DNA from: an uncultured Acidobacteriota bacterium
Lineage (GTDB): Bacteria > Acidobacteriota > UBA6911
Reading direction: 5' to 3'
DNA length: 64,000 nt
Assembly: GCA_963843575.1 (NCBI GenBank)
Contig: CAWJKZ010000021.1
Span: forward strand, 1-64,000
Positions 1 through 64,000 of this stretch are shown here, piece after piece (within the stretch, counting starts at the first letter, position 1; every line of letters begins with the position of its first letter). A program made the position numbers and the translations under genes. Below the pieces are notes generated by a model. That model did no database searches. It saw only the letters and a program-made list of their open reading frames with translations, and was not told the origin of the DNA.

Positions 1-1
1 C

Positions 2-310
2 GCGATGCACGTCAAGGTGGCCGAACAGGGCGCCTGGGTGGAGTTCGACGGCGTCGGCGAGAGCTCGCTCGGCCGGGACCTGGCGCTGGTCCGGAACATG
101 ATCTCCCACGGTGTGCTCGGCCGCACCCTGATTTCCCAGGACGCCGGCTGGTACCACGTCGGCGAACCCGGCGGCGGGCAGTTCCGGGGCTACGACTTCC
201 TGCTGTCGTCGTTCACCGTCGCCCTGCGTGGCGGCGGGTTGCCTGAGGGGCAGCTGCTTGCCTTGCTGCGCGACAACCCCGCGGCGGCCCTCGGGCCGCG
301 CCCCAAATGA
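2..310 (+). CDS. Phosphotriesterase-family (amidohydrolase) protein, C-terminal part, truncated by window edge
   Basis: GAWVEFDG...LISQDAGWYHVGEPGGG...DNPAAAL resembles the PTE-like C-terminus; ORF is open at the window start. Confidence 0.65.
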   Translation, partial: AMHVKVAEQGAWVEFDGVGESSLGRDLALVRNMISHGVLGRTLISQDAGWYHVGEPGGGQFRGYDFLLSSFTVALRGGGLPEGQLLALLRDNPAAALGPRPK

Positions 311-349
311 TTCGCGGCGCCCCGTCGCCTCCTGAATTACAATACCGCC

Positions 350-1739
350 ATGACTATCCCGATCCGGTTCCCCAACTCCGCAGGCCCGCTACCGGGCCGT
401 GTTCCGCTGCATCCGGGGCTGTCCCGGGGCACACCCTCTCAACGAGGTCATCTACCGATGCCCGAGTTGCCAGGACCTGCTGGAAGTGCAGCACGACCTC
501 GAACCGCTCCGCATGACCTCGCCCGAGGAGTGGAAGGACATTTTCGACAGCCGGTTCATGCGCACGCTGTGGCCCTACGGGTCGGGCGTATGGGGCAAGA
601 AGGAATTCGTCTGCCCCGACGTGCAGGACGAGAACATCGTGTCGACCTGCGAAGGGGGGAGCAACCTGTTCTGGGCCGAACAGCTCGGACGCCGATGGGG
701 GCTCTCCGACCTGTGGATCAAGCAGTGCGGCAACAGCCACACCGGTTCGTTCAAGGACCTCGGGATGACCGTGCTCGTCAGCATGGTCAAACAGATGCGG
801 CACGAGGGGCGGGACATCCCGGCCGTGGCCTGCGCGTCGACCGGCGACACGTCGGCCGCGCTCGCCGCCTACTGCGCTACCGCCGGCATTCCCGCCGTGG
901 TCTTTCTCCCGAAAGACAAGGTCTCCGACGCACAACTGGTACAGCCTCTCGCGCACGGTGCCATCACGCTGGCCATCGACACCGATTTCGACGGCTGCAT
1001 GGAGATCGTGCGGGAGGTGACCGCCCGTCACAACATCTACCTCGCCAACTCCATGAACTCTCTGCGCGTCGAAGGACAGAAGACGGTCAGTTTCGAACTG
1101 TGCGAGCAGTTCGACTGGGAGGTCCCCGACCTGGTCGTCATCCCCGGAGGCAACCTCGGCAACGTGAGCGCGCTCGGGAAGGGATTCCTGATGATGCGCG
1201 ACGTCGGGCTGATCGACCGGCTCCCCCGGATCATGTGCGCGCAGGCGGAAAACGCCAACCCGCTCTACAAGAGCTACCTGACGGGTTTCGCCGATTTCGA
1301 GCCCATGCGGGCCAAACCGACCCTGGCGAGCGCGATCCAGATCGGGAACCCCGTCAGCATCCGCAAGGCGGTCCGCACCCTGCAGCAGTTCGACGGCATC
1401 GTCGAACAGGCGTCCGAGCAGGAGTTGGCGGAGGCCGCGGCGGAAGGGGACCTGACCGGTCTCTACAACTGCCCCCACACCGCCGTGGCGCTGGCCGCCC
1501 TCAAGAAACGCGTCCGGCTCGGCGACGTGCCGCGCGACGCGCGCGTGGTCGTCATCTCCACTGCGCACGGGCTGAAATTCACCGACTTCAAGACCCGGTA
1601 CCACGCGGCGCAGCTGCAGGGGATACGATCGGAGTTCGCCAACCCGCCGATCGAGGTGGCGGCCTCGTACGGGAGCGTGCGGGACGCGCTTTTTTGCGCG
1701 CTGGACCTGCGCAACGCGCGGCTCTCCAGCCAGCACTGA
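350..1739 (+). CDS. thrC: Threonine synthase; probable ATG at 350 with a 1-nt frameshift near 385-390, main ORF 399-1739
   Basis: [14 protein letters not shown]-lysine motif, [34 protein letters not shown]; TACAAT lies 6 nt before ATG350. Confidence 0.9.
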
Positions 1740-1789
1740 CCCGTCGTCCGGCTGCCCGGGCGCCCGCGCCGGATCATCCTCGCCCCGAC

Positions 1790-1897
1790 CGCGTCCGCGG
1801 GGCATTCTCTTTCGCGCTGTTTGTCGCGGCGGCGCTCGTCCCGGTGGTCTACTCGCTCGTCTACTACAAGCAGCTCCAGCGCCGGGGCGAGTTGTGA
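1790..1897 (+). pseudogene. Orphan C-terminal fragment of a membrane protein (SdpI-like ending)
   Basis: [31 protein letters not shown] has coding-like codon usage but no start codon or RBS. Confidence 0.35.
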
Positions 1898-1958
1898 CGC
1901 GGGCGGCGCCCGCTTGTGTTATGCTCTCGAGCGGTTCTCAACGTCCCGGGAGGTGTTT

Positions 1959-2921
1959 ATGAAAGCATGCGTCGCGCTGCTGGCCATCGTGTTTGCATCA
2001 GCCTTCATCCCTTCTCCAGGGGAGGTCCGGGTCGGGATCATCGGGCTGGACACCTCGCACGTCCGTGAGTTCACGCGGATGATCAATGACGCCTCTGCGC
2101 CGGACCACGTGGCCGGCGCGCGCGTCGTGGCGGCGTACAAGGGGGGGAGCCCGGACGTGGAGTCGAGCGCAAAGCGCGTCGACGGCTTCACGGCCGAACT
2201 GCGCGACAAGTGGAAGATCGAGATCGTTCCCGACATACCGGCGTTGTGCGCGCGAGTCGACGCGGTGCTGCTCGAGAGCGTCGACGGCCGGGTGCATCTC
2301 GACCAGGTGCGACCGGTGTTGCAGGCGCGCAAGCCGGTGTTTATCGACAAGCCGCTGGCCGCCAGCCTGGACCAGGCGCTGGCGATCGCGAAGCTCGCTC
2401 AGCAGGCGGGTGTGCCGTGGTTCAGTGCCTCCAGCCTGCGCTTTCACCCGGCACTCCAGGAACTGAAGACGGCCGCGGGCGACGTGCTCGGGTGCGACGT
2501 GTACAGCCCCTCCCCGACCGAGCCGCACCACCCCGACCTCTTCTGGTATGGGATTCACGGGGTGGAGATGCTGTTTACCCTCATGGGGCCGGGGTGCGAG
2601 TCCGTGACCCGGGTGAACACGCCCGGGACGGACGTCGTGGTCGGGCGCTGGAAGGATGGCCGCCTCGGCGTTTTTCGCGGGATCCGGCAGGGCCAGGACG
2701 GCTACGGAGCGACCGTGTACGGTAGCAAGGCCGTGCGCAGCGCCGCGGCCGAGGGTTCCCCCTACAAGGGACTGGTCGAGGAGATCGTCAAGTTCTTCCA
2801 GACCGGCAAGTCCCCGATCCCGGTGCAGGAAACGCTGGAAATCATGGCCTTCATGCAGGCCGCCGAGACCAGCAAGAGCCAGGGCGGACAGCCGGTCAAG
2901 ATACCCTCCCCGCTGGAGTGA
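1959..2921 (+). CDS. Gfo/Idh/MocA family oxidoreductase with signal peptide
   Basis: GGAGG RBS before ATG1959; [27 protein letters not shown] motifs. Confidence 0.85.
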
Positions 2922-3031
2922 TCGCGCCGTCAATCCGGAGTCCGAGCACGCCGAATCGCGTCACGGCGATCCGCACGGTCGACGGTTCGCCGGCCGCGGC
3001 CCGAGCGGTGTTTGCCGCTGTGCTATATTGA

Positions 3032-6510
<3,479 letters not shown>

Positions 6511-6612
6511 CCCACGACACGACCCGGCAGCGGGGCCCGGACCGACCAGTGAGATCGCTGAGGCCGGAATCGAGCCGGCCCCAACCCCTTTTCTAAAACA
6601 GGAGAGAAAAAG

Positions 6613-6900
6613 ATGATCGTTGTCATCGCCATGGTGCACGCGCGCGCTGGGAAGGAAAAGGAATTGGGAGAAGTCCTGCGGGGACTGGTCGACCCGACCA
6701 GGGTCGAACCGGGATGCATCCAGTACGAACTTCACGTCGCGGCGGGCGACCCGGCCCAGTATGCCTTTTACGAGCGGTGGCAGGATCAGACCGCACTCGA
6801 CCGGCACTTGCAGGCCCCCCACTTCACGTCGGCCGCCTCGTCGTTTGCCCGACTCACCGATGCGGCGCCGAGCATCGGCGTTTACACGCTGGTCGGGTGA
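6613..6900 (+). CDS. ABM-family (putative quinol) monooxygenase
   Basis: TRVEPGCIQYELH, FYERW, HLQAPHF; GGAG RBS. Confidence 0.85.
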   Translation: MIVVIAMVHARAGKEKELGEVLRGLVDPTRVEPGCIQYELHVAAGDPAQYAFYERWQDQTALDRHLQAPHFTSAASSFARLTDAAPSIGVYTLVG

Positions 6901-8138
6901 TGCCAAACGACAGCGTCGCGCCGGCGTCTGTGCCGGGCGGGACCGTCCGGGAGCCGCTCGGCTTCGTCAGAGCGAACGCCCGGCTCATCGGGGTCCTCGC
7001 CCTCGGGCACCTTGCCGTGGACATGAACCAGGGGGCATTCCCGGCGATACTGCCGCTGCTCCGATCGGCGCTTCACCTGTCCTACGGTGCTGCGGGCGTC
7101 CTGGTGCTGGTGTCCAATCTCACCTCGTCCATCGTACAGCCCGTTTTCGGGCTGTACGCCGACAGGAGCAGCTGGCGCTGGCTGCTCCCGGCCGCGCTTC
7201 TCTGCGCCGGGACCGGAATGTCGCTGATCGGGTTCGCCAGGAATTACTGGACGGTGCTCGGCTTGCTGATCGTGATGTCGTTAGGGGTCGCCGCCTACCA
7301 TCCGGAAGGGTTCAAATCCGCCACTGCCGTTGCCGGGGACCGGCGCGCCACGGCGCTCTCCTGGTTTTCGCTGGGCGGCAACGTGGGCTTTGCACTCGGG
7401 CCCCCGTTTGTCACCGCGCTCGTGACCGAGGTCGGGCTGTATGGCACGGCCGGCTCCATGATTCCGACCCTGATCGTGCTCGGGTTGCTCCTGGGCTACA
7501 TGCCGCGCCTCCTGGCGCGCCACACCGGGGGAGGCCAGCCGGCGGTTCGGATGACCGGCCGCAACATGCCGCGGGCGGTCGCGCTGCTTATGCTGGTCGT
7601 CATGTTTCGCTCCTGGACGCAGTTGGGTTTTGTGACCTTCCTGCCCTTTTACTACACGGACTACCTCAAGGCGCCTCCCCGGCTCGTCGGGCCGCTGCTG
7701 TTTGTCTTCCTCGGCGCGGGAGCCCTCGGCACGATCATCGCCGGCCCTCTGGCAGACCGGTGGGGCGCCCGCCGGTTTATCGTGTGGGCGATCCTGGCGT
7801 CGGTCCCGTTGGGGAGCTCGTGCCTGCTGTTGCGCGGAGCGGCATCCTGGGTGATGCTCGGCGTGTTCGGGATCGTCCTGGTCTCGACGTTCTCGATCAC
7901 GGTCGTGCTCGGCCAGCAGTACCTGCCCAACAACCCCGGCCTGGCCAGCGGTCTCATCGTCGGCTTCGCCATTGGAGCCGGCGGGGTAGGGGTTGCGATG
8001 CTGGGCTGGGTAGCCGATCGCTGGGGGCTGCCGGCCGCATTGTGGATTTCGGCGCTCATGCCTGTCGCCGGATTTGCCGCGGCGCGCGGTCTGCCGGTCC
8101 CCGACGCTCACCTTGCGCTGGTAAGACGAGAGGACTAA
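6900..8138 (+). CDS. MFS transporter (Fsr/fosmidomycin-resistance-like)
   Basis: About 12 TM segments, HLAVDMNQG, QPVFGLYADR, YHPEG, GPLADRWG; ATG overlaps the upstream TGA. Confidence 0.85.
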   Translation: MPNDSVAPASVPGGTVREPLGFVRANARLIGVLALGHLAVDMNQGAFPAILPLLRSALHLSYGAAGVLVLVSNLTSSIVQPVFGLYADRSSWRWLLPAALLCAGTGMSLIGFARNYWTVLGLLIVMSLGVAAYHPEGFKSATAVAGDRRATALSWFSLGGNVGFALGPPFVTALVTEVGLYGTAGSMIPTLIVLGLLLGYMPRLLARHTGGGQPAVRMTGRNMPRAVALLMLVVMFRSWTQLGFVTFLPFYYTDYLKAPPRLVGPLLFVFLGAGALGTIIAGPLADRWGARRFIVWAILASVPLGSSCLLLRGAASWVMLGVFGIVLVSTFSITVVLGQQYLPNNPGLASGLIVGFAIGAGGVGVAMLGWVADRWGLPAALWISALMPVAGFAAARGLPVPDAHLALVRRED

Positions 8139-8344
8139 GTACACAGTCTCATAAGTACGCTGACGTATTTTTCAGGACGCAGAACAACACGGGCGATGAA
8201 AAACAAAAGCCAAAACAGAACGCAGATTCCGCGGATCCAACGGATTCACGCGGATCGACCGCGGCCTGTCGCCAGGTCGATCTGTGGGGATCCGCGCGCA
8301 TCCGCGTCCTGACAAATACGTTGGCGTATTTGTAAACATCAGTC
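8139..8344. repeat. MITE-like non-autonomous element with imperfect ~38-bp terminal inverted repeats
   Basis: Left end ...TACGCTGACGTATTTTTCAGGACGC versus reverse complement of the right end ...TACGCCAACGTATTTGTCAGGACGC; partial second copy at 62814-62905. Confidence 0.7.
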
Positions 8345-8413
8345 GGGGGAATCGGGGTCGCCTTGACCGGGGACCTCTTCCGTGGCCTCAGCAGGGCTCT
8401 CGACGGCGCAGCG

Positions 8414-9892
8414 TCACCGGCGCAGCGCGGCGCGGTTGAGATCCAGGTCCTTTGAGGGGATTACCTGCGCGTCTGGAAACCGCTTGCGGATGTCGTCGAG
8501 AAAGAGCTTCGCGTTTCCCGACAGCACGATTTTCGCCCCGGCCGGATCCAGGTGGGAGCGGGCGAACTGCTGGACCTGTGCGGCCGTCACGGCCCGGACG
8601 TTGTCGACATACCTGTTGATCTGGTCGAGTTCCAGACCATAGAGCGCGAGCGAGGCGATCTGGGCGACAATGCCGTCGATGGTCTCGAGGCTCCGGCCGA
8701 AATTGCCGATCAAGGCGGCTTTGCGGGCGGTCAGTTCCGGTTCGGCGACCTGCTCGATTTCGAGGCGGCTCATTTCCGCGAGCGTCAGGGAGGCGACCTC
8801 GCCGCCGGATTCGTTCTTTGTCTGAGTTATCGCCAGCAACGGTCCGGGTTCGCGCCGGGCGTCGAGCCGGCTGGACGCGCCGTAGCTGAGGCCTCGTTTG
8901 ATGCGGATTTCCTGGTTGAGCCGGGCCGAGTAGCCGCCGCCCAGGACCGAGTTCGCCACGATGGCCTCGAAGTACGACGGGTCCGCGCGGCGGACCGCCC
9001 GGCACGCGACCGCGACGGCGACCTGCCCGGATTCGGGCATGTCGATGACCAGAGCGCGCGGGGGGGTCCGGCCGACGTCGACGGTCCGGGCCCCGCCGGC
9101 CGCGGGAAGCGGACCGCCGGGCCTCGCCCAGTCGCCGAAGAGCTTCTCCGCCAGCCGGAAAGCTGCGGGCGCACGGACGTCGCCGCCGATGACCAGCACG
9201 GCGTTGTCGGGCCGGTACACTTCCCGGTGCAGCCGCAGGATGTCGTCCCGTGTAATGCGCGCGACCGACTCCGGGGTCCCCGATCGGGGGTGACCGTAAG
9301 GGCCGTCCCCGAACACGGCGCGGGCGGCCACGAGCGAGGCGACCGCACTCGGCTCGCGCATCGACACCTTGATGCTGTCCAGGGTCTGCTGCCGCACGCG
9401 GTCGATCTCTTCCTGGTTGAACGACGCGTGGCGCACGACGTCGGCGAGGATTGCCAGCGCCGGTTCGAACTTGGAGGCGAGCACGTTCACATAGACATTC
9501 GAGGAGTCCCAGGCGGCGCCGGATTCCAAGCTTCCTCCGAGGGATTCCACCGCCTCCGCGATTTCGGGCGCGCTCCGGGTCCGGGTCCCCTTGGTAACGA
9601 GGTCCGCGGTCATCTCGGCGAGCCCGCTCTCGTCCGGGGGGTCGGTCTCGGCCCCGCTCCTGACGAGCAGGCGCGCGGAGATCAGCGGTATGTCGCTCTT
9701 CTCGATCGCGATCACCCTTAGGCCGTTGGTCAGCGTGGTTTCCTGGGGTTTGGGTATCCGGGCCGGCCGGGGTTCGGACGGCGGAGGCGGCGTTTCCTGC
9801 GGGGCGGCGGTCGAGTGGAGGTGTCCCATGGCAATCAGGAGTGCCGTGCCGGCGGCCATCAAACGGCGGCGTGGTCCTGCGCTGGTTCTCAC
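8414..9892 (-). CDS. M16 (pitrilysin) family peptidase, non-catalytic subunit
   Basis: LTNGLRV, no HXXEH (LAEMTADL instead), RLNQEIRIKRGLSYG; signal-like N-terminus. Confidence 0.88.
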   Translation of the reverse strand: MRTSAGPRRRLMAAGTALLIAMGHLHSTAAPQETPPPPSEPRPARIPKPQETTLTNGLRVIAIEKSDIPLISARLLVRSGAETDPPDESGLAEMTADLVTKGTRTRSAPEIAEAVESLGGSLESGAAWDSSNVYVNVLASKFEPALAILADVVRHASFNQEEIDRVRQQTLDSIKVSMREPSAVASLVAARAVFGDGPYGHPRSGTPESVARITRDDILRLHREVYRPDNAVLVIGGDVRAPAAFRLAEKLFGDWARPGGPLPAAGGARTVDVGRTPPRALVIDMPESGQVAVAVACRAVRRADPSYFEAIVANSVLGGGYSARLNQEIRIKRGLSYGASSRLDARREPGPLLAITQTKNESGGEVASLTLAEMSRLEIEQVAEPELTARKAALIGNFGRSLETIDGIVAQIASLALYGLELDQINRYVDNVRAVTAAQVQQFARSHLDPAGAKIVLSGNAKLFLDDIRKRFPDAQVIPSKDLDLNRAALRR

Positions 9893-11271
9893 CGCGCACC
9901 CCCTTTCCTGGAGTCGTTCGGTTTCTGTTCGCCCGGTTCCGGCAGGTAACGGAGAACCACGCGGTTGCTGGTCGTGAGGTAGCGCCGGGCAACGCGCTGG
10001 ACGTCGGGGGCAGTCACGGCCTGGATGCGGCCGATGTCGGAGTCTGCCCGTGCCGGGTCCCCGAACAGGACTGCGGCCCGGGCCAGTGCGAATGCCTTTC
10101 CTTCGTTTGTTTCCCGCTGGTGCAACTCCCCGGTGACGAGCTGATTCTTGGCCTTGTCCAGCTCGGCGGCAGTGACCGGCTTGGATTTGAGCAGATCCAA
10201 TTCGGCCGTCAGACTCTTTTCGGCCTCTTGGACGGTCTTGCCGCCGGCGAGGATGGCTCCGGTCACGAAGAGTCCGGCGTCTTCGCGCAGGTCGGCGTTG
10301 GCGAAAATCTCCTGTGCGACCTGCTGCCGGTAGACGAGCGACTGGTACAGCCGGGACGAGTCGCCTTCGGACAGGAGCGCCTGCGCCACACGGAACACGG
10401 GCGCATCGTCGCCGGTGACCGGCGGGATCAGGAAAGTCATGGCGACGGCCGGCAGGGGGACGTTGGGCCCGAACTCGGTGTAGCGCGCCTCCACGGAGCG
10501 CGCCGGTTCCCTGACCGCGACGCGGGGGATTGGCACGGCCGGTTTAGGGATGGGACCGAAAAACTGGTCGACCCACCGGTCGAGCTGTTGCGGGTCGAAA
10601 TCGCCCGCCACGACGAGCACCGCGTTGTCGGGGCGATAGAACACGGAGTGAAATTTCCGGACGTCCTCGAGGCTGGCCGCCTCGAGATCCTCGATGCTGC
10701 CGATGCCGGGGCGGCGATACGGGTGGGTCGTGAAGGACTTCTGTTCGATCAGGTAAAACAATCTGCCGTACGGCGGAGCGAGGACCGTTTGCCGGAACTC
10801 CTCCTCCACCACCGCCCGTTCGGACTTGAAGTTAGCCTCGTCGACCCTCAGCGACGACATGCGGTCCGCTTCGGCCCAGAGCAGCGTCTGGAGATAGTTC
10901 GAAGGTACCACCTCGTAATAGTTCGTATAGTCGTTATCTGTCGAGGCGTTGTTGTACCCGCCCACGTCCTCGGTGAGCCGGTCCATCATTTCGTCCTTCA
11001 TGTGGCGTGTGCCTTTGAACATCATGTGCTCAAAGAGGTGGGCGAAACCGCTGCGTCCCTGCGGGTCGTCCTTGGACCCCACCCGGTACCAGACCTGGAT
11101 CGCCGCCGTCGGGCTCGTGTGGTTCTCGATGGAGATCAACTGGAGTCCGTTGGGCAGGGCCCGCTGTTGGAATTGCAGTCGTGGAACCTTTGTCTGTCCG
11201 GTCATCGTCCCCTGCAGGCTTGTTGCCAGGACCGCAGCAATCATTGCACACATGGTGATCTGAGTCCGCAT
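9889..11271 (-). CDS. M16 family zinc peptidase, catalytic subunit
   Basis: GFAHLFEHMMFKG (HXXEH), NAST, ERAVVEEE; signal peptide; 4-nt overlap with its partner. Confidence 0.92.
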   Translation of the reverse strand: MRTQITMCAMIAAVLATSLQGTMTGQTKVPRLQFQQRALPNGLQLISIENHTSPTAAIQVWYRVGSKDDPQGRSGFAHLFEHMMFKGTRHMKDEMMDRLTEDVGGYNNASTDNDYTNYYEVVPSNYLQTLLWAEADRMSSLRVDEANFKSERAVVEEEFRQTVLAPPYGRLFYLIEQKSFTTHPYRRPGIGSIEDLEAASLEDVRKFHSVFYRPDNAVLVVAGDFDPQQLDRWVDQFFGPIPKPAVPIPRVAVREPARSVEARYTEFGPNVPLPAVAMTFLIPPVTGDDAPVFRVAQALLSEGDSSRLYQSLVYRQQVAQEIFANADLREDAGLFVTGAILAGGKTVQEAEKSLTAELDLLKSKPVTAAELDKAKNQLVTGELHQRETNEGKAFALARAAVLFGDPARADSDIGRIQAVTAPDVQRVARRYLTTSNRVVLRYLPEPGEQKPNDSRKGGAR

Positions 11272-11381
11272 AGCTCCTTCCTTCGAGGCCCTTTGAGCTC
11301 CCTGGAGCCTTCGAGGCCGCTTTCACGGGTCGAAGCCCTCGAAAATCCGCCAGCATGGCCTTGGCCCTCGCCCGGCATCTT

Positions 11382-13406
11382 TTACACTCCCGGAATCCCA
11401 GACGGCGGCGCACCGACGGCAGCGCCGGAAAGATCCGGGCCGCTCCCCAGCTTCAGGACGAGCATCGTGGCATCGTCGGTCGCTTCGATGGCCCCGCGAT
11501 GACTTCGGACCGCCGCATCGACCTGTCCCAGCATCAGCTCGACGGTCTCCGAGCGGTGCGCGAACAGCAGCGCCTCGAGTCGTGCGGCGCCGAACTCCTC
11601 GCCCTTGTCGTTCTCGCATTCGATCAGGCCGTCGGTGTAGAGGAACAGCGAATCGCCCGGTTGAAGTCGCACGCTGCGCTCCTCGTAACCAGCGCCAGGC
11701 ATGAGTCCCAGGGGACGACCGGTCGAGTCGAGCCGTTCGATGGTGCCGTCGTGATGGAGGGCGAACTGGGTGTTGTGACCGGCGTTGATGTACCGGAGGA
11801 TGCCGGCGTGCACGTCAAGGGTGCCCAGGAACAACGTCAGGTAGAGCTCGACAGGGGTGTTCTGGGCGATGTCGTGATCCAGACGATCCGCGAGCCGCGC
11901 CAGGTCGTGCTCGAGGGGAAGGCGGGCCTGGATGGTCGCCTGCAGGTTGGCCATCAGCAACGCCGCCGGCAACCCCTTGCCCGATACGTCGCCGACGAGC
12001 AGGCCGACACTGCCGTCCTGAAGCGGGAAGTAGTTGAAGAAGTCGCCCCCCACCTCGCGGGCCGGGATGGAGACCCCCTTCGCCTCTGCGAATCCGGAAC
12101 TCAGCGGTCGATGGGGCAGCAGCTCCTCCTGAATCCTGCGGCACATCTCCAGTTCATTGCGCAGCCGTTCCTGTTGTACCAGGCTCTTTTCGTGTTCGCT
12201 CAGGTCCCCGGCCATCCGGTTGAAAGCCTGGGCGAGCCGCCCGAACTCGTCGCCGGAACGCACCGGCACGCGGGTGTCGAGGTTGCCGCGGGCCAATCCC
12301 TCCACCCCCTGGGTGAGCGTCTTCAGATCGCGGGTCATGCGGTTTGAGAGGGGCAGTATCCCGATGAGCGCGAGTGCCACGACGCCGAGCCCGAATCCGA
12401 GATTGCGGACCGCGGTGCGACGGATCTGCTGGATGGAGTCGCCGACGGGGCGGGCGATGCCGAACGTGACGCCCGACGCCTCGTCTTTGCGCGTCACGAC
12501 GATCCAGTCGGCGAGCTTGCCCGGGTCGAGCTTCCCCTCGGCAGCCGCAACCAGCGGGAGTTGGGCGAGCTTTGCCCTGTCGGCGGCATCGGCGGCGACG
12601 AGCTCCTTGTTCAAGTCGAGGGCGAAGGGCACCTCCCCCTGCCTGCGCCGGGTGCGCGACAGCACCGAGTGCAGCACGCGGCCGGAGCTGATCTGTGCCT
12701 TGACGGTTCCGACCATCTGGCCGTCGGTGTGGACAGGGTAGGAAAGCCGTTGCGCACGCCGGACTTCGATTTCCCGTATTTGTTCTTTGAGAGCCCGGAC
12801 CGCCCCCGCGGACTCGAACGCTTTACGGAGCGCCTCGGGCGACGAGGCGTTGCCCCCGTCCCGCACATGGGGCACCGCGTCCGATTGGGGTAGTCCGGGG
12901 ACGGGTATCCGGATGACCATGCGCTTGCCGTCCGCGTCCACGGCCGTCCCGCCTCGGGCGGAACCGCCGGTCTCCGCACCGGCCATGCGTATGATCAGTT
13001 CCTCGGGCATGTGCGGGATCCCCGGCGGCGGCATGCGCATGCGCGCCCCTGCCGAAGCTTCGGGGGGCGGGGGGACCGGCGGTGCCGAGGGTTTGAACTC
13101 GAGTGCCTCGAGCAGCGATGCGGCGTCACCGATCTCCGCCATGAGGCGGGCCGACAGCGGCTGCCCGTCCTCGCCAGCCATCATCCTGCGAAACGGAAAG
13201 TTCCCCAGGCGCTCGATCCTGCGACTCAAGTCGCCGCGGACCGACTCCATCCGCACGCCTATGTCGTCGGCCAACGCGCCGGACTCCGACTCGACGACCA
13301 GCCGGAAAGCGGCCAGAGAGGCGCGGTAGGAATAGATGCTGACGACCGTCAACGGCACGACGGCGAGCAGGAAAAACGCAAGTATCAGCTTGGCGCGGAC
13401 ATTCAT
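11382..13406 (-). CDS. Membrane HAMP-domain PP2C/SpoIIE (RsbU-like) Ser/Thr phosphatase
   Basis: Two TM helices, HAMP (DEFGRLAQAFNRM), VGGDFF, GDVSGKG, YTDGL, DDAT. Confidence 0.9.
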   Translation of the reverse strand: MNVRAKLILAFFLLAVVPLTVVSIYSYRASLAAFRLVVESESGALADDIGVRMESVRGDLSRRIERLGNFPFRRMMAGEDGQPLSARLMAEIGDAASLLEALEFKPSAPPVPPPPEASAGARMRMPPPGIPHMPEELIIRMAGAETGGSARGGTAVDADGKRMVIRIPVPGLPQSDAVPHVRDGGNASSPEALRKAFESAGAVRALKEQIREIEVRRAQRLSYPVHTDGQMVGTVKAQISSGRVLHSVLSRTRRRQGEVPFALDLNKELVAADAADRAKLAQLPLVAAAEGKLDPGKLADWIVVTRKDEASGVTFGIARPVGDSIQQIRRTAVRNLGFGLGVVALALIGILPLSNRMTRDLKTLTQGVEGLARGNLDTRVPVRSGDEFGRLAQAFNRMAGDLSEHEKSLVQQERLRNELEMCRRIQEELLPHRPLSSGFAEAKGVSIPAREVGGDFFNYFPLQDGSVGLLVGDVSGKGLPAALLMANLQATIQARLPLEHDLARLADRLDHDIAQNTPVELYLTLFLGTLDVHAGILRYINAGHNTQFALHHDGTIERLDSTGRPLGLMPGAGYEERSVRLQPGDSLFLYTDGLIECENDKGEEFGAARLEALLFAHRSETVELMLGQVDAAVRSHRGAIEATDDATMLVLKLGSGPDLSGAAVGAPPSGIPGV

Positions 13407-13475
13407 GACAGCCCTCGGTGCGTGATCCCGGTCGCACCAGATCGTACCATAGGAGGCGGCCGTCCAATGGTCAGT

Positions 13476-13630
13476 CTAGGACTGCGGCGCCTCGGCGCCG
13501 GTTTCACTCACATCCTACGGGCGGAAGGCCCGATTGTTTCGGTGCCGCGCCGAATGGCGAGATGCGATCCTCCTGTAACCTTGCCTTGCGGCGGCGCCGA
13601 GGCGCCCCCGGCAAAACCGCCGCACTCTAG
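13476..13630. repeat. Inverted pair of REP-like GC-rich palindromic units
   Basis: GGACTGCGGCGCCTCGGCGCCGGTTT at 13479 and GCGGCGCCGAGGCGCC...GCCGCACTCTAG at 13591-13630. Confidence 0.55.
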
Positions 13631-13936
13631 GATCAACCGTCGGGCAGCCCGATCTTCTGGACCTACTCGAGCGCGAACTCGCTCGACGGCTCTCCCACCC
13701 GGGGAAAGTTTCCCGTCTGGCCGTCGCAAACGCGCGGCCGGATAGGCAATCCGCCTTGGCCGTATGAATTAGCGGTGCCCGGGTCCGCGCACGTCTTGCA
13801 TCGTCCAACTGCACGGAGCGCGGCCCTGACGCTGGCTCTCGTGTGGTTGGGTACGTGCCCCGTTTCGTTTCTGGACTTGGTCCGTTCGAGCATCCTCTAG
13901 CCGGGAGCCAGGGGGTGAATGGATTGCCCGGCCGTT

Positions 13937-14974
13937 TCAGCATATCCTCGGAAGTTGCTCGCCGCTCAGCATGTCGACGATGCGGGTCGCCCCGATGCTG
14001 CTTTTCAGCGTCACGAGACCCTCGGGGCCGTCGGTGACGCGGCCCACGATCGCGGCCCCGCCTGCCTGCGGGTGAGCGCGCATCACGCCGAGGGCGCGTT
14101 GCGCGTCGGCAGGCGCCACGAAAGCCACGAACCTCCCTTCGTTGGCCACGTAAAGCGGGTCAAAGCCGAGCAGCTCGCAGGCTCCGCGCACGTCGTCGTG
14201 CAGCGCGATTCGCTCTTCCTCGATACGGATGTGGCTGCGGGAAGCCTCGGCTATCTCCACCAGGGCGCTGGCCAGCCCGCCGCGCGTGAGGTCGCGCAGA
14301 CAGTGAACGTCGATGCCGGCCTCGATGAGCGCCGTCACCACCCCGGCCAGCGGCGCGCAATCGCTCTGGATGGTCGTCTCGAACTCCAGGCCTTCCCGGG
14401 CGGCCATGATCGCGATCCCGTGCCGCCCGAGGTCGCCGCTCAGCAGGACCGCATCCCCACCGCGGACGGCGGAGGGGCCGATGGTCCTCTCCGTCAGCAG
14501 GGTCCCGATGCCGGCCGTGTTGACGAAGATGCCGTCGCCATGACCGCGATCGACCACCTTCGTGTCGCCGGTGACGAGCTGCACCCCGGCGGCGTCGGCC
14601 GCGCCGCGCATGGAGAGGGCCACGCGCCAGAGCGTCTCGATGGGCAGGCCCTCCTCGAGAATGAAGCCGGCGCTCAGATAGAGCGGTTTCGCCCCGCACA
14701 TCGCCAGGTCGTTCACGGTTCCGTTGACCGCGAGCGACCCGATGTCGCCTCCCGGGAAGAAGAGCGGGCGCACGACGTACGAGTCCGTCGTAAAAGCGAT
14801 GCGCGGCGAGGTCAGCTCGAGGACGGCGCCGTCGTGGCGCGCCTCGAGCGGCTTGCTGTCGAACAACGGGAGGAACATGCGCTCGATCAGCTGGTGGGTG
14901 AGTTTTCCGCCGCCGCCGTGGGCGAGGAGCACGTTGGGGTACTGCTCAATCGGGATGGGGCACTGGAAGGCCAT
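13937..14974 (-). CDS. hypE: Hydrogenase maturation carbamoyl dehydratase
   Basis: [26 protein letters not shown]-terminal PRIC. Confidence 0.96.
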
Positions 14975-14977
14975 CGG

Positions 14978-16096
14978 TCAGCTCCGGGCTGGGGTCTCCT
15001 GCGTGTTCAACCGTATCCTGCGGTAGCGGTAATACGCGGCACAGGCTCCCTCGGACGACACCATGGTGGCGCCCAGCGGGTGCTCCGGCGTGCAGGCGGT
15101 GCCGAAGGCCGGGCACTCCTGCGGCTTCTTTACTCCCTGCAGAACCAGGCCGCTGATGCACTCCTTCGGTTCGTCCCACACGCGGTCCGCCACGCCAAAG
15201 CGGGTCTCGGCGTCAAACGCGCAGTATTCCGGCTGCAGCCCCAGGCCGCTCTGAGGTATCTCGCCCACGCCGCGCCACTTGCGGGCCACGACGCGGAAGA
15301 CGCGGCGAATCAGCTCCTGTGCCGGCCGGTTCCCCTCGCGCCGCACGGTGCGCGTGTACTGGTTTTCGACCTCGGCGCGCCCTTCCTCGAGCTGCTTCAC
15401 GCACAGGAAAATCCCCTGAAGTATGTCCACGGGCTCGAAACCTGTGACCACGATGGGGACCCTGTACTTCCGGGCGATCGGCTCGTATTCGTCGAATCCC
15501 ATGATCGCGCAGACGTGTCCCGCGGCCAGAAAGCCCTGGACGCGGTTCGACGGCGCGGACAGGATCGCCTCCATCGCCGGCGGGACGAGCACGTGGGACA
15601 CGAGGAGCGAGAAATTGCGCACCCCCTGCTGCGCGGCCTGGAACACTGCCATGGCGTTGGCCGGAGCCGTCGTTTCGAACCCGACCGCGAAGAAGACGAC
15701 CTGCCTCTGCGGGTTTTCCCCCGCGATCTTCAAAGCGTCGAGCGGCGAGTAGACGATGCGGACGTCTCCTCCGGCGGCCTTGACGCCCAGCAGGTCTCTG
15801 TGCGCTCCGGGAACGCGCAGCATGTCTCCGAACGAGCAGAAGATCACGTCCGGGCAGTGCCGCGATCTCGATCGCCTTCTCGATCAGCTCGAGCGGCGTG
15901 ACGCACACGGGGCAACCCGGACCGTGGACCAGTGTCAGTTCCGGCGGCAGCAGTTCGTCGATTCCGAAGCGGACGATGGCGTGGGTCTGGCCGCCGCAGA
16001 TTTCCATCAGGGTCCAGGGCCGAGTGGTCACGCGCCGGAGTGCGTGTGCAAGTCTCCTCGCCGCCCTGGGATCGCGATATTCGTCAAGAATCTCAT
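14978..16096 (-). CDS. hypD: Hydrogenase maturation protein HypD (frameshifts near 16088 and 15850)
   Basis: [39 protein letters not shown] spread over two frames. Confidence 0.92.
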
Positions 16097-16349
16097 CGGG
16101 CTGAGACTCCTCCAATTCGGCCAGGTCGTCCATCTGGCGCAGGTATTCGAAAACCTGCCGGGCCTCTGCCTCGTCCACGACGCTGATGGCGAAGCCAACA
16201 TGGACCAACACGTAGTCGCCGACACCCGCTTCCGGGACAAAGGCGAGGTTTATCGTCTTGCTCACACCGCCGAAGCTGACCTTGCCGCAACGCAGAATGG
16301 GATCCGTTCCTTCGATGCTGACAATCTTACCGGGCACCGCGAGGCACAT
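16093..16349 (-). CDS. hypC: Hydrogenase maturation chaperone HypC (stop codon not in frame as sequenced)
   Basis: MCLAVPGK...[13 protein letters not shown]; AGGAG RBS. Confidence 0.93.
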
Positions 16350-16353
16350 CGGT

Positions 16354-18673
16354 CTACTCCTTTTTCTCCAGACACCGCTCGTCGGCGGCGCAGTTTTCCT
16401 GCGCAACCCCTGCCGCGGCGGCGAACACCTGCCCGAGGGCGATGCCGCCGTCGTTGGGGGGGACACGCTGGTGCCAGTAGGGACGGAAACCCTCCTGGCG
16501 AAGACGCACGAGGGCGCGCTCGGTGAGCACCTTGTTCTGAAAACAGCCGCCGCTCAACACGACACGCTCCTCCCCTATCTCCGTGGCCACCTCCACGATC
16601 GTCTCCGCCATGGCCGCGTGGAATCGTGCCGCGACGTGTCCCGGGCGGGCGCCGCTCCCGACATCGGCGACGACGGCGAGCACCAGGGGTGCCCAGTCGA
16701 CCTCGAAACGCCTGCCGTCGCCACCCGGGCGTAGCCGGAACGGGTAGGGTTCGCGCGGCCCGGCGTCGTCCGCGGCGAACTCGAGCTCCATGGCGGCCTG
16801 GCCCTCGAAGGCGGCCACCTGCCGGATGCCGCTCAGGGAGGCGACGGCGTCGAAGAGACGTCCGGCGCTGGTAGTCGCCGGCGAGTTGAGGCCCTTCGCC
16901 ATCATGTCGGTCAGCAGCCGGCGCTCGGCCGGCGTGAATGCGGCGACGGAGGGGAGCGCGCCATGCTGCTGCAGGTCTGCGAACAGTTCGTGCAGGAGCC
17001 CAAGCGCTGCCCGTCGCGGTTCCCTCACCGCGCGGCTCGCCCCGGGAAGCCGGAATTCCCGAAGGGAGGCGACACGCTCGAAGCCGTGCTCGTCCGCCAA
17101 CAGGAACTCCCCGCCCCAGACCTTGCCGTCGAGCCCGTAGCCGGTGCCGTCCCAGGAGATCCCGAGGACGCGCCCAGTGAGGCTGTTGTCCGCCATGCAG
17201 GACAACACATGGGCGAAATGGTGCTGCACAGGGAATACGCGGATTCCGGAACCGAGTGCGAACTGCGTGGAGAGGTAGTCGGGATGCAGGTCGGTCGCCA
17301 TCAATTCGGGCGTGGCCCGGTACAGCGCGGTAAGGCTCAGGACGACCTCGCGAAACGCCCGCAGGGCCTGGTCGTTCTCCAGGTCCCCGATGTGCTGGCT
17401 GACGAAGGCGTTTCCCCCGGACGCCAGGGCGACGCTGTTCTTGAGGTGCCCGCCCACCCCAAGGATGGGGGGTGCGGCGGGGCCGAGGGGCAGCGGGAGT
17501 GGGGCATACCCGCGGGCGCGCCGCAGCACGAGTTCACGCCCGGCCAGGACGCGCGTCACCGAGTCGTCCACGTGCCGGACGATCGGGCGGTTGTGGACCA
17601 AGAAAACATCTGCGATACCGCGCAGGCGCGACAGCGCCTCGTGCTCATCGGTGCAGATCGGCTCGTCCGAAATGTTGCCGCTCGTCGCGACCACGGGGGC
17701 GTCCGAGTTCACGCATCAGCAGGTGGTGCAGCGGGGTGTAGGGGAGCATCACGCCAAGGTAGGGATTTCGTGGCGCCACTGCCGGGGCGATCTCCGAGTC
17801 GATGTCCGGAGCACGACGCAGCAGCACGATCGGGCACTCGGGCGAACGCAGCAGCCTCTCCTCGAGCGCGGAGACGCGGCACCAGCGGCGCAGCGCATGC
17901 ACCGACGGCGCCATCAGCGCGAGCGGCTTTTCGTCGCGGTGTTTGCGCGCGCGCAGGCGCAGGACGGCGGAATCGCTGCGGGCGTCGACCATGAGATGAA
18001 AGCCGCCCAGCCCCTTGACCGCCACGACGTCCCCGGCGGCGACCCGGCGGGCCGCTGCCGTCAGAGCCTCGTCCCCTTGCGCCTCCGCGCGGCCGTCCGC
18101 ATCCCACAGCTCGAACCGCGGGCCGCACTCCGGGCAGGCGTTCGGTTGAGCGTGGAACCGCCGGTCTTCCGGGTTTTCGTACTCGTCGCGGCACGCCGCA
18201 CACATGCGGAAGAGCTTCATCGAGGTGTTGGCGCGGTCATACGGGAGCGCCTCGATGATGCTGAAGCGCGGCCCGCAGTGGGTGCAGTTCGTGAAGGGGT
18301 AGCGGTGGCGACGGTTCCGCGGGTCGAACACCTCCGCGAGGCAGGCGGGGCACGTGGCGATATCGGGGAGCACGAGGGCCGTGGGGCTGCCGAGGCTCTC
18401 GCTCCGCCGTATCGCGAACTCGGCGAAACCCGCCGGATCGAGGAAAGAGCACTCGACGCTCTGGATGGACGAGCGGTCCGGTTTCTCCCGCTCGAGTCGC
18501 AGACGAAACTCGTCCAGCACGCCGGTTTCTCCCTCGGCTTCGATGAAGACGCCCTGGGGGGAATTGACAACCCAACCGCCGAGCCGCAGTTCGCGCGCGA
18601 GCCGGTAGACGAAAGGTCGAAAACCGACGCCCTGGACAGCCCCGCGAATGGTGATGCGTGCACGCTGGATCAC
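16354..18673 (-). CDS. hypF: Carbamoyltransferase HypF (frameshift near 17700)
   Basis: Acylphosphatase [11 protein letters not shown], two zinc fingers, [36 protein letters not shown]. Confidence 0.93.
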
Positions 18674-19326
18674 GGTGCCGGCGAAACCTTTCCCCGGAGC
18701 CAGTCGCACCACCGGGCTATGCCCGCGCCCGACGTGCAGGAAGTTTCGAACACCGTAAGCCCCGGGTTGATCTGCATGGCGTTGCGCCGCAGCGCGGAGA
18801 CGTCGCAGTTTACGTACGGCAGGAGGTCCGTCTTGTTGATGATCAGGACCGAGGCGTTGCGGAACATTGCCGGGTATTTCAGCGGCTTGTCGTCCCCCTC
18901 GGTCGTGCTCAGAACCACGACCTTGAGTGCTTCGCCCAGGTCGTAGTTGGCCGGGCAGACGAGGTTCCCGACATTCTCGATGATCAGGATGTCGAACTGT
19001 GAGAGGTCCATCCGCTGCAACGCTTCGTGCACGAGGCGCGCTTCGAGGTGGCAGGCGCCGTTGGTGACGATCTGGACGACCGGGACGCGATAGCGCGCCA
19101 CCCTCTGTGCGTCGAAATCGGTCTGCACGTCCCCTTCGATGACGGCGACGCGGGGAGTGCCGTTCAACTCCTCGAGGGTACGTTCCAGGATGCTTGTCTT
19201 GCCGGCCCCGGGGGAGCTGACGATGTTGAAGACGAACAGGCCGGCGCGCTCGAAAAGGGCACGGTTCTGCCCGGCGATTTCGTCGTTTTTCTCCAACACC
19301 TTGCGTTCGATCGTGATTACGCTCAT
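18670..19326 (-). CDS. hypB: Hydrogenase nickel-insertion GTPase
   Basis: SSPGAGKT, GACHL, ENVGNLVCPA, NKTD. Confidence 0.95.
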   Translation of the reverse strand: MSVITIERKVLEKNDEIAGQNRALFERAGLFVFNIVSSPGAGKTSILERTLEELNGTPRVAVIEGDVQTDFDAQRVARYRVPVVQIVTNGACHLEARLVHEALQRMDLSQFDILIIENVGNLVCPANYDLGEALKVVVLSTTEGDDKPLKYPAMFRNASVLIINKTDLLPYVNCDVSALRRNAMQINPGLTVFETSCTSGAGIARWCDWLRGKVSPAP

Positions 19327-19694
19327 GGCACCTCGGCGGGTTCGTCGGTCATCTCCACCTCCAGCACCTGGAGCTCCATTCCCGACGCCAGATTCACGTC
19401 GGCACTCCCGCAGGAAGGGCAGGCGAACGCCATGTCCTCGATCGGAAAGGAGGTCGAACAGGCCCGGCAAGCCGCCGTCGCCGCCACCTTCTCGATTTCG
19501 AGCCTCGTGGACTGCCACGGCGTGCCGCCGACGATCGCGGTGAAACAGAAGTCGAGCGAGTCCGGCACAACCCCGGAGAGGCTGCCGACCCGCACCCGGA
19601 CACTTCTCACGTCCGGCACACTGGCCGACGGGACGTGCTGCTCGACGATGTTCAGGATCTCCTGGGCTAGTGCCAGCTCGTGCATATCGGTCAT
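19323..19694 (-). CDS. hypA: Hydrogenase nickel metallochaperone
   Basis: MHELALA, CRAC...CPSC, GMEL. Confidence 0.94.
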   Translation of the reverse strand: MTDMHELALAQEILNIVEQHVPSASVPDVRSVRVRVGSLSGVVPDSLDFCFTAIVGGTPWQSTRLEIEKVAATAACRACSTSFPIEDMAFACPSCGSADVNLASGMELQVLEVEMTDEPAEVP

Positions 19695-19744
19695 CCCCGG
19701 CTACCGAGCAAGGATACCACGCCGCGGGCCCCGGGATATGGCCG

Positions 19745-19814
19745 GCACTCTGGAGTGCGGCGCCGAGACGCCTTGACGAAAGCGGCGTCGAGCCTGTCGA
19801 GCCGTCGCACCCCA
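19745..19814. repeat. REP-like GC-rich palindromic unit
   Basis: TGGAGTGCGGCGCCGAGACGCC...AAAGCGGCGTCGAG...GTCGCACCCCA, similar to the units at 13476 and 39122. Confidence 0.5.
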
Positions 19815-19823
19815 CAATCTGTC

Positions 19824-20603
19824 TCACTTGCGTTTCTGGGCCAGGAGCCAGGGCATGAAGTCCGGTTCACCGTAGGCGCGGTCCCAGGAGTTGTGCCCCA
19901 CCCCTTCGTACTCGGTGTACTTCGGGCTGGCGCCCGCGGCCTGCAGGGCGCGGCTCATCCCGCGCGATTCGGTCACGGGAACGGTCTTGTCGTCCGCACC
20001 GTGGAAGATCCAGACCGGGGTCATCCCGATCTTGGCGGCGGCGGGAGTATAAGGGTCTCCGGCATCCGGTGCGGGCGGGGATGCGCGGCGCGGTTCGCGC
20101 ACACCGCCGCAGACCGGGGCGAGCGCCGCGAAACGCCCGGGATACTTTGCGCCGAACGCCCAGGTGCCGTACCCCCCCATGGAGAGCCCGGTCAGATAGG
20201 TGCGCTCCGGGTCGCCTTTGAATTCCTTCGTGGTCTGCTCGAGTGCCTTGAGAGCCTGGGCTTCCATGGTGGGCTCGGTCCACCACACATTCCTGCGGCA
20301 CTGCGGCATCACGATCAAGGCGGGGAAACGGTCGCGGTGGAGGCGGACCGCCGCACCGATGCCGACCTGCGTCTGCAGCAGGCCGTCTTCCCCGCGTTCG
20401 CCTGCGCCGTGGAGGAACAGGATGACGGGCCACTTGCGATTCCCCGTCCATTCCGGCGGGACGTAAACCTGGTACCGGTACTTCACGCCACCCACCTCGG
20501 CGGTGCGGTTGAGAAAACCTGTATCTTTCGGACGCGCCTCGGTGCTCATAACCGCCAGTGCGCTCCAAAGTGCCACGACTGTGAATCCCGCTGTGCGTTG
20601 CAT
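19824..20603 (-). CDS. Secreted alpha/beta-hydrolase (phospholipase/carboxylesterase, predicted peptidase)
   Basis: FLHGAGERG, GLSMGG nucleophile elbow, FHGADD, GHNSW; signal peptide. Confidence 0.85.
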   Translation of the reverse strand: MQRTAGFTVVALWSALAVMSTEARPKDTGFLNRTAEVGGVKYRYQVYVPPEWTGNRKWPVILFLHGAGERGEDGLLQTQVGIGAAVRLHRDRFPALIVMPQCRRNVWWTEPTMEAQALKALEQTTKEFKGDPERTYLTGLSMGGYGTWAFGAKYPGRFAALAPVCGGVREPRRASPPAPDAGDPYTPAAAKIGMTPVWIFHGADDKTVPVTESRGMSRALQAAGASPKYTEYEGVGHNSWDRAYGEPDFMPWLLAQKRK

Positions 20604-20634
20604 AGCCCTGCTCCTGCCGAAGCTCCCCGGGGCA

Positions 20635-21072
20635 TCACACGCGCTTCCCATGGGAGAGGCCGAAATACTTCTTGTGCCTGTCGGGCAGCCGGGCGGGGCG
20701 GTACTGGGCGTCGGTCACGACGTGTACGGATTCTCCCGTCGCGAGCAGCAGCGCGGTGGACTCGTTGATGATGTCGTACTTGAAGCGGATCACTTTTTCG
20801 CTCGCCGCCGCAACGGCAGTCCGGATCAGGATCCTGTCGTCGTATCGTGCCGGTGCCTTGTACCTGCAGACGACCTCGGCGACCATCAGGTAGAGCTGAT
20901 CCTGCGTCTCCATGTCCCGGTAGCTGAACCCGCGCGCACGGCACCACGCTCCCCTGCCCACCTCCATCCAGACGAGATAGTTGGCATAGTACACGACCCC
21001 CATCGCGTCGGTTTCGGCGTAGCGGACGTCGACGACGGTGTCGACGTGACCGGATTCCCCTTTCGTGCGCAT
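20635..21072 (-). CDS. Acyl-CoA thioesterase (YbgC/FadM hot-dog family)
   Basis: VRYAETDAMGVVYYANYLVWMEVGR. Confidence 0.9.
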   Translation of the reverse strand: MRTKGESGHVDTVVDVRYAETDAMGVVYYANYLVWMEVGRGAWCRARGFSYRDMETQDQLYLMVAEVVCRYKAPARYDDRILIRTAVAAASEKVIRFKYDIINESTALLLATGESVHVVTDAQYRPARLPDRHKKYFGLSHGKRV

Positions 21073-21171
21073 CGCATGACTCTAACGGCAAAGGAGCGGC
21101 GTGCAAAACGAAAAACATGCTAGGATGCCGGCCGCGTGCAGCGTGGGGAGGCGTCGCGAGGGAACTGCGCA

Positions 21172-21675
21172 ATGATCGAAACGACCGTGACATACCTGGA
21201 AATGCTGGAGAGACCCGAGGCTGCCGCACTGGCGCCGCCGTCGGACGGGATCTCGATCACGCGCGCCGTTTGCCCGACCGTTTCATTCTATCGCTACCTG
21301 TACGGCACCGTGGGGGCACCGTGGCACTGGGTCGATCGCTGCAGGCTCGGCGACGACCAGCTCGCGGCGATCATCCAGGACCCCCGCGTCGAGACTTTCG
21401 TGCTCTATGTGCGCGGCGTTCCGGCGGGTTACATCGAGCTTGACTTCCGGCGGATGCCGGACGCGGAGATCGCGTATTTCGGGATCATGCCTGAGTTCAT
21501 CGGACGCGGCCTGGGGCCCTACCTTTTGCGTTTCGGGACCGATACGGCTTGGGATCGAGGCGCTCGCAGGATCTGGCTCCACACGTGCACGCTGGACCAC
21601 CCCCGGGCCGTGGACACCTACGTGCGCGCAGGATTCAAGATCTACGACAGGCGCAGCGAGAGCTCCGAAGGCTGA
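21172..21675 (+). CDS. GNAT family N-acetyltransferase
   Basis: YFGIMPEFIGRGLG acetyl-CoA motif, WLHTCTLDHPRA. Confidence 0.88.
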   Translation: MIETTVTYLEMLERPEAAALAPPSDGISITRAVCPTVSFYRYLYGTVGAPWHWVDRCRLGDDQLAAIIQDPRVETFVLYVRGVPAGYIELDFRRMPDAEIAYFGIMPEFIGRGLGPYLLRFGTDTAWDRGARRIWLHTCTLDHPRAVDTYVRAGFKIYDRRSESSEG

Positions 21676-21936
21676 GCCCTTCCGGCGCCGGCTCGCGGGA
21701 ACCATACCTCGCCCGCTCTCCGCTGAGATTCCACTTCCAGCCGTATCGCGCCGCCTCGTTCGGGTGGCAGGGCGCCCCATCGGCTGCCCCGCCTCCGGCG
21801 ACCCTCCCGGTCGAACGATTATCTGAAAAAAAAAGGTTCGGATCGAAACATTAGGGGCAGCCCGGCATTGCCCAGTCGGCTGGATCGGTTTGCCGCCGGT
21901 TCTTCCAGGCGATGCCGAACAAGGAGGAGGTAGGCG

Positions 21937-22107
21937 ATGTCGAAGCTCAACCTGATCGAGTTGACCGAAGGCGAGGCGACCGCGATCGCCGGAGGCAGCA
22001 ACAATTTCTACTGCTGGGGGGGCGGGGTGATGACGGTCTTGGGGATTGCCTCCATGAACGCCATGGCTGCCACCGCCGGAGTCTGGTTCATTTACACCTA
22101 CTGCTGA
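21937..22107 (+). CDS. Double-glycine-leader bacteriocin/RiPP precursor A (56 aa)
   Basis: AAGGAGGAGG RBS; MSKLNLIELTEGEATAIAGG|SNNFYCWGGGVMTVLGIASMNAMAATAGVWFIYTYC* (translated by hand). Confidence 0.85.
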   Translation: MSKLNLIELTEGEATAIAGGSNNFYCWGGGVMTVLGIASMNAMAATAGVWFIYTYC

Positions 22108-22155
22108 CGTTCGAGCCCGACGGGCGAATGGAGTCAGCGGGAGGGGAGGAAGACC

Positions 22156-22329
22156 ATGGAGTTCCGAGAACTCGCATACGACGAAATGCTGGGTATTTGC
22201 GGAGGCGCCATGCCTTACAGTTGCGCGCTTCTGGGCGGTTTCACCGCCGTCGCGTTTCTGGCTGGCCAGTGGTGGGCGGTCGCCGGAGGGCTGTTGGCGG
22301 CCTACAACACCGGCTGTTTCTCGGCCTAG
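22156..22329 (+). CDS. Double-glycine-leader bacteriocin/RiPP precursor B (57 aa)
   Basis: GGGGAGGAAG RBS; MEFRELAYDEMLGICGG|AMPYSCALLGGFTAVAFLAGQWWAVAGGLLAAYNTGCFSA* (translated by hand). Confidence 0.85.
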   Translation: MEFRELAYDEMLGICGGAMPYSCALLGGFTAVAFLAGQWWAVAGGLLAAYNTGCFSA

Positions 22330-22341
22330 CAACCGGGGACA

Positions 22342-22400
22342 GCGGATTCGGCGGGGTCGGCGCCATGCGGACCGCCGGGGCCCCGGTCCCGCCGAACCGC
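22342..22400 (+). promoter_or_regulatory. GC-rich stem-loop between precursor genes and transporter genes
   Basis: GCGGATTCGGCGGG pairs with CCCGCCGAACCGC; no U-tract. Confidence 0.4.
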
Positions 22401-22444
22401 GGGCCGCGCCACGTGCTGCCTCCCGCGGCGATGGAGTTGCACCT

Positions 22445-24004
22445 ATGCTCTGGCTGCTGATCGTCATGCGGTATCGCTTGATCTGGGCGGACGCCCGCGC
22501 GCGCTCACGCGCGGGTCTCTGGGCACTGTATGTGGCCGGCGTTTTATTCTCAATGCTCTGCCTGCTGGCGGGATTTGCCGCCGCCTTCGCGGGAGTGCAT
22601 GCGGGTTTGGGCGCAGCGGTTGCGCGCCGGATCCTGGCTGCCATCCTGGCGAACTCGCTGGTCCTCGGCCTGGCCATGGGACGGGGTGTACACGCCGCCT
22701 TTTCCGATGCCGCGCTCCGGCGGTTCCCGTTCAGCCGCATCCGGCGCATGGCCATCCAGCTGGTGGCAGGACTGCTCGACCCGGTGTCGGTGTTCTCTGC
22801 CGCCGCACTCCTGGGGGTGGTGGCCGGTTTCCATGCGGGGCCTGCGACAACGGCTCTCGGGCTGGGCGCCGCGGCGCTGTTCCTGGTTTTCTGCCGGCTG
22901 GCCACGTCTCTGGCCCTGTCCGTCGTCGAAACGGTGCTGCGCTGCGGCGCCCGGGCGACGGCGCTTTACGGGGCGGTGCTGGCGCTGTTTGTCGGGACAG
23001 CCTTTCTGCTTCCGGTCGCGACGCGCGGGGGCGCCGGGTTACTGCGCGGCCTGGACGCGGTCCTGGAGGCCACCCCTGCCGGCATCGCGGGATCGGTCAT
23101 CTCGGCCCACGCCGACACCGCAGGCGCCGGGGGATGTGCCGCCTTGCTGGGCTGGTGCGCGGCTGCAGGCGCGTTGCTGTTCGCCGTCGAGCGTCGCCGG
23201 GACCGGAGGCCCGCAGCAAGGGCGCGGCGGTCCCGGCTTGGACCGTGGTGCGAGGGGCTGTCGGCCGCCTTCGGGTCCAGGCTCGCCCCGCTCGTGTCGA
23301 AGGCTCTTCTTTACCACCTGCGCTGCGACCGCGTCCGTTTCAACACGGCTGTTGCCGCACCGCTCATGGTCTTTCTGCCCGTGTGGATGGGGAGAAGCGG
23401 CAGTTCCGAGACGGTCTTCCTGATCCAGCTCGCGCTGTTTTTCGTCGCCCCGGCCCTGGCAACCAACGTGCTCATGATGAACCAGTTCGGCTGCGACGGC
23501 GCAGGCATCGAGCGATACCGCCTGCTGCCGGGGACACTGGGAGGGGCGCTGCGCGCCGGCAGCATCGCCTCGCTGCTCGTGGGCGGAGCCGTGCTGCCGC
23601 CGGGCATGCTGCTCTGGTCGCTGTTCCCGGGTCCCCAGGCGCATGCCGTCCACGCGCTCATGCTGGCGTTCAGCTTCCTCGCCGGCGCCTGTCTGTTCAA
23701 TGCGCTCGGCCTTTGGACGACACTGCTGGCGCCACGGCCGGTTCCATTTCAGGGAATCGCGGGGACGCAACTCTCGTGGCAGGCCAATGTCGCCCTGGCC
23801 GGCGGACTGATGACGGCTCTCGGAGCCGCCTTCGTCGCGGCGGAGCGCCCCGCGCGCACGCCGGGCTTTGCGCACGGTTGGTGTATCCCGGCGGCTGCGG
23901 CGATGTCCGGACTGACTTACCTGGTGTCCCTGTACTGGAGTTGCCGGCGGGCCGAGGGCCGCAGACAGGAGGTCACGTGTCGTATAAGAATGCAGGATCC
24001 GTAA
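22445..24004 (+). CDS. Multi-pass membrane protein, probable ABC-2-type permease (candidate immunity/export)
   Basis: About 12 hydrophobic segments; LRRFPF and NQFGCDGAG...LLP motifs typical of duplicated ABC exporter permeases; directly upstream of an ABC ATPase. Confidence 0.65.
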   Translation: MLWLLIVMRYRLIWADARARSRAGLWALYVAGVLFSMLCLLAGFAAAFAGVHAGLGAAVARRILAAILANSLVLGLAMGRGVHAAFSDAALRRFPFSRIRRMAIQLVAGLLDPVSVFSAAALLGVVAGFHAGPATTALGLGAAALFLVFCRLATSLALSVVETVLRCGARATALYGAVLALFVGTAFLLPVATRGGAGLLRGLDAVLEATPAGIAGSVISAHADTAGAGGCAALLGWCAAAGALLFAVERRRDRRPAARARRSRLGPWCEGLSAAFGSRLAPLVSKALLYHLRCDRVRFNTAVAAPLMVFLPVWMGRSGSSETVFLIQLALFFVAPALATNVLMMNQFGCDGAGIERYRLLPGTLGGALRAGSIASLLVGGAVLPPGMLLWSLFPGPQAHAVHALMLAFSFLAGACLFNALGLWTTLLAPRPVPFQGIAGTQLSWQANVALAGGLMTALGAAFVAAERPARTPGFAHGWCIPAAAAMSGLTYLVSLYWSCRRAEGRRQEVTCRIRMQDP

Positions 24005-33307: not shown

Positions 33308-35453
33308 ATGGCGGAGTTGGTGTCGCTGCTCGCCCGAGGTGATATCGGCATCATCAGGATTGAGAATCCTCCGGTGAATGCCCTCAGCCCCGGTGTGCCT
33401 GAAGGAATCGTTGCGGCAATCGGGTCGGCGGCGAGCGAGCGGTCTTTGCGCGGCGTGGTTCTAATCGGGGGAGGGAAGACTTTCATTGCGGGCGCAGACA
33501 TCCGTGAGTTCCAGAAGATGACGGCGGGTGCGAGGGAGCGCCGGGTCGGACTGCACCCGCTGCTGTATGAGCTCGAGGACTGCCGCAAACCGGTGGTCTG
33601 CGCGATTCACGGTACTGCGTTCGGAGGGGGCCTGGAAGTGGCAATGGCCTGCCACTATCGCGTGGCTCTTGCCTCCGCCCGACTGGGTCAGCCCGAGGTC
33701 AAGCTGGGCCTGATCCCGGGCGCAGGAGGGACTCAGCGGCTGCCGCGCCTGGCAGGCGTCGCGCAGGCCCTGGAAATGTGCACCGGCGGCGGCGCGATCG
33801 GCGCCGCCGAGGCGCTGGCCTCGGGGATCGTCGATCGAGTCGTCGACGGCGACCTGGAGAGCGGGGCCGTGGCGTTCGCACGCGAAGTGGCCGACGGGGC
33901 GATCCCACGCAAGACGCGCCTCCTTCCCGGTGAAGCCGGGCGACGCCCTGGAAGTCGCGGCGCTCATCGCCGGCGCGCGCGAGCTCGTGCGCGCGCGCGA
34001 CCGCGGCAGGCTCGCCCCCCTGAAGGTGATCGACGCCATAGAGGCCGCCACAAAGCTGGACTTCGAGGCCGGCTGCGCCCGCGAGGCGGAGCTTTTCATG
34101 GAGTGTCTCTTTTCGGAGCAGTCCAAGGCGCTCATCCACGTCTTCTTCGGCGAGCGGGAGGTCTCGAAGGTCCCGGATCTCCCCAAAGGCACTCCCGTGG
34201 CGGATGTCCGTTCGGCCGCGATCGTCGGAGCTGGCACCATGGGAAGCGGGATCGCTATGGTCTACGCCAACGCCGGCATACCAGTACGGTTGGTGGATGC
34301 CGTGCCCGAGGCACTCGACCGGGGGATGGCCACAATCCAGAGCAACTACGCGGCCGCGGTGGCCAAAGGGCGGATCGGGGAGGAGGTGGCGGACGGGCGC
34401 CTGGGCCTCATTCGGGCCCAGACGGGATATGATGGTTTCGAAGCCGTCGACGTGGTAGTCGAAGCCGTGTACGAGTCCCTGGAACTGAAACGCCGGGTCT
34501 TCGGAGAACTCGATTCGGTCTGCCGGGCCGACGCCATCCTCGCCACCAATACCTCCAGCCTCGATATCGACCAGATCGCCGCGGCGACGGCGCGGCCCGA
34601 AAATGTCGTCGGGCACCATTTTTTCGCCCCTGCCGCCGTGATGCGCCTCCTCGAAGTGGTCCGCGGGACGGCTTCTTCCCCTCGGACGATAGCGTCTTCC
34701 ATGGCGCTGGCGAGGCGGCTCGACAAGACCGCCGTGCTCGTCGGGAACGGCCGCGGATTTGTCGGCAACCGGATGTACCACCAGTATCAGCGAGAAGCCC
34801 AGCTCCTCGTCGAGGACGGGGCGTCGGTGCCGCAGGTCGACGCCGCCCTCTACAACTTCGGGATGGCGATGGGGCCGCTGGCCACGGCCGATCTCTCGGG
34901 CCTGGACGTGAGCCGGCGCATCCGAAAGGAACACGCGGACGCGACGGCCACGAGCGGGCGCCAGCCGATGGTTGCAGAGCGCCTCTGCGAGATGGGCCGG
35001 CTCGGCCAGAAGACCGGAGCCGGATGGTATCGGTACGCGCCGGGAAGCAGGAAGCCTCTCGCGGATCCCGAAGTCGACAGGATCATTGCCCAGTGTGTCC
35101 GGGAGGCGGGGATTCCCCAGCGCACGATTCCGGCCGATGAAATCATGGAGCGCACGATCTACGCGCTCGTCAACGAAGGCGCGAAGATCCTCGAGGAGGG
35201 GATCGCGCGGAGGGCCGTGGACATCGACATCATCTACGTGCACGGCTACGCGTTCCCCGCGCACCGCGGCGGCCCCCTGTGGTACGCCGACACCGTGGGG
35301 CTGGACACGGTCTGCTCGAGGGTGCGCGCTTTCCAGGAGCAGTTCGGGGACCATTGGGCGCCGGCGCCGCTGCTTTGCAGGCTCGCCCGCGAGGGCGGCA
35401 CATTCGCCGGGCTCGACGGCGCCAACCCGCGGACCCTGCGCACGTCCGGATGA
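33308..35453 (+). CDS. Enoyl-CoA hydratase / 3-hydroxyacyl-CoA dehydrogenase (FadB/FadJ-like); frameshift near 33925
   Basis: NPPVNAL, AGADI, GGGLE, PEVKLGLIPGAGGTQRL; GAGTMGSGIA, EAVYE, NTSSL, HFFAPA. Confidence 0.9.
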
Positions 35454-35612
35454 ACCGCTCACGCGCTATTCCAGCCGCCTGCAGGAATAGCTTTGCCCCG
35501 GGCCTCGCCCCTCCCTTATCCTGACCCCAACACGAACGGGGGCGAGGACGCACTAACGGGCCGATCTTGCAAGGGGAGCCGTACGGCCCCGCCACACAGT
35601 CAGGGGAGGGTC

Positions 35613-36086
35613 ATGAGCGAGGCTGCCGGGGGCGTCATCCACGTCGCGCTCGTCCGGCCCGAGATCCACCCGAACACCGGCAATGTCGCACGCCTCTGTG
35701 CCGCCAACCGCCTGCCCCTGCACATCGTGGGCAAGCCAGGTTTCCGAATTGACGAGCGATCCGTGCGGCGGGCCGGGCTGGACTACTGGCCCTATGTCGA
35801 CCTGCGGTGCGAGAGGGGCTTGGCGGAAATGTCGGCGGGCCTGCCGGACTCGAGGCTGTTCTACTTCAGCGCACGCACGGGACGACCCTACACCGAGGTG
35901 ACATACGCGCCAGGAGACTGCCTCGTGTTCGGATCGGAATCGCGCGGCTTGCCCGAAGCCCTCCTGGCCGAACACCGGGAGCACACGCTTACGATTCCCA
36001 TGTGCTCCCCCCACGTGCGCTGCCTCAACCTGGCCACCGCCGTAGCGATCGCCGTGTACGAGGCCCTGCGCCAGTTGCGCAGGTAG
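35613..36086 (+). CDS. trmL: tRNA (cytidine/uridine-34-2'-O)-methyltransferase
   Basis: PEIHPNTGNVARLC, RRAGLDYW, FGSESRGL, LNLATAV SPOUT motifs. Confidence 0.9.
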   Translation: MSEAAGGVIHVALVRPEIHPNTGNVARLCAANRLPLHIVGKPGFRIDERSVRRAGLDYWPYVDLRCERGLAEMSAGLPDSRLFYFSARTGRPYTEVTYAPGDCLVFGSESRGLPEALLAEHREHTLTIPMCSPHVRCLNLATAVAIAVYEALRQLRR

Positions 36087-36139
36087 CACTTGGTTTTCCG
36101 CCGTTTCATGATATCAATCTGGGGGAGCGGAGATCCCCG

Positions 36140-37318
36140 ATGTTACAGACAGCGAAGCCGACAACGGTACCCGATCCGGATCGGGCGCGGGCGAGCACCT
36201 CATCGTCGCCGGCCCGGCAGCGACTCGAATCCCTCGACGCCTTCAGGGGCGCAACCATCGCCGCGATGCTGCTGGTCAACAATCCCGGCACGGGGAGAGC
36301 CGTGTACGCTCCGCTGCGCCACGCCGAGTGGCACGGATGGACCTTCACCGACCTGATCTTCCCGTTTTTCCTGTGGATCGTCGGCGTGGCGATGACGTTG
36401 TCGTTCGAAAAGCGGCTTGGTTCCGGCGACGCACGCGGGATGCTCCTGCGGCATGCCCTGCGCCGCTCCGCCGTAATATTCGCACTGGGACTTCTCCTGG
36501 CCGCCGTCCCACGTTTTGACCTGGGCGGACTCCGCATACCCGGCGTGCTCCAGCGGATCGCGGTCTGTTATCTGGCCGCCACCGTCATCTACCTGTGGAC
36601 CGGGATTCGCGGGCAGATCCTCTGGACTGCGGCGCTGCTGGGCGGGTACTGGGCCCTGATGAGACTCGTTCCTGTGCCAGGATACGGCCGCGGCGTACTC
36701 GACGTCGACGGGAATTTCGCCCATTACGTCGACAGCATCCTGCTGCGCGGTCATATGCTGGCGGCCAGGACTTGGGACCCGGAGGGGGTCGTCAGCACGC
36801 TCCCGTCCATCGCCACGACCCTGTTCGGCATTCTGACCGGACACATCCTGCGCTCACGACGCGGCGCGCCGGAAAGGACAGTCTGGATCTTCCTGTCTGG
36901 CAACGTGCTGATCGTCGCCGGCCTCGTAATGGACGCGTGGCTGCCCATCAACAAGAACCTCTGGACCAGCTCTTTCTCCGTCTTCATGGCCGGTATGGCC
37001 GCGAGCGTCTTCGCCGGCTGCTACTGGCTGATCGACGTTCAGGGCCTCCGGCGCTGGGCGAAGCCGTTCACCATTTACGGGATGAACGCCATAGCCGTTT
37101 ACGTCATGGCTGGGCTGCTGGCCCGGCTCCTCGGATACGCGACGGTCGCGGCCGGCGCAGGCTCGGCGATCACGTTGAAGGAGTACCTCTTCCAACGTGT
37201 ATTCGCCCCGCTGGCCCAGCCGGTGAATGCCTCGTTACTCTTTGCATTTTGCTTTGTGCTGATCTTCTTTGGGATAGCATATCTAATGTATCGCTTTAAG
37301 TGGTTCATAAAGGTTTGA
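36140..37318 (+). CDS. HGSNAT/NagX-like (DUF5009) membrane acyltransferase
   Basis: RLESLDAFRG, HAEWHGWTFTDLIFPFF, GVLQRI, DPEG, PINKNLWTSS. Confidence 0.88.
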   Translation: MLQTAKPTTVPDPDRARASTSSSPARQRLESLDAFRGATIAAMLLVNNPGTGRAVYAPLRHAEWHGWTFTDLIFPFFLWIVGVAMTLSFEKRLGSGDARGMLLRHALRRSAVIFALGLLLAAVPRFDLGGLRIPGVLQRIAVCYLAATVIYLWTGIRGQILWTAALLGGYWALMRLVPVPGYGRGVLDVDGNFAHYVDSILLRGHMLAARTWDPEGVVSTLPSIATTLFGILTGHILRSRRGAPERTVWIFLSGNVLIVAGLVMDAWLPINKNLWTSSFSVFMAGMAASVFAGCYWLIDVQGLRRWAKPFTIYGMNAIAVYVMAGLLARLLGYATVAAGAGSAITLKEYLFQRVFAPLAQPVNASLLFAFCFVLIFFGIAYLMYRFKWFIKV

Positions 37319-39115
37319 GCGCGCCGTCGAAGTCTCCCGATCCCCTCGCCGAGTACGGCAGCCGGCGGGAAGCGCGCAAAGCGGCGGCGGGGCGGCAAGA
37401 CCGGCTGCACCGGATGATCGGCAACATGCGGCTGGCGGTGTGCCTGTGTGCCGCCGCGCTCGCCTGGCTCTCGTTCAGTTACGCGGCGGCTCAGTCCGTG
37501 GTGGCTCGCCGCGCCGGCCGTGGCTTTTGCGGTGCTCGTCGTGGTGCACGAGCGGGTGGCGCGGGCGCGCCGCCGCCTCGAGCGGGCCGGCGAATTCTAC
37601 GAGCAGGGGATCGCGAGGGTACAGGACCGCTGGGTCGGGCAGGGGACGACCGGTGCCCGATACTCCGACGCCACCCATCCCTATGTCGACGACCTGGATC
37701 TGTTCGGCAAGGGTTCCCTTTTCGAGCTTCTGTGCACGGCGCGCTCGCGGGCCGGCGAGGACACCCTGGCCGAGTGGTTGCGGTCTCCGGCGGCTCCGGC
37801 CGAGATACGGTCGCGGCAGGAAGCCGTCGAGGAGCTGCGCAACCGGCTTGACCTGCGCGAGGACCTCGCAGTGCTCGGGGGGACCTGCGGACGGGTTTTG
37901 ACCCGGTGGCGCTCGCTGCCTGGGGAAGCGCCCCGCCGCTCTTGTCCTCGGCGCAGCTGCGGGGGGCGGCTGCCGGACTGGCGGTCCTGGGTGCTGCGGG
38001 CTTGACCCTCTGGGGAACGACGGGGGTTGCGGCCTGGTTTGCCGTTGCGGCGGCCGCGGAAGCCGGCTTCGCCTTATGGTTGCGTCCCCGGGTAAGGCGT
38101 GTCATCGAGGCGGTTGAGGAGCCTGGACGCGACCTGGCCCTCCTTGCGCAGTTGTTGAAGCGCCTGGAAGGCGAGCAGTTTCGCTGTCGGCGCCTAGTGG
38201 ATCTGCGCCGGGCTCTCGAGACGGGGGGCCAACCCCCGTCGGTACGCATCGCGCAACTCCATCGGCTTATCGTGCTGCTCGATTCACGCCGCAACCAGCT
38301 GTTTGCATTGATCGCCGGGCTGCTCCTCTGGGGAACGCAGTTGGCGTTCGCCATCGAGGCCTGGAGGCGCTTGTCGGGGCCCGGTGTGAAACGATGGCTC
38401 GAGGCGGCAGGGGAGATGGAGGCGCTGTGCGCCCTGGCCGGGCACGGGTTCGAGCAGCCGCGCGATCCGTTCCCCGAGATCGTGGACGAAGGGCCCTGTT
38501 TCGAGGCCGTTGGGCTCGGGCACCCGTTGCTCGCGGACGGCCGCAACGTCAGGAACGACCTCTCGCTCGGCAGCCGACATGAGAGTCCTGGTCATCAGCG
38601 GATCGAACATGTCGGGGAAGAGCACCCTGCTGCGCAGCGTCGGGACGAATGCGGTATTGGCTCTGTGCGGCGCGCCGGTGCGCGCCCTGCGCCTGCGCAT
38701 TTCGCCTCTGGCAGTGGGGGGCGCAATCAGGATCACCGATTCCCTGCAGGCCGGCAGTTCGCGCTTTTACACCGAGATCACCCGGTTGCGGCAGCTCGTC
38801 GATATCACCCGCGGGCAGCTGCCGCTGTTGTTTCTGCTGGACGAGCTGCTTCAGGGGACCAACTCGCACGACCGGAGAATAGGTGCTGAGGCCGTGATCC
38901 GGGGACTTGTGCAGCGGGGGGCGATCGGTCTGCTGACGACCCACGACCTCGCCCTGGCCCACATCGCCGAGGTGCTCGCGCCCCGTGCAGCGAACGTGCA
39001 TTTCGAGGATCGGCTGACGGACGGCCGGATCGAATTCGACTATCGTCTCCGGCCCGGTGTCGTGCAGCGCAGTAACGCCCTGGAACTGATGCGCTCCGTC
39101 GGGCTCGACGTTTGA
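37315..39115 (+). CDS. Membrane-anchored MutS-domain-V ATPase (MutS-related); frameshifts near 37495, 37900 and 38575
   Basis: HPYVDDLDLFGKGSLF, GHPLL, ISGSNMSGKSTLLR, SRFYTEI, LLDELLQGTNS, TTHDL. Confidence 0.8.
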
Positions 39116-39121
39116 GGTGTG

Positions 39122-39196
39122 TGGAGTGCGGCGCCTCGGCGCCGCTTTCGACCGCATCCCAGGGCCCAACTCCCCGGCGCCTCGGCGCCACCCCAA
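39122..39196. repeat. REP-like GC-rich palindromic unit(s)
   Basis: TGGAGTGCGGCGCCTCGGCGCCGCTTT followed by GGCGCCTCGGCGCCACCCCA. Confidence 0.55.
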
Positions 39197-39248
39197 ACCG
39201 CGACATTCCTGGCTGCGCCGCCTCTGCACTCTCGTGCTGCGGCGTCCG

Positions 39249-40427
39249 TCAGCGATCCAGCCTGTGCCGGAATGCGGCGATGCGTGCGAGGGCCGGTTCA
39301 AGGACGCCGCGGTCGGCTGCGTAGCATATGCGGACGGATCCCTCGCCCCCGGACCCAAAGGCCACACCTGGCGCGATGCCGACCTTCTCCTCGACCAGCA
39401 GCCGCCGGCAAAACTCGAAGGTGTCCTCCACTCCATCGATCCTCGGGAACAGGTAGAATGCGCCCTCGGACTGGGGCACCGCGACGCCCGGGATATCGAG
39501 GAGCGCGGCGCGGGCGAAGTCACGGTTCTCCCGCAACCGGTCGACCATGCGGCGCAGTTCGGGTTCGCCTTCGGCCAGGGCGGTCTCGGCGGCTTTCTGA
39601 GCCATCGAGGGTGCGTGGGAGACGATGAACTCGTTCAGCTGCGTAGCCTTGAGCGCAAGATCGGCGCGCGAGGCAAGCCACCCCAGGCGCCACCCGGTCA
39701 TGCAGTAACTCTTGGAAAACGAGTGCACCACGACGACGGCGTCGTTCCGGTCGCACTGGCGGAGGAGCGACGGGGCGACCGGCCCCTCATAGTACAGGCG
39801 CTCATAGACCTCGTCGGCGAGGAGCCAGAGTCCTCGGCTCCGGCAGAGGTCCAGGAGCATCTGCTGGTCTCTCTCTCGCGCCACCCAGCCCAGGGGATTG
39901 GAAGGCGACGTGTAGACGATCAGGCGCGTGCGCTCCGAGATGGCGTCGACGATGGCGTCGAAGTCGATCTCATACCGATCCTCGGTCAAGGGGTGGGGGA
40001 TTTCCACCGGTGTTGCGGAACACATGCGCACGATGGCGCCGCCGTTCGGCCATGCCGGCGTGAGCACGATCGCTTCGTCCCCCGGGTCCAGGACGCACCG
40101 TATCGCGACGTGCAGCGCCTGCACACCCGAGGCGGTCACGACGATTTCCCTGCCGGGGTCCAGTGTCACCGAGTGCAGTTCGCGGTACTTCTCGGCAATC
40201 GCCCGTCGGAGGGTGGGCAGGCCGGCGTTGGCCGTGTAATAGGTGTAGCCCTGTTCCAGGGCCCGGACCGCCGCGTCTTTGATGTACTGGGGCGTGGGCA
40301 GGTTGGATTCGCCGAAGTAGAGCTTGAGGACGCCGTCCATGGACATCGCGATGTCGGCGAGTTCTCGGATGCGGGACTGGGGGACTGCCGCAACGGAGCG
40401 GGCGAGAGAAGGCTGGTTGGAATTCAT
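39249..40427 (-). CDS. Class I/II PLP-dependent aminotransferase
   Basis: YTANAG, PSNPLG, DEVY, SFSKSYCMTGWRLG. Confidence 0.92.
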   Translation of the reverse strand: MNSNQPSLARSVAAVPQSRIRELADIAMSMDGVLKLYFGESNLPTPQYIKDAAVRALEQGYTYYTANAGLPTLRRAIAEKYRELHSVTLDPGREIVVTASGVQALHVAIRCVLDPGDEAIVLTPAWPNGGAIVRMCSATPVEIPHPLTEDRYEIDFDAIVDAISERTRLIVYTSPSNPLGWVARERDQQMLLDLCRSRGLWLLADEVYERLYYEGPVAPSLLRQCDRNDAVVVVHSFSKSYCMTGWRLGWLASRADLALKATQLNEFIVSHAPSMAQKAAETALAEGEPELRRMVDRLRENRDFARAALLDIPGVAVPQSEGAFYLFPRIDGVEDTFEFCRRLLVEEKVGIAPGVAFGSGGEGSVRICYAADRGVLEPALARIAAFRHRLDR

Positions 40428-40689
40428 AGGTGTTCCGGTGTCGAGCGCCAGTTCACTCGGACGCCGGCGGCGCGTTCCCGGCGGGTGTTTTCGGCGACCC
40501 TCTGGGGCGGGCCGGCGCGCTCCCAGCCGGCCGCCCGCCAACTGTAGGGGCAGATGGGCAAAGAGGTCAAGCGTGAACCCCCCGGCCAAGGGTTCGCGCA
40601 AGAATAAGTTCACCTTTTGGCGCGAGCGCCGGGCGTGCAGATGCCAGGCGCCGTCAGCAAAATGTGGACATATGCTTGCGCGAACCTAA

Positions 40690-42379
40690 CCCGGATTATT
40701 CATCAGATCGTCGTAAATGGGGATTTGGCTGCCCGAGTGTGAGATGAAGACGGGGTATTCTCACTATGAGCAGTGGTTCATAGCTGGCAATTTGTGCTGG
40801 TGGCTCGATTCGGCGACAGCGGAACGCGCAACCAAGGGTTTCCGTGTGGTCCGTGCGTAGACTTCGTCCAGAGCGTGCGGATTGGCGGTTAACTTGCAGA
40901 ATATTCGGACACTTCATCCGGGCAAAGCGCCGGTCGCTTGTGCAACCCGGCGCCATGTTTTGATCCAGGCAAAGTCGGCGGGAAGATGCAGGACGATGCG
41001 CCGCACGGAGCTCTGAATCCACGCCCCCACTTTCAGCAGGCGTTCTCGGAGAGTGCTGACCTGTGCACTCTCGCAGCAAGTACCTGCCGCCAATCGGCGC
41101 ATCTCCTGCATCAGGACATAAGCAGCAGCCGTCATCAGAACACGCAGCTGGTTGGCCTGGAAGCTCGTGCAGCTGGTGCGGTCCATTTCGAGCCCTTGAT
41201 GAAGCTCCTTGATCCGATTCTCGGCATCGCCCCGTTCCCGGTAAATCTGGTAGACGTTGGCCGGGGTGTGCGGGAGGTTGGTGACAACAAACCGGGCGTT
41301 GTTTTTCGGGTCCCGTCCGGGATGGCGTACAACCTCGGCCTTGATGATGATACGCCGGCGACGGGACCACTTTCTGGCGGCATACCGGGTTTCACCGAAG
41401 ACATGCTCGGTCTGACCGGACTGACGCGACAAGATCCGGGCCCGCCCCATCAACCGCCGCGCCCGCTTCTCGAGCCTGACATTGGAACCCATGGCGACGA
41501 CATAGTCGACAGCTTCTTCGTCGAGGAAGTCGAGCAATCGAGGGTTGGCAAAACCTCCATCGAGCCGCACACGGATGCGGGTTTTCCCGAAGGCCATGCG
41601 CAGCAAACCAAGGATGCGCCGCAGAATGCCGACGGCTCCCAGGGCCGCCGGTGCATTGCCGGGGCGCAGGACGACGGTGAACAGGTACTTTTCAGGTTCG
41701 TCGTTGAACTGAAGCGTACCGACGACCGGCAGATAGCACCAGGTGTCGTAGTGCCCATTGAAGAAGCTCAGTTGCTGCTGCCCGTGAGTGGGATCGTCCG
41801 TAGGGTCGAGATCGATCGTGATCAGGCGAGCCTTGCCCCGGAGCCGGCGGGCATGATGATCGACGACGATGTCGGCGAGCTCGTTCCCCATTCGGACCAG
41901 ATCTCGATTCGACACGGAATTCTCAAAGCGCGAGAGCGTCGGCTGCGATCCGAGAGGATCGCCTTCGATGGGATCACGGTCAAGGATCATCTTGTGGACG
42001 GGGTCATGCCGCAAACGGCCGGCGTCGTTGCAGTCGGCGTAGCCGCAGGCAAGACCGTAGATGCGCTGGCGCAGCAGATCATGCACGGGATGCCAAACTC
42101 GCTCTGCCTCGCGAGTGTCTTCGATACACGAAGCCAGTCTCTCGGACAAACCGAGTCGTTGGTCGATAGCTTTCAAGAGAATGGCACCGCCTTCGGAACT
42201 GCTATTGTCCTGGTCGAAGGTCGCAAGAATGGGCTTGAGGAGCAGGTCGGGAAACAGAACACTCTGTGTGGTAAGATTAGCCATCGAAGAGCCTCTGCTT
42301 GCGTTGAGAATTTGTTTGGCGACAAGTTCTTATACGCATTCAGGGGCTCTTCGTTTCTATACCTCATGAATAATCCGGG
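40690..42379 (-). mobile_element. IS1380-family insertion sequence, about 1.69 kb
   Basis: Perfect 14-bp TIR CCCGGATTATTCAT / ATGAATAATCCGGG, lower GC than the flanks, single transposase. Confidence 0.93.
40914..42284 (-). CDS. IS1380-family DDE transposase
   Basis: SSEGGAILL, GYADCND, SQPTLSRFEN, IDLDPTDD, RLDGGF, YRERGDAENRIKE. Confidence 0.95.
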   Translation of the reverse strand: MANLTTQSVLFPDLLLKPILATFDQDNSSSEGGAILLKAIDQRLGLSERLASCIEDTREAERVWHPVHDLLRQRIYGLACGYADCNDAGRLRHDPVHKMILDRDPIEGDPLGSQPTLSRFENSVSNRDLVRMGNELADIVVDHHARRLRGKARLITIDLDPTDDPTHGQQQLSFFNGHYDTWCYLPVVGTLQFNDEPEKYLFTVVLRPGNAPAALGAVGILRRILGLLRMAFGKTRIRVRLDGGFANPRLLDFLDEEAVDYVVAMGSNVRLEKRARRLMGRARILSRQSGQTEHVFGETRYAARKWSRRRRIIIKAEVVRHPGRDPKNNARFVVTNLPHTPANVYQIYRERGDAENRIKELHQGLEMDRTSCTSFQANQLRVLMTAAAYVLMQEMRRLAAGTCCESAQVSTLRERLLKVGAWIQSSVRRIVLHLPADFAWIKTWRRVAQATGALPG

Positions 42380-42442
42380 TTAAGGTTCTCCGTTCCGATT
42401 TCGCGCGCATTTGCCGGCCGGATCGGCCGATATGTTACCTCG

Positions 42443-42904
42443 ATGAAGCCCCACCCCCACGGAAATCCCGACCCCCGTGTCGTGGAAAGGAGATCGGGCG
42501 CGGACCGGCGCAGGAGACAATCGTTCTTGCCGGAGTTGTCGTCGCGGCGCAGGCGTCACCGCAGCGGCCGGCGGAGGGACGACCGGGGGTACGTCGACCG
42601 CTATGACGCACGCACCTGGGGCGTCGCGCTTTCCGTCCTGGTTCTTTCCGTGATGGATGCCTGGCTCACGGGCATGCAGATCGTCCAGGGGAAGAGCCGC
42701 GAGGCCAATCCTCTGATGGACTGGGTCATCTGCCACGCGGGACTGTGGACGTTTTTTGGCCTGAAAGCGGCGATGACGGCCCTCCCCCTGGCGATCATCG
42801 TCCTGCACAAGGAGTGGCTCATGGCGAGGTACGCCGCCCGCCTGTGTCTGTGGTGCTACGTCGGGGTCTCCGTGTATCACCTCTACCTCGTCCTGATTGT
42901 CTGA
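42443..42904 (+). CDS. Small membrane protein (DUF5658-like) with Arg-rich N-terminus
   Basis: LSVMDAWLT, EANPLM, FFGLK hydrophobic helices. Confidence 0.7.
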   Translation: MKPHPHGNPDPRVVERRSGADRRRRQSFLPELSSRRRRHRSGRRRDDRGYVDRYDARTWGVALSVLVLSVMDAWLTGMQIVQGKSREANPLMDWVICHAGLWTFFGLKAAMTALPLAIIVLHKEWLMARYAARLCLWCYVGVSVYHLYLVLIV

Positions 42905-43015
42905 GCCCGGTAGGCCCTTGTTCCCGAGCCGCTTGCAATGTCCTTCGGAACGGAATACCCTTCTCGGTCTGTTGGCATGCCCGAGGCCGATACTCCGCGG
43001 GCGGAAAGGGAAGGC

Positions 43016-43525
43016 ATGGCGAAGCAGTGGAACACCCCTCCCCAGATGGGCATCGATCCGAAAAAGAACTACCAGGCGACCCTGAAGACCGAAAAAGGCG
43101 ACATCGTCATTCAGATGTATGCGGACAAGGTTCCGCAGACGGTGAACAATTTCGTCTTCCTGGCCCGCGAGGGTTTTTACGACGGTGTGACATTCCACCG
43201 GGTTATAGTCGATTTCATGGCGCAGGCCGGGGATCCCACGGGGACGGGCCGTGGCGGGCCCGGTTACCGATTTGCCGATGAGTTCAGCCGCGACCTCAGG
43301 CACGACGCTCCGGGGATGCTCAGCATGGCGAACGCGGGCCCGAACACCAACGGATCGCAGTTTTTCATCACGCACGTCCCGACCCCCTGGCTGGACGGGA
43401 AACACGCGGTTTTCGGCAAGGTCACCTCCGGGCTGGAGGTCCTCATGTCGATCCCGCCGCGTGATCCCGGACGTGCCAGTGAGCCCGGCGTGCGCATCGA
43501 CACGGTCGAGATCCGCGAATCCTGA
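43016..43525 (+). CDS. Cyclophilin-type peptidyl-prolyl isomerase
   Basis: [41 protein letters not shown]. Confidence 0.95.
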
Positions 43526-43756
43526 TCGGCTGAAAGACCTGCCGGGTATCGGATTGGCCTCGCGAAGCGGGTGGCCCCGTGCGACCTGCCGCGGGAGCGG
43601 GACGTCGCTGCTCCAGTGAGCCGCGGCGGCCCGACGTGCCTGCCCGTTTCAGACACTCCCCGGGCACGGGGCCGGGCCAACCCCGCCAGCCCGGTTGCGG
43701 GATCCGTGGGCCAAGGCCGGCGCACGAGGCCAGCCGGATTCACTTTCGGACAAGCG

Positions 43757-45217
43757 ATGAAAAAGATCCTCGGTATCGTCCTGTTTCTGGGGTTCGCTTT
43801 CCGGCTGGTCTTCCTCGGGAGGCGGCAACTCTGGACCGATGAGCTGATGCAGGCACTCGCCCTGCGCGCCGATTCGATTCCGGGGCTGCTCGAGAACCTG
43901 AGGAACGGCCTGGCGTGGCCGGCCCCTCTCGACTGCTTAATCCAGAGAGGGTTCGTCGTCCTGTTCGGGGAGGCGGCCTGGGCGTTGCGCCTGCACGCCG
44001 CACTTCTGGGCTCGCTCTCGCTGTGGTTTTTCTACCGCATCGCCTGCACGCTCTTTGGGCCGCGCGTCGCACTATATGCGACGGCGCTTTTCGCGTTCTA
44101 CCCCCTCCACCAACACTACAGCCAGGAAGCGGGTCCATATGCCCTGCTGGTGCTCCTGACGCTCGCGTCCTACGACCTGCTATTCCGGATTCTGTCGGAC
44201 CGGGCGGGGAGTCGCGGAGCCTCGTTGTGGGTCTGGTTATTCGTGGTCCAGACGCTCCTGCTGTACACGAGCATCCTGGGGATCGTGGTGCTCTTCTCGC
44301 AGGCGGCGGGATTGTGTCTGACCTGGTGGACGGGCCGCGGGATCCGCGAGGGTGCCGGGCCCCAGCCCGACGACGCGGTGCCCGATCTGGGCGCCCCTCG
44401 TCCTGCACAGCTGCTCGGGTATGCGGCGTCGGTCGTGTCGGCGTGTGCCCTTTACCTGCCCTGGCTTTGGTATTCCTGGGCGAAGCCGGGGATGGTTGCG
44501 CCGGGTCAGCTCCTGAGCCCGCGCGTGTTGCTGGTGGCCCTCAAAGGTATCGGCGACGACAGTTTCCCGGTTGCCGCACTCATTCTCGTCGGGGCGGCCA
44601 CGGGTATCCACGCTCTCAGACGGCACCGCCGGCGCCGGGCATTGCAGTGGCTGCTCACGTGGGCGCTGGCCGGGATACCCGCCGCCTGGGCCCTGGACCT
44701 GTGGAGCGGGTATTTTTTCTCTACCCGGCAGTTGGTCGCGGCCGCGCCCCCGCTGCTGCTGCTGATCGGATACGGGTTGGGGCATGTGGGCGAGCGGCTG
44801 ACTCTACTCGACGAGTTCCCGTACCGGCTCAGTTCTCCGGCGCAGGTCTATGCCGCTGCATTCTTGGTCCTGGCCCTCGCCCTCAGCGAACTGCACTGGC
44901 GCAAGGTGCCGGCGGACTGGGCGGGAACGGCGCAGTATCTGCGGGAGACGCTGCGCGGCGGCGATGAACTCAGCGCCCCCGCCATCTCCCCGCTACTCGA
45001 GTTCCACGCACCGTCCCTCGGGAAGTTCCGTTCGGCGGACCTGGATCCGGGCCCCGGCGGGCTCGTTCCTGCAGGCGGCCGCCGGCGGGTCGTGGTGTGT
45101 TTCAACGGGATGACGCCCGACCCTTGCCGCGGATTCCGTGCCGCCGTCGCCGGCAACCGGGCGTGGGTTCCGCGCCGGACGACCGGTTTCAGCGTGTTTG
45201 TGCGCGAGGGCAAGTGA
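43757..45217 (+). CDS. GT-C fold membrane glycosyltransferase (GT39/PMT-like)
   Basis: LWTDE, PAPL, ALRL, YSQEAGPYAL, many TM segments. Confidence 0.75.
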   Translation: MKKILGIVLFLGFAFRLVFLGRRQLWTDELMQALALRADSIPGLLENLRNGLAWPAPLDCLIQRGFVVLFGEAAWALRLHAALLGSLSLWFFYRIACTLFGPRVALYATALFAFYPLHQHYSQEAGPYALLVLLTLASYDLLFRILSDRAGSRGASLWVWLFVVQTLLLYTSILGIVVLFSQAAGLCLTWWTGRGIREGAGPQPDDAVPDLGAPRPAQLLGYAASVVSACALYLPWLWYSWAKPGMVAPGQLLSPRVLLVALKGIGDDSFPVAALILVGAATGIHALRRHRRRRALQWLLTWALAGIPAAWALDLWSGYFFSTRQLVAAAPPLLLLIGYGLGHVGERLTLLDEFPYRLSSPAQVYAAAFLVLALALSELHWRKVPADWAGTAQYLRETLRGGDELSAPAISPLLEFHAPSLGKFRSADLDPGPGGLVPAGGRRRVVVCFNGMTPDPCRGFRAAVAGNRAWVPRRTTGFSVFVREGK

Positions 45218-45233
45218 GGGGGGGGAAGATCCC

Positions 45234-45788
45234 CTATTTCCCCTGGTAGATGTGGCTCTTGAGGATCCCGACAGAGCTCAGGTTGCGGTAGCGCTGGTTG
45301 TAGTCGAGGCCGAATCCCACCACGAATCTGTCCGGTATTTCGAAGCAGCGGTACTTCACCGGTATGTCGACGAGCCTGCGGGTCGATTTGTCGAGGAACG
45401 TGCAGACCGCAAGGCTGTTGGGCTGCCGCCCCGAAAGTACGTTCAGGAGATAACGCAGGGTCAGGCCGGTGTCGACGATGTCCTCGACGACCAGCACGTC
45501 GAGTCCGTGAATGTCCTGGTCGAGGTCCTTTGCGATCCGGACCACTCCCGGCAATGCCCGCCCGGGGGAAAAGCTGGCGATGCCGAGGAAGTCGATCCGT
45601 ACGGGGATATTCAAGGCATGCGCGAGATAGGTGAGGAAGAAGACCGCTCCCTTAAGCACCCCAACCAGCATCAACTCGCGCCCTTCGTAGTCGCGGGAGA
45701 TCTCGTCGGCGAGTTCCTGGATTCTCCGCTCGATGTGCTCGCGGGTGAACAGCACCCGTTCCAGATCGTCCTCGATTCCGGTGGTCAC
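45234..45788 (-). CDS. hpt: Hypoxanthine phosphoribosyltransferase
   Basis: GVLKGA, VLVVEDIVDTGLTL PRPP loop, FVVGFGLDY...RNL. Confidence 0.93.
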   Translation of the reverse strand: MTTGIEDDLERVLFTREHIERRIQELADEISRDYEGRELMLVGVLKGAVFFLTYLAHALNIPVRIDFLGIASFSPGRALPGVVRIAKDLDQDIHGLDVLVVEDIVDTGLTLRYLLNVLSGRQPNSLAVCTFLDKSTRRLVDIPVKYRCFEIPDRFVVGFGLDYNQRYRNLSSVGILKSHIYQGK

Positions 45789-46771
45789 TGGGTGGTGGGC
45801 TCCTTCGCCGTGTATTTAAAGATAAGGTCCTCGAAGTCCTTCTGGTACAGAAGCCTTATTTTGACGTCGGGATAGAGCTCGAGCAACCGCCGCACCTTCC
45901 GGTTTTTCTTGGTGACCAGGGACTGCTTCATCGTGGTCAGCTCGACGTAGAGGTCACTGTCGGGCAGATAGAAATCTGGTGAAAACGCCTCGACCATGTT
46001 GCCCGCGGAATCGTACCTGAGCGGGAACGTCCGGGGTTCGTACTGCCACCGGATGCCGTAGAAGTCGAGGAGTCGAGCGAACACGAGTTCGCTCGGGTGG
46101 GCGAACTGTGTGAGACTCTGACTGTTTTCGAGCGAGAGCCGCGTCAGCGCGCGCAGCAGTCGGATCTGGTTGCGCAACCGGGCGCGTTCCACGGTTTCGC
46201 TCGACACCATCCCGAAGTCGGTCAGGTTTTTCAGCCTGGCGGCCACCAGAATGAGTTCGACCGTTTTCGACACGTCCAGGGCGCCCGTGTTGATCACGAG
46301 GTCGTAACGTTCTGGGGCGTCCGAAGGGCGGCGGAAGCTGGAGCGGAGAAACCGGGTGTGGCGTCGGTCGTGCTCCTCGAGTTCCGCCAGTGCGGCCTCG
46401 AAGGACGCTCCGGAATCCTGCATGACGTTATGGGCGCGCACGTCCCGTGTGGCGATCACCCGGATGCGGAGTGCGTTCGGGAAGGCCCGGAAGATGAACT
46501 GCCCGCCCCCCTCGAGCACCACGAGGTCGTTCAGTACGGACATGTCGGTCAGGATGGCCGAGATCAGGTTGGCAAACACCTTGCTGGTCTGGCTGTTCGG
46601 GGCCGTCCCCGACAGTTGCCCCGACAGGGAATAATCGAGCCGGTACTTCTCCCGGATGATATCGTCGATCTTAGCGGGTGTGACCAGTGTGAAGCCGAGT
46701 TGGTGGGCGACTTCTCTCGCCACGACGTCTCCGCGGCTCCCATGTTGTTCCGATATCGTGATTATGGACAA
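45785..46771 (-). CDS. Cytidylate-kinase-like domain fused to a PD-(D/E)XK-like domain
   Basis: IITISEQHGSRG...YDLVINT (CMK-like); FAHPSE, YEPRTF, PDFYLP, YVELTT C-terminal domain. Confidence 0.7.
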   Translation of the reverse strand: MSIITISEQHGSRGDVVAREVAHQLGFTLVTPAKIDDIIREKYRLDYSLSGQLSGTAPNSQTSKVFANLISAILTDMSVLNDLVVLEGGGQFIFRAFPNALRIRVIATRDVRAHNVMQDSGASFEAALAELEEHDRRHTRFLRSSFRRPSDAPERYDLVINTGALDVSKTVELILVAARLKNLTDFGMVSSETVERARLRNQIRLLRALTRLSLENSQSLTQFAHPSELVFARLLDFYGIRWQYEPRTFPLRYDSAGNMVEAFSPDFYLPDSDLYVELTTMKQSLVTKKNRKVRRLLELYPDVKIRLLYQKDFEDLIFKYTAKEPTTQ

Positions 46772-46983
46772 TCCGTTCGCCGGCTCTCGCTTTCCCGTGC
46801 CCCGCGCGGCACACCGCATTCGCCGGGCGCGATTCCGCCGTCCCCGAGCGGTTGTTTACCACATCGTCCGCGCTTCGACAACACCCCGCATTCGGGAGCC
46901 GCTTCCGGGAATGGGAGCGCGGCCGTGTGGTAGCATGGACTGCGGGGACGGGGGAGGCGTTGTTCGTTGAACGGAGACCTGGT

Positions 46984-47865
46984 ATGGCCGAATGGTTGCG
47001 TCGAAGCGCCCTGTACGTGCCGGGGGACAGTGAGAAGATGCTGCAGCGCGCCGCCAGCGCTGGTGCGGACATGCTCTTGTTAAACCTGGAGGACGGGGTC
47101 GCGTCGTCGCGGAAGGCTGTCGCCCGCGTAAACGTCGCGAGAGCCCTGGACACGGCCGGGTTCGGGGCCGCCGAAGTGGTGGTACGGATCAACCCGCTGC
47201 AGACCGACAACGGGGTGCAGGACCTCGCCGCGGTCGTGCCGTCGCGCCCTCACGGGATCTGCCTGCCGAAGGTGGAGGGCGCCGGGCACCTCAAGGATGC
47301 GGATGCCGCTCTCCGGGAACTCGAAACGGCGCACAACATCCCCGAGGGGAGCCTCCGGCTGCACGCGATGATCGAGTCCGCCGCCGCGGTCCTGCACGCG
47401 CCCGAGATCGCCCGCGCCAGCGCGCGGATGGGCTCGCTCGTTTTTGGTTTGGCCGACTACGCGGCCGACGTCGGCTGCCGCCCAGGCCCGGACCGATCCG
47501 AACTCTCATTTGCCCTGCAGATGATCGTCACCTCCGCGCGTGCCGCAGGGATCGACGCCCTGGACGCCCCCTGCTTCGATCTCGGCAACCTGGAGCGGTT
47601 GCGCGACGAGTCCGAGCGCGCGCGGCGCATCGGGTTCACCGGAAAAAGCGCACTGCACCCGGCTCAGCTTGAGATCATTCACGACGTGTTCCGGGTCAAC
47701 GCGGAGGAGATCGCCTGGGCCGAAAGGGTGCTGGACGAGCTCGACCGGGCGGAGGAGCGAGGTCGAGCCCTGTCCACCATCGACGGGAACCTGATCGACA
47801 ACCCGCATCGGATTGCCGCCGAACGGATCCTACGCCGCAAGCCGCGGGATCCCGCCCGGGAATGA
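46984..47865 (+). CDS. CitE/HpcH-HpaI family CoA-ester lyase
   Basis: RRSALYVPG, LEDGV, VVRIN, LPKVE, MIES, GFTGKSALHP. Confidence 0.9.
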   Translation: MAEWLRRSALYVPGDSEKMLQRAASAGADMLLLNLEDGVASSRKAVARVNVARALDTAGFGAAEVVVRINPLQTDNGVQDLAAVVPSRPHGICLPKVEGAGHLKDADAALRELETAHNIPEGSLRLHAMIESAAAVLHAPEIARASARMGSLVFGLADYAADVGCRPGPDRSELSFALQMIVTSARAAGIDALDAPCFDLGNLERLRDESERARRIGFTGKSALHPAQLEIIHDVFRVNAEEIAWAERVLDELDRAEERGRALSTIDGNLIDNPHRIAAERILRRKPRDPARE

Positions 47866-48011
47866 ACCGTCTTCATCGGCCGGACCCGCTCCCCGGTTCC
47901 GGGCCTTCGCCGCAGACGTGCGAACGATTAAAGGCATGCAGGCGGCGCCGGGCGTCGGGCGCGAGCCGTGATATCATCCCATGCTATTATCCATAGACTT
48001 AGCCGGGAACA

Positions 48012-51000
48012 ATGGCAGCCAAGATCTGGAGAATCGGTTACCGGGCCCGCCGCACGTGGGTCGCGTACTTCGTCGCGCTGGTCGGTTTGGCGGTCACGGC
48101 CGTCGCCGCGGCCTATGTCGCGCGTGCCACGCGCGACAAGGATCAGGCGCGCTATGAAAGTACGGCCTGGCACATGTCCGACTCCATCCAGCACAGCATC
48201 GACACCTACATCGCCATATTGCAGGGGGGGGCCGGCCTGTTTGCGGCTTACCCCTCGGTAACCCGCGAGGTGTTCCAATCGTACGTCGCGAGGATGGAAC
48301 TCTCGGAGCGGTTCCGCGGGGTGCAGGGTGTGGGGTTTGCGGAGCGGGTCGCAAGGCGTGACCGGCAGGCCTTCGTGGAACGCATGCGGCGGGCCGGGAT
48401 CAAGCGCCTCATCCCAGGGGCAGCGGAACTGCCGTTTGACATCTGGACCCTCGGGGCGGACCAGGAGTTTCCGGAACAATACCCGATCGTCTTTCTCGAG
48501 GAGATGGATCGGCGGAACAAGGCGGCGATCGGCTTCGACATGTTCTCGGATCCCGTGAGACGCGAAGCGATGGAGCGTGCGCGGGACCTTGGTCGCGCGG
48601 CGGCTTCGGGGAAGGTCAGGCTGGTCCAGGAGATCGACGAACCGAAGCAGGCGGGCTTCCTGATCTATGTCCCCGTCTATCGGGGCGGGCGCATTCCGGA
48701 GTCGGTGGCCGAAAGGCGGGCGCTGATTCTGGGCTACGTCTACAGCCCGTTCCGCGCGGACGATCTGCTCCGCAGCGTCTCGCAACCCGAGGGGATGTCG
48801 GGGCTGGATTTTTCCGTCTACGACGGCACCCAGCGCCGGGAGGAAGATCGGATTTACTCCTCGGGTGCTCAGCGGCGGGTGGGTGAGCAGGCGGCGGCCT
48901 TCACGTCGATTTCGACCGTCGACGTCGCGGGGCGGCAGTGGACGGCCCTGTTTGCGTCCAACGCCCGGTTCGAATCCTCGTCGGGACGGAGCTTCATCGG
49001 CTGGGTCGGGTTTTGGGGAGCCCTCATCACCTTTCTCCTGTTCATCGCAACCCGCTCGCAGGCCAGGGCGAGGGCGACGGCCGAGGACGGGGCAGCAGAA
49101 CTGCGCGCCTCGGAGCTCGCCCTGAGGCTGAGCGAGGCGCGTGCCAGGCGGCTGTTCGAGTCGAGCCTGATCGGGATCGTCTACTGGGATGTGTCCGGCC
49201 GGATCGTCGACGCCAACGAAGCATTCCTGGAGCTGGTGCAGTACTCGCCCGAGGACCTCGAGGCTGGAGCGCTGACGTGGTCCGAGCTTACCCCTGGTGA
49301 GTATGTCGAGGCCGACGCGCGCTCGGGTCTGGCGTTGGCCACCGAGGGGATGCACGCGCCTTATGAGAAGGAGTTTTTCCGCAAGGGCGGCGGCCGAGTG
49401 CCGGTCCTGGTGGGGAACGCTCGGGTCGAAGGTTCTGACGGCCTGAACGTGGGGTTCGTCGTCGATTTGAGCGAGAGAAGGCGCGCGGAACAGGCCGAGC
49501 GCGCAAGCGAGGAGCGGCTCCGCCTGACCGCGGACGCGGTCCCCGCGCTGATCTCCTACATAGACGACCAGGCCCGGTACCGGCTGACCAACCGTGCGTT
49601 CGAAGAGTGGTTCGGGTTCTCGCGCGAGCAGGCCTACGGCAAGCCCATGCGCGCGGTACTCGGCGACGACAACTACGCCCGTCTCGAGCCGCACCTCCGG
49701 ATGGCGCTCTCGGGACGGCCGGTCAATTTCGAGGCGAGGCTCGATACGCGGGGCGGGCGGAAGCGCGATATTCAAGGGGCCTACATCCCCGACCTGGAGC
49801 CGAACGGGAGCGTCCGTGGACTGGTGGGGTTCATCAACGACATTACCGACAGGAAGCAGGCCGAGGAGGAGCGCAGCCGGCTACTCGCCCGCGAACGCGA
49901 GGCACGGTCGGAAGCCGAAACCCTGAACCGGATCGGCCGCAGCCTTTCGGCGGAGCTGGACATCGACAAGCTGGTGCAGGGGCTCACCGATGCGGCCACG
50001 ATGCTGACGGGTGCGAGATTCGGGGCGTTCCTTCAGATGTCGCCCTCGGCCGGCGGGGCTCCCGCAGCGCACGCGGTTTCGGGGGATTTCTCCGGCAGCC
50101 GCTCGCCGGAGTGGTGGGGGCGCCTCATCCCGGCCGGCGTGTCCCTCGGCGGCGATCCGGTGCGCATGGACGAACCGGTCGGGCAGGCCGCCGCGGCCGG
50201 GGGCGCCGGCCCGGCGATCCGCAGCCACCTGTCGGTTCCGGTGCGGTCGCGAGCCGGGGAGGTGTTTGGCGCACTGCTGGTGGGTCACACCGAGCCAAGC
50301 CGCTTTACCGAACACCACGAGCGCATCCTGAACGGCATCGCCGCGCAGGCAGCGGTCGCCCTCGACAACGCCCGGCTTTATCGGTCCAACGAGGAAGCGC
50401 GCCAGGAGGCCGTCGCGGCCAACCGGACCAAGGATGAGTTCCTGGCGATTGTCTCGCATGAGTTGCGCACTCCCCTGAACGCGATCCTCGGCTGGGCCCA
50501 CCTGCTGCGTCAAGGGCGGCTGGATCCCGAGCAGTCCGCACGCGGGATCGAGACTATCGAGAGGAACGCCCGGGCGCAGGCGCAGCTGATCGGTGATCTC
50601 CTGGACGTTTCGCGTATCGTGTCGGGGAAGCTGCGGCTGGAGCGGCAGGAGGTGAACCTCTGCTCGGTGGTCGAGGCCGCGATCGAGACCGTCGCCCCGG
50701 AGAGCGCGGCCAAGGGCGTGCGTGTCGAGAGCAATCTGGACCCGGTGGCCGTGGTGGGCGACCCGGGACGATTGCAGCAGGTGGTCTGGAACCTGCTGTC
50801 GAACGCCATCAAATTCACTCCGTCTGGAGGATCGGTACAGGTCACCCTGTCTCGCGGAACGGGAAGCGCCGAAATCCGCGTCGCCGACACCGGGAGCGGA
50901 ATCCCGGCGAACCTGCTGCCGCACATTTTCGACCGGTTTCGGCAGGGGGAGTCCTCGTCGATGCGCAAGCACGGGGGGCTCGGTCTCGGGTTGGCCATCG

Positions 51001-51554
51001 TCCGCAATATCGTCGAACTGCACGAGGGCACCGTGCAGGCTGCGAGTGCCGGCGAGGGGAAAGGATCCGAGTTCACCGTCAATCTCCCGGTGTCCCGCAC
51101 CCAGGCGGCGCCGCCCGATGATGTGCGCGATGCCGCACCCGGCCCGGTTCCGCTCAACGGACTGCGGGCGCTCGTCGTGGAGGATGAGCGGGATGCCCGT
51201 GACCTAGTCTCCGTCGCACTCGAACATGCCGGCGCACGTGTGCTCGCCGTGGACTCGGCCGCCCGGGCGTTTGTGGCGGTCCGGACGTTTCGTCCGGACG
51301 TCGTGATCAGCGACATCGGGATGCCGGGCGAGGATGGGTACGCCCTGCTGGGCAGGATCCGGGCGGCCAGCGAACTTGTCCCGGCCGTGGCCCTGACGGC
51401 CTTTGCCGGCGAAGAAGATCGGCACCGCGCCATGAGCGCCGGCTTTCAGGCGCACATCGCCAAGCCGGTCGATCCCGAACGCCTCATCCTCCTAGTGGCG
51501 CGGCTGACGGGACGGGACGGCCCCGCAGAAGGGGCCCAGGCCCCGCGACGCTGA
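48012..51554 (+). CDS. Hybrid sensor histidine kinase (CHASE-PAS-PAS-GAF-HisKA-HATPase-REC)
   Basis: AIGFDMFSDPVRREAM (CHASE), SHELRTPLNAI, NLLSNAIKFT, GGLGLGL, SDIGMP. Confidence 0.93.
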   Translation: MAAKIWRIGYRARRTWVAYFVALVGLAVTAVAAAYVARATRDKDQARYESTAWHMSDSIQHSIDTYIAILQGGAGLFAAYPSVTREVFQSYVARMELSERFRGVQGVGFAERVARRDRQAFVERMRRAGIKRLIPGAAELPFDIWTLGADQEFPEQYPIVFLEEMDRRNKAAIGFDMFSDPVRREAMERARDLGRAAASGKVRLVQEIDEPKQAGFLIYVPVYRGGRIPESVAERRALILGYVYSPFRADDLLRSVSQPEGMSGLDFSVYDGTQRREEDRIYSSGAQRRVGEQAAAFTSISTVDVAGRQWTALFASNARFESSSGRSFIGWVGFWGALITFLLFIATRSQARARATAEDGAAELRASELALRLSEARARRLFESSLIGIVYWDVSGRIVDANEAFLELVQYSPEDLEAGALTWSELTPGEYVEADARSGLALATEGMHAPYEKEFFRKGGGRVPVLVGNARVEGSDGLNVGFVVDLSERRRAEQAERASEERLRLTADAVPALISYIDDQARYRLTNRAFEEWFGFSREQAYGKPMRAVLGDDNYARLEPHLRMALSGRPVNFEARLDTRGGRKRDIQGAYIPDLEPNGSVRGLVGFINDITDRKQAEEERSRLLAREREARSEAETLNRIGRSLSAELDIDKLVQGLTDAATMLTGARFGAFLQMSPSAGGAPAAHAVSGDFSGSRSPEWWGRLIPAGVSLGGDPVRMDEPVGQAAAAGGAGPAIRSHLSVPVRSRAGEVFGALLVGHTEPSRFTEHHERILNGIAAQAAVALDNARLYRSNEEARQEAVAANRTKDEFLAIVSHELRTPLNAILGWAHLLRQGRLDPEQSARGIETIERNARAQAQLIGDLLDVSRIVSGKLRLERQEVNLCSVVEAAIETVAPESAAKGVRVESNLDPVAVVGDPGRLQQVVWNLLSNAIKFTPSGGSVQVTLSRGTGSAEIRVADTGSGIPANLLPHIFDRFRQGESSSMRKHGGLGLGLAIVRNIVELHEGTVQAASAGEGKGSEFTVNLPVSRTQAAPPDDVRDAAPGPVPLNGLRALVVEDERDARDLVSVALEHAGARVLAVDSAARAFVAVRTFRPDVVISDIGMPGEDGYALLGRIRAASELVPAVALTAFAGEEDRHRAMSAGFQAHIAKPVDPERLILLVARLTGRDGPAEGAQAPRR

Positions 51555-51606
51555 AGCTTCGATCCAGCCAGACGGGGTGTGCCCGACCCTGTGATAACAT
51601 TGCATC

Positions 51607-54064
51607 ATGCTCCAAGCTACAGCCCGGAGGTGTTTTCTGCCTCCCCTGTTCCTCTTGCTGTTCCCCGGTCTCGTCGGTGCCCAGGAATTGGCGGGCAGAG
51701 TCATCGACGAGAACGGCGTCGCCGTTCCCGGAGCCCGGCTGGCAATCGAATGTGACGGCTCGGACCTTCCCCTGGTCGCGGTCACGGACGAAGCCGGGCG
51801 CTTCCTCGTGCGCGGCATCCCCGCGGGCCGATCTTCGCTCCGGGTCGATAAGCTCGGTTTCTATGCGTTTGTCTCGGAACTGACGATCACAGGGAACCCG
51901 GCTCCGCTGGAGATCATGTTGAACCATACCCAGGAGTTCGAGGAAACGGTCAACGTCGTCTACTCGGTCCCCAAAGTCGATCCCAAGGAGACGGCGGCGC
52001 AGGATACTCTGACGGCCGAGGTGATCCAGGACCTGCCTTTTTCGTCGACGCATGACTTCCGCAATTCGCTCCCTCTGATACCGGGGGTGTACAAGGATAA
52101 CGCGGGGCGCGTGCATATCGGGGGCGCAGGCGAAGACCAGGCGTACTACAGCCTCGACGGGTTCAACGTCACCAGCCCGGGCTCCGGCACGCTGCAGAAC
52201 CGCATATCGGTGGATGCCCTGCGCTCCGTTACCGTCGAGACCAGTCGCTACTCGGCGGAGTACGGCAAAGGTTCGGCCGGCGTACTCGCGCTGGAGACCG
52301 CCCGGGGAGACGATCACTATCGCTTCTCGGCGACCAATTTTCTGCCGTCCTACGAGTTTCACAACGGCCTGACCCTGAGCAACTGGACACCGCGGGTCAC
52401 GGTCTCGGGGCCGATCGTGCGGGGCCGGGCCTGGTTTTTCAACGCGCTCGACCTCCAGTACGAGATGAACATCGTGGATTCGCTGCCGTCCACCGCCAAC
52501 ACCAACCGCAACTGGCACGGCAGCAACATGAGCGTGTTTCAGGTTCATCTGACCAACACCAACATCCTGACGACCAGTCTGCTCGTCAATTTTCAGAACT
52601 CCCGTCACCTGGGCATCTCCCCGCTCGACCCGGTCGAGACCAGCCGCAACCGCAGGGAGCGGTTCTACTTCTTCAGCGTAAAAGACCAGGCCTACCTCGA
52701 AGGGGGCTGGGTGCTTGAGACCGGGGCCGGGATGAACCGACTTGGACACGCGCGAGAGGCCCCTCGGACAGGCGGTGTATACGATCGCCCCGCAGGGGCG
52801 GTCCGGCAACTACTTCCGGTCAATGGAGGGCGAGGTCGAGCGGCTCCAGGCCCTCGCCAACCTGCTCGCTCCGGTCTGGAACTGGAAAGGGGAGCACCGC
52901 CTCAAGTTCGGCGTCGATGCCAACCGGGTGCATTTCGCACAGGAGTCCTCACGCCATGCCTTTGAGGTGCGGCGCCTCTCGAACGCCCTGTCGCGCAGGG
53001 TGGCTTTCGATGGCGTTCCCGTATATGCCCGCGACAGCTCCGAGTTCAGCGCCTTCGGCCAGGACCGCTGGTCCCCCACGGACAATGTCGAGGTCGAGGC
53101 AGGGATTCGGCTCGACTGGGACCAGGTGCTGCGTCAGCCGCAACTTTCGCCGCGGCTTGCCGTGACGTGGGCACCGGTCGGGATACCCGAGTCCAAGCTC
53201 AGCGCCGGGGTCGGCGTTTTCTACGATGCCGTCAACCTCGGGATGCTCACCCGGCCCCTGGATCAGAGGCGCTCCGACGCCTTTTTCGCCGCCGACGGGA
53301 CGACCCTGATCGGCGGGCCTTTCTGGTCGCGCTACGCCGCGGATGAAAGGCGTCTCAAGGCGCCCTCGTATTTCAACTGGAGTGTCGGCTGGGAGCAGCG
53401 CCTCCCGCGCGCCTTCTACCTGCGGACGAACTACACCCGCAAGCGCGGGCGAAACGGCTGGTCGTACGATCTGCAGCCGACCTTGCCGGGCGTCGTGCCC
53501 GCCGAGAAGGTGTTTGTGCTCGGGAATGCGAGACGGGACAGGTACTCGTACCTGGAGTTCACGCTGTTTCGCGCCTTCTCCCAGCGTTACAGCTGGCTGC
53601 TGTCGTACGCCCGCTCGAGCGCGCACTCTTCGGCCGTGATCGACTACTCGCTCGAGAACCCCGTTTTCGGGCCGCAGGGGAGCGGTCCTCTCGACTGGGA
53701 CACGCCGAACCGGCTGATCACGTGGGGCCTCCTGCCGACGCCGCTGCTGAAGCGATACAGCATCGCCTATTTCGCCGAGTGGCACAGCGGGTTTCCCTAC
53801 AGCGCGGTCAATGATATGCAGGAACTCGTGGGAGCACCGAACGCGCTCCGTTTCCCCGACTATTTCAGCCTCAACCTGCACGTGGAACGGCGGTTTCGAT
53901 TCTGGCGCCATCAATGGGCGCTACGGGCGGGATTCAACAACCTCACCAGTCACCACAATCCCATGGTCGTCAACAACAACACCGGGTCAGCGGAGTTCGG
54001 CCAGTTCGGGGGCGGGCAGGGGAGGGTATTCACGGGCCGGATCCGTTTCCTGGGCAAGAACTGA
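51607..54064 (+). CDS. TonB-dependent-receptor-like outer-membrane protein with carboxypeptidase regulatory-like N-domain; frameshift near 52745
   Basis: Signal peptide, GRVIDENG, plug LPLIPGV...LDGF...AEYG, beta-barrel pattern, terminal GRIRF. Confidence 0.78.
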
Positions 54065-54090
54065 TCCTGCAGCTTCCCGCTTGGTGGGCT

Positions 54091-54918
54091 TCATGCGGCG
54101 TGGGGCGCGATTCGGAAGATGACCGTGTGCAGGATGGTCTCCAGGCAACGCCCGTCCGCGAACAGGGCCACGTCGAGCACCACGATGTGGTTCCCCTCGC
54201 TCTCGTACCTGTCGTGCACCCGCGCGCGGGTTTCCACCACGCACTCCTCCCGCTGCGCATGATACTTACGCACCGAACTGGACAGGTTGATCCAAGGGGG
54301 CAGGTCGAAGTTCGCCGCCAGTATGTCGTTGGCACGGCTGACGAGCCAGCCGGGGTGAAGGGCCCGCAGGTACAGCGGGTGATGATCCCTGATCTGTTTC
54401 TGACAGTACTCCCAGTGCGCGATGCGCGTGAATTCCGAGGATATCGGGGTCAGGGGCTGTCCGGGCTCCAGCCGGTCGAGCGCGATGGTGCGCCGCGGAG
54501 TGCTTTTTCGGGCCGGGTAGTCGCCCGGTTGCGGCGCGTGACCCTTCGGGTGATCCGAGAGTGTCGCGGTCCCGGTCCCGCAGTCGATGCCTTGCGGATT
54601 TACCGCGCTATAAGAGACCGTGACTGTTCCCTCGTCGTCGACGCCTGAGACAAGCCCGCCGATCCGTACCTCCTCGCCGTCGTAGACCGGGTGAACCATC
54701 CGGACTTCGGCCGTGCCCCGGGCAAGCCAGTCCTCGCCAAAGAACTCGACGAGGCTGCGAGACATGTAGGCGTAAACAGAGACTCCAGGGACGACGCAGC
54801 CCGCGAAACCGTAACGTCGGGCGTACTCCTCGTTGTGAATGAGGTTCGCCGAATCGGACTCGTGGTTCAGTGCCTTGACGCGATACTCGGGAAGGCGTGA
54901 ACCCACCGCGTACGCCAT
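54091..54918 (-). CDS. Double hot-dog (MaoC-like) dehydratase-family protein
   Basis: NLIHNEEYARRYGF..VPGV, PVYDGE hydratase-like motifs, duplicated fold. Confidence 0.65.
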   Translation of the reverse strand: MAYAVGSRLPEYRVKALNHESDSANLIHNEEYARRYGFAGCVVPGVSVYAYMSRSLVEFFGEDWLARGTAEVRMVHPVYDGEEVRIGGLVSGVDDEGTVTVSYSAVNPQGIDCGTGTATLSDHPKGHAPQPGDYPARKSTPRRTIALDRLEPGQPLTPISSEFTRIAHWEYCQKQIRDHHPLYLRALHPGWLVSRANDILAANFDLPPWINLSSSVRKYHAQREECVVETRARVHDRYESEGNHIVVLDVALFADGRCLETILHTVIFRIAPHAA

Positions 54919-55142
54919 TGCATCCGCCCTGCCGGGACTCGCCCGGCTGCCCTACCTGCCTGCTGAAAGTTTAGCCCCGTATCTTATAGGAAGCGAGTAT
55001 CTCGGAACAGCTGAGAATTCCCCCGCCCGCGCGGGAGAGTGAGCCGGTGCGTATTCCGCCATGCCCACCCGCAGCGGTTTGCGGTAATATAATGCGCGCG
55101 TGGCGCGGCTGGCCGCATCGAACTTTCAATGCCGGAGCGAGG

Positions 55143-56105
55143 ATGGAATTCAGAGTCCTGGGAAAGACGAACCTGAAAGTTTCCCGAGTTTCGATGGGCA
55201 CCATGACGTTTGGCGGATCCGTCACGGCGGATGAGTCGGTCCGAATCGTCGATGCGTGCCTCCACAGCGGCATCAACTTCTTCGACACCGCGAACGTCTA
55301 CAACCTCGGGCAGGCGGAGAGCGCACTGGGAAGAGCGCTGCGCGGCCGCCGCCACCAGGTGGTGCTGGCCACGAAGGTGGGGATCAGGATGGGGGACGAG
55401 CCCGACGACGCCGGACTCGGCCGGGCGGCGATTCGGAAGGCCATTCACGGAAGTCTGACCCGGCTGGGCACCGACTGCGTGGACCTCTACTATCTCCACC
55501 GGCCCGATCCCGGCACCCGCATCGACGAAACGCTGGCGGTGATGGACGAGCTGGTCAGGGAGGGGAAGGTGCGGTACCCGGCCATCTCGAACTATCCGGC
55601 GTGGCAGGCCCTGGAAATGCTGTGGAAGTGCGACAACCACGGCTACACGCCGCCCACCGTGTCACAGCCGATGTACAACGTGGTGGCCCGGCGCATCGAA
55701 GACGAATACCTCCCTTTCTGCCGGCAGTACGGGATGGGGGTCGTCGTGTACAACCCGCTCGCGGGCGGCTTGCTTACCGGAAAGCACCATTTCGAACAGG
55801 CCCCGGCTCAGGGCACGCGCTTCGACGGGAACCGCATGTACCAGGACCGCTACTGGCATCGAGAGTACTTCGAAGCGGTCGACAGGCTCGCCGCCATAGC
55901 CCAGGAGCGGGGGCTGCTCCTCCCGGACCTGGCCTTTCGGTGGCTGCTCTCCCAGCCTGCGGTGGACAGCGTGCTCCTGGGTGCCTCGAGCCTGGCTCAG
56001 CTCGAACAGAACCTGGCCGCATGCCGTCAGCCCCCGCTCGAAGCCGACGTCCTGCACGAGTGCGGCGCCGCATGGCCGGCGCTGCGAGGCGTCGCTCCGA
56101 GGTAA
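55143..56105 (+). CDS. Aldo/keto reductase
   Basis: GTMTFG, FDTANVY, ATK, DLYYLHRPD, YNPLAGGLLTGK. Confidence 0.92.
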   Translation: MEFRVLGKTNLKVSRVSMGTMTFGGSVTADESVRIVDACLHSGINFFDTANVYNLGQAESALGRALRGRRHQVVLATKVGIRMGDEPDDAGLGRAAIRKAIHGSLTRLGTDCVDLYYLHRPDPGTRIDETLAVMDELVREGKVRYPAISNYPAWQALEMLWKCDNHGYTPPTVSQPMYNVVARRIEDEYLPFCRQYGMGVVVYNPLAGGLLTGKHHFEQAPAQGTRFDGNRMYQDRYWHREYFEAVDRLAAIAQERGLLLPDLAFRWLLSQPAVDSVLLGASSLAQLEQNLAACRQPPLEADVLHECGAAWPALRGVAPR

Positions 56106-56141
56106 TTGCAGCCCCTGCCGTCTTCGCGACCCTGGTGGACG

Positions 56142-57476
56142 ATGAATGATTTCTGGGCGCACGCCGCCGCGTTCGTGTGGGGACCGACAACGATCGTCCT
56201 CCTGATGGGGACCGGTGTCTACCTCTCCTTCCGGCTGCGCTGGAGCCACCTCCGGCGATTCGGTCTGGCCTGGCGCCTAGCCTCGCGTGGCCCTGCGCCG
56301 GAAACGGCGGCCGGAAGCCTGGGCGACATCTCGCCGTGGCAGTCCATGATGACGATGCTGGCCGGGGCCATCGGAAACGGCAACATCGCCGGGGTCGCCA
56401 CCGCAGTCGCGACGGGGGGACCGGGCGCCATCTTCTGGATGTGGGCGAGCGGCCTGCTCGCGATGGCGACGAAATACAGCGAGGCGGTGCTGGGCGGCCT
56501 CTACCGGGAGCGGCTGGACGACGGGACCACGGGGGGCGGGCCGATGTACTACCTCCGGATGGGCGTACGTTCCCCGGCGCTGGCGTGGACATTCGCGCTC
56601 GTGGCCGGGATGGCTGCCATGACGACGGGCCCGCTGGCCCAGACGAACTCGATCGCGCTGGTGCTCAATAGCGAGTTCCACATTCCCCGGTGGCTCTCCG
56701 GTGCCGCGATCGCGGTGGCCGCCTGGCTCGTGGTGATCGGCGGGATCCGCAGCATCGCCCGGTTCGCCGAGCGGCTCGTCCCACTCAAAATCATCCTCTA
56801 TGTCGGCGGTTCCCTTTTCGTCATCGGCGCCAACATTCAGGCGTTGCCCGACGCCATCCGGCTCATCTTCGTCCAGGCCTTCACCCCGACCGCGGCGCTC
56901 GGGGGCTTCGCCGGATCCTCGGTGCTGCTAGCGGCGCGCCTCGGGGCGGCCCGCGGGCTGTATGCCAACGAGGCCGGGCTCGGGACCGCGGCGATGGCTT
57001 ACGGCGCGGCCCGGAGCCGCGACCCGATCCGGCAGGGCCTTATCGCCACCGTGGACGTGTTCGTCATTACGTTTATCACCTGCACGATGACCGCGCTGGT
57101 GGTCACCGTCTCCGGCCGGTGGTCGAGCGGCCTGACCAGCACCGCGCTCGTCGCATCCGCGTTCAACTCCAAGATCCCCGTCCTCGGCGGCTGGATCGTC
57201 GCCCTGAGCTCATTCCTGTTCGGCTACTCGAACCTGGTGGGTTGGTCCTACTACGGCGAGCTCTGCTTCCGCTACATCTTCAGCTCGCGGGTGACACGTC
57301 TCTACTCGTGGATTTACTGCGGGCTGATCTTTGTGGGTGCGGTGTCCGATGTCCGGACCGTGTGGGATTATGCGGACACGATGAACGGGCTGCAGATATT
57401 TCCCAACCTGTTCGGCGTGCTGTTTCTCGCCCCGCAGGTCGCGGCCCTGACCGCCGCACGCACGGGCGCAGACTGA
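56142..57476 (+). CDS. Alanine/glycine:cation symporter (AGCS family)
   Basis: GNGNIAGVA, GGPGAIFWMW, GGPMYY, RGLYANEAGLG. Confidence 0.92.
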   Translation: MNDFWAHAAAFVWGPTTIVLLMGTGVYLSFRLRWSHLRRFGLAWRLASRGPAPETAAGSLGDISPWQSMMTMLAGAIGNGNIAGVATAVATGGPGAIFWMWASGLLAMATKYSEAVLGGLYRERLDDGTTGGGPMYYLRMGVRSPALAWTFALVAGMAAMTTGPLAQTNSIALVLNSEFHIPRWLSGAAIAVAAWLVVIGGIRSIARFAERLVPLKIILYVGGSLFVIGANIQALPDAIRLIFVQAFTPTAALGGFAGSSVLLAARLGAARGLYANEAGLGTAAMAYGAARSRDPIRQGLIATVDVFVITFITCTMTALVVTVSGRWSSGLTSTALVASAFNSKIPVLGGWIVALSSFLFGYSNLVGWSYYGELCFRYIFSSRVTRLYSWIYCGLIFVGAVSDVRTVWDYADTMNGLQIFPNLFGVLFLAPQVAALTAARTGAD

Positions 57477-57502
57477 CGAACGTCCGCGGCACTCCAATTC
57501 CT

Positions 57503-58957
57503 TCAACGCGCCCCGTCCCCGGCTGCGGCCGTCGGGTTCCCGATCAACCTGCTGACGCCGTATCCGACGGCGAAAGTGATCCCGGTGCCGATCAGCACAT
57601 ACCAGGTGAAGGCGATTCCGGTGAAATACCACACCCCCAGCATCGTGATGAGCCCGGCCGCCATCCCGACAATAGCACCGTTCTCGTTCGCCGTGCGCGT
57701 CAGGACTCCCAGCAGGAACACCCCAACCATGCTGCCGTAGGTGATCGAGGCGATCGTCAGCCCCGCTTCCAGCACCGAGCGCACGCCACGGGAGAGGATG
57801 GCGAGCACCACGAGGACGACGCCCCAGACCACGGTCATCCACCGCGAAACCAGCAGCTGGTGCGCGGCGCTCGCGTTCTTCCGGATGAAGGCAAGGTAGA
57901 AGTCGACGACGGTGGTGGAGGCGAGCGAATTGAGGGCGCTGCTCAGATTGGCCATCGCGGCCGCCAGGATCGCGGCGATCATGATTCCGGAAACCCCGTG
58001 CGGCAGGTGGTTAACGACGAAGGTCGGGAAAATCCGGTCGCGGGCCGCCGGGGCCGCCTCTTCCGGGTGGTAGAGGTAAAAGCTGAACAGCATGATGCCG
58101 ACCAACAGGAACAGGGCGAACTGAAAGAAAACAACCAGGCCGCTCGACAGCAGCGAGATCTTGCTCTCCCGCTCGGTGCGGGCCGCCAGCAGCCGCTGCA
58201 CGATCAACTGGTCCACGCCGTGACTCGCCGTGTTGAGGAACGCCCCGCCGATGACGCCGGCCCAGAAGGTGTAGGGAATGCGGTAGTCGAACGCGAAGTT
58301 CCATATGACGAGCTTGTGCCCCGCGTTGGCCAGCACTCCCGACCACCCTCCCGGGATCAACCAGAGAATGACGAAGAACGTGACCAGGGTGCCGCCGATA
58401 TAGATGGCGAGCTGCACGACGTCAGTCCAGATCACCGCCGTCAGACCTCCTTCGAACGTGTACAGGAGGGTCAGGCCGGAAATAATGAGTATCGACCAGA
58501 CATCGCCGGTGCCGAGGACCACGCTGACCACCGTGGCAATTGCCAGGACGCGCACGCCTTCGGCCAGGGCGCGGGTGATGAGGAACATACTCGCGGTGGC
58601 ATGCTTGATCCTCGCCCCGAAGCGCCGCTGCATGAGTTCGTAGGCGGTGTACATCTCCCCCTTGAAGTATGCGGGTATCAGAACGAGGCAGATAAACACG
58701 CGTCCGACCAGGTAGCCCATCACGAGCTGGAGGAATGTCAGGTCCCCACCGAAGGCTATCCCCGGGGTCCCGATGATGGTCAGGGTGCTGGTCTCGGTAG
58801 CGACGATTGACAACGACAGGGCCCAGGGTGGGATCGTCTTGCCCCCTAGGAAATACGTGTGGATCGACTGCTGCTTCTTTCGGAAATGGACGCCGAACAG
58901 CGTGATGGCGATGAGATACGCGACTACAATAGCCCCGTCAAACCAGCCAAAACCCAT
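57503..58957 (-). CDS. Sodium:solute symporter
   Basis: YFLGG, ATETS, GGLTAVIWTDVVQ, DQLIVQRLL, AAAMANLSSALNSLA. Confidence 0.92.
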   Translation of the reverse strand: MGFGWFDGAIVVAYLIAITLFGVHFRKKQQSIHTYFLGGKTIPPWALSLSIVATETSTLTIIGTPGIAFGGDLTFLQLVMGYLVGRVFICLVLIPAYFKGEMYTAYELMQRRFGARIKHATASMFLITRALAEGVRVLAIATVVSVVLGTGDVWSILIISGLTLLYTFEGGLTAVIWTDVVQLAIYIGGTLVTFFVILWLIPGGWSGVLANAGHKLVIWNFAFDYRIPYTFWAGVIGGAFLNTASHGVDQLIVQRLLAARTERESKISLLSSGLVVFFQFALFLLVGIMLFSFYLYHPEEAAPAARDRIFPTFVVNHLPHGVSGIMIAAILAAAMANLSSALNSLASTTVVDFYLAFIRKNASAAHQLLVSRWMTVVWGVVLVVLAILSRGVRSVLEAGLTIASITYGSMVGVFLLGVLTRTANENGAIVGMAAGLITMLGVWYFTGIAFTWYVLIGTGITFAVGYGVSRLIGNPTAAAGDGAR

Positions 58958-59112
58958 GCTTCCCCCTGAGATGCCGCCACGTGTACCGCACTTACCGTTC
59001 TGATTTCAATGTTTTTGTCGGTCGGATCCCAAAGGGGGGGCGGTGGATTTCCGGATCCGATGATCGGCGGCAGTGTGTTATCATTGCGGTTTTTCAAGGA
59101 GTGGAATCGGCT

Positions 59113-60950
<1,838 letters not shown>

Positions 60951-61101
60951 ACGTGCTCCTGCGATCGCCACGGGGCGGGCCCGCCCCTCACCGGGTCGAC
61001 TTGTTATATAGTGGGAATTACTTTGGGCACAATGGATATTGTGGGCGCTCGACCGCCCGCGCACATCCGGCCCGCCCGGCGCGGCCGGCCGCAACAAGTC
61101 T

Positions 61102-61130
61102 TCGACATATGGCGCGGCCGCCGCTATAAT
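61102..61130 (+). promoter_or_regulatory. Sigma70-type promoter for the DoxX-apbE unit
   Basis: TCGACA-17 nt-TATAAT. Confidence 0.65.
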
Positions 61131-61264
61131 CGCCGCCATGCAAAGCCCCGAGCCGTCTGCCGGCATGGAGCAGGTCGCCGGGGCGGTTCACAACGCACGG
61201 GAATACTCCTCGACGTTGCTGTCGCAGTGACGACGGGAAGTCATCATCATTCAAAGAGGTCTAT

Positions 61265-62812
61265 ATGGCGGAGACGACGGGCCGCGTGCTCACAAACACT
61301 CAAAAGGCAATCCTGACGATACTCCGGATTGCGATCGGGTGGCACTTCCTTTACGAGGGGGTTGCCAAGCTGTTCACCCCCGGCTGGAGCGCCGCACCCT
61401 ACCTGCAGACATCCACCTGGATTTTCTCGGATTTCTTCCGCTGGATTGCCTCGACGCCCTGGGCCCTGAAGGCGACGGACCTGTTCAATATCTGGGGCCT
61501 GATGCTGATCGGGGTCGGGCTCATGCTCGGAGTGGCGACCCGGGTTGTGAGCCTGTTCGGAATCGCGCTCCTGATGATGTACTACCTGGCGCACCCGCCC
61601 CTTATCGGCGCGGATTGGCGCCTCCCCGCCGAAGGCCACTACTTCATCGTGAACAAGAACCTGGTCGAGCTCCTCGCCCTCTCCCTTTTTGCCGTGTTTC
61701 CGACGCAGGCTTTCGCCGGCCTGGACCGGCTCTTCGCGGGCCTGCTGCGGCGACCGAAGCCGGCCGGATCCCCGGAATCCGCCTCCGACGCGAGAGCCCT
61801 GTCGCGCCGTGAACTCGTCGGCAACCTTGCCGCCGTGCCGGTGCTGGGGGCCTTCGCGTACGGCGCCTACAAGAAGAGCGATTTCGAAAGAGTCCACGCC
61901 ATCACCGGGGCCACCATCACCCTCCAGGAGGCGGCTCTGAAAGACCTGAAGGGCGAGCTCCCGGCCGGGACGGTCGGCAACCTCCAGATGACTCGGCTCA
62001 TTCTCGGCTGCAACCTGATCGGCGGGTGGGCGCACTCGCGGGATCTCCTGTATGTCTCCTCGCTGTTCAAGGCCTACAACACCGAGCGCAAGGTGTTCGA
62101 GACGATCGAGCTGGCCGAGAAGGCCGGCATCACAATGATGCAGCTCGTGACCGGGCAGTACCCGATGTTTCTGAAGTACACCAAGCTCGTGTCGAACAAG
62201 ATGCAGACGATGTGCCAGGTGTATCCGACCGAAAAGGACATGACGACCGACATAGACAAGGCGATCGACAGCGGGGCGACGACGCTCTATGTGCAGGGCG
62301 CATACGCCGAGCGCTTCGTGAAGGCCGGCAGAATGGATCTGCTCGGCCGCAGCCTGGATTACATGAAGAAGCAGGGTTTTGTCTCCGGCATCGGGGCGCA
62401 TTCGATCGAGGTGCCGATTGCGGTCGAGAAGGCCGGCCTCAACCCGGACTACTACGTGAAGACGATGCACCACGACCGCTACTGGTCCGCGCACCCGCGC
62501 GACAACCGCCAGGAGTGGTCCATCGACGGCAACCGCTCCGAGGATCACAACGGTTTTCACGACAACATGTTCGACCTCTTCCCAGAGCGCACGATCGAGT
62601 TCATGGCCACCGTGCAGAAACCGTGGGTGGCCTTCAAGGTGCTCGCCGGCGGGGCGATCCCCCCCCGCGACGGCTTCCAGTATGCCTTCGACAACGGCGC
62701 CGACTTCATCTGCGTCGGCATGTTCGATTTTCAGATCGTGGAGGATGTCAACATCACGCTCGAGGCGCTGTCGAAGTGCACGGCAAGGCGCACGCGTCCG
62801 TGGCTCGCTTAG
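61265..62812 (+). CDS. DoxX membrane domain fused to an AKR-like domain, with internal twin-arginine and TGAT motifs
   Basis: LRIAIGWHFLYEG...NKNLVE (DoxX), SRRELV plus hydrophobic helix, HAITGAT, GNLQMTRLILGCN, PWVAFKVLAGG. Confidence 0.8.
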   Translation: MAETTGRVLTNTQKAILTILRIAIGWHFLYEGVAKLFTPGWSAAPYLQTSTWIFSDFFRWIASTPWALKATDLFNIWGLMLIGVGLMLGVATRVVSLFGIALLMMYYLAHPPLIGADWRLPAEGHYFIVNKNLVELLALSLFAVFPTQAFAGLDRLFAGLLRRPKPAGSPESASDARALSRRELVGNLAAVPVLGAFAYGAYKKSDFERVHAITGATITLQEAALKDLKGELPAGTVGNLQMTRLILGCNLIGGWAHSRDLLYVSSLFKAYNTERKVFETIELAEKAGITMMQLVTGQYPMFLKYTKLVSNKMQTMCQVYPTEKDMTTDIDKAIDSGATTLYVQGAYAERFVKAGRMDLLGRSLDYMKKQGFVSGIGAHSIEVPIAVEKAGLNPDYYVKTMHHDRYWSAHPRDNRQEWSIDGNRSEDHNGFHDNMFDLFPERTIEFMATVQKPWVAFKVLAGGAIPPRDGFQYAFDNGADFICVGMFDFQIVEDVNITLEALSKCTARRTRPWLA

Positions 62813-62813
62813 T

Positions 62814-62905
62814 ACTGATGTTCACAGATACGCTGACATTTTTTTCAGGACGCGGATGAGCGCGGATCCCCACGGATCGACCTGGCGACAGGACGCGGCC
62901 GATCC
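62814..62905. repeat. Partial copy of the 8139-8344 MITE-like element (matches the reverse complement of its right part)
   Basis: ACTGATGTTCACAGATACGCTGACATTTTTTTCAGGACGCGGATGAGCGCGGATCCCCACGGATCGACCTGGCGACAGG aligns with few mismatches. Confidence 0.8.
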
Positions 62906-62930
62906 GGGTGATGCTTTGCAGCGCGCCGTG

Positions 62931-63965
62931 ATGTTGCTGGCCACGGCCTGCGCGCTGGCGACGGCCGCCTGTGCCCTGGGGCCGTCTGCGCCGGTGAGCG
63001 AGTCGTTCACGTCGATGGGGACGATCGCCTCGGTCTCAGTCTCCGCGGAGTACCGGGAAGACCTCGCTTCTCTCACCCAGACCATCAAGCTCGCCTTCCG
63101 GCAGCTCGAGGACCGGTTCACCACCTACCAGCCCGACAGCGAAATCTCGCAGCTTGGACGCTCCGCCGGCGCCCCGGTTGCCGTGTCTGAAGATACGGCG
63201 CGTATCCTCGGGCTGTCGAAACACTTCGGTGACCTGACGGGGGGGGCCTTCGATGTAACGGTCGCCCCGTTGGTGAGGCTCTGGGGCTTCGGGGTGCGTC
63301 CCCCGGCCAACCCGCCCCAGGCCGAGGAAATCCGGGAGCAGCTGCGCCTGGTCGATTACCGACGGATTGCGTTGGGCCCGCGGACGGCCTCCCTGCCCGC
63401 CGGCATGAGCGTCGACCTAGGAGCCATCGGGAAAGGCTACGCCGTCGATCGGGGATTCGAATTGCTCGGCCGTACCCGCGTAAAGGCCGCGATGCTGGAT
63501 CTCGGAGGCAACATCCGGGTCCTCGGCAGGCCCGGGACCGCGGAAGAGTGGACGATCGGGGTGCGCGACCCCTTCGACCGGAGCAGGCTGGTCGGGAAAC
63601 TCCGTTTGCCGGATGGGATGGCAGTGGCTACCTCCGGTAACTACGAGCGCTATGTCGATCTCGGCGGCCGGCGCTACGCGCACATCATCGATCCCCGCAC
63701 CGGCACTCCGGTCGCGGGGATGGCGGGCGTCACCGTAATCGCACCCGACGCCACCACTACCGATGCGCTCTCCACTGGTTTGTTCGTGCTCGGGATCGAG
63801 GTCGGCACGAAGGCACTACGACGCGTCCCGGGGGCTGCGGCCCTGTTCATCCCCGACCGCGAACCCGTTGAGCTCTGGTTGACGCCCGGGATGGAACAGT
63901 TGTTCCAGCCGGTTCCCGACTGCGCGCCGGCGGTGCGGCACACGAGTACGAATGCCTCCAGGTAG
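62931..63965 (+). CDS. apbE: FAD:protein FMN transferase (lipoprotein); start position uncertain
   Basis: LATAAC lipobox-like, MGT, SEIS, GAFDVTVAPLV.LWGF, DLGAIGKGYAVD, ATSGNYERY, HIIDPRTG, DALST. Confidence 0.92.
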   Translation: MLLATACALATAACALGPSAPVSESFTSMGTIASVSVSAEYREDLASLTQTIKLAFRQLEDRFTTYQPDSEISQLGRSAGAPVAVSEDTARILGLSKHFGDLTGGAFDVTVAPLVRLWGFGVRPPANPPQAEEIREQLRLVDYRRIALGPRTASLPAGMSVDLGAIGKGYAVDRGFELLGRTRVKAAMLDLGGNIRVLGRPGTAEEWTIGVRDPFDRSRLVGKLRLPDGMAVATSGNYERYVDLGGRRYAHIIDPRTGTPVAGMAGVTVIAPDATTTDALSTGLFVLGIEVGTKALRRVPGAAALFIPDREPVELWLTPGMEQLFQPVPDCAPAVRHTSTNASR

Positions 63966-64000
63966 GCGCGAGGCAGCTCGATTCACCGCAGCGCACGACC

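Follow-up and report, generated by a model that had tools for sequence, protein, structure and literature searches.

A five-gene cassette in Acidobacteriota encoding a credible, previously unnamed family of two-peptide disulfide-hairpin bacteriocin candidates

Results

A five-gene cassette with two double-glycine leader peptides

The window, by which we mean the whole 64,000-nucleotide stretch of Acidobacteriota DNA that was analysed, contains five genes on one strand: pepA, pepB, a gene for a membrane protein with about 11 hydrophobic segments, an ABC ATPase gene, and a gene for an ABC exporter with a C39 peptidase domain (PCAT; Table 1). The two small genes are 48 nt apart, and each is preceded by a purine-rich, Shine-Dalgarno-like run. 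Both precursors feature a leader with a double-glycine ending (...ELTEGEATAIAGG in PepA, ...ELAYDEMLGICGG in PepB), and with 20 and 17 residues both leaders lie inside the 15-30 residue range of the class IIb criterion. Relatives keep L(-12), E(-8) and the GG, and in the PepA leader L(-12), E(-8) and I(-4) fit the double-glycine consensus. Cutting after the GG gives exactly the cores of 36 and 40 residues that an earlier, sequence-only reading of this DNA had quoted.

Table 1. Features of the cassette, with positions in the window
Feature	Position	Strand	Details
Shine-Dalgarno-like run AAGGAGGAGG	21921..21930	+	ends 6 nt before the pepA ATG; read from the sequence
pepA ORF	21937-22107	+	56 aa
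pepA leader	21937..21996	+	20 aa, ends in GG; pN/pS 0.63
pepA core	21997..22107	+	36 aa + stop; Cys6 and C-terminal Cys36; pN/pS 0.23
Shine-Dalgarno-like run GGAGGGGAGG before pepB	22140..22149	+	read from the sequence
pepB ORF	22156-22329	+	57 aa
pepB leader	22156..22206	+	17 aa, ends in GG; pN/pS 0.55
pepB core	22207..22329	+	40 aa + stop; Cys6 and Cys37; pN/pS 0.22
Polytopic membrane protein	22445..24004	+	519 aa; 11 hydrophobic segments (crude scan)
ABC ATPase	24037..24795	+	252 aa; PF00005, E 1e-28
C39-peptidase ABC exporter (PCAT)	24809..26986	+	725 aa; PF03412 (E 9.6e-36), PF00664, PF00005

The exporter has the domain content of a PCAT, with an N-terminal C39 domain, ABC_membrane and ABC_tran. 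Against TIGR01193 it scores 406.6 bits, below the cut-off of 523.85, and the motifs Q..DCGAACL, H[FY]V and ADP are intact in all five PCATs found in cassettes of this kind. The 519-aa membrane protein matches no Pfam or NCBIfam model. Its ESM-Atlas neighbours, which score 0.97, are unnamed Acidobacteriota clusters; a minority of the members of these clusters carry 12TM_1, ABC_tran_2 or ABC_export, which we treat as a lead only. From its position, the protein would be the permease of a self-protection ABC transporter, with the 252-aa ATPase as its partner. The 115-nt gap after pepB has no room for a separate reading frame of at least 30 aa, and a third gene like that of the gallocin A immunity peptide (GIP) is absent.

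Within this gap, positions 22342-22400 of the window hold a GC-rich stem-loop whose stem is about 14 bp long. The element could govern the balance between structural and downstream transcripts, although its energy is no better than that of shuffles in this GC-rich DNA (z -0.54). Upstream of pepA, the 260-nt intergenic region contains nine consecutive A at 21826-21834, an unusual feature at about 65% GC. Promoter and terminator scans of 21600-22500 returned 0 sites, and a simple scan found no sigma-70-like promoter. The GC content of the cassette itself was discarded as an indicator: with 0.68-0.70 against 0.62-0.66 in the flanks, it is uninformative.

The cassette is flanked upstream by genes for a GNAT acetyltransferase, a thioesterase and hypA/hypB, and downstream of the PCAT gene by one for an enolase-superfamily enzyme; these neighbours look unrelated to peptide production. 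The hypB-like gene (CobW/HypB/UreG domain) and hypA, which belong to hydrogenase nickel insertion, occupy 18670-19694 of the minus strand, and an esterase, the thioesterase and the GNAT gene stand between them and the cassette.

Gene order is constant and the distribution patchy

Pattern-based scans of genome and metagenome collections and a phylum-wide genome search yielded 15 loci (L008-L022). Two of them were rejected as relatives and left out of the family counts. In L014, from a MAG of the PVC group, the pattern CWGGGVMT matches inside an enzyme-sized ORF of 417 aa (L014:6426-7679 (+)), and in L009 a weak profile match in an Acidobacteriota genome runs antisense to a pilin-like gene (L009:1357-1683 (+)). 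The 13 loci that remain correspond to about eight distinct sequences.

In all 13, pepB lies directly 3' of pepA. The proposal that the two peptides act as a pair finds its support here, and this support is genetic. The membrane protein is present in 11 of the 13 loci, the ATPase in five (L010, L012, L013, L015 and L018, where it is syntenic) and the PCAT in four; wherever a downstream gene is missing, the contig ends first, and wherever the contig continues, the gene order is constant. The surroundings differ, with GNAT and enolase genes in the window and in L010 versus DeoC and histidine kinase genes in L013, and the five genes therefore travel as a unit.

Several cassettes conserve an additional short ORF, hydrophilic and about 25-50 aa long, in the space that separates pepB from the gene for the membrane protein; it ends in ...IDRE and is not hairpin-like (L019:1538-1633, L020:5014-5109, L012:683-835, L015:1488-1640, L013:8736-8813, L008:856-963 (-) and L016:8741-8791). 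By tblastn, it has no match in the window, L010, L011, L021 or L022.

Within the order, which here amounts to one family, the cassette occurs in four of 50 other genomes and in three of 11 genera, the window's own included. A sample of 400 other genomes from across the phylum contained one true match. Such a patchy distribution is as expected of an accessory weapon.

Relatives conserve a hydrophobic, cysteine-bracketed core

Word-based searches gave 17 relatives of pepA and 6 of pepB, and an exhaustive profile search combined with a superfamily profile extended the set to 29 A-type and 32 B-type cluster representatives (61 in total). No functional name is attached to any of them: the few with a name at all read 'hypothetical protein' and come from Acidobacteriota MAGs or metagenomes. 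The cysteine bracket that the sequence-only reading had pointed out, at core positions 6 and 36 in A and 6 and 37 in B, is a property of the family: both cysteines are found in 27 of 29 A-types, with a spacing of 30, and in 32 of 32 B-types, with a spacing of 31. The two A-types that depart from this are P0016, with F as its last residue, and P0036, a fragment of 31 aa. Three divergent A-types from metagenomes (P0032, P0035 and P0041) possess one or two extra cysteines, at positions 18 and 28 or 30. These could form intermolecular bridges or be free thiols; we discarded a nested second disulfide for P0032 and P0041, because a hairpin with its centre at 20-21 does not bring the extra cysteines (18/30 and 18/28) face to face in any obvious way.

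Between the two cysteines, none of the 61 representatives contains a lysine or arginine. Aspartate and glutamate are confined to positions 20, 21 and 23 (12 cases) or 34 and 36 (6 cases), and proline to position 22 (8 A, 1 B) or 23 (1 A). At the level of sequence, such a pattern marks a pair of hydrophobic helices with a polar, exposed turn between them. The cores had also been described as completely uncharged. For the window pair, which lacks any K, R, D, E or H, this is correct, but it does not extend to the family: 15 of 29 A-type and 6 of 32 B-type representatives are wholly uncharged, many B-types have E-R before the first cysteine and E after the last, and a pair in which both cores are uncharged is limited to the window and its nearest relative.

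Nine A and eight B genes from the loci allowed us to look at selection. Synonymous differences are near saturation (pS 0.53-0.59), and pN/pS drops from 0.63 (A) and 0.55 (B) in the leaders to 0.23 and 0.22 in the cores. By this comparative measure, the pepA and pepB reading frames are real genes under selection.

The kinship of the two peptides lies in leaders and architecture

Are A and B ungapped paralogues, as had been claimed? In ungapped register, C6, G10, T13, A24, G28 and Y33 are indeed identical (6 of 36 positions) and N21/Q21 similar, as described. The similarity of the cores is, however, no better than chance. When B is shuffled 20,000 times between its fixed cysteines, 20% of the shuffles reach at least as many identities; a core-only hhalign of A against B scores 12.9 with a probability of 2.8%, and 48 of 200 column shuffles reach this score. 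The full-length profiles match at 96.3% (E 1.9e-9) over 54 ungapped columns, and since the cores alone match at chance level, this match must come mainly from the leaders. The architecture, on the other hand, is shared: in both peptides, the first cysteine is equidistant from the cleavage site, the cysteine spans are 30 and 31, and the predicted helix boundaries and the turn position coincide. The divergent relatives P0039 and P0045 have an intermediate look between A and B types. Kinship between A and B therefore appears to rest on leaders and architecture; common descent is plausible, even if the core residues do not show it.

The AxxxG/GxxxA helix-packing motifs (small-xxx-small) that had been noticed in the cores are present, but they are not enriched: core A has 2 where shuffled sequences average 3.4, and core B has 10 against an average of 7.05 (P 0.064).

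The family sits at the edge of named class IIb models

Neither peptide of the window reaches any Pfam (E<=0.1) or NCBIfam model. Against TIGR03949, the model for class IIb peptides of the lactobin A/cerein 7B kind (cut-off 21.5 bits), PepA has no match at E<=10 and PepB none at E<=1. When 22 relatives were scanned, 10 matched TIGR03949 weakly, all below 21.5 bits except P0043 with 26 bits, and 9 matched PF10439 (Bacteriocin_IIc), the best with E 2.5e-4. What they have in common with these models is a GG leader and, after it, a core that opens with a hydrophobic stretch rich in Gly and Ala. Two Enterococcus proteins named as TIGR03949 members, P0072 and P0073, also came up with the superfamily profile, but only because the near-identical P0043 was already in the query profile; they have a single cysteine and one helix. 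Judged by these matches, the family thus stands at the edge of the named class IIb models, not inside them.

Predicted helical hairpins with a closing disulfide

AlphaFold2, run on shallow core-only alignments of 9 rows each, predicts the same fold for both cores: a helix from 3 to 19, a turn at 20-21 and a second helix from 22 to 35. Core B is predicted with a mean pLDDT of 89.0 (83.6-89.0 over five models), and the prediction for core A is unstable, with 88.2 for the best model and 88, 75, 69, 62 and 51 over the five. The best structural matches found with VIA-align are generic antiparallel two-helix hairpins (37 residues, rmsd 1.6 A, Z 6.3, with all Z<=6.3). Foldseek returned no match in the PDB at E<=0.001, and no bacteriocin structure was prominent in the structure searches. 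When the superfamily profile was run against PDB sequences, no match came in at E<0.35, and the CtA leader peptide in a PCAT1 entry was touched without significance (E 1), over leader positions 7-23 only.

A turn near 20.5 places residue 6 opposite residue 36/37 at the open end of the hairpin, which makes a closing disulfide geometrically natural. We suggest such a Cys6-Cys36/37 bond from the invariant cysteine spacing and the helix register of the models. The disulfide-closed helical hairpins that the sequence-only reading had envisaged thus receive in silico support from the predicted fold, the hairpin-like structural matches, the cysteine spacing and the placement of Pro, Asp and Glu. Prediction of an A+B complex gave scores of 0.02 and 0.07 against a mark of 0.32, which speaks neither for nor against pairing. 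As for oxidation in the producer, this MAG (88% complete) has three DsbA-like genes of the thioredoxin fold; DsbB and VKOR were not found in it.

No membrane-fusion gene on the contig of the cassette

No HlyD-type membrane-fusion gene belongs to the cassette, and none is found elsewhere on its contig; the genome has 28 HlyD-like (TIGR01843-like) places, every one of them on a different contig. The genome has a second C39-peptidase ABC exporter (G000 contig C15:231390-233116 (-)), which, unlike the PCAT of the cassette, has HlyD-like matches directly beside it.

Discussion

The two small genes most likely encode a pair of hydrophobic, disulfide-stapled hairpins which, after cleavage and export, work together as an antibacterial toxin in two parts, in analogy to gallocin A. 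In our view, the locus is probably a five-gene cassette for an unmodified two-peptide (class IIb-type) bacteriocin of the gallocin A kind, with a patchy distribution in one family of Acidobacteriota. Starting from the anatomy of the locus, its conservation and the predicted fold, we infer the following course of events. PepA and PepB would be made as precursors with their double-glycine leaders of 20 and 17 residues. The C39 domain would cut after the GG, and the exporter would pump the cores of 36 and 40 residues across the inner membrane; we base this step on the domains of the exporter, on its intact catalytic motif and on the leader cleavage and peptide export for which PCATs are established. 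Outside the cytoplasm, each core is predicted to fold as an antiparallel alpha-helical hairpin, and a Cys6-Cys36/37 disulfide, oxidised there, would staple its open end. Together, the two hairpins may then insert into the cytoplasmic membrane of a competitor and permeabilise it, as the analogy to gallocin A and the strict co-inheritance of the two genes suggest. The 519-aa protein and the ATPase, finally, would protect the producer by expelling peptide from its own membrane; we propose this because of the position of the genes and because ABC-type bacteriocin immunity has a precedent.

Gallocin A is the closest characterised analogue that we can point to. As outlined in PMC10100652, it consists of two GG-leader peptides with few charges, each inactive alone; each peptide has one intramolecular disulfide, which was shown by mass spectrometry and is needed for activity, and ColabFold predicts alpha-hairpins. 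The cassette resembles it, feature by described feature, in its adjacent GG-leader genes, its long, low-charge peptides and its PCAT exporter, and further in the two cysteines near the N and C termini and the predicted antiparallel alpha-hairpins with an intramolecular disulfide. There are differences as well. Gallocin A belongs to Gram-positive hosts (streptococci), whereas the cassette is found in diderm Acidobacteriota; its peptides of 42 and 60 aa have 1-2 cationic residues, whereas the cores of 36 and 40 aa here have none; and its small hairpin-like immunity peptide GIP has as its putative counterpart here an ABC permease-like protein and an ATPase. The thioredoxin-like helper (BlpT) of the gallocin A locus is another point of difference from the cassette.

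This comparison also bears on two further ideas of the sequence-only reading. The first was that the hairpins would enter membranes through a receptor rather than by charge. The analogue, as far as its published description goes, does not support this: gallocin A permeabilises protein-free liposomes, and no receptor emerged among 12 resistant mutants (PMC10100652). The second was that the peptides might be a new family. Their sequence family is unnamed, and the peptides of the window reach no Pfam or NCBIfam model, but the kind is not new: class IIb bacteriocins consisting of two low-charge alpha-hairpin peptides, each with an intramolecular disulfide, were described in 2023, with gallocin A (PMC10100652). 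Since the gallocin A hairpins are published, the structural idea matches a kind already in print. Overall, the observations in that reading were partly confirmed and their interpretation is partly supported. New here are the unnamed sequence family, its occurrence in a diderm phylum, a putative ABC transporter in place of the usual small immunity peptide, and a cassette without a membrane-fusion protein in cis.

How does the cassette relate to class IIb bacteriocins in general? These are defined, in the terms of PMC2850506, by two different peptides that are encoded next to each other in one operon. Optimal activity in this class takes both peptides, in roughly equal amounts. Adjacent peptide genes in 13 of 13 related loci, GG leaders and a dedicated C39 ABC exporter all agree with this class; where an immunity gene would be expected, the genes beside the structural pair are those for the 519-aa membrane protein, which belongs to no curated family, and the ABC ATPase.

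Class II microcins and bacteroidetocins provide the comparison with other diderm producers. In PMC12219008 they are described as single peptides, and the term 'two-peptide' occurs 0 times in its main text. The cassette shares with them a diderm producer, a small GG-leader peptide that is cut and exported by a PCAT, and unmodified cores that bear a disulfide, with processing and disulfide both predicted in our case; according to the same source, MccV and EN43 contain one disulfide each, as judged by mass. Class IIa microcins are described there as relying on a cis-encoded membrane-fusion protein and TolC for export and on a small membrane protein for immunity, whereas the cassette has two peptides, no membrane-fusion protein on its contig, and an ABC pair. 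The literature we searched contained no mention of a two-peptide or two-component microcin and nothing specific on bacteriocins of Acidobacteriota.

The missing export partner raises the question of how wholly uncharged, hydrophobic hairpins get out through one outer membrane and in through the next when no type I secretion partner is encoded in cis. A more radical reading of the locus would make this its defining feature: the cassette would represent the first native two-peptide GG-leader bacteriocin family of a diderm phylum, with no cationic residue and no membrane-fusion protein, in which the PCAT delivers the peptides to the periplasmic leaflet only and the ABC pair serves as a second release stage. 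If this were true, the 12-TM-like ABC pair would extract the peptides towards the outer membrane or vesicles, and diderm targets would be entered by a route not seen for microcins. We regard this version as rather unlikely.

The probable reading of a gallocin A-like pair has to be weighed against explanations that depart from it further. It is unlikely that A and B are two independent one-peptide bacteriocins, each active alone, that share one exporter and one protection system. Class II loci often contain several bacteriocin genes, and the A and B cores resemble each other in sequence no more than chance would allow; both points would fit independence. Against it, one A and one B occur in the same order in every one of the 13 loci, including divergent A-types on contigs equal in length to those of B-types, the protection system is single, and the two peptides share their architecture and their predicted helix boundaries.

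Could the peptides be no weapon at all? The hairpins might stay on the periplasmic face of the producer's inner membrane, as envelope or membrane components or as a signal, with the ABC pair handling or sensing them. The lack of a membrane-fusion protein in cis or on the contig, whereas the PCAT on contig C15 has adjoining HlyD-like matches, is in line with this, and so is the inclusion of signalling peptides among the PCAT cargo named in PMC7018657. Yet the cassette has no conserved sensor kinase or regulator, with a histidine kinase gene downstream in L013 only, and a patchy, accessory distribution together with extreme hydrophobicity fits toxins better than housekeeping parts. Bacteroidetocins, moreover, are likewise described as encoded near a PCAT (PMC12219008). 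Taken together, we consider a role other than that of a weapon quite improbable.

A different arrangement of the disulfides, in which two bonds between A and B would join them covalently as two long helices, is conceivable from the geometry, as both peptides have their first cysteine at core position 6 and their spans hardly differ (30 and 31), which would allow two A-B bridges. We nevertheless think it very improbable: Pro22 and the Asp/Glu at 20-23 would interrupt the middle of a continuous membrane helix, AlphaFold2 places a turn at 20-21 in both peptides, and the bridges of gallocin A, the characterised analogue, are described as intramolecular. That the peptides are precursors of a further-modified RiPP (a lanthipeptide, sactipeptide, glycocin or similar) is hardly credible. 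In its favour are weak matches of some relatives to the lantibiotic and rSAM-RiPP leader models TIGR03893, TIGR04149 and PF16934, and a GNAT gene upstream in the window and in L010. Against it, no modifying enzyme is conserved in the cassette, the flanks vary by locus, and the weak matches span leader-like regions and all remain below the cut-offs. Hydrophobic, low-charge helical hairpins with covalently cross-braced arms are known from thuricin CD, a two-peptide sactibiotic, and from glycocins such as sublancin. Their braces are enzyme-made thioether bridges, or nested disulfides combined with glycosylation, and the enzymes that make such bridges or glycans are not conserved in this cassette.

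Finally, we would like to return to the gallocin A-like pair and to what it would mean for its hosts. In soil, Acidobacteriota are abundant and difficult to culture, and their ways of competing are little known. If our reading is true, the recently proposed disulfide-hairpin subclass of two-peptide bacteriocins extends from Firmicutes to a diderm phylum. In our judgement, this locus belongs to a sequence family without a name so far, whose members in Acidobacteriota are credible candidates for two-peptide disulfide-hairpin bacteriocins, and its compact, five-gene, enzyme-free cassette, with two peptides that are short enough for synthesis and need no modifying enzymes, makes it a directly and readily testable candidate weapon of these bacteria.

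Follow-up and report, generated by a model that had tools for sequence, protein, structure and literature searches.

The present data describe a two-gene module within the window (the whole stretch of 64,000 nucleotides from an uncultured Acidobacteriota bacterium that was analysed), in which a gene fusing a DoxX domain, a twin-arginine (RR) helix, an ApbE-type motif and a TIM barrel is followed by apbE. The fusion is an undescribed membrane protein that ties a predicted exported barrel to a quinone-type anchor via a conserved putative flavin site, and a literature search found no paper describing a DoxX-motif-barrel fusion with apbE. On balance, it appears somewhat probable that the pair is an operon encoding a self-contained extracytoplasmic redox module, that is, a flavinylated, quinone-linked periplasmic oxidoreductase. 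All five elements that a sequence-only reading of this DNA had named (DoxX, RR-helix, motif, barrel and apbE) are present where it had placed them, so that the two-gene module is confirmed as real; the interpretation given to it is partly supported.

The fusion gene, its DoxX module and apbE

The features of the locus are collected in Table 1. A terminator-like site was sought between the fusion gene and apbE and none was found, and promoter-like sites number two in 60900-64000 against 0.6 expected from shuffles. Contigs from metatranscriptomic libraries provide a hint of expression: one matches 62790-62953 with 0 mismatches and so bridges the two genes, taking in the final 23 nt of the first, the spacer and the beginning of the second, and another covers 61508-61759, it being understood that contigs from RNA libraries may come from DNA and that the bridging contig has only those 23 nt inside the fusion ORF. 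The AlphaFold2 model of the fusion protein has a mean pLDDT of 89.4, and of 8000 sequences scored 6602 were relatives at E<=1e-3; full-length proteins with identities of 54-100% make up most of the 120 listed.

Table 1. Positions of the features of the fusion-apbE locus, counted from the first letter of the window
Feature	Position	Strand	Remarks
Sigma-70-like promoter match TCGACA-17-TATAAT	61102..61130	+	11/12 positions; ~135 nt 5' of start codon; consensus only
Fusion gene	61265..62812	+	ORF, 515 aa: DoxX, RR + TM5, candidate flavinylation motif, TIM barrel
DoxX domain core, residues 17-105	61313..61579	+	PF07681, E 2.8e-7, 31.5 bits vs cut-off 23.6
Twin arginine R181-R182	61805..61810	+	Predicted cytoplasmic loop with 7 K/R
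TM5, residues 185-203	61817..61873	+	Read as retained Tat h-region / signal anchor; then K203-K204
H-A-I-T-G-A-T, residues 211-217	61895..61915	+	ApbE-type motif; predicted FMN acceptor T217 (61913-61915)
TIM barrel, residues 234-515	61964..62809	+	Uncharacterised family, nearest fold AKR
apbE	62856..63965	+	FAD:protein FMN transferase, 369 aa; 43 nt after fusion stop codon

The N-terminal DoxX domain with about four transmembrane helices that had been read from the sequence is upheld by the PF07681 match above its cut-off and by the AlphaFold2 model, in which helices 11-37, 55-88, 92-109 and 131-144 make up a four-helix membrane module spanning about residues 11-145. DoxX proteins have been proposed to act as haem-free membrane subunits that pass electrons to or from quinones, a role based on few characterised members, and DoxX would presumably couple the fusion to quinones. 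Pfam DoxX membership is common to the fusion, DoxD/DoxA thiosulfate:quinone oxidoreductase and other DoxX proteins; however, the fusion differs from DoxD/DoxA in having no sulfur-enzyme partner and in joining DoxX to a predicted Tat-exported barrel and flavin site. The same genome encodes an apbE-doxX-Tat-Gfo/Idh/MocA operon, whose stand-alone DoxX is 38% identical to the DoxX part of the fusion, and sequence comparison places the fusion DoxX in one subgroup with the DoxX proteins of apbE-doxX-Gfo/Idh/MocA operons.

The downstream gene, likewise noted earlier as an apbE on the same strand, matches ApbE (PF02424) with an E-value of 2.5e-81 and 273.5 bits, the match covering the whole profile (positions 1-266 of 266), and 13 solved ApbE/Ftp structures are related to its product, the best being 7esa (E 1.5e-48). 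The N-terminus of this protein (…LLATACALATAAC…), as read by eye, is hydrophobic and contains two Cys in imperfect lipobox-like contexts. Adjacency, defined as an ApbE gene within 6 kb of the locus, was found at 5/46 full-length loci, at 0/8 and 0/26 other loci, and at 2/10 further full-length loci of the same phylum. Linkage to apbE thus recurs in homologues (7/56 full-length loci, including 5/5 of the His-type clade described below), all of these cases, with the window, being confined to Acidobacteriota and representing related lineages rather than independent events. In all five other His-type loci apbE lies on the same strand directly downstream, and one of them carries two tandem fusion genes, then apbE. 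Where adjacency is absent, ApbE is encoded elsewhere in 5/5 genomes checked, and within the phylum sample ApbE is present in 9/9 family-bearing genomes compared with 253/401 overall. The genome of the window itself encodes four full ApbE genes, and a search of it for three of the four known client domains detected no FMN_bind, NqrB/RnfD or DUF2271; non-canonical clients would therefore be needed. This genome also contains a paralogue of the fusion with the motif HAVTSAS and no apbE on its 16.6-kb contig, as well as a 267-aa barrel paralogue that has no signal peptide and is presumably cytoplasmic.

A conserved ApbE-type motif in the linker

ApbE clients carry their flavin on Thr or Ser by way of a phosphoester bond. 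According to a review (PMC12052999), ApbE recognises D-x-x-[S/T]-G-A-[S/T] and modifies the last residue. The linker of the fusion matches six of these seven positions, with His in place of Asp, and the FMN acceptor would by the published rule be T217 and not T214; a T214A mutant would therefore be the wrong test. The earlier assignment of VHAITGAT to 61895-61915 holds for HAITGAT, but V210 lies outside that interval, at 61892-61894. As regards the conservation that the sequence-only reading had proposed to check, strict [ST]GA[ST] occupies the same linker position in 129/139 full-length relatives, with one-residue variants in 7 and no motif in 3, and among genome loci the full-length forms carry the strict motif in 39/46 and one-residue variants in 7/46. 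The deviant cases in 10/139 relatives include TSAT, SGST, TGPT or none. In the alignment, A212, G215 and A216 are conserved in 21/21 sequences, T214 in 20/21 and T217 in 19/21, the two hydroxyl positions accept either S or T, and the adjoining linker columns are variable. Among 20,000 shuffles, [ST]GA[ST] fell within residues 204-230 in 0.26% and anywhere in 5%. The barrel fold itself contains another match, S336-G-A-T339, which was rejected as chance, its S and T columns being unconserved in two alignments; it had been overlooked earlier.

The replacement of Asp by His, also remarked upon from the sequence, is real and typical of the acidobacterial clade of the window, the position being H in 92, N in 19 and D in 19 of 136 relatives, and many Bacteroidota orthologues have the fully canonical D-x-x-S-G-A-T. 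In the review (PMC12052999) the Asp is called "strictly conserved", a D-to-A change had only a minor effect in the one protein tested, G-to-A and A-to-V halved flavinylation in the protein tested, and ApbE is described as needing only a seven-residue tag. The Flavin-tag (Tong et al., 2021, as cited in the same review) and the fusion linker are alike in that seven motif residues stand by themselves within a flexible segment; however, the tag is engineered, whereas the fusion site would be natural, internal and beside a membrane helix. Residues 211-219 form the only internal stretch of the AlphaFold2 model with pLDDT below 50, and the linker is therefore regarded as flexible. HAITGAT lies outside any known ApbE client domain: a Pfam scan of the fusion protein at E<=1 gave no match to FMN_bind, NqrB/RnfD, DUF2271 or DUF3570, and only DoxX scored above its cut-off. 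The motif was found in 0/32 DoxX-less loci (26 barrel-only and 6 complete RR-anchored), so that the site goes with the DoxX fusion. Two DoxX-less proteins outside these 32 loci, P0172 and P0150, do carry the motif or a near-variant.

It may be argued from several of these points that A-x-[ST]-G-A-[ST] serves the linker as a hinge or has another structural role there, that a non-redox enzyme or binding domain is mounted on DoxX, and that the neighbouring ApbE serves other clients. Such an absence of flavinylation would agree with a motif outside the recognised client domains, with the loss of Asp in the clade of the window, with the lack of a nearby apbE at 49/56 family loci, and with a barrel that matches no oxidoreductase family by sequence. 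However, the residues that ApbE needs are exactly those conserved, with S/T interchange and variable flanks, and the canonical form persists in Bacteroidota orthologues. Further, the absence of the motif from the DoxX-less loci examined, the repeated same-strand adjacency including the fusion-fusion-apbE operon, and the failure to find three of the four known client domains in a genome with four ApbE genes all speak against it, and this alternative appears quite unlikely. The motif would accordingly be read as a conserved site for covalent flavin, at which flavinylation itself presumably occurs.

Predicted export and fold of the barrel

The RR-helix proposed from 61802 onwards is present, S180-R181-R182 beginning at that position and being followed in the AlphaFold2 model by a helix at residues 190-214; R181 and R182 are invariant in 21/21 aligned relatives, and the twin arginine is at least 90% conserved across 67 sequences. 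TM5 begins three residues after the twin arginine. Stand-alone barrels carry N-terminal SRRxFLK-type signals in 17/26 barrel-only loci (by script), one such barrel scores above the Pfam TAT_signal cut-off, and the RR of these signal peptides aligns with R181-R182 of the fusion; in 7/26 barrel-only loci there is no signal and the protein is apparently cytoplasmic. Because stand-alone barrels carry N-terminal twin-arginine signal peptides, the RR-helix is identified, on sequence grounds, as a retained Tat signal, so that insertion of the fusion protein probably relies on both Sec and Tat and leaves the barrel on the periplasmic side. The fusion would thereby be Tat dependent, and TatC was found in the genome of the window. 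This dual insertion is a second point of interest of the module, and the Tat origin of the RR-helix had been missed previously; the predicted extracytoplasmic location of the C-terminal domain, which had been assumed, agrees with the RR and helix, with the Tat signal peptides of homologues and with the seven K/R before TM5.

Proteins inserted by both Sec and Tat (Tooke et al., 2017; PMC5449189) include an actinobacterial Rieske protein, the haem-MoCo protein Sco3746 with five TMDs, polyferredoxins with five TMDs and YkuE-like proteins with four TMDs, and their hallmark is basic residues after the Tat-dependent helix. Common to these proteins and the fusion are N-terminal Sec-type helices, an RR just ahead of the final helix, basic residues behind that helix, a globular C-terminal domain located (in the fusion, by prediction) outside the cytoplasm, and shorter soluble relatives bearing ordinary Tat signals; the fusion, with five TMDs, equals Sco3746. 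The final helix of the published proteins is modest in hydrophobicity, and that of the fusion may be so too. The charge distribution and the properties of TM5 fit the published features: the loop before TM5 holds seven K/R and the predicted periplasmic loops 0-1, the nine residues after TM5 hold 1-3 K/R in 21/21 relatives, and position 204 is occupied by K in 19 and by R in the other 2 of the 21. Mean hydrophobicity over 21 sequences is 1.01 for TM5, compared with 0.91 for TM1, 2.0 for TM2, 1.32 for TM3 and 1.38 for TM4, these being Kyte-Doolittle values, whereas the last helix in PMC5449189 was described by delta-G(app). The least hydrophobic helix is TM1, not TM5. The fusion differs from the published proteins in its membrane module (DoxX) and its exported domain (an AKR-like barrel) and would add a second cofactor step after export, by ApbE; neither "DoxX" nor "flavin" occurs as a word in PMC5449189.

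An inverted topology would instead leave the barrel in the cytoplasm as an anchored AKR-like enzyme supplied with free NAD(P)H, the motif then lying beyond the reach of periplasmic ApbE. Signal-less and presumably cytoplasmic barrel relatives exist, in the seven barrel-only loci and as the 267-aa paralogue, and a simple positive-inside reading of the two lysines right after TM5 favours a cytoplasmic C-terminal side. However, basic residues at this place are the published dual Sec/Tat hallmark (PMC5449189), seven K/R including the invariant RR precede TM5 against 0-1 in the predicted periplasmic loops, and the RR-helix is homologous to the Tat signal peptides of stand-alone barrels. In addition, an N-terminus inside followed by four DoxX helices and a fifth helix brings the C-terminus outside, and the inverted arrangement is considered highly improbable.

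For the exported domain itself, structure prediction, another check put forward earlier, yields a (beta/alpha)8 barrel with an N-terminal hairpin, its eight strands falling within residues 234-505 (AlphaFold2; barrel-only model pLDDT 94.4, pTM 0.93), and a conserved C-terminal tail, R-x-R-P-W-x-A. The nearest structures are AKRs: the best match, 4exa_A, has Z 20.7 and an rmsd of 2.8 Å over 226 residues at 16% identity, further AKRs follow at Z 16-19, rows at Z of at least 16 are almost all AKRs, other TIM barrels reach at most Z 15.8, and the best AKR match by Foldseek has E 3.7e-7. By sequence, neither a Pfam or NCBIfam hit nor any significant profile match was obtained, no significant similarity to any oxidoreductase was found, Aldo_ket_red (PF00248) gave no match at E<=1 in the fusion or in 10 stand-alone relatives, and hhalign of the barrel against an AKR from locus L016 returned a probability of 5.8%. 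The AKR catalytic tetrad Asp-Tyr-Lys-His, which we take to lie at the ends of strands 2, 3 and 4, is not evident, these ends carrying non-conserved residues when mapped by secondary structure only. The description "AKR-like" therefore stands for the fold but not for the sequence. Conserved barrel residues are H257, R259-D260, H379, K399, H402, K458 and D488, and the Gly-rich segment that follows strand 7 gives a weak alignment with an AKR. The nearest AKRs, PA4992 of Pseudomonas aeruginosa (PDB 4exa/4exb) and L-galactose dehydrogenase (9w6y), share the (beta/alpha)8 fold and N-terminal hairpin at an identity of only 9-16%, but AKRs use free cytoplasmic NADPH, whereas the barrel is predicted to be exported. 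The barrel would presumably be redox active and may act as a dehydrogenase. Glucose-fructose oxidoreductase of Zymomonas is a Tat-exported dehydrogenase with tightly bound NAD(P), and, like other such enzymes, provides an example of a nicotinamide-type fold exported folded; export of the folded barrel by Tat would explain how an AKR-like enzyme works without free NAD(P)H. However, the fusion has a TIM barrel and not a Rossmann fold, and glucose-fructose oxidoreductase has neither flavin nor membrane anchor; a bound NAD(P) in the barrel is pure conjecture.

Alternatively, the fusion may be flavinylated and yet use FMN as the catalytic cofactor of the barrel itself rather than as a relay, the linker folding back so that Thr-linked FMN sits at the top of the barrel, as FMN does in FMN-dependent barrels such as old yellow enzyme and glycolate oxidase, with DoxX as a quinone site or anchor only. 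Nature would here have its own version of the engineered "flavin-fixing", and Thr-linked FMN can be engineered into existing flavoproteins, as reported in the review (PMC12052999). FMN-dependent TIM barrels (mandelate dehydrogenase, glycolate oxidase and mandelate oxidase) are among the Foldseek matches, and an ESM Atlas neighbour cluster sharing no common Pfam family is auto-named "NADH:flavin oxidoreductase" with a score of 0.93. Many barrels bind phosphate after strands 7 and 8, where Gly-rich stretches (FKVLAGGAI and FICVGMFDF) can be read from the sequence. However, the motif comes ahead of the N-terminal hairpin, which in AKR-type barrels is at the bottom, and T217 lies just 17 residues before strand 1, so that the catalytic face could be reached only by a long detour. 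Foldseek also ranks AKRs above FMN barrels (best E 3.7e-7 against 1.5e-4 or weaker), and such FMN barrels are absent from the top 50 of an independent structure search. Finally, barrel-only relatives, whether Tat-exported or cytoplasmic, have no attachment site, which means that the barrel functions with no flavin tethered to it. Use of FMN as the barrel's own cofactor is thus held to be unlikely.

A model for the module and its relation to known ApbE systems

The observed architecture of the fusion and its conservation, the gene linkage, the fold class of the barrel and the Tat ancestry of the RR-helix allow the construction of a model for the flavinylated, quinone-linked module. This model proposes that Sec inserts the four DoxX helices, upon which the RR and the weakly hydrophobic TM5, followed by lysines, would hand the folded barrel to Tat, the barrel probably being already loaded with its cofactor because it folds in the cytoplasm. 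The barrel would reach the periplasm tethered to DoxX, and periplasmic ApbE would then transfer FMN from FAD to T217, a residue of the flexible segment that joins TM5 to the barrel. At the membrane surface, the covalent flavin could relay electrons between the active site of the barrel and the quinone or quinol handled by DoxX. Overall, the module would act as a substrate:quinone or, with electrons flowing the other way, a quinol:substrate oxidoreductase, for which a sugar, alcohol or carbonyl compound is a possible substrate given the AKR-like fold. Barrel relatives with no flavin site, some of them apparently cytoplasmic, are counted against this model, as the existence of such signal-less and site-less forms means that barrel chemistry does not itself require a tethered flavin. 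Also weighing against the model are the placement of the motif outside the known client domains, the His at the Asp position, the relatives that deviate from the strict motif, the confinement of apbE adjacency to related Acidobacteriota lineages, the HAVTSAS paralogue whose contig has no apbE, the lack of significant sequence similarity between the barrel and any oxidoreductase, the hydrophobicity of TM5 above that of TM1, and the small number of characterised members behind the quinone role of DoxX. A more specific and tentative version, which is rather doubtful at present, holds that T217-FMN moves as a flexibly tethered swinging arm, in the manner of lipoyl or phosphopantetheinyl arms: the flavin would enter the pocket of the barrel, accept the hydride of the NAD(P)H bound there, and then swing over to DoxX to reduce quinone by single electrons. 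Equally tentatively, Tat would in this version export the AKR-like barrel with a tight nicotinamide cofactor, and a periplasmic sugar or alcohol would be oxidised.

Extracytosolic electron-transfer systems that depend on ApbE have been divided into NapH-like, MsrQ-like, PepSY-like, DsbD and Nqr/Rnf-like types, with FMN_bind, NqrB/RnfD, DUF2271 and DUF3570 as known client domains (Meheust et al., 2021; PMC8238504). These systems and the fusion module share an ApbE that is extracytoplasmic (in the module, presumably so), an acceptor of the [S/T]GA[S/T] type (in the fusion, a putative one) on an extracytoplasmic segment, clustering with apbE and a membrane component connecting to a cellular electron pool. 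However, DoxX falls outside their five classes and the ten systems defined in the Methods, and "DoxX" has 0 occurrences in the text of PMC8238504. In comparison with these systems, the acceptor of the fusion is placed in a short unstructured linker and not in one of the four client domains, His takes the place of the motif Asp, and membrane part, putative flavin site and catalytic domain reside in one polypeptide.

The module suggests a new bacterial link between chemistry outside the cytoplasm and the respiratory chain. If the swinging-arm version is true, DoxX would join the five classes of membrane partner of ApbE-flavinylated proteins as a sixth, and the ApbE enzymes that accompany the His-type motif would have been inherited along with it and may be specialised for it. 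The module and the apbE-doxX-Tat-Gfo/Idh/MocA operons of the same genome would then point to a general, undescribed "DoxX-flavin" route by which nicotinamide-type dehydrogenases may act beyond the cytoplasm and supply the respiratory chain.

The two-gene unit and its candidate flavinylation motif

The fusion is a protein of 515 residues in which DoxX, a twin-arginine fifth helix (TM5), a predicted flavinylation motif and a TIM barrel follow one another. Its gene is followed, 43 nt past the stop codon and on the same strand, by apbE, the product of which has 13 solved FMN-transferase relatives (best E 1.5e-48). Since the upstream neighbour, a short-chain dehydrogenase gene, is divergent and the downstream neighbour, a gene for an ECF-type sigma factor, is convergent, the unit consists of these two genes. 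DoxX was the sole family found in a Pfam scan of the fusion, an NCBIfam scan gave no match, and no terminator-like site was found between the two genes. Within one run recorded as metatranscriptomic, one contig covers 61508-61759 with 1 mismatch and a second covers 62790-62953 with 0 mismatches, taking in the final 23 nt of the fusion ORF, all of the spacer and the first 98 nt of apbE; with a left arm of less than 31 nt, and from a kind of library in which DNA may occur, this bridging contig is a weak hint of co-transcription. Each public run holds at most 12% of the sampled words, and uncovered parts carry no meaning. The short-chain dehydrogenase ORF (59895-61166, minus strand) extends some 150 residues past its Pfam domain, the adh_short_C2 match reaching no further than position 182 of the 236 in the profile; this extension is of odd composition and overlaps a PpiC/SurA-like gene (58981-60216, plus strand), possibly as a result of a frameshift or an assembly error.

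Features of the fusion gene, its product and apbE (nucleotide positions in the window; residue numbers in the fusion)
Feature	Position	Strand	Basis
Near-consensus promoter-like site	61102-61130		promoter-like match
Fusion gene	61265..62812	+	ORF, 515 residues
Membrane helices	residues 11-37, 55-88, 92-109, 131-144		AlphaFold2 model
DoxX	residues 17-105	+	Pfam, 31.5 bits against a cut-off of 23.6
Loop rich in Arg, Lys and Pro	between the membrane helices and the S180-R181-R182 helix		AlphaFold2 model
Helix after S180-R181-R182	residues 190-214		AlphaFold2 model
Eight-stranded barrel with a beta-hairpin before it	residues 234 to 505		AlphaFold2 model
apbE	62856..63965	+	PF02424, full-length, 273.5 bits

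The motif, H-A-I-T-G-A-T, occupies residues 211-217. Across 21 relatives with 54-91% identity, A212, G215 and A216 never change; position 214 has Thr in 20 and Ser in the remaining one, position 217 has Thr in 19 and Ser in two, and the linker columns around the motif vary freely. The TGAT picked out in the sequence-only reading proved to be conserved more widely, as a strict [ST]GA[ST] stands at the aligned place in 129 of 139 full-length family proteins, a set biased to close relatives, with 7 one-residue variants and 3 proteins without the motif making up the rest. The His noted in place of the usual Asp was likewise confirmed, as typical of the window's acidobacterial clade; over the full-length proteins, the position six before the acceptor is filled by H (92), N (19), D (19), E (3), Q (2) or Y (1). 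The strict motif is present in 39 of 46 full-length genome loci, the other seven having TSAT, SSAT (twice), TGPT, SGST, SGGT and SSA-; most Bacteroidota orthologues among these loci carry the canonical D-x-x-S-G-A-T. None of the 26 loci in which the match covers the barrel alone has the motif, nor is it present in the 6 complete loci that begin with RR and lack DoxX; the other two loci of intermediate extent are full-length genes clipped by contig ends, and both have SGAT. Two stand-alone relatives, P0172 (DGKSGAT) and P0150 (DGISSAT), are exceptions. In a shuffle control, a match fell in residues 204-230 in 0.26% of 20,000 shuffles. A second S-G-A-T, at residues 336-339 (window 62270-62281), lies in the folded core at the start of barrel strand 4 and was rejected as a chance match because neither its Ser nor its Thr column is conserved.

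In the review PMC12052999, the ApbE motif is given as D-x-x-[S/T]-G-A-[S/T], its seven residues being enough for ApbE, and FMN is attached to the last residue; the predicted acceptor in the fusion is therefore T217. The review also reports that in the one fumarate reductase tested a D-to-A change has a minor effect only and that G-to-A and A-to-V bring flavinylation to about 50%. Flavinylation of the fusion is likely. The rival, that the fusion works without any flavinylation, would suit the missing Asp of this clade and the position of the motif outside any recognised client domain, and is harder to reconcile with the retention of the motif amid a freely varying linker; it is an unlikely reading.

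The barrel and its probable route across the membrane

The AlphaFold2 model of the fusion, built with 67 aligned relatives, has a mean pLDDT of 89.4 and a pTM of 0.72, and falls below a pLDDT of 50 internally only at residues 211-219, that is, the motif and two further residues; the barrel modelled on its own reaches 94.4 and 0.93. In a structure search independent of Foldseek, the putative AKR PA4992 was the top match (Z 20.7, rmsd 2.8 A over 226 residues, 16% identity), followed by L-galactose dehydrogenase (Z 19.3); matches at Z >=16 were almost all AKRs, with ThiG, IGPS and other barrels from Z 15.8 down, and Foldseek was in agreement (E 3.7e-7). The label "AKR-like", first given from sequence alone, thus holds for the fold and does not extend to sequence, where Pfam, NCBIfam and profile matches are lacking: ten stand-alone barrel relatives matched no Pfam family, a profile built from 29 barrel sequences, run over the sequences of the whole PDB, found nothing significant (the best match, E 0.031, being a 26-residue stretch common with IMPDH-like proteins), and hhalign of the barrel against an AKR from a related locus gave a probability of 5.8%. 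From the AKR structure matches, the modelled fold is described as AKR-like. Residues R244, N250, H257, R259, D260, Y271, E285, H379, D395, K399, H402, Y406, K458, D480, D488, Q490 and a C-terminal R-x-R-P-W are kept across 29 to 67 diverse members, and, judged by secondary structure, they appear to lie off the sites of the AKR tetrad. The ESM Atlas returned only unnamed Planctomycetota clusters and a single cluster named automatically as "NADH:flavin oxidoreductase", for which no Pfam family is common; this name is a lead only. A redox function of the barrel is somewhat favoured.

The stand-alone barrel proteins, some 330 residues long, have an SRRxFLK-like sequence and then a short hydrophobic stretch at the N-terminus, and one of them exceeds the cut-off of Pfam TAT_signal. 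A Tat-type signal was recognised by script in 17 of the 26 barrel-only loci and by eye in one more (L034); of the remainder, 7 are without any signal (L022, L023, L025, L028-L031) and 1 is cut by a contig end. A 267-residue barrel paralogue in the window's genome (L098, 4711-5517) is also without a signal sequence. With these seven loci and the paralogue, the barrel family includes members that are apparently cytoplasmic. R181-R182 of the fusion share alignment columns with the RR of the stand-alone signals, and the RR-helix is read as a retained Tat signal. The loop before TM5 holds 7 K/R, as against 0-1 in loops predicted to be periplasmic; over 21 sequences, the mean Kyte-Doolittle value is 1.01 for TM5 and 0.91, 2.0, 1.32 and 1.38 for TM1 to TM4, and all 21 have 1-3 K/R within nine residues after TM5. 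TatC is found in the window's genome. In Tooke et al. (2017; PMC5449189), such features of charge and helix govern hand-over from Sec to Tat, the cases being actinobacterial Rieske proteins, the five-helix haem-MoCo protein Sco3746, polyferredoxins and YkuE-like proteins; the fusion resembles these dual Sec/Tat proteins in its RR-helix and charges. Neither DoxX nor flavin is mentioned in that paper. A periplasmic location is very probable, and dependence on Tat is reasonably likely. An inverted topology is a rival reading; the apparently cytoplasmic barrels would be in keeping with it, the loop distribution of K/R and the aligned RR would not, and it is very improbable. It was also considered that signal peptidase might cut at V-H-A|I and free the barrel, and this was rejected, since Asp-type orthologues do not retain the A-x-A-like pattern.

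Family spread and the company of ApbE

The family is large: of 8000 candidates scored in a word-indexed search, 6602 are relatives at E<=1e-3 (among the 120 listed, most have 500-540 residues and 95-100% query cover), and when 50%-identity representatives were searched exhaustively, 2493 relatives reached E<=1e-3 and 244 reached E<=1e-30. A scan of the genome collection confirmed 618 stretches, the best 80 of which were taken further; these come from Acidobacteriota, Bacteroidota, Planctomycetota, Lentisphaerota, Hydrogenedentota and others, and by match extent 46 are full length, 8 start at residues 109-195 and 26 are barrel-only. At E<=1e-60, the family is present in 9 of 401 sampled genomes of the window's phylum.

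With the window's ApbE as tblastn query (E<=1e-5, within 6 kb of the locus), linkage to apbE, seen at first in the window itself, was upheld in part among the 80 loci, being found at 5 of 46 full-length loci and at 0 of 8 intermediate and 0 of 26 barrel-only loci. The five, three of which were confirmed by Pfam, are exactly the His-type ones (L003, L007, L009, L012 and L014), with apbE directly downstream on the same strand. At L014 (5986-10351), from another acidobacterium, two tandem fusion genes, both with HAVTGAT and 53% identical to the window's, precede an apbE with an 8-nt overlap. In the phylum sample, two of ten additional full-length loci have apbE as a neighbour, on the same strand at L105 (DGMTTAT) and convergently at L109 (DAVSSAT). 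In a tree of 11 ApbE sequences, the six His-type neighbours group together (support 92/95), as do the other two (100/99), and the eight stand weakly apart (76/81) from the three other ApbEs of the window's genome. Where the fusion gene has no adjacent apbE, ApbE is encoded elsewhere in 5 of 5 genomes, and it is present in 9 of 9 family-bearing genomes of the phylum sample against 253 of 401 overall, a comparison that is no statistical test because the genomes are related; one unpublished genome, G024, is part of the tally. No conserved neighbour other than apbE was found among 18 related loci. Glycan-degrading genes (GH43, GH88, GH92, DUF2961, heparinase-like, Gfo/Idh/MocA) occur at some of these, and a substrate deduced from them was rejected, the neighbours being too inconsistent. 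A split doxX beside barrel-only genes was also rejected, the small upstream ORFs at L018 and L042 being HAD hydrolases; that at L071 has no family match. At L055 (7614-9368), an Asp-type acidobacterial locus, a 584-residue nitroreductase-family protein is encoded directly downstream of the fusion on the same strand.

The window's genome (an 88% complete assembly) has four full ApbE genes and one fragment, and FMN_bind, NqrB/RnfD and DUF2271, three of the four known client domains, were not detected in it. It also encodes a full-length fusion paralogue (L097, 5221-7358; G000:C7; 51% identity) with the motif HAVTSAS; its 16.6-kb contig carries no apbE, and a divergent 140-residue ORF beside the paralogue has, by eye, three CxxCH haem-binding motifs. 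A further operon (L096, 4404-7343; G000:C24:341403-344342) comprises apbE, a 180-residue doxX whose product is 38% identical to fusion residues 8-186, and a Tat-signal Gfo/Idh/MocA dehydrogenase of 423 residues. A low-complexity loop in this dehydrogenase ends in S-S-A-S and might be a loose flavinylation site; at the annotated start of the operon's ApbE, no signal sequence is obvious. The third ApbE gene (L099, 5142-9347; G000:C15) is followed by a 521-residue fusion of NapC/NirT-type multihaem cytochrome and FGE-sulfatase and then by a Tat-signal Gfo/Idh/MocA protein of 450 residues, and the fourth (L100, 3501-5806; G000:C9) starts 9 nt after a gene for a 446-residue protein with a Tat-like RR signal and DUF362.

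A proposed model of assembly and its implications

ApbE flavinylation outside the cytoplasm is a known means of building electron paths there, and the DoxX family is very widespread and poorly understood in function. The most economical explanation of the fusion is a periplasmic oxidoreductase module built by Sec, Tat and ApbE. This model proposes that Sec would insert DoxX, that Tat would then export the folded barrel, and that ApbE would flavinylate T217, whereupon the flavin could link barrel chemistry to quinones at DoxX. Coupling to quinones is evenly poised. A rival, unlikely but fitting the automatic flavin oxidoreductase name, has the flavin as the barrel's own catalytic cofactor. Complex prediction between the DoxX part (1-203) and the linker-barrel (205-515) scored 0.00 in two runs, which speaks neither for nor against an interface. 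In kind, the module would belong with ApbE-based extracytoplasmic electron transfer, and its novelty would lie in its membrane partner, its type of client site and its probable biogenesis route. The survey PMC8238504 describes four client domains and, as membrane partners, five uncharacterised classes; none of its ten flavinylation systems includes DoxX, a word that occurs 0 times in the text, large supplements aside, and in the 2024 preprint following up that survey "aldo", "barrel", "Gfo" and "Tat" occur 0 times each. A literature search, most subscription journals lying outside its scope, found no work with both DoxX and ApbE, and only unrelated work for DoxX with twin-arginine. If the model is true, DoxX would be a new membrane partner for ApbE systems, a bare motif in the linker of a catalytic fusion protein would be a new kind of client, and one more protein family would need both Sec and Tat for its insertion. 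It would also explain "orphan" ApbE genes where known client domains are not found, the four of the window's genome being an example, and would provide a testable function for a large uncharacterised family, which has over 6,600 relatives and occurs in Acidobacteriota, Bacteroidota, Planctomycetota and further phyla.
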